A stretch of 33,407 nucleotides of DNA from NCBI GenBank assembly GCA_000826855.1, contig JTLS01000274.1, positions 1 to 33,407 on the forward strand, read 5' to 3'. The notes under the pieces are model-generated. The model did no database searches, was not told the origin of the DNA, and was given only the letters and a program-made list of their open reading frames with translations. The translations under genes were made by a program, and so were the position numbers. Positions within the stretch are counted from its first letter, which is position 1. The number at the start of each line of letters is the position of its first letter. Source of the DNA: Basidioascus undulatus. Lineage: Eukaryota. Of this stretch, positions 1 through 33,407 are shown one piece after another.

Positions 1-136
1 TTCCTTTCCACTCACCAAAAAGCCGTCGGGCCTCTGCACACTTGCCTCATTTTTCCTAACACTTCCCCGCTTCTAACTTTCCCCAGCTCCGGCCTTCGCA
101 TGCCGATGCTGACGGATCTGTGGTCTGTCTTGACAG

Positions 137-391
137 CCGAAATCGGCGACGTCGTCGGCAGGCTCAAGCGCCTCGCGACCGCTGCGGGCGAGGAGGTCGA
201 CACGCAAAACGACCGCCTGGAGAACATCGGCGGCAAGGTGACCAAGGTCGACGATAAGATCTTCCGCAACACCGAGAAGCTCAAGCGGTGCGTGTGCTGC
301 GTGTGCTGTCCTCCTTCCCCATCATTCCATCCAGCCCCCCTCATTTCCCATCACATGCTGACTGGCCACACCCCAACACAGTTATCACTAA
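137..391 (+). CDS. SEC9: 3' end of Sec9/SNAP-25-like t-SNARE (C-terminal SNARE motif); gene starts upstream of the window
   Basis: Exon 137-287 follows GCTGAC...TTGACAG and encodes EIGDVVGRLKRLATAAGEEVDTQNDRLENIGGKVTKVDDKIFRNTEKLKR, a heptad SNARE motif with central Q and no TM anchor. Intron 288-381 (GTGCGT...CAG). Last exon 382-391 gives R-Y-H-stop. Confidence 0.85.
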
Positions 392-1068
392 TCGCCGTCC
401 CCGCGCATCGTTCTGTTCTCCTTGCATGCCGGCAGCGCAGGCGCTCGGTCTCACCTCGCCGTCTCCGCACCGCATTCCCCACGCTGCCCATTATGCCCGT
501 CTGTCTTTCGTGTACCCGCATCCCGTTCACATCTTCGCTCGCTTCTTGGACGCTCTCTCGCATATCGTACCGCTCGTTAGTCGCTCCATTCGTACTCTCA
601 CGTCGCATTTTCTTGGTCCAATTTTCTGATTCTGCACTCTTGCGCTGCCTTGGGTCATGGCATGTTGCTCTCGCCTCAGGCTACTATGTGTGTAGTAGGA
701 TCAGAATGGCCCCTGTGCTTCCGAACCGGCCTTTCTATCGCGGAATCTTGGACGCCGACTTGATACATCGAATAACGACCAGCTTGCGGTCACGACCCCC
801 TGTTGGCGTGCTGTATCCCATCACAACTCGGCGATTACGGCGCCGGCGGCAGGAGACGGCACGTGGAGGCTGCATGCCGATCACTGCCCGGCGCGAGTGT
901 ATTATTGGTGTTCATTCAGTCCGCTCACTGATATGCGGATCATATCTTGACGTGCGACAACCGCCATATCAAAAGACTGCGAGCGGCTCGAGCTTCCGGA
1001 GGATAAATGAGAACTGCGAGCTGCTGCAGGCCTCGTCTTCCTCCCTCTCCTCGCAAAGGCTCCACACC

Positions 1069-2668
1069 ATGGTGCTCGCTCTGCCGGCCCTACTCATTCT
1101 CCTTCCCTCCGTACTTGCGGCATGGAACTCGCCCGTCACCCGACCGTGGAACCCGGGCGCGCTGAACCACTCGTGCGCGCTGCCGCGCCCCGTGCTGTCG
1201 TGCCAGAACGAGACTGCGGTAGAGGACAGGTGCTGCTCGCCGGTCCCTGGGGAAAAACAAAGAAGTGCCGGTTCGAATCTGGTGCTCCAGGTACGTTGGG
1301 ATATTGGAGGACGTAGTGCTTAGCGATTGAAAGACGCGATTGGACAGACCCAATTTTGGTCGCGCTACACGGGCCTCGAGGAAGAGGGCCAGCTCCTCTC
1401 CCCTAAGAGCTGGACGATTCATGAACTCTGGTAAGGCAGCTCGCACGTTGATCGAAAGGGTTAGATTTTGTTGACTCCTCTCAGGCCGGACAACTTCGAT
1501 GGCTCATACGAGAGGTAAGCGCTGTTCTTTGTGTTCTGCAATGAGGGAGTTCTTGACCTTTTTCTGCGTTTGCAGCTACTGCGATCTCCCCTGATCCCTC
1601 GCCCAACACGACTACATCGACTGCTAACCCCCAAGGTCAGCTGTCCGGAACTTCTGGTTTGGCGTTATCTTCCAATAATATCGAGACTGCGCCTCCATGA
1701 GCAGGAGTGACTGTTCCCGCCTGGACCGGACCGGACCCTATCACGCACGCCTCTTCTGAAGAAGTTCGGGAAGCTCGACCTCATTGATTGGATGCAAAAG
1801 TACGTAGCTTGCAGGCAGTACCTCCTCCCTCGCTTAGTCATCTATTCTGTATCAATTCGTTTTCGCACAGGAACTGGATCAACCAGGGCGCGCCGAACTG
1901 TGAGTTTTGGGTCTGTCCTTTGAATTTTGACAGCATAGAGAAAACCAACTGAAGCCATCTTGGTAAAAGTGCACGAGTTCAGCTAGCATGCTGTGAATAG
2001 AAAGTAGACGAACAGCTTGAGCACGCTGACTGAACTCCTGAACGCATGAACAGACTTGCTTCTCGACCTTCGACCTTGATTGCGTGCGTACATGGCATTT
2101 ATAGCAGGAGAACACGAGGAACTTAGAAAACATCCCTGCGCAGTACGGCCCCTACTATCAACAAGGCGCCGACGTCGTCGATTTCCTGGAGACGGCCATC
2201 GCAGCCTATATTTCGCGCCCGACGTACGACTGGCTGGCGGAGGCGGGCATTGTCCCTTCGAACGAGACGGCCTACTCTTACGACGCCATCGTGAGTGTCT
2301 TGAAGGACGAGACAGGGGCTGTTCCATACGTGAGTAATCCATTGCAACGGACCAAAATCTTGCTCCCGATGGAGAGCTGACTGCGTTGGGTTCATTGGGC
2401 AGCTCGGGTGCGGCGGTTGCCAGTCTAACGTCAAGGACAGCCGGACCGAGCTGAACGAGGTAAATGACATGTTGATTATACTACCTTATGTTGGGTGGTC
2501 CGCTAACGTTAGCTTCATTTTCAATAGATCTGGTACTTTAACCATGTGTGGGGCAAGGTGCAGAACGGGCAGTACGAGCCTGTGGACTCCACGACCAAGA
2601 CATCCTTCACCAAGACGGGACGGGTCTGGTACAATGAACGTACGGATGGAAGCGAGTGGGAGGCATGA
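1069..2668 (+). pseudogene. Secreted ribonuclease T2 family gene, disrupted
   Basis: Signal peptide MVLALPALLILLPSVLA; spliced exons give CCSP..LVLQ|TQFW..SWTIH[E]LWPDNFDGSYE (CAS I), FW.HEFS*HA|TCFSTFDLDC (CAS II) and ELNE|IWYFNHVWG. Lesions: G>E in CAS I (GAA 1423-1425), frameshift after YCDL (~1590), 4-bp CACG duplication 1742-1749, TAG 1984-1986 replacing the CAS II Lys. Confidence 0.88.
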
Positions 2669-3367
2669 GGGGATGGGATGCATGAGTGGATGGGATGCAT
2701 GAGGAGATCTGAGGAGCATGTAAAGTAGTGCAGCGGCTTCACCGCATTAATCTCGGGACGGAATTTCTGTCTGAAGCCCGCTGCGATTGGACTGTGTGGG
2801 TTTCTTTCTTGCATCTTCCCATAATTTCTCTGAAATTCTTAGATGCAAAGCGTGCTTGAGCAGAACGCTATCCTACGCCGCGAGTCGACGTCAGTACTCT
2901 GTCGTTGCGGCCAACGGCTTAGAAGACTCAAAGCCGGCTTTTGTAAGAGTCGACCTTCAACTGCTGATACTCTTCATAGGCAGCATTTCCGGTGAACACC
3001 TTCACAAATCTACACAGATTTTCACCCCGCTCGTTCCCCTACCCCACCACGTAGACGGCCTTTTGGCCTTATGTCCGTTACTGTACGCCATATGCCTGAC
3101 GGCAATTCTGTATACAATAAATCTGATTACAAACAAATCTGCACTCTTTATTCTTTGCAGATTGCAGCTTTCGCATTATCGAATGACGTCATTGCGGCTT
3201 GATCCGAAGTCGCCCGCTCGCTCGGTCCGGGAGCAAAACCGCCCGAGCACTACCAAGGTCGACAAGATCGGCAGTCTTCCTTCTCCCTCCCACCATCTCG
3301 CCGTACTCATCCTCGTCGTTCAGTCCCTTAAGCTCGCCATCGTCGGTGCAGGGGTTGAGCATCTACC

Positions 3368-4812
3368 ATGAAGACTGTTCTGATAGGACCCGGCTTCCTC
3401 GGTGAGTCCCCTCCTCACTTCCTCATGCACGACCACCGCCTGTGGCTCTTCTCCAAACCTGCCCATCCGTTCTCGCTCCCCAGGGTCCTACATCGCCCGC
3501 ACGCTCATCCAGAACCCGTCCAACACCGTCGCCCTCGCCTCCCGCTCGCCTCAGATCTTGCACTCTCAGCTCGCCCCGCTCGGGCGGCAAATCCTCGCCC
3601 CAGCCCCCGGCGTCGACATCACCCGTCCTGAGACGCTCCCCACGGCGCTCGAGGGCGCCGATAGCGTCGTTAATCTCGTGGGCGTCCTTCATGGTAGTCG
3701 CAAGAAGTTCTACAACGTTCAGGTACACGGCGCGGAGCACGTAGCTCAGGCGGCGGAAAAGGTCGGCGCCAAAATCGTCCATATTTCGACGATTGGGGCA
3801 GATCCGGAGAGTACGATCTATTATACCCGCACCAAAGGTGAGTTTGCGCCATGTGCTCTGCCCTTCCTCTATTTGCTAACGCCAGAGGACCTGGCAGCTC
3901 TCGGCGAGCAAGCTGTTCTTGCCGCCTCCCCGAGCGCAACCATCATCCGTCCCTCCCTCATCTTCGGCCCAAGCGACAGCTTCTTCTCCCGTTTCGGCAC
4001 TCTCGCTCGCATCCTCCCCTTCCTTCCGGTATTCGGCGGTGGCAAGACGCGCTTCCAGCCCGTCTACGCGGGCGACGTCGCGCGTGCAGTCGAAATCTGC
4101 TTGCGCCCTGAAGCGCGGGAAAGGGTCGCTGGGAAGATCGTGGAGGCTGGGGGACCGGACAGTGAGTCTTTTATTTGCGTATGGGAAACGTATGGGAAAG
4201 GGAAGGGGCAGAGTCGGATGAGAGGCTGATCGAAGGCGACAAGGAGGGAAGTCTTGACCTACCGCGAGATCATGGAGCTCGTCCTGGAGTACACGCAGCT
4301 TTCTCGGCCGATCGTGTCTCTACCATTCTGGGTAGGGAAGCTCCAAGGTCTCTTCCTCGAGCGCCTGCCCGAATCCATCTTCACTCTCACGCGCGACCAA
4401 GTGCGTCCTCCCGCCCCCCTCCCCCCCTTCCCCCATTTCTTGCTATTCTGCGCTCACCTCGCCGCACCCCGTTCAGGTCGAGCAACTGAAGCGCGACAAC
4501 GTCGTCACACCCCTGCACTCTCTCCCCGACTCCGAGCTTCCCTACCATATCTCCTTCCGCCAGCTCCTCGGCGCCTTCCCCCCGCCGGGACCATCCTCCG
4601 CCCCGCCCTCCGAGCACCTCACCAGCGTCACGTCCATCCTCCCCACGTACCTCAGCCCGAAGGGCAGCGTGCCGGACAAGCGGACGCACGGGCGGAACTA
4701 CGTGGGTGCGGGGGATGGGGAGCGGCTGAAGGCAAGGGAGAAGGAGCGAATGAGGAGGAGGAGGGAGATGCGAGAGTTGAAGGATCCGAGCGATAGGGAT
4801 GGGAACCGGTAG
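3368..4812 (+). CDS. NAD(P)-binding atypical SDR, NDUFA9 (complex I 39/40 kDa subunit)-like; 5 exons
   Basis: Exons 3368-3401, 3484-3837, 3898-4161, 4252-4400, 4477-4812 splice in frame. Motifs: IGPGFLG|SYIA (Rossmann), VVNLVG, YTRTK (YxxxK), IIRPSLIFGPSDSFF, FQPVYAGDVARA, LTRDQ|VEQLKRDNVV. Confidence 0.88.
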
Positions 4813-5382
4813 TTGTTACGAGGGCAGAGGGACACTGCATAGCTGTCCTCAGCTTTTTTACGGTGTTTGCGCGTGCAGGGATCAATTGGGACAGCACAAG
4901 GCTCGACCAAGGGATGCCACAGTGATTGCAGAGTAGCCAGCCCCGACCACATTATCTGAGATGAGTGATCAACAAGAAACCGGGCGTCTTTAGTCCCTAG
5001 TGTTTCGCGTTGCTCGTTGGTAGGCTGTCCTGAGAGTCTAGCCCTACCACCTCGCATCTTTGTCGCACAATTGCTTCTTGATTGCGACATTTAATTGTGC
5101 ACGTCGGCGGGCTTCTATGGTCGTCTTTCGATTCATTCTCGGTCCCATATACACAATAAAATGTGACTTTATCGAAAACAAACCTGCAACCTACAACACA
5201 TCTGCGGTTTCTCATCCGTTCCCAGTGAAACGCTGCGGTGCGACGAGTCCAAATCGCGTGCTCGCTGTAGCGCTCGGCGAAGTCATCGCCGTCGCCGAAT
5301 GACTCCTTGAACTCGTACTCTCATCTTCTACAGCAAACTCGCACACTAACCACTGTTGCTCCTCAAACTACATATTCTCATC

Positions 5383-7240
5383 ATGTCTGACGGGAAAATC
5401 TCATCGCTTTCGACGCTGTCGCTGCACGCGGACGACCTGCACCATCACAACGAGCGGGATGTCGCACCCCGTATCTCCGTCTCAACCAGTAGATCACTCA
5501 CCCTCGACTCGCATCGATTTCCCCATCACTGAGATAGCTTGGAATGCTCGTAGCTTTCAGGCACCCTCATCCGGAGTTCCTTGACGACCTGAAGGAGAAG
5601 GGAGAGCTCAAGGACTGGGATCCTGCGAACCCCGAGGGCGTCCACATCTACTCTCGCTACACCCAGCAGGTCTCGACTCGGTCCGATGTGCTTAACTTAG
5701 TTGTACTCTACGGGGAAACTAATCGATGTTATCTCTGCTGTTAGCGCCGAGACAGTCCTCTCGAAGATCTCCGGCGGACACGCAATCGTTTTCGCCTCGG
5801 GTCTGGCCGCGTCTTACGCTGTCCGTCCCGCCTTGAGCAATCTAACAATCGCTCGTGAAACTCACGCACATCCCAATAGGCGCTGATTCACTTCAAGCCT
5901 AAGCGTATCGCCATCCGCGAGGGCTACCACGGCGTCCACAACGCGATCGAGGTGTACAAGCGCATCAAGACCGACCTCGAGGTCGTCGACCTCAACGCGG
6001 ATGTGGGCGAGGGCGACCTGGTCTGGGTCGAGACGCCGCTGAACCCCACCGGCGAGGCGCGGTGCGTTTGATGAGAATCTGTCTTCATCACTGCGCTGTC
6101 TCGCGATACTGACGAGGGTGAATGACAGGGACCTGCGCGTGTACGAGAAGAAGGCGCACGACGCTGGCGCGAAGCTCATCGTCGACGCGACCTTTGCGCC
6201 TCCGCCCGTGTCGGACCCATTCAAGTGGGGCGCTGACCTCGTCCTTCACAGCGGTACGTCAATTGCTGTCCATTGTACGGTGAAAACTTGCTGACCGCGG
6301 CAATCGCTGCAGGCTCCAAGTATTTCGGTGGCCACTCCGACGTGGTCGGTGTCCTTCCATGCGTTTTCCGAGCCCCGATTGCTGAAGTCCCTTCCCATAG
6401 CTCGCAGGTGTGCTCATTGCCAAGACCGTGGCGGAGTGGCGCGAGGTGCGCTGGAAACACATTGAACCCCTCATTCGCCTCCGCTCACCCTCTCGCCGAC
6501 AGCTCTGGCACATCCGCACCTTCACCGGTGCGAACCTCGGCTCGCTCGAGGCATGGTTGCGTGCGTCCCTTCGCTGCTCCTTATCCCACGTTGCACCTCC
6601 TGACTCGCCCCCGCCTCCCGCAGTCCTGCGCTCCCTCCGCACCTACTCCCTCCGGGTGAACCAGCAGTTCGCGACGGGCACCGCGCTCGCGACCTGGCTC
6701 TCCCGGATCGCCGAGTCGGGCGAGAAGGGGTTCGACGGCGTCCCAGGCGGCGTCGTCGACGCTGTGTGGCACGCCGCGCTCCAGAAGGAGCCTTGGGTCC
6801 GCGAGCAGGTCAACAAGGGCCCGGCGTGCTTCGGGCTCAGGCTGGCGAAGGAGGAGCACGCGCGGATCCTGCCCCACTCGCTGCAGTACTTCACCGTGCG
6901 TCTGCCCCTTTGTGCTCGCTGAATACAAGTCGTCGCTGACTCATTCGGCCTGGTCAATACAGCCCGCAACCTCGCTTGGCGGCGTTGAGACGCTCATCGA
7001 GCAACGCTGCGTGTCGGATCCGGGTGCGGACCCTCGCGTCATCCGTATCTCGGTCGGGCTAGAGGACATCGAGGTTTGTCATCCGCTCCTCGTCACTCAA
7101 ATAGATCGCTGAATGTCCACCTTCGCACTGCAGGATCTCAAGGACGACCTTCGCCAGGCGTTGAACAAGATTGCCCAGGTACTTACGGCACCGGCGTACA
7201 GCGTACGGTTGAGCACTGACAGACTCGTTTGCAGACGTAG
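5383..7240 (+). CDS. PLP-dependent trans-sulfuration enzyme (cystathionine gamma-synthase/gamma-lyase family); ~12 exons
   Basis: Spliced product contains TLSLHAD, ISVSTT|F, YSRY, FASGLAA, WVETPLNPTG, VDATFAPP, HS|GSKYFGGHSD (PLP-binding Lys), ATSLGGVETLIE and IRISVGLEDIE|DLKDDL. It ends in a 6-nt exon ACGTAG (7235-7240). Confidence 0.93.
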
Positions 7241-7415
7241 ACGGGACATTAGGCGTTGCACACCTTTGAGACCTCAAGTAGCCTTTCTGACTTGTGCACA
7301 AAGCCGAAGCCGGTCGCACGAAGTAGCTCGATACTTCGTAGGCATGAAGTTTGACTCTATGTGTGGTTCAGTCAGAATGATCACGTCAGCTCCTTCGTAT
7401 CGTGAGAATGAGAAT

Positions 7416-9162
7416 CACTGTCATGAAAGGAGATAATCATGTGACTTTGCTTGATCAATATTGGTCAACTCGAATAAATTGACTGTGAAAAGGGCAATTG
7501 AACAGCGAAAAAGGACATATAAAAGTCAAGCTTTGTCAATTACAGTGGTGGTCTGGTCAACACATAGTCAAACCAACAAGTCTATTAGCCAATGTCTGGT
7601 CAACCTTTAGTGAAACGGCTGGTCCATGCATGGGTTTTTAGTCAATATAGTCAAATAAGAAAATGAGACGCAAAGGAATTGCCCAGATCACGCTTTCAAT
7701 TTTACTCGGGATCAGGGCCACCTCAACAGTCTTTCACTGAGCTCAAGGCCTTCCACTGACCCTTGTTGTCCATGCATTTGCTGTGGTTTAAACCTGCGCT
7801 ACTTACCTATCCAGGAAATTTACAAGATATACTTACCAACTTAGTCAAGGAGACCTGTGCACCACACCACAGCCTTACAGTATGACATTCCGCTTCAGCA
7901 CATTTGGGCCAGTGTGCTATTGAAACATCACAAGGGGAAGATACATTAGTATTTTCACACAAATTTCAACAACATACCAAAGGGCGCAAATGCAAATAGT
8001 GAGGGGCAAGCTTTGTCTCCTGCTCCCTGCCAACCGCAAGCTAGAGCAACCTCCTTACTGTTCTCTGAGGCAGTAGTCAATGTGACTATAAGCAAGCAAT
8101 GTCGTTTTGTTTCTAATCAAAGAAAGATCTCAATATAGGTTTGGATGTGGAGTCGTTGAGGATGAATGACACCTCTAACGAGGCATGTAGTGAGCCCACG
8201 CTTCCGCGGAGACCAAGTCCAGAAAACTCCAAGTGTCACTCACCGCTTTCACAACATACTCAAACACTTGTTATTCGGTGTATATCCTGCATAGGCAGCT
8301 CAGTCAGAATCCCAGTGGGAGTCTGGACACTGTCCCTGTCAGTCACACCCCGCTTGTGGAGCGTCGTCCACATTGTTCCACCTTCAATATTGGGATTGGA
8401 GTATGTGGAGGTCACTGTTAATCGTGTCACATTTCTTCTTAGACAGGACCTCGAAATTTTTAGCACGAATTTGCATTGGGGGACATTTTACTGTACCTGT
8501 GGGCAGTGAGACTCAGGAGGAACCCAACAGGCACGTAAGGTAGGGGTCACTTGGAAGTCATCTGCTTATGTAAGCGGCAAATCTAGGCCTTTCCCATTCC
8601 CCGACCACCAGGAGGCTCAACTGGCCCATCGATTGTTGCCTTGGGAATGAGGAATAAAAGTGGGCTAGGGGAGGTGATGACTTTAAGTGACTCCTTACCT
8701 TTGCTTGCGTTACACAAAAGTGTTGAAGCTCTCACATGTTCAACTCTGTCTTGTGAGAAACAACTATGCTTATTGCTGTAGCCTTAACTATATTTGACTG
8801 TAACAGCTCTGATTTGGCTAGGCATTGAATGCAACCCAGCCATATTGACTATAAGTGACACTCGAGATGCGGCATTAAACAGATTGACTGTGCAGCGGCC
8901 ATATTAACAAGATTGAATGCAAATGGTCCACTTTGACCACCAACTGACTCCAAGACAGTCACATTGACTACAATCGACTGAAAAACTCTTGTTTGACTAT
9001 CTAACACTTGTGACCAATTCTGCGGCGCTTTCAAGACAGCGGCTGGGTGAAAGTGTCAAAGCTTTCGCAGCATGATCTCGCAATGGCACTGCATATTGTG
9101 AATAAGCGAAGCTGATTTTCTCCCTGTAATTCTTGTGAACCATATGAATATTTGTGACAGCG
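7416..9162. mobile_element. Degenerate non-autonomous DNA-transposon-like element with inverted subterminal repeat arrays
   Basis: Lower GC and visibly scarce CpG compared with the flanks. Eight GTCAA in 7464-7654 and six TTGAC in 8794-8997. Imperfect ends: CACTGTCATGAA (7416) vs TTTGTGACAGCG (9151-9162, rc CGCTGTCACAAA). No TSD and no recognisable transposase. Confidence 0.5.
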
Positions 9163-9769
9163 CTGCGCGAAGCTTTCAAACATGATCACAGCGTTCGGCA
9201 CCGAGACATAGTTCAGGCGCTCTTGCGTTCCAGGTGCTCGCATGCTGCCGACAATCTACCACTATCCAGAAAGCACTTTATCGCCGAGCTAGGGCCCGAT
9301 AGACTATCGAAGGAGTCCCTCGTCGTCCGCAGCTGACCAGAAGCCGTAACAACTAAACAACAACATGGTCAGACAAGGTCAAGGGACGTTCAAGAACATC
9401 ATCGCTGAGAACCTGGATAAAGAACATAGAAACCGACGTGTTGAATGCGGAAGAACGTGAGACAGTGTAAAGGTAAGGCCTGAATCACAGAGGATAGGCG
9501 GTACGAGACGCTCAAAGGGGAATAGAAAGACGGTGGAGGACAGTGTGGCTATCAAATGAAGGTGTCGTGAGAAAAGCCCAAAGAAAAAGAAAAGAAGCGG
9601 TACAAGATTGCTCTACTGGGTGAAGTGACGAAAATTTGAAGCATAAAGGCGGTGGAGGGCACCGTCGGGATGACTGGTAAGTGAAGTTGTGAAAGAACGC
9701 AGAGAAAAAAAAAAAGGATAGAAACCGAAGGAAACTCGTCGTGAAGGAGTGTCGAGCGTAAGAAGCTTT

Positions 9770-10535
9770 TCATGGCGAGGAAGGAGAAGGAGCAGGCAAG
9801 ATGGGAAGCGAGGGGGTCGTGATGGACTTGAGTGCGTCGTGCGTGGGCGTGCGGGTGAAGGGACCACCGGAGACTGATATCAGGGGGAGCTGAGCAGAGG
9901 GGTGGGTCTGGGTACGGCGGTGCGTGCTGGACGTGCGGATGGCGAGGGTCGAGGCGGATTGGGGTCCGAGGGGCAGGGGCGGGCGGCACAGTAACGAGAA
10001 GGTGGGTGCTACGAGTCTTGTCGGTCGTAAGCGTCGGTTCCCCTGCGCTGAGCTGGAAGCTGAGCAGAGCACGAAAGTGAAGACGCACTCTCGTCCCCCG
10101 TGGGCTGCACGCCCTCGCTCACGGTCCACCTCCTCTTGTCGCTCTCGCGCTCTTTCGCGGGACGGAGGCGGGAGGGAATGAGACTTGGGAGAGCTTGGAC
10201 ACCTTGCGCTGACCGGCAGCGAGAACGACGTTTAGAGAGCGGGCTGAGCCGTGGACGTTCTCGCTGCGAGGATAGGACTGTCAGCGAGCAGCGCCTGAAG
10301 CTGGAAAACGCTGCAGGGTCGGAGAGAGAGACTTAGCGCGGCGCTGCAGCCTGTGTGAGACGATGTCGTCACCTCGGGAGGTGTATCGGACGATTTCGGG
10401 CGTCGCGCTGGGCCGGTAGGGAGGAGAAGCACTGTCGGAGGCGCTGGACTTGGGGGAGACGCTGCCGATTTCTGATCGCTGAAGGGGGGTTGTCGGGACG
10501 GCTGAAAATGGAAGGGGGGGAGAAGCGCATTGCAT
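9770..10535 (-). CDS. Possible Ser/Pro-rich hypothetical protein; exon structure unresolved
   Basis: Minus-strand ATG at 10535 opens an S/P-rich frame. Intron-like segments at 10264-10332 (GCTGAC branch, CAG) and 10009-10088 (GTGCGT...TAG). The obvious first donor does not give a stop-free join. Confidence 0.3.
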
Positions 10536-11446
10536 AGGCGGGAGGGGGTGCGTCAACCGCGGCGTGCTGTAGTTCCGCAGTTGCTGATTGAAGAGGAGGG
10601 ACTCGACTTGGGGAGGAAGGCGGGGAACGAGCGTGTGCGGGGAGTGCGTGAAGGGGTCGGACACGGCATAAGGACCCGGTGTAGGCTTAGGAAACGATAT
10701 GGTAGAGCAATGGTGAGAAGGAAAGGGCAAGCTATAAAGCACAGCATAGCATTTCATCAGTGGTCGGGCCATGCCATCCAGGCACTGCCCCCCCCGGACC
10801 TCGAGGCCTGTCACGCCTTTGCTGCAGCACGGCGGTGTCGCGGCACGACGACACGAAACACGCCGAAGACAGATTGGGTTCGAGAACCAGGGAGGCTTCG
10901 GTATGCGGCGTCTGTGGACTCGAAGCACCGTGGAGGCCGCTGCAGTGTCGCCGATCCTGTATTTAGGAGTTTCAAACAGTCTGGCACATGAGAAGACAGG
11001 AGAATGTGTACTTAAACGCGTTGGTACTTTCTTTGGATTTTGTCGAAATGCGCGCTTGTGTCTGTTGAGCAGCTTGAACCTGGTACTGGTTGGGCTCGCC
11101 GTGGCCAGCTTTGGGATGCTCAAACCCCTGCGCTTCAGCATGATGTTTCGCCAAGGAAAAAAAAGGCCTTCAGGCATGCTTCTAAGCAGCCGGGCGACAT
11201 CGTGCCGACTGAGGAAGTCACTTACCGGTCCAGCTACTTACGCACCCGGTGGTCCCACGCAATACTTCTTGCCCACCCCAAGTATCACAAATTGAGAAAT
11301 AAGGGTATATAAGCGAAATACTATAAAAGATTAAAGACCACGTCCCAAAATGAGAAGAGAGCGTCCATCCGCAAAGCGATCCGTCCGTCCATCCGCCCGT
11401 CCCAACCACTCTGCGTCTTCAAGAGCACCGCGCGCCCTCCCTCGCC

Positions 11447-12107
11447 TCAGAAGATAGCCCTCACAAGGCCCCCACCGATAGCCGCGCCTGCCCCGAACCC
11501 GGCCCCCTGCACCGCGCTGTCGCCCGCCTTGCTCCCGAACTTCTGCCACTTGCTCTTCTCCTGCGGCTGCCCGGGCGCGGGCGGCGGCGGCTGGCCCATC
11601 TGCGCGCGGAGCATGGCCTCGAGCTGGGCTGCGTGCGACCCCACCCATATCTTCAGCATCATACGCCTCACGAGAATTAGGACAGAACGAAGTGAAGACG
11701 CACCAATCTTGTCCTCCATTTCCCTCAATCGCTTCCCCCTCGGCTCGGGCTTCTTGCGCCCCGCGTAGACCGGCTCGGGGTCGTACACGCATTCGACGCT
11801 GCCCGTGAAGGACGGGTCGGCCGCGAGGCGCAGCTGGTGCGACTTAATGCACGTCGCGCATGCTGGGCGGACGGCGTCGCATTTCTGGGGGTGGGGACAA
11901 GGGGTGAGTCAGTCGGAGGAGCAAGGGTGCTGGTGAGTGGACTGTGCCTGGTGTAGTCCTCCGTTCCCCTTGCTTCCATCCCCCCTCGCAGGTCCGCTCT
12001 CACGACCAATACACAGTACAGACACTCACGAGCTTCCTCTTCCGACATGTCAAGCAGGCCTTGTTCCGCTTGAGCGCGTAAGGCTCCTCCGTCGGCGACT
12101 TCGGCAT
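11447..12107 (-). CDS. Small (146 aa) Zn(II)2Cys6 zinc-cluster protein with short coiled coil and Gly-rich hydrophobic C-terminal tail
   Basis: Exons 12107-12030, 11884-11704, 11628-11447 total 441 nt with canonical GTGAGT/GTGCGT donors and CAG acceptors. Sequence: ACLTCRKRKL|KCDAVRPACATC-x19-CVY, then LREMEDKI|AQLEAMLR, then KFGSKAGDSAVQGAGFGAGAAIGGGLVRAIF*. Confidence 0.9.
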
Positions 12108-13415
12108 CGTGATCCACCGATGGTCGAGCGGCCGAGCGATAAGGAGCGTGAGCGGCCTGGTGTACGAGTTCAAGGGGAGCCTCGCGCGCAGGAGACGGCT
12201 GAGGAAGGATCGGTCAAGGATAGGATGCCCGCCTGCCAAGCTGCTGCGGAGATTATCGAAATGTGTAGATGCTGATGCTGAGCAAAGCCAAAGCAAGGCG
12301 GTGAATGCAAGAAGGTGTGCTGGGAGTACTGTGCCGATGCGGACGCGTTCAGTTCAGCCGCTGACAGCCATCCCCGAGGCCTGAGACAGTGGACACACTG
12401 ACAGACTGACAGGCCCTTCGAGTCCTCCTCCAGCTCTGTTTTTCTCTCCCTCATTCTCTACAGAAATCCCAAGTGTTGATTTTGCCTGGCCCCCTATACT
12501 GTGTGTCTTGGAAAGTCCTCGAGGATACTCCAATGTTAAAGCGCGGGCAAATCCGACTCGGAGGATCTTGGGGGCTCACCCCTCTCAAGCTCCTACGTCT
12601 TCTTTCCGACCGCACTCACCCTCAATCGATTTCGTATCGCGTTTTCGAGCGCTCAAACCTGACCAATGTCGCTTTAATCTCTCGTCTCGCTCCCTCCCGA
12701 GCTTCTCATCTTCGTCCGCAACGAGCTTCCGACCCTCGGCACATGCGTCGCCTTCTCGCAGACAGGCCGCCTCTGGCCTCACCAAGTATCTTCTCCAGCC
12801 TCGATCTCTTTAATAGCGAAGAAACAGCCGAAATTACAGCCGAGGGATGGATTGACTATTGCCCCCCAATCCGCTACGCTTTGACGTGTACCCGTTCGAA
12901 TGATCCCGCGTCTTGATGTTGTCTTTCTTCCGCCCTTCGGCTTTGCTCAATTCCCCATACCTCCAACGTTATGGTCTACTGGGAATTCGGACGTCCAGGC
13001 TCCGCTGTTATGCATCTTTCTTACTTTCTGTAGCACCTTTGCGTGTCAACAGCACTGTTCCACGCTGATACCCAGTCAGTCTGTGAAAGCGCAGATGCCA
13101 ACAAGGCTTCAGCCGTGGCTGCCCCTTGAGGGATGTCGTTATTTGAGGATACCGGCCATCTGAGGACAGGATACTTGCCGGCGATGTCTGAGTGCTGCTC
13201 CTTGAGCCGGGAAAAGGCGCCGGTCCTGTCGCGATCTTTGGTCTGTTTCGCCGGCTTTGTATTGCTCTAGACCTGCCTCAAACTTCATGAGATTATTTCG
13301 TCAGTTGAAAAGTTTTGTAACATGCTTGCTACTTGTGTGGTTTGGGGGCGCAGAATGCCTGCCGGTGGGAGCTTTGAAGACTGTGACGCCGAACATGCCC
13401 CGTCGGCGTCCAGTG

Positions 13416-15363
13416 AGCATAGTAGAACGGAACTGTACGAATCCAGACAATAAATAAACATGGACGCGCCTGCTGAGATATCTCTTCGTGGCGTGCAGGT
13501 CGATTCTTGTAAGGGCCGTCTACTTCACCGGCTGCCGTACAACGGATACGCCACGCACTGAACGTCGGCGAGGGATGCTGCGCAAGCGTCTCCCCTTGTG
13601 TATCCCCCCCGTGCCTCGTCGTACTGCCACTGAACAAGTCGTATAGGAACTCCTCGTAAGCGGCTCGTTGCGTTTGTACCTCCTCTGTTCCCTGACATGC
13701 CTCCGTGCATCAACTATCTTGCAACGGGATAGCGCAAGTGTCTTTCAGACTTGAAAGCGAATGTCTGGAAATCCAACGGTCCTGATACAATACAGCTTTT
13801 TGGAACCTTTTGCAGATCATCCCACTCCGCGATGCGACGGGACAGGTGCGCAGTGTGCGGCTGCCGGTCGACACAGTATTCCAAGCTGATCCACCGTTCC
13901 TCCTCCCGCCCCGCAGCTGGTTTACTTTCTAGGAGTCTGTTCTTTTCATGGATCCTAGGCTAATCGTATGGATCTTCCTCATTTTTCTCCGATCGCGCAC
14001 AGGGTCACCAACATTACCGGCACGCTGTCGTCTTCGCGAGTGAGCGGTTTACCCAACGCGCTGCATATATGCTTCGGCACATGACACTTACCTAATTCCG
14101 CAGAGCCTGGGATCCCTTCTAGGAGGTATAAGTGACGCGACTCCCCGACCAGGGCGACACCGACTCGCCGACGGTTCGGCGGCAGAAGGGCGAGATACCT
14201 GACCCCAGCACTTCCCAGCGTCCTGTCGGACTCCTCGACCCTCCACCGCTTCAGCGCTCGCGGACCGACGCAGCTGCCGGAGCCCTCGGTCCGCTGGAGA
14301 GCCGCTCGGCTGGGCTGACATTCAACGTCTCCCGCGAGGAAGGCCATATGGCGGAGCTCAAAAGCGCGTTCAAGCGAGTTTTCAGGGGCAGCAAGTGCAG
14401 AGAGGCAGACCCGCTGGCCGAGCTGGGAACCCAGAGGCTACTCGGAGCTGAGAGGTACGCAATCATTCCCATACGAAAATGGGTACCTCGGTAACTCATA
14501 ACCTCAATGGCTCGAGCAGCTTAATGGGACGTCAAGCTCGCCCTATCGAGGACCAAATCGCCTATTTCTCCCAAACCTACTCGAAGGTTAATCAACCCTC
14601 CGTTGCGGACTGCCTCCAGAACTGAACAGTTTTTCTCACCCCAGGTCCTCATTTTCAAGCGAGAGAAGCGCGAGATCATCTTCGTAACCCACGAGCTCCT
14701 CAGCTTCTTCGGCAAGTTGATCTGGACTCTTGCTCGTTCGTCAAGCTACAGACCTGCTAAACTCTCCGAATCCTACAGGCTTACCGTTTAGCACGCCCCA
14801 GCAGCTATATGCGAGGTAGTTCTGGTGGCAGGCCGTGACGCCGACCGTAACCGACTTTCTAAATTGCGTTGCGTAGCCCCCTCATCCACAGCGACCTGGT
14901 CACGCTGCTCGCGGCAGGAGATGCCCATACTACTCGCAAAATCAGGTCGAGGGTGAAGGGCGCTATCAAGGCTGGAGACCCTCTTTCGTGCGTTTTTTCA
15001 TGATCAAGCGTTTCGAGGCTTGCCTTAAGCGGCGCCTTTTTTTTCACGCTTCAGGTCGGGGGCCGCATGTTTGCGAAACTTCTGTACGCCCTTATTTGCT
15101 CATCTTCCCACACCCCCCTTATAATTGTCTCCCGCAGTAGCGAGTCTCTGGTCGACTAGATCAAACTTTGCATTCTGCACCTCACGCCGCTGCAGGTACG
15201 CACGCACGCATACGAGCCCGGCTACTCTTCTCAACTAGCCATCTTCGTCCAGAACCGGGAGGGGCAGAGCTATGCATAGGTCGGTAAGCGGTGCTAGATA
15301 TTATTGTCAACAAGATCTCTTATACCCTATGGGTCTTACCGTCTAAAAGCGATTTTCGGGTGA
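13416..15363 (+). pseudogene. LOV-domain blue-light photoreceptor (fungal LOV plus C-terminal PAS-like architecture), disrupted; 5' part probably extends to ~12740
   Basis: Spliced exons read SIVERNC|RFL*GPSTSPAAVQRIRHALNVGEGC...INYLATG*P|FWNLLQIIPLRDATGQ|LVYFLG|G(fs)TNITGTLSSSR, matching the LOV consensus GRNCRFLQG...NYRKDG.PFWNLL.I.P.RD..G...YFIG.Q. Later exons: VLIFKREKREIIFVT, LCILHLTPLQ, VAIFG*. Stops at 13510, 13730, 15157 and 15277. Confidence 0.85.
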
Positions 15364-16212
15364 GAACGAGAAGTATGGGGGCAAACGCGAAAACGGCGAC
15401 ATGCCGCGGGACGGCATTCATCTTGAACTGAATATTTCTTCTTGGTACCCTGGGTTCCTTGACGTTCGGGGTGAAAGAGCTGTAAATAATGTCTCAAGCA
15501 AACCGAGCTGTTCTACATCACGCATCGAAAGCGTGATGCATCAATGCCGAGCCTCGGAGTCCTCCGCCAGCCCAAGCAAGCTTACGCATTCGGCGAGATT
15601 GCCTCTAGAGTCTCTGCATCACGGTTGTGGGAGACAGGGAGAAGCCCTGTCTGCAACTTCAGGTTGATGAGGTGACCTGCAGCCTGCGTCTGGGCGGGGT
15701 GAACATCGAGCGAGCATAGTAAAGCGGTAGTCACGCGACGGAGGTCAGGCTGTAGGCAATATACGAGGTTCTCTTTTTTACAGAATCAGTGGCATAGTGA
15801 TGTGATGCGATGCGGCGATCAGCAACTGTTTTCGGCCTCGTCAATCCGACAATGAGCGGTAGAGCCGACAGCGAGTCGCAGTCGACGATAGTCTGAGCCA
15901 CGCAAAGCCAACAATCGTTTCGAGAAAGACAAATGATAAGCAGATGAAACCGACGTATACCCTGAAATGCCGGACCAAGACCAGAGACCATATATCAAAG
16001 ACGCATGTGAACCAAATAACCGAAAGTGCAGCAGGAAAGGAAGCGACCCAAGAGCGACACAAATCGACATTGTCGAGAAGAATGGCGGAGGGATGAGACA
16101 TGGAGAAGCGATGGGCAACATGTGATCGGTGGGCAGGGGAGCGAAGAGATGGAGCGGAGAGAGAGAGAGAGGAGGGCGGGCATTGAAGAGGGAGGAAGGA
16201 CGGCACGAACGC

Positions 16213-19200
16213 TCATGCGCTCGGGTTCTGCTTCACCGCCGGCCGGGCAGCGACGACGTTGAAGCTTGCTCGGCGAGCGTCAGGAACTGCCTTGACTCCT
16301 CCGCCCGCCATCGCCTCGGACAACGCGGGCGAGTGCTCCGCCACTTCCGCTGTCCCGGCGTTCGGCACAGAGCCGGGCAGGTGCGAAGCGGACCCAGGGG
16401 GGGACGAGGCGTCGTTCGCGAGCTTGAGCCCGGCTATGAGACCGAGCAGGTCCGCCTGCGAGCGGCTGCCGCTGCTCCCGTTCAGAGGCGCGGCGGCGTC
16501 CGTCTCGGGTGCCGGAGGAGCCGGCGCGGCAGCGAAGGATGAGGAGGTCGGCGGTGTGTCGCTCCCTGGCGCAGAGTACGACACGCTCTGGGTCGACCCG
16601 CGGCGGTTTGTGAGGCGGTCGGGCACAACAGACGGGAACGGGTATTCCTCGCTGGTGTTCTGGATGCTCGACCGACGGGCGGACGTGTCCGCGCCGCTCC
16701 CGCCGCTCCCTGCGCTGCCACTGCCGCCTTCTGCGTGCTCGACGACGCTCTCGAGGCCGAGCGAAGCGATCGATTGGGCATGATAAGGCTGCGGCTGGTG
16801 CGGAAGACTGGGGAAAGGCGGGAACATGGGGTTGTACCCGGGCGGGCCTTGCGGAGTGCCCGGAGGAAGGTGGAGAGGTGCGCCGGGCGCGGGGTTGAGG
16901 AATGGGTTGTAGTGTGTCGGCGGAGAGGCGGGACCGAGCACGCCGGGGGAGAACGGCCCGAGGCCAGGAGAGAGGAACTGGGGGAGGAGTGGAGGCGTTT
17001 GGGGGTAGGGAGGGTGGAAGAAGAACCCCGGCATGGACGGCGTCATGGGCACGCCGCGTGTCGTGTTGAGCGGGGAGAACGGCCCGCCGATCTGCATCGG
17101 CGGAAGTTGGATCGGGCCCGGGTGGGTCGCGGGAGGTCGCGACTCGGTCGGAGCGTCGTCCGCGTGCCGCTCGGCCGCGGATACGCCGTTCTGCTCTGGC
17201 TTCGGCGGGTTCGGCTTGGCGAGCTCCTCCGAAGGCGGGAGTCCGAGCCCTGTCGGTGGCACATCCGACAGGAGCGGGCTCTCGATCGGCTGCGGCGTCG
17301 GCGGGCGGGGCGCGGGCGGAGGAGGGAAGATGAACGCCGGCGACGGCGCGTAGAACGGCGAAGGGGGAAAGGGAGCCGAGCCGTCTGGCGTCAACACGCC
17401 AAAGTCGTGCGGGAACATACCCTGTGGCGGCGGCGGCGGCGGCGGAAGTGGGAGCTGCCCGCTGGTGTACATAGGGTACTCCGAGCTTGGTGACGCGAGC
17501 GGGTACGGCAGGTAGAGCCCGTGCATCGGCGGGGAGATGCCCGGCTGCCCACCGCCGCCGGGGAGCTGGTTGTACTTGTCGAAGTGGACTGCAATTGAAT
17601 GGAGTCCGATGTCAGAGGTCGCACGCTCTGCAGCGCAAGACAGGAAGACAGCGAAAGCGCACCCTTGAGCTGTCGCCCGCTGTATTCGTAGCTGTGCAAT
17701 TGCGTTTCAGCTTTCAGTCCTCCTTGGAGGACAAAGAAATTCATTTCACGACGCACCCATGGAACATGCGTACGGCGTTCGCAGCGTCTGCCTCACTCGC
17801 AAAGAGGACCGTTCCAAACCCGCGGCTGCGGCCGTCAGGACCGAGGGCGACATCGGCGCGGAGGATGTTTCCCGCCGTGCGGAAGAGGTCCTTGAGGTCC
17901 TGCCATTGAACGTGAAACGCTGCCGGAAGTCTGGGCGTAAGTCTTTGAAATGTTTGGAGCCACAGCGAGACGCAACGCACGAAGATTGCCTACAAAGAGC
18001 ACACGGCCTGCAAAATTCTGAGGTGCGGGAGAAGGACGCTGCGGGTATTGTCCAGAACCATTTAGACTGCTGCACTGCCCATCGCAACCAAACCAAGGAA
18101 AGGATGCGACTCACCCCACCCATCGGACCATGCGGACTGAGCCCCTGCCCCGGCGGCAGGGGCGGCAAGAACCCGGGTGCGGGCCCGACGATCGGCGGTG
18201 CCGACCCGCTGCCCGACGGGCTCATCGCCTTCTGCGCTGCTCCGATCGCCGGCGTACTCAAGTGTGAGAAGAGTGGAGGCGGCATCGGACCAAGGCTGCC
18301 TGGCGGTCCACGCCGCTCGGGTGCAGCGGCGGGCGGCGGCGGGTGCGGCGGCTGGGGCGAATGGATCCAGGGCGTGGGCGAGTGCGACGGCGGGGGAGGC
18401 GGATGGTGGTGCGGAGGGAGGAGGTGGGGAGGGATGGACCCGGGCGGAGCGGCCGTCGCTGCTTGGCCCGGCGGCAGAGGAAGGTCGTACTCGGGCGGAA
18501 GGCGGTCAGGGCGCACTTCGAGCGTGCGCGTTTGCCACGAGTAGCCATTGTACATCTCTGGATAAGCCAACGTAGCGTTAGCCACTTGACAAATCATTGG
18601 GATATCAAGGACAACTCACCAATCGCCTTGGCCGCGTCAATCTCGTTCCCCATCAGCACGGTGCCGTAGCCTCGGCTGCGGTTGTCCGGACCGAGCGCAA
18701 CGTCCGCCCTGAGCACCGTCCCGCTCTTTCTGAACAGGTCCTTCAAGTCCTGCCACCGAACACGGTACGGAAGCTGCCCCAAACAGCTCGTTCAGCATCT
18801 TGAACACGGCCTCCGCTACTGAGCACCCGAACGAGCCAGACAGAAACGTACATTGCCGACATAGAGCTGGGTCCGCCCGTCGCGCCCGCTCGCGCCGACA
18901 CCGCCCCCTGGCGTGCCGAGTGGGGAGCGGCCAAGAAGGGACGCGGCCGCAGCGGTAGACGAGGCGGTCGCGGCCTGGATGACGGACTCGATGTCGGAGT
19001 TGGACGGCTGGCGGGGCGGGGAGAGGGGTCGGGCAGGCGGCGCGACAGGTACGGATGCAGACTGGGTCGGCGTGCCGTGCTGCTGCAGGGATGAGGCCGA
19101 GGCGGGGCGGGGGACAGGCGAGAGCCCAGCGGGGATCTGCAGAACGCAGGCAGCCGTGGTCAGTTGGGGACCAGACGGCGCAGATGGAGCGGGGATTTGA

Positions 19201-19236
19201 CGGGATGCGCACAGGAGAGAGCGCGGAGCTCGACAT
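16213..19236 (-). CDS. Pro-rich RNA-binding protein with two RRM domains (Gbp2/Hrb1-like WQDLKDLFR signature)
   Basis: Spliced: RTQLYVGN|LPYRVRWQDLKDLFRKSGTVLRADVALGPDNRSRGYGTV...YNGYSWQTRTLEVRPD; GRVLFVGNL|PFHVQWQDLKDLFRTAGNILRADVALGPDGRSRGFGTV...YEYSGRQLK|VHFDK. Long low-complexity Pro-rich last exon; stop at 16213. Confidence 0.88.
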
Positions 19237-19748
19237 GGCTGCTAGACCGCAAAGCGATCGGCGCGGAAGCGTTGATCGAAGCGGACCGAGTCGAGAAAGG
19301 AGACTGGCGAGAACGACGAGCCGGAGTGTGCGTGCAGCTGTGCCCCTTGCGGCAGTTGATGAACAGCACACAGAGACCCTTGTAGGAACCAAAGACCCAG
19401 AGGAGAACCCAAGAACCCGAGAGAGAGAGACAGAGAGAAATGCGCAGAGCCCCGAGGAGAGGAGAGGACAAGGAGGAGAGAACACAAGATCGTGGAGCGG
19501 ACGAGGCTGGACGTGAGCCACTATGCGCGTGCGCGCCGCAGCTTACGATTCCGGCTAGACGTATGCAAGGGCACGTCCCTGGTCATGTCGGAATCTGTGA
19601 CACTGAATCATTCGAGATAGTTGTGCATGTTTCCTTGAGCGGAACGGGGGTTCAATGTTCAATTTGTACTGCCTGCACGACGTCTTGGAAGCTATACCGC
19701 CCAGCGCCACTGCAATACTAATTAATAAGTAAAGAGAGAGACTCATAA

Positions 19749-19821
19749 GCCTCGCTAGCTCAATCGGTAGAGCGTGAGACTCTTAATCTCAAGGCTGCGG
19801 GTTCGACCCCCGCGTGGGGCT
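19749..19821 (+). tRNA. tRNA-Lys, anticodon CTT, intronless
   Basis: 73-nt cloverleaf: acceptor GCCTCGC/GTGGGGC, D arm GCTC/GAGC, anticodon arm TGAGA-CTCTTAA-TCTCA, T arm GCGGG-TTCGACC-CCCGC. Confidence 0.97.
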
Positions 19822-19829
19822 TTCTTTTT
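19821..19829 (+). terminator. Pol III oligo-T terminator of tRNA-Lys
   Basis: TTTCTTTTT immediately 3' of the tRNA acceptor stem. Confidence 0.75.
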
Positions 19830-20290
19830 GATTGCACTTCTTTCTTTTGCTGATGTCCCTCGTTCCTTCTATCGCTTCTCGAGTGGGTGAGAAGGAAGGC
19901 TTTGGCTGTCTTCACCCTTTTGAGTCCACTGTTTCACCAATGGATGGAGCAATGTGAGGACTGTAAACCCCTCAATCTGCAGCCGGTAGATATACCAAGT
20001 TCTCTAGGCTCTCCCTAGGCTCAACTTGCGATCTAGCAGGTTCAAGGTGTGCTCAATAGTTTGAGGTAGATGTCACCCGAGTAGATGAAGGAATGTGAGG
20101 CCTGTACAGCCACAAAGCCGCAGCTCGCCGCCAAGTGGCCCCTGCCAGTGGCAGGTCTCCATGGAGCTCGTCTCCTCAAACCTGCATCGTCCATGCATGC
20201 ATATTAGGACGAGACAAATCAGACCGGTAACATCAGACAAAGGGGGTTAAGAATCGTCATTAAGCACAGTAGTGAAGCGCCCACACTAGT

Positions 20291-20326
20291 ACTGCAACTG
20301 CCACCGACTGCAACTGCCACCGACTG
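20291..20326. repeat. 16-bp tandem duplication
   Basis: ACTGCAACTGCCACCG twice, followed by ACTG. Confidence 0.9.
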
Positions 20327-20662
20327 TGAACAAGCACGACTTTCCACGGGTTGCCTTGCCTGTCTATGCCAATGCCTGCAATCATCAATGAATGTCCAGC
20401 CGACAATTTACCAACGACACCATTATTGATGATTTTAAGGTCAGCATCGATGCCTCTTTCCAAACCGTGTCCATGCGATTCGAGCGGGCTTCGTCGGCTC
20501 GGCACGGACGCAAGCCGGGACGCGCGTCGCCCGGATGTCCCGCGGGAGCCACTCAAGACGCTGACCATCTTCGCGCTTGCGGCTTGCCCTCAACCTCGAT
20601 CTCCTACGCTGCCCCTTTTCGCCACACGCTCACCCTCAACACCTACTCTTTCCACTCTCATC

Positions 20663-21502
20663 ATGCCTGTGCGTCGCACCGCGCTCTTGATGTCTGCATA
20701 CACTCCGGCAGGCCCGATCTGACCCCGAATCCCTCCCCTCCCGCAGCGCTCCTCCCGCTCTTCAGGCCGCCCCACCGCGTCCAAGCCCGCCTCCCACCCC
20801 ACTCCCTCCACTCAGCGCTCCGCCCACACCCAGGCTGCGCCCCCTCCCCACGCCCAGCAGCAGCAGCACTACCCTCCCCAGACCGCCGCGCCTGTCCCCC
20901 AGGCTGCCCCCGGTGGTGGCTCTGGCGGCTTCCTCAGCAACGTGCGCTCTCCCCCTTCCCAACTCCCTACCTCCAGCCCACCGCAGCTGACACTCGGAGT
21001 GGCACGGATGCAGGTCGTTGGCACCGCTGCGGGCGTCGGTATGGGCTCCGTAATCGGTGAGTTTCTATGCAGAGACAGCGACTGGAATACACAAGGCTGA
21101 ACCACGGTCCCGCTCGCTCGACAGGCCACGGCGTTTCCAACATGCTCTTCGGCGGGCGCTCGTCCGAGCCCGCCCCCGTTGAGCAGCAGCCCGCTCAGGC
21201 TGTTCAGCAACAGGAGGGCGCCAAGATGTCGTGCGATGTTCAGGCGAAGGGTGCGTCGAATTGACAAGCCAGACCTCTTCCGGCGCTCCCCGGGATACTG
21301 ATTCTTGCTTCTCCGTGATTAGACTTCACTCGCTGCCTCGAGGCGACCAACGACATGCAGTCGTGCAGTTACTACCTTGAGCAGCTGAGTACGTCGACAA
21401 TTCCCATCATCGCGCTCGATACCCACTCTCAGAGCTGACATGTGGTGCTTCTTCCTTCTCACAGAGGCTTGCCAGGCCGCTGCGTCCGCGTTCACGCACT
21501 GA
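20663..21502 (+). CDS. MIX17: Mitochondrial intermembrane-space twin CX9C protein, MIX17/CHCHD2/CHCHD10 family
   Basis: 6 exons (first coding exon is ATGCCT). MP|RSSRSSGRP basic N-terminus, GGFLSN|VVGTAAGVGMGSVI|GHGVSNMLFGG hydrophobic segment, then CDVQAK|DFTRC and CSYYLEQL|KAC (two CX9C motifs). Confidence 0.93.
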
Positions 21503-22171
21503 TCTTGGCCTCGAGGGTTGACGATGCTGGACTGGGATACACATGCATTTCAATATGACTTATCCTCCCGTGAGGGAAGACGCACCACTCGGAAAACGCT
21601 GGGTGCCGATCCGAGGTCTATCTTAGGTGGACGTAAGATCACGACTGCACAACCTTGCATCTGCCAGCATGAGGGCGAGTGTTGCTTGTCCGTATGACCT
21701 ACAAGTGGCAGTTCCCGTCGCTGAGAAGGTTGAATGTCGTTTCTCGCCACAGAACGCGTGCGCATTCCACAACGGAGACCTATTTGTGTGCTTTCTGCGA
21801 TTGACGATTTGTCAGCAGATGTTTGTTCTGCGTTTCTGTGTTCACTTTGCTTTTAGAGGCGTAGAGACAGCGCCACACGAATCTCGTCTACTAGCCTGCC
21901 TACCAGGCAGCGACTCAGCTTCTGAAGAGGCAAGCCGAGAAGGGGGTGTCAGCATGGAGACAGAGGACGCTGAGAAAATCAACGTCAATGCATTCCTAAC
22001 CACAGCGCTGGGACGACGGTACAAGTCCCCAGCGGGCAAGTCAAGCTTCTCAAGCCGAAGGCGACGTCCCCTCCCTCCTCGCCGGCGTCCCGAATGACAC
22101 ACCCCCTCTGCCTCCTGTCCGTCTTCTCAGCGGTGTAGAAGCCGCCGGTCCGCAACCGGCCTGTCCACCTC

Positions 22172-23278
22172 TTACACCATCTCCCCCGGCATGCTCGAGC
22201 ACCGCACGGCGAAGGTCAATCCCGCACCGCGTCGACAGGCATGCTGCCGTGCGGGCCTACGCGAGCGAAGGTTGGCCAGGCGGTGCCTTGGAACTCGATG
22301 GGGATCACCTGTGTGTTTTGGCCTGGGGGAAGTGTCGCCGGATATTTTCCCTCCAGGGACCTCGGGCAGGGGCGCGAATATGCACTCCATGGTGCGTGCA
22401 TCGTAGTCGCTTCTGTTTCGCAAAAGCATGCGAGCATCGCGCTTAGTCAGTGGCACGGAAAACCGGTTCGGGGGGAGAGCGGTTAGTCGACCGTTCGCAC
22501 AAGACGAGGGCGATAGACCCTTTTGGTAGGGCGCTCATATACCCAGGAATGGAAGCCATGGGCGTCCCAACCTGCAGTGGACCTCTTCATCAAACATCGA
22601 CTGCTTAGCGAATATGCTGTAAGACGTAAGACTCACCTGCACGTAATGCCCCTCACTCGCCTCCCACCAGCTGTCCCGGTCAGCTTGGCAGATCTCACAA
22701 TTCTTGAAGGGCGCGACCAACCGCTTCGCCGAAAGGGCGGGGAAATGTCGGGACACCCGAGGAGCTGGACGAGCGTAGCGAGATCGCAGTTGAAAGCGCT
22801 GAGGAAGTCGAGAATGCGCTCGTGGATGGGCTGCATGCCGGGTTCGAAGAGGAAAAAACTCGGCCTGATGCTGCTGAGTCTCATATCTAAGACTATGTCG
22901 CAAATCCCAGGAAGCGATGGCGGCGAAGGGAACGTGGATGGCATGAGATGGATTGCTGCTCAATATGCGAAGATGTGCTTGAGACCCTTGACATTTGAAG
23001 GCAGGGGTAGCAAGCAAGCGGTCAGGGTTTTTTTTTTTTTTTTGGGGGGGNGGGGAGAGGGGCGTGCGCTCGTTCCAACACAGCATAACAGTACTAGGTA
23101 TTTGCGGCAGCAGGTCAATCCGACACTTCGATGCCTGTGGGGACTGCGGCCTAGTACCCATGCTGCTGTTGTGGGTACGGCGGTAACTCGTTGACGGTCA
23201 CGCGAAGTTGCCAGCGCCATGGGGTGTGTTCATCGTATCGCGAAAGTGGTATACAAGCGTCAACCTGGGTAAGGGACA
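22172..23278 (-). pseudogene. Possible decayed orphan gene
   Basis: Minus-strand splice signals (GTGAGT donor near 22636; CTGCAG and AACAG acceptors) link protein-like stretches that switch frame (ILDFLSAFNCDLATLVQLLGCP / FKNCEICQADRDSWWE). No family recognised. An N at 23051 lies inside a homopolymer. Confidence 0.25.
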
Positions 23279-23429
23279 TCGCGAGAAAAGACGTGTGATA
23301 AGTGAGAACAGCAGCAGGAGCAGCAGGAGCAGCAGCGAGAGCGACCCTCTTCACCCCGCGCATCTGTCAGGACTGACCACCCCCAATTGATGGGAGAAAC
23401 GACACAACACACCTCAGCGCCCCCTATCC

Positions 23430-24612
23430 TCACGGCCCGCCCTTATTCCTCACAAAGTACTCCTCAGGCGTGAAGAACGGGATCCCGATCCTGCGCGCAA
23501 AGCCCTTGTCCGAGTCCGAGTGGTCGCCGCTCCGCCCCGCCGCATCCCCAACATAGAACGAGCCCTCCATATCTTCTCTCTCTCCCTCCAACCCTCAGCG
23601 TCGTTGCGTAATGTCGAGAGGGAGGAGCGGAGAGACGCACCGATCTCGATCGACGGCGATGCGTCCTCGCACAGCCCCGCGAGGTGGTCCCACATGCCCG
23701 TGTTCGGCTTGCGGTACTCGTCCTTGTTGATTGCGGCGAGGGCGAAGAGCGGGACGTCGCCGAGCTGCGGAAGGCGTCAGCAAGGTTGTTATGAATGTTG
23801 GGATAGATAAGCGCGAGGGAGGACGAACGTCGCAGGCGATGAGCGGGATCTTGCGACGCCATTCGTCAAGCTTCTTGGGCTGTTTGATGTAGTTCTGGTT
23901 GGAAATGATCACAACGGTGCACCTGCGCAAGTGGAAGAGCGTCAGGTAAGCAAATGTAATCACCCCTGTTGCAGAGGGTCGGTCACTGTTCGCTCGCGCC
24001 GTCGTATCCGCCTCAAGAATGAAACCCTTCCTAGCACACCAAGTTCAAGCAACGTAAAACTCCCCCTCACCCCTTCTCATGCGCCTCCCTCAACCGCCTC
24101 TTGACCGCCGCTCCCCCGTCCTTGCCCCACCACTTCCAGTCCCTCTCGTCCTTCGGGAAGCGCGCGCCGCTCTTGGGCGTGATGAGCGTGCCGTCGAGGT
24201 CGAAGCATGCGAGCTTCGCGCGGAGCGGCGGGGAGAGGTAGCTGCCGTAGATGAGCGTCGGGGGCGAGGGGAGCCACTCGAGCTTGGAACGAGGGATTGC
24301 GACGGAGGTGGACGTCGTGGAGGTGGTGGTGCTGGTGGAGAGGGAGCTGCCGGTGGAGAGGGAGCTGCCGGTGGAGAGGGAGCTGCCGGTGGAGACGGCG
24401 GTACTCGTCGTCTTCGTTGACTGCTTGATGAACATGGGGTGAACTGGGGGTATGGGTGTCAGCTTGGAGGAGGCGGAGAGAGGGAAGGAGAGAGCACTGG
24501 TCTTGGGTATCTTGGCCGCCTTCATGCTGCTGCTCGAGCTTGAGTCCTTCTTGGGGCTCTCGATGTCGATGTGGTTGCGCTTAGAGACAGGCTTGTTCGT
24601 CGGCGAGGACAT
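23430..24612 (-). CDS. DNA 3'-phosphatase (PNKP/Pnk1/Tpp1-type HAD domain), no kinase domain visible
   Basis: Motifs: [11 protein letters not shown] (HAD motif I), DWKWW, VVIISNQ (II), YRKPNTGMW (III), [19 protein letters not shown] (IV), FFTPEEYF. The exact 3' end is uncertain: TGA at 23430, or a further intron at GTGAGG. Confidence 0.9.
24334..24395. repeat. Coding 18-bp minisatellite (3.4 copies) encoding STGSSL repeats
   Basis: GGTGGAGAGGGAGCTGCC x3 plus GGTGGAGA, in the low-complexity N-terminus of the phosphatase. Confidence 0.92.
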
Positions 24613-26006
24613 GACGCTGATTGTGTGAGTCGTGCGGGTTGGGCGGGGGTGACGGAGAGCGTCGTGGGATGAGGGCAACCTGGACGGGGTCATCTTGATT
24701 CTTGCATTGACGCGTCTAGGTCGCGTCGCAGCGCGTCGTCCGCCAAATTAATGTGGCCTACCCTTGTCTCCTATAGCGACCTGGCTGTTTTCCTGGTACT
24801 CATAAAACTAACCTTTGGAAACAATATAACGCCCTCGCTTAGCGTTGAGCAAGGTCACAGTCTGAAGAGTCGATCCTGCTCCTCAGCCCAGGGTACGACA
24901 TTGGACGCCAAATGCTGCCACTTACGAAATTAATTTAGTTCTCGATACAAGGCTGAAAAAGTAACCCTGCGACGGCGCATGTAGCTCCGCCAGTCTTTCC
25001 AGCGCCTCCAGCTCGCAAATGCCACATGACGAGCGACGGCTTGAAACCGGCCAACATACGGCCTCCTGTCAGGATTTAGGTAGCATGTGCTCTTGATTTT
25101 CTCATGGAAAATATACTCTCACGAAGGCCACCCTCACGAAGGCCAACTGCGCACTTACGGTGAAGCAATGCAGGTAGGTAGCATCGTCTCCAACTGGGTC
25201 CGTCAAGGGCCCAAAAGGGGGGCTTGGCACTGTGCAGGTGTCCCATTCTTCTGTAAAAATTCCTTAGACTGAAGGGTATTCGAATCTCCGAGCTTGCTGC
25301 TCTCGCAGCCACGGCGGGATGCCGCCGTATGGCATGAAAGGCTGCGCAGTGGCAGGCAGCCAAGTAGCTCGCTTTCGCTTTGCACCTGGCCAATAATGTC
25401 CACGAATCTAAAGCTATTCTTTTACACCACCTTAGTAGGAGGTATTCTGAACTCACAGCTGAGGAGTAACTTTCTCCGGGCGTGCTTCCGGAGCCCATCC
25501 GCGTCAGTGTGGACATCGCGCACTTCTTGTGGTTTGCGTTCAGCCTTCCATTTTCAAGTTTAATTATATATCCATGGCTTCTAACAGGCTTTTAAGGCTC
25601 TCTTCTAGGGCAGCCGTCTGTGCTTCCACGCCGATTGTTGCAGCAAATTCCCACAGGCAGGAAACCTTAAACCCGGTCGGAGTGCTGTATTCGATGTCAA
25701 GTTCTGTTCAACCTCCAGTTTAAGCACTGAGATTGTAAAGGGTCCGAGGAAAAGTGAATCTCACTATACCAAGTTAGTTTTACCGTACACATACTGTCCC
25801 AGCAGGCGAGTGCCGGCGAAACTAGCAGTACGGCAGTGCCATCAGATCATATGGCGTTAACCAACCTCGCAGTTTGACCAATGACGGCTTTGTACAAAAC
25901 GGGGTTTCCGAATCTACTACTAATTTCCTGCAATATAATGCACTCGACAGCACTCGACAGCACGCAGTGTATTTAAAGTGTGAAGCGAGCGGCTCAAACG
26001 CATAGC

Positions 26007-27308
26007 TCAACAGCCCTCAACCTCAGGTCCAGGTAGGTACATAACCGCATCATACGTGTGTGACTTGTCTGGGTAAAAGTACTTGTGCTGGGGCCAATCC
26101 CTTCTCGACCGCGCCGGATCCATTAGCGCTCCCTGTATCCGTTGCCAGCACTCCGCTGTAAAGTCGAAGACGTACGCTCTCTGGTACTCCGAGGAACAAT
26201 ATCGCATACCGTGGCACCTTCCACAGCGGTGCGGCCCGTCCTTCTTGCACTTGGGCAAGCTACAAATTTGACCCTTGCAGACGAGCCGGATCAGGTAATC
26301 CCATGCCTTGGCGATGAACGGGTCCGGGGTGGAGGATAGTAACTCCGCCTGGGTCAGGGCCATGTGCGTTTTGACGGCGTATACGCGCGGCGAGACGTCC
26401 GTGCTGCGTGGGGGACCGAATATTCGCGGAGAGCGAGGTCGTGGAGAAGATACTGGTTCATCGCTTCGAGGAGACAGCGGTAGGCCGCTGCGGAGCATGC
26501 GGAAGGGGGGGATAGGTTCAGGGGAATCAGCCGAAAACATCGACCAGTGAGGGTGGCTGGAAGGTATGTAACTGTTCCTTACTCACGGTGGTACAATGTT
26601 GGCACTTTGGAGATGTGGACACCGAGCCCGCTCAGCACTTGCCAGAGGCCGGTGTCGATCCACCTTCTCATCACGACCCTTTATCACACCCAATTGATGC
26701 GTTGCCTGAATAAAGTGAGTATCCCGAACGAACCTATCGCCGTGCACAACGTCGATCGCACCTGTCATAGCCATCAACCCGGGCAACAGGACCCTGTTTC
26801 GGGGACCGCCTGCATAAGGGGGCGACTCAAGCTCGTCGACGAGCGCCTCGAGCACACCGTTGGCCACCGCGCTCCGGCATCCCAACAGCACGGTAATGCA
26901 CATGAACGCGTACGCCCAATGGGGAAGGGCGCCCTGTTTACGGGTCCAATAATCAGACTGCCCGTATATCGCCACATTCCACAGACCTCAAGAGGCTCAC
27001 CGTCGCTCCCGTCAGGGTCGAGTGCTGTGCATCAAAGAAACGCTCCATGAGCGGACGGAAGATGCCGAGGCGCTGGAATATATCTGCAGATACCAACCCA
27101 TATCAGCACCGCCTCGCCACCAATTTGCATTGAATGGGCACACCGGTCCGTTCTGGTAAGTAAGTGCGGCGTGAACCGGCGCGAGGACGTCGAAGTCGTC
27201 TTTGTCGGGACGCAGCGCGCAGAGTTGCAGCACCGTGCCTGCCGCATCGATGAGAGCGCCTGCTGCCTAAGCTTGCCAGAGTGGGTCGGCGTGCCACCAG
27301 TCTTTCAT
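26007..27308 (-). pseudogene. MYND zinc-finger protein, degenerate; may extend upstream to ~27850
   Basis: CSLPKC..CGRC..RYCSSE[Y]QRA|DWPQHKYF[Y] follows the MYND consensus with two ligand Cys replaced by Tyr (26184-26186, 26073-26075). In-frame TAG at 27267-27269, and frame switches between protein-like upstream segments. Confidence 0.65.
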
Positions 27309-27999
27309 GTTGATCTTAATAAGTAAAGGTGAGGGCTGAGAGAGAGAGGGTATGAGAGCACTCCCGGATCTATTGCGAGCAGGTGGTGGTGGTGAGAGCG
27401 GAGCAAGCTACACTGTCGACGTAGATGCACCTGCAGTAATTAGAGTTCCGGTCGGCCTACAAGATGTTGTAATTCCCTGGCCCATGGTCGACTCTTTGAG
27501 AATAGCATCCGGCATGCCATGCGGAGACTGCGGTCTGCAAGCAAGGTTGGTGCCGAAGGTGACCGGTCTCTTAAGCTGGCCCTACCATCTGCAGCTGTCT
27601 GCTGCCGTGTCGATACTTGCTTCTGTAATGTCCACTTTCTTGATGCCTTTATACACTCCAAGCCTCATAGATGTAAACGGGGCTGTCTCTCGCCTGAAGC
27701 CTTCTGACGTGTCATGATGACAACGGAGAGAACGTTGAAGTAAGACTCGGCGACAATGTTTACGTCTTCATGCCACCGTGATGCGGCAATTCCAGATCCC
27801 GATTTGTTTACATCGGGATGACAGGTGTCGTCAGATGGTGACCAGTCGATAAACAACTGCTCTCCGTGGCTGAGTGATCAACGCGGTTTGAAAGAGGATG
27901 AACACACATGAATGAGCTGACAACGATTGTACAAGATCCGTCCACCCCCAGTCAACATTTCTATGCAATGCAGAAGACTCTTCCAACCGCGTCTCCCAT

Positions 28000-30900
28000 T
28001 CACTCACTCCCCTCCGCCTCCGCACCCATCCGCCCAAGCATCTCCTTGAGCACCCCCTTGACGTCCACCTCCTCCCGCCCAAACTCGACGGCGTGCAAGT
28101 CCCACGCGACGAACCTGCGCGCGACCTCTTCCGCAAGCGTGAGCTCGTGCGCCTGCACGGGCGTCAGCGCCTCGTCCTGCAACTCACGGAGCTCGTAGCG
28201 CGCGAGGAGGTCGCTGAGTGATGGCGATAGTGGGCGGGTCAGTCAAATGCTCGAGGCGATTACTGTCTTTCAATGCGAACGAGGAATAGAGGGAGACGAA
28301 CGTGACGACCCGGCCGCGGTCGACCACGCGCTGCGGGACGCCGACGGTGAGCGCGCAGAAGGCCGCATGCGAGTCGAGGGACAGCGAGGGGGTGAACCTG
28401 AAGAACAAAGCGATCAGTCTGGCTGCTCTTGGTTGAGATAATACGGCAAGCGACGTACTTGTACAGGTACGTGATCGACTCGTTCCTCGCTGGCTCGCCG
28501 CCCTTCCCTGCGGGCTGGCGCACTTCGCGCGTGATAATGATTTCCATGTGTGCAAAAGTGATCGGCAGCGTCTGGGAGATGAGATCGTTCGAGAAGAGCT
28601 CTGGTCGTGAGTCGAAGTTGTTTCAGCAGTCAGCTCTACAACTGGACGGCTAGGTGCACGGGCCCTGGTCATGGCGTACCGTGAAAGTGCGTCGTAGCGA
28701 TGACTTTCGGGCACTCCGCCCCGCGCTCGAGCAGGTGTTGCACCGTCGCAGCGAAGAGGCCCGCCCCATCTGACGGTTATCCCCATCCCACAACTCAGCC
28801 AATTCTCGCTAGCGGGTGTCTGAATGCGTCTCAAAAGGCGTACCGCCCGACACAGTGCCCTTCCCGAACTCGTCCATCAGAAATAGCGAGCGGGCCGTAG
28901 CATTCCGCACGGCGAGCGAGACTTGCGCGACGTCGATCATGAACGCGGATTGCATCTGTGGAACGGTGGGCCAAAGCGTTAGTACGTTCGCCCTCCGAAA
29001 TATCCAAGTTGAACCAAGGGTGGACCAACCCGAGAGACCGACTCCTCAGTCTGGATGCGAGTGAATACTGCACACAGCGTCACCAGCCTTCAGCATACGG
29101 AAATCGGCCCATCCATCTAGAGGCGGCAGAAGCGCTCACGTTTATCTACCAGCCCGATCCTCGCATATTCTGCGGGCACGAAGCACCCGATCTGGGCCAT
29201 ATACACAATGAGCGCGACCTTCCTCCAGCAGCAGTCAGCTACACGCCGCGGAGCATGAACAGCGCACGACACGCGCAACGAACCTGCTTGAGGTACACGC
29301 TCTTCCCGCACGCGTTCGCGCCCGTGAGGACGATGATGCTGTTCAGCTCCTCCCCTTGCTCCTGCTCCTGCTTCTGCTCCTCGCCGTCCGCGGTCCCACC
29401 CACGCCGATGCCCCGGCCGCCGGCGAGGAGGGTGTCGTTGGGGACGAAAGCGGGGACGCAGAGCTCTTGGAGGGGATGCCTTTGCGGTGCAAGGAAGGGT
29501 CTTATCAGTACCGAGTTGACAGATTAGCGCATGACACCGCTCAGACGCACCGGCCATTGACGATCTGTAGGACGTTCTCCTCCGTCAAAGTCGGGCGCCG
29601 AAAGTCGTACGCCCGGCTGACAGCGGCGAAAGCGAGAAGCCTGCCCAGCCGACTTCCATGGATTGGTTCCCAATACCAGGAAGGAAGGGCCAGAGGGTAA
29701 AGGGGAATTCACGCACACGTCCAGCTCCGCGCACAGTTCCGCGATCCGCGTCAGGAGCGCCTCGAACTCGAGTACGCGCTTGCCGAGCTTGTGGAGGAGC
29801 TCGGTCTCGCGGTCTGTGTCGGGGAAGGTGGCAAGTATCAGCGATGGCTTTGTCAGGCCGGAAGGCCGGCGAGCAAGACACGTACCAGCTATGGCGCTGG
29901 AAAGGTCCCCGATATGGCGGTCTGCCAGTCAACGGTTTTCCGAACTGGTCAGCAACATAGAGAGAGAAGAAGGGAGTGGAGACGGACGAACCGAGTTCGT
30001 GCATCTTCTGCGACTTGAAGTAGAATGTCTAGCGGCCCATCTACGCTTCGCTCAGTAAACGTCAATCCCTTCCCCTCTGCATGGCAATACGCACGTCCTC
30101 CGTAGCGAACTGCTCCGACCCGTCCCTCTATCAGCTCCCGTTCCATACATTCCCATGCCCTTGCGCAGAATATGACGCACCTGGAACTCCCACCCCTCCT
30201 CCCTTCCCACGCCCGCTGGGCCGTCCTCCCACTCACGCCACTCCTCCTTGATCCCGATCGCTGCCCACCCCCGAAAACCACAGCTTAAGCGTAAGAACCA
30301 TGCTCCCGCGAGTTTTGAGGAAGACGCAGGGCTGCATGCGTACCGAGGAGGTACCCCAGCTGCGGGAAGCATATGACGTTGAGCACAGACGCGACGTCGG
30401 GGTTCACTTCGGCGGAGATGGCGTAGGCGATGTTTGACTGCGCGCGTGCGCATACCCATCTGTGTTCTGCTAAGTATGTGTGATATCTCATCGGAGGATA
30501 AATAAAGCCACGCCGACGACGCACGAGCAAGCTGTCGAGCCCCGCATAGCGGTGCTTCAGCTCGTCTGAAGCGACACCACACCACAGCGTCAGCCACATC
30601 CCTTTTTTTTTTTTAATCTGACGCAGGAGGAAGAAGAAGGCGGAAGAGGAAGAGGGAAGAGGGAGGACACGCACCGAGCTGCTCGTCCACCCTCGGTCGG
30701 ACGCACACCTTGCGTTCAATCTTGGACTCGTCAAAGTCCACGACGGACGTTACGAGCGCGCCGACCTCCCTGCACGCCTCGGCGTCGATCGCCTCGAGGA
30801 GCTGAGAAATCCTTGGAGCGGTCAGAAAAGAGATGCAGATAGGGGTTTGAGATGGTGGACGCGACGCACAGTGTCGATGATCTCCACGCCGTGCCCGCGC

Positions 30901-32565
30901 GAGAGGTCCAGCGCCGCCTCGCGCAGGCGTATCGCATAGAGGGTGAACTGTCCCCCGGAAAAAAGAAGAGTTAGAATGCAACACGAACGACCCTCCGCGC
31001 CGCCCCACGCACATCCACGACCCCCCTCCACCCCCTCAGCGCGAACCGGCCCGCGCGGACCTGCCCCAGCGCGCGGTGGACGTTCCCGAGCTTGCCCAGG
31101 ATGGCGCGCATGGCGTCCACGAGCGGGGCGTTCTCGGCGCGAACGAAAGTCGCGAGTGCGTCGTGCCGCGCGGCGAGGAGCGCGAGGGAGCGCGAGGGCT
31201 GGACGAGCCACTGGCGCAGGAGCGGCTTGCCGAGGGGGGTGCGCGTTTGGGAGAGGATGCCTGCGGGGGAGGGGGTGAGAAGGAGGGAGGGCAAGGGAGA
31301 GGGGAGGGACGGACCGAAGAGGGAGAGGCCTTCTTTGGTGCGTTGGGCGTGGATCGACGCGTGCTCTTCGGGGTGGAAGACTTGGAGAGACCTGATATAC
31401 CGTCTCAGCATCAGCCATCCCAGGAGGTCGGGACACAAGAAACCTACGACAAGGCGTCCGCGTTAATCTGCATGATCTGATTGCTACCCTCCCTCCTCCC
31501 TCACGTCAGCCACGCCCCGCCCCTCTCCCAACGACCAGACTCACACCGCCCACGCCTCAACCCCAAGCACCTCCACGCCGTCCTCGTCCCCTCCGCGGCG
31601 GCGCATCACCCCCTCCCTCTCCGCCAGCTTCCTCCCGAGCCCGGCAACGAGCGCCCCCACCGCGCCGACGCTGAGCGGCGCGTCGTTCAGGTTGACCATC
31701 CCCGCCAGCCGGATCTCGTTCGCGGTCGCGTCCGCGTCGTGCGCTTGCGTGAAGCCGCCCGAGGAGGCGGAGGAGCGGGAGGAGATGGTTGGTGCGTGTG
31801 CTTCGGCGGCGAGGGGCGGGAGGCGCAGCGTCGAGAGCAGCCGCGTTTTGGATGGCCCCGGGAGGAACTCGCGCCACGGCCGGACGGAGAGCGTCGCGCG
31901 CGGGAGGGAGGTCCGAACTTCCGTGGGAAGTGGATGAGTGCGCGTGAGGGAAGGAGGACGGGGTGGGGGGAAGAATGACAACGCACTGAACTCCTGGATG
32001 GTCTCCGTGAGGCTCTCGGGGGTCTTGCTCGGGATGAGGATCACGTCTGGCTGGACTTGCTCGAGGACTGTGTGGGGTCGACGCAGGTCAGCGTGAGGCT
32101 TGCGTTGGTTTTAGTTGGGCGTGAGGAAGGGAGAGAAGGAAGACGCACTGGCCAGCGCGAGGTCGTGCGTGGCGGAGTCCATGCAGTCCTCCATCACGTA
32201 GATTTTCCTCCTGTTCGGATCATGGTGCGCTGCGCCGATCGAGCGCTTATGGACAGTCAGAGCGAGGAGGACCTGCGTTCCCTCCCATAAACGTCAGCCT
32301 GCCCTTCTCCCCTTCCCCGACGCGACCCCAAACGCACCTTCTCCTGCTCTTCCTCCTCCTCCTCCTCCTCCTCCTCCCCCTCCCCCTCCTCCAATTCCTC
32401 CGCCTGCGCCCCTCCAAAGCGGACGTGCCGGCTTCCCTCATCGGCAGAGGGCGAGGGCGACGCGGACGGGGAGGGCGAGAGGGAGGGCGTGCGCTTGCGT
32501 TTCTTGCGGTGGTGGACGATGTTGGAGTGCGCCGAGTGGCGCGAGAGCCCGGAGGCGGAGGACAT
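28000..32565 (-). CDS. MSH5: MutS homolog 5 (meiotic crossover factor); >20 exons, apparently intact
   Basis: Spliced: [67 protein letters not shown] (Walker A), [25 protein letters not shown] (Walker B), TTHFHEL, ITYLYK. All joins I traced are in frame. Confidence 0.95.
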
Positions 32566-32988
32566 GTGTGGGGTAGGCTATTGGAATGTGTATAAGAGGC
32601 GGGTGTATGCGTTTGGAGGGTGTGAGATGGTGAGGGTCGAAGGGCAAGATGCGATTTGGGTGAAAGTGCGAAATGACCGGACGCGACGGCGACACGAGGC
32701 GACGGCCCACTTTGGCTTCCGTCGTGTCCACGGGTTCTCTGCCGCAGATGAGCATCGTACCATCCGCAGGATAGATAAATAAGATGAAAGTATTGGATGT
32801 TTGTCAAAGTTACGATTTGAGAGCCCATCTCGCGATCATCATCGAGTTAAGTAGTGTATGCGTGTACGCGTTCTACAAATCTAGCAGCGTTCCTCGTCTC
32901 GCACAAAACAAATCATCATCAAACGCACCACGAACGTCCCATCAACCCACAACGTCCAGAAATCGTCCTCGCCCACCTCGCCCCCCGA

Positions 32989-33407
32989 CTAAGCACCCTG
33001 CTTCCCTCCCTCAGCCGCCTTCTTCCTCTCCAGCTCCGCCACCTCCTCCGCGGTGAGAAACCGCCCGCCTGGCCCGCGCGGCCGGCGGAGCGCGTGCCGA
33101 TGCCGGGACTCGTGGAGATATGGCTGGGGGGTGGGTGAGCTTGGAGAGGGAAAGGCAGGCGAAGGGAGAGGGAAGACACACCTTGCGCTCTTTGGATATC
33201 CGATTGAGCTCCTCGAGTCGTTGGCGCGCCTGTCGCCGCTTGAGGATGCGGTGGTACTGCTTTGCGTTGACGTACAGCGGCTCCTCGTCGGCGACACCAT
33301 CGTCCGCGTACTCGCCCTCCTCTCCCTCTCCCTCCCTCCCCCCATCTATCACATGCCACCTTCACCCTCTTCACCTCTCCCTCCGCTCCCCTCTCCCTCT
33401 CTTTCTT
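32989..33407 (-). CDS. HAP2: 3' end of CCAAT-binding factor subunit HAP2/HapB (NF-YA); starts beyond window
   Basis: EEPLYVNAKQYHRILKRRQARQRLEE..RK|PYLHESRHRHALRRPRGPGGRFLT. Intron 33124-33181; stop at 32989. Confidence 0.95.

Follow-up and report, generated by a model that had tools for sequence, protein, structure and literature searches.

A candidate chimeric gene joining a Zn2Cys6 zinc-cluster head to the C-terminal tail of an Lsb1/Csh3-type SH3 adaptor

Introduction

Dominant-negative regulators that consist of a DNA-binding or dimerisation module only are exemplified by microProteins, such as plant LITTLE ZIPPER, and by the Id proteins. Other transcription factors are tethered to membranes, as is the case for yeast Spt23/Mga2 and for SREBP. 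For the zinc cluster of Gal4-type factors, PROSITE gives the Zn2Cys6 rule as C-x2-C-x6-C-x5-12-C-x2-C-x6-8-C. A tail-anchored NAC factor exists in lettuce, according to an extract of the published account (PMC9545932). Tail-anchored membrane proteins carry a single hydrophobic span of about 20 residues within about 30 residues of the C-terminus; they are inserted post-translationally (by GET, SND or EMC) and withstand carbonate extraction. Among the papers listed in our literature search, none dealt with both Zn2Cys6 and tail-anchored factors.

A second set of proteins that bears on the present locus comprises the SH3 adaptors Lsb1, Lsb2 (Pin3) and Csh3. Passages of PMC3620054 describe an SH3-dependent binding of Lsb1 and Lsb2 to Las17, their ubiquitination by Rsp5, and the appearance of Lsb1 as mobile puncta close to the plasma membrane. 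A 'pro-aggregation' effect of Lsb1 and Lsb2 is mentioned in an extract of PMC6767215, and a section of PMC10218661 states that heat shock induces a shortened or processed form of Lsb1. In part of the text of PMC8429772, the Schizosaccharomyces pombe protein is termed 'Lsb1/Csh3'.

Here we describe a three-exon gene on a contig of Basidioascus undulatus (JTLS01000274.1; 33,407 nt, the whole of which was analysed and is called the window below). Its predicted 146-aa product has a C-terminal tail homologous to that of the Lsb1/Csh3-type adaptors, carries no domain beyond its zinc-cluster head, and has an architecture that is unmatched in the protein sets searched.

Results

The gene lies on the minus strand. 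Joining its exons by coordinates gives a spliced CDS of 441 nt, which encodes 146 aa and a stop, and translation would begin at the earliest in-frame ATG (12107-12105) of the open frame 12000-12353. The features are as follows.

12107-12030, minus strand: exon 1, with the ATG at 12107-12105; residues 1-26, containing the basic N-terminal flank and the cluster cysteines C18 and C21
12029-11885, minus strand: intron 1, 145 nt, GTGAGT..CCCCAG, its single CTRAY branch site lying 24 nt before the 3' end
11884-11704, minus strand: exon 2, residues 27-86 and base 1 of codon 87; it contains four cluster cysteines (C28, C35, C38, C58), a basic stretch and the coil's first half (L79, M82, I86)
11703-11629, minus strand: intron 2, 75 nt, GTGCGT..ACGCAG, in frame and stop-free
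11628-11447, minus strand: exon 3, residues 87-146 and the TGA at 11449-11447; it contains the coil's second half (L89, L93, M97) together with the Pro-rich linker and Gly-rich tail
11561-11596, minus strand: Pro/Gln-rich linker, residues 98-109, encoded by GC-rich, (CCG)n-like DNA
11450-11584, minus strand: tail module of 45 aa (residues 102-146), with homology to the C-terminal end of Lsb1/Csh3-type SH3 adaptors
11450-11506, minus strand: distal 19 residues, with a G-x3-G-x3-G pattern, the best-conserved part of the tail

Both introns have GT..CAG borders. Only excision of intron 1 at precisely these positions yields the C-x2-C-x6-C spacing, and the heptad positions L79, M82, I86, L89, L93 and M97 run unbroken over the joint of exons 2 and 3 only when the 75-nt intron is taken out. 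Retention of intron 2 would give a product of 171 aa that still ends in the tail. Use of its two inner AG sites, at intron positions 37 and 53 and preceded by G and A, respectively, would shift the frame and remove the tail, leaving products of 88 aa and 192 aa. Composition points the same way: GC by codon position is 0.62/0.53/0.88 over the CDS and reaches 0.90 at third positions (GC3) in exon 3, so that the coding part (GC3 0.88-0.90) stands clear of the introns and flanks (GC 0.53-0.61). Of the 425 open pieces in the window that reach 50 aa, 21 show a strong GC3 signal, a piece of the chimeric gene among them. The three-exon frame contains neither a frameshift nor a stop. Judged by splice sites, cluster spacing, heptads and GC3, the 146-aa model appears credible, and all the elements that the initial annotation had listed for it (a Zn2Cys6 cluster, a coil, a Pro-rich linker and a Gly-rich end) were recovered in place.

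The window as a whole is GC-rich and intron-bearing, with a GC content of 0.46-0.70 per kb. Elsewhere in it just two domains were clearly seen: 3387-4229 on the plus strand matches an NAD-dependent epimerase/dehydratase (39.7 bits), and 24067-24747 on the minus strand matches the beginning of a polynucleotide kinase 3'-phosphatase domain (36.7 bits). Just downstream of the chimeric gene, the plus strand of 9001-11000 has a strong purine excess (GC skew between +0.22 and +0.26, with AT skew reaching +0.23); a stop-free frame of 318 aa at 10281-11237 on the minus strand has no Pfam match, and 9419-9728 contains weak direct repeats of 18 nt with spacings of 154 and 138 nt. The region 7001-9000 is AT-richer (GC 0.46) between its GC-rich flanks, and its open pieces of at least 45 aa are without Pfam match. 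At 16000-19000, where GC rises to 65-67%, long overlapping frames occur on both strands (e.g. 497 aa at 16213-17706 on the minus strand), again with no Pfam match; low-complexity coding sequence or the GC-rich composition could account for this block. Finally, the open frame 26007-26582 has no Pfam match and includes, at 26202-26225 on the minus strand, a Cys/His-rich stretch, C-x2-C-H-x2-R, which we take to resemble part of a MYND-type zinc finger.

In the predicted spliced protein, cysteines at positions 18, 21, 28, 35, 38 and 58 are separated by 2, 6, 6, 2 and 19 residues. The initial four gaps fall within the PROSITE rule, and the final gap of 19 lies outside its range of 6-8. Pfam was scored exon by exon. 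Exon 1 by itself lacks the length for a score and gave no match; exon 2 by itself matched positions 12-26 of the 39-position Zn_clus profile (PF00172), scoring 18.7 bits with an E-value of 0.0019. The score lies under the gathering cut-off of 21 bits because intron 1 splits the domain and so removes its initial third. Since the sixth cysteine follows a 19-residue loop and the exon-wise score is below cut-off, the cluster may nevertheless be degenerate. Behind the cluster comes a putative coil of the dimerisation type, with a 3-4 spacing from L79 to M97 that by simple heptad count amounts to approximately 2.5 heptads.

What usually follows in a Gal4-type factor was reported missing in the initial annotation, and this was borne out both in the protein and around it. 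The protein stops at residue 146 and contains no middle homology region (Fungal_trans, PF04082 / PF11951) or activation domain. Moreover, the interval from 6.5 to 15.5 kb contains, on its two strands, 129 open pieces of 45 aa or more; none passed the Pfam cut-off, and Fungal_trans was not among their matches; the chimeric gene thus sits in a stretch of approximately 9 kb that is free of recognisable domains, with no middle-homology region within approximately 4 kb. No second copy of the zinc cluster or of the tail was found elsewhere in the window, nor did we find repeats linking the chimeric locus to another site within 9-14 kb. A metagenome search with exon 2 gave 525 pattern matches, two of which passed tblastn; both were discarded as spurious, since they shared AADPSFTG only and had neither the cysteines nor the tail.

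When the window was translated in six frames and searched with a profile built from 12 SH3 proteins (A1), the only match was to residues 102-146, which aligned to profile positions 193-237 with 58.3 bits; the E-value of 7e-17 comes from a small search, of the window only, and database-wide E-values of the tail matches are 1e-4 to 8e-4. By BLASTP, 28 of 41 tail positions are identical in protein P0004 of Paxillus involutus, including 19 of the last 19. Searches of large protein collections, for which the read-through frame (P0001) and the product of exon 3 (P0003) served as queries, retrieved only SH3-domain proteins of approximately 230-280 aa, or fragments. A first protein search gave two matches among 164 candidates and a second gave seven among 280, all seven with an SH3 Pfam domain. 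A HMMER search over 1.84 billion representatives gave eight matches with E-values up to 0.001. In the seven of these that were examined, the tail was present in every case, together with a whole or partial SH3 domain in five, the other two being short fragments; the eighth, P0012, is a protein of 2981 aa matched in five stretches, which we took as compositional. In the ESM Atlas the best score for the exon 3 product (59 aa) was 0.82, which we treat as a lead only.

Pfam found no SH3 domain in the chimeric protein; neither tblastn nor the family profile detected an SH3 remnant near the tail in the six-frame window; and since the profile match is limited to positions 193-237, no counterpart of the N-terminal helical hairpin of the adaptors was found in the window. 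Weak collinear tblastn matches at 11734-11823 and 11886-11978, obtained with P0007 and P0010, were considered as SH3-gene remnants and rejected as compositional, being absent from the family-profile search. A further weak SH3-like tblastn match, at 5704-5856, was set aside as it belongs to no Pfam family. Within exon 3, homology to the SH3 family sets in at the Pro-rich stretch and not at an intron, which makes this an in-exon fusion and not exon shuffling; the fusion point is probably within the Pro-rich linker, in its GC-rich, (CCG)n-like DNA. The suggestion in the initial annotation that an SH3 domain had been swapped for a DNA-binding domain describes the outcome.

A profile search with the adaptor family collected 216 proteins, and the best 120 of the 216 all have SH3 domains. 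The named species among these 120 are Agaricomycetes, and one entry, P0023 from Hypsizygus marmoreus, is named 'Protein csh3'. Two adaptor paralogues occur in several Agaricomycete species, among them Artomyces pyxidatus, Heliocybe sulcata and Psilocybe cubensis. Pfam recognises the SH3 domain in P0004 and P0016, and has no family for either the tail or the N-terminal helical hairpin. An AlphaFold2 model of P0004 (115 sequences) shows a confident N-terminal hairpin at residues 5-46 (helices 5-29 and 35-46), a confident SH3 domain at 92-148, and an unstructured tail with a pLDDT of about 50. In the ESM Atlas, P0004 lies nearest to SH3 clusters from basidiomycetes and ascomycetes, with lengths of 229, 241 and 258 aa. 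A PDB sequence search with P0004 returned generic SH3 matches (Grb2, Crk, intersectin), which do not discriminate Lsb1/Pin3 orthology. We take the pattern of the tail to be that of S. cerevisiae Lsb1/Pin3. What ties the family to Lsb1 is nomenclature, namely the entry 'Protein csh3' and the 'Lsb1/Csh3' usage for the S. pombe protein. Thus, of the Lsb1/Pin3-like tail originally proposed, the homology to the C-terminus of SH3 adaptors holds at 58.3 bits, and the putative connection to the yeast proteins is one of names.

The head and the tail were not found together elsewhere. No protein combining a zinc cluster with this tail was present in three large protein searches (164 and 280 candidates, and 1.84 billion representatives), and the zinc-cluster pattern occurred in none of 131 family proteins. 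The collections also lack the product of the window's own gene. The best reading is that the combination is a singleton in the collections searched and restricted to this lineage, in agreement with the initial annotation, whose author knew of no description of such an architecture.

Conservation within the tail is uneven. Among the 131 family proteins there are two types of ending, LVRAIF (59 proteins) versus IINSIF/IINAIF and similar, and seven of the 131 have distal 19 residues identical to those of the chimeric protein. The invariant columns of the family tail all lie inside these 19 residues, and all are kept in the chimeric protein. Against 125 aligned tails, it matches the family at 13 of the 17 columns with conservation of 90% or more, compared with 10 of 30 variable columns; every difference falls in the proximal tail, and the distal segment has 0/19. 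This pattern of divergence fits constraint on the distal motif. The same data may also reflect a recent copy of the tail, and some family members, P0089 and P0096, have proximal tails nearer to that of the chimeric protein. The conservation argument is a weak one, because the fusion may simply be young and the paralogue in the same genome is outside the comparison.

We also considered whether the tail resembles a membrane anchor. The most hydrophobic 19-residue stretch of the protein is residues 128-146, a position that suits a tail anchor; its Kyte-Doolittle mean is 1.28, below the usual mark of 1.6 for a membrane span; the values for the family have a median of 1.41 and a range of 1.06-1.77. 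The hydrophobic maximum lies no more than three residues from the C-terminus in 92 of 125 family proteins. Glycine accounts for nine of the 19 distal residues. No glycine-zipper or membrane Pfam family was found in the tail at E-values up to 10, and no N-terminal hydrophobic segment is present in the chimeric protein. The initial annotation has yeast Lsb1 attached to membranes by its C-terminus and freed by proteolysis under stress, and Ali et al. (JBC, 2014) reportedly link Lsb1 to the GET pathway and the ER; our literature searches found no usable account of Lsb1 or Pin3 as tail-anchored or GET-dependent proteins. A classical tail anchor is doubtful, because the tail is only weakly hydrophobic and AlphaFold2 shows no helix in the tail of the SH3 family. 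The earlier proposal of a membrane-tethered factor is thus unsupported, the hydrophobicity and the low-confidence, unstructured model of the family tail both speaking against it.

Discussion

We favour, tentatively and with a probability of roughly 0.4, a model whereby this is a real, lineage-restricted chimeric gene that encodes a DNA-binding dimer without an activation domain, whose tail controls its location or lifetime. The 5' part would correspond to a Gal4-type module, comprising a basic flank, the Zn2Cys6 cluster, a linker and a coil of some 2.5 heptads, and this head would be expected to form a homodimer on DNA. The Pro-rich stretch of exon 3 is where the head would give way to the last 45 codons of an Lsb1/Csh3-type adaptor gene. 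The resulting 146-aa product could then compete with a full-length zinc-cluster paralogue for its sites, or act there as a repressor, with the borrowed tail setting the share of the product that is nuclear. If the tail acts as it would in the SH3 adaptors, it might do so by association with puncta or membranes, by rapid turnover, or both. DNA binding, dimerisation, the competitor role and control by the tail are all properties that we infer.

Nearly as likely as a functional dimer controlled by its tail is a young, neutral chimera or decaying gene, in which a truncated zinc-cluster duplicate came to lie beside a copied 3' end of the genome's own SH3 adaptor gene, or recombined with it. The frame, the GC3 and the distal tail would then be inherited from the parents and not selected, and the product, if made at all, would have no specific role. 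Such an origin sits well with a protein that is a singleton in every search, with the atypical last loop of the cluster and its sub-threshold Pfam score, and with the domain-free neighbourhood; a junction within an exon, in low-complexity Pro-coding DNA, is also what illegitimate recombination would leave. Against it, the three-exon frame is intact, with good splice sites, continuous heptads and no frameshift or stop, and the tail departs from the family in its proximal part only (0/19 distally), a distribution that uniform decay would not produce. A third possibility questions the gene model itself: exon 3 might lie outside the zinc-cluster transcript, so that the head, through use of the acceptor at intron position 37, would be an 88-aa protein without a tail, or the tail would be translated from an ATG in intron 2. 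Indeed, intron 2 contains two further AG sites and in-frame ATG codons, and its sole CTRAY is 48 nt from the chosen acceptor. However, exons 2 and 3 are just 75 nt apart in an open frame, splicing at the CAG and retention both keep the tail, the coil is complete only when the 75-nt intron is removed, and a preceding G or A gives the other AG sites a weak acceptor context. We therefore regard an artefact of this kind as very improbable.

A tail-anchored factor is the remaining alternative, and an unlikely one. Here the Gly-zipper tail would sit in the membrane of the ER or another compartment, possibly inserted by GET, with the head in the cytosol until proteolysis under stress freed it to enter the nucleus. 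In its favour are the hydrophobic maximum at residues 128-146, which has its counterpart near the C-terminus in 92 of 125 family proteins, the small-residue pattern G-x3-G-x3-G, the lack of an N-terminal hydrophobic segment and the GET and ER link that is said to exist for Lsb1. The processing of Lsb1 after heat shock (a section of PMC10218661) and the precedent from another kingdom, the NAC factor of lettuce (an extract of PMC9545932), can be added to these. However, a freed head would be without an activation domain, the P0004 tail has no secondary structure at a pLDDT of about 50, and no membrane Pfam family was recognised. The Kyte-Doolittle value of 1.28, under the 1.6 mark, and the glycine content of 9/19 likewise speak against a membrane span.

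Whichever account is correct, the locus touches on a conserved sequence, since the last approximately 19 residues are the best-conserved part of the Lsb1/Pin3/Csh3 adaptors in some 130 sequences. We think it improbable that the Lsb1/Csh3 tail is a portable module for holding proteins at membranes or in stress puncta, and that nuclear access of this zinc-cluster protein is gated by tethering and release. Were that so, it would be the first Zn2Cys6 factor whose entry to the nucleus depends on tethering and release through its tail, and a domain swap made by nature would show the role of the conserved Lsb1/Pin3 family tail. Zinc-cluster factors would join the short list of fungal tethered transcription factors if the tail gates nuclear entry. 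The tail on its own, placed on an unrelated and easily assayed DNA-binding head, would amount to a ready reporter of targeting, turnover or assembly. If instead the gene is a neutral young chimera, it illustrates ordinary gene birth through in-exon fusion.

The favoured reading, a DNA-binding dimer controlled by its tail, can be set beside four known systems. Like the membrane-tethered factors (Spt23/Mga2, SREBP and plant NAC), the chimeric protein has its DNA-binding part at the N-terminus and its sole hydrophobic segment at the extreme C-terminus; unlike theirs, this segment is far less hydrophobic and half glycine, and the family tail has no predicted helix. With the Gal4-type Zn(II)2Cys6 factors (PF00172) it shares the cysteine gaps of 2, 6, 6 and 2, the basic residues, a proline before the fourth cysteine, and a linker followed by a short heptad coil after the cluster. 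It differs from them in its length of 146 aa, in having no middle-homology/activation region, in its 19-residue last loop and in a C-terminus that derives from another gene family. As in the microProteins and Id proteins, a head and a dimerisation coil are kept without an effector region, whereas the chimeric protein has in addition a foreign, conserved tail. Compared with the Lsb1/Lsb2(Pin3)/Csh3 adaptors, of which some 130 Agaricomycete proteins were collected, it is without the SH3 domain and the N-terminal helical hairpin, and its proximal tail departs at 4 of 17 well-conserved columns. It nonetheless has in common with them the Pro-rich stretch ahead of the tail and the last 45 residues, in which a KSK-type basic patch is followed by a Gly/Ala-rich motif ending in IF.
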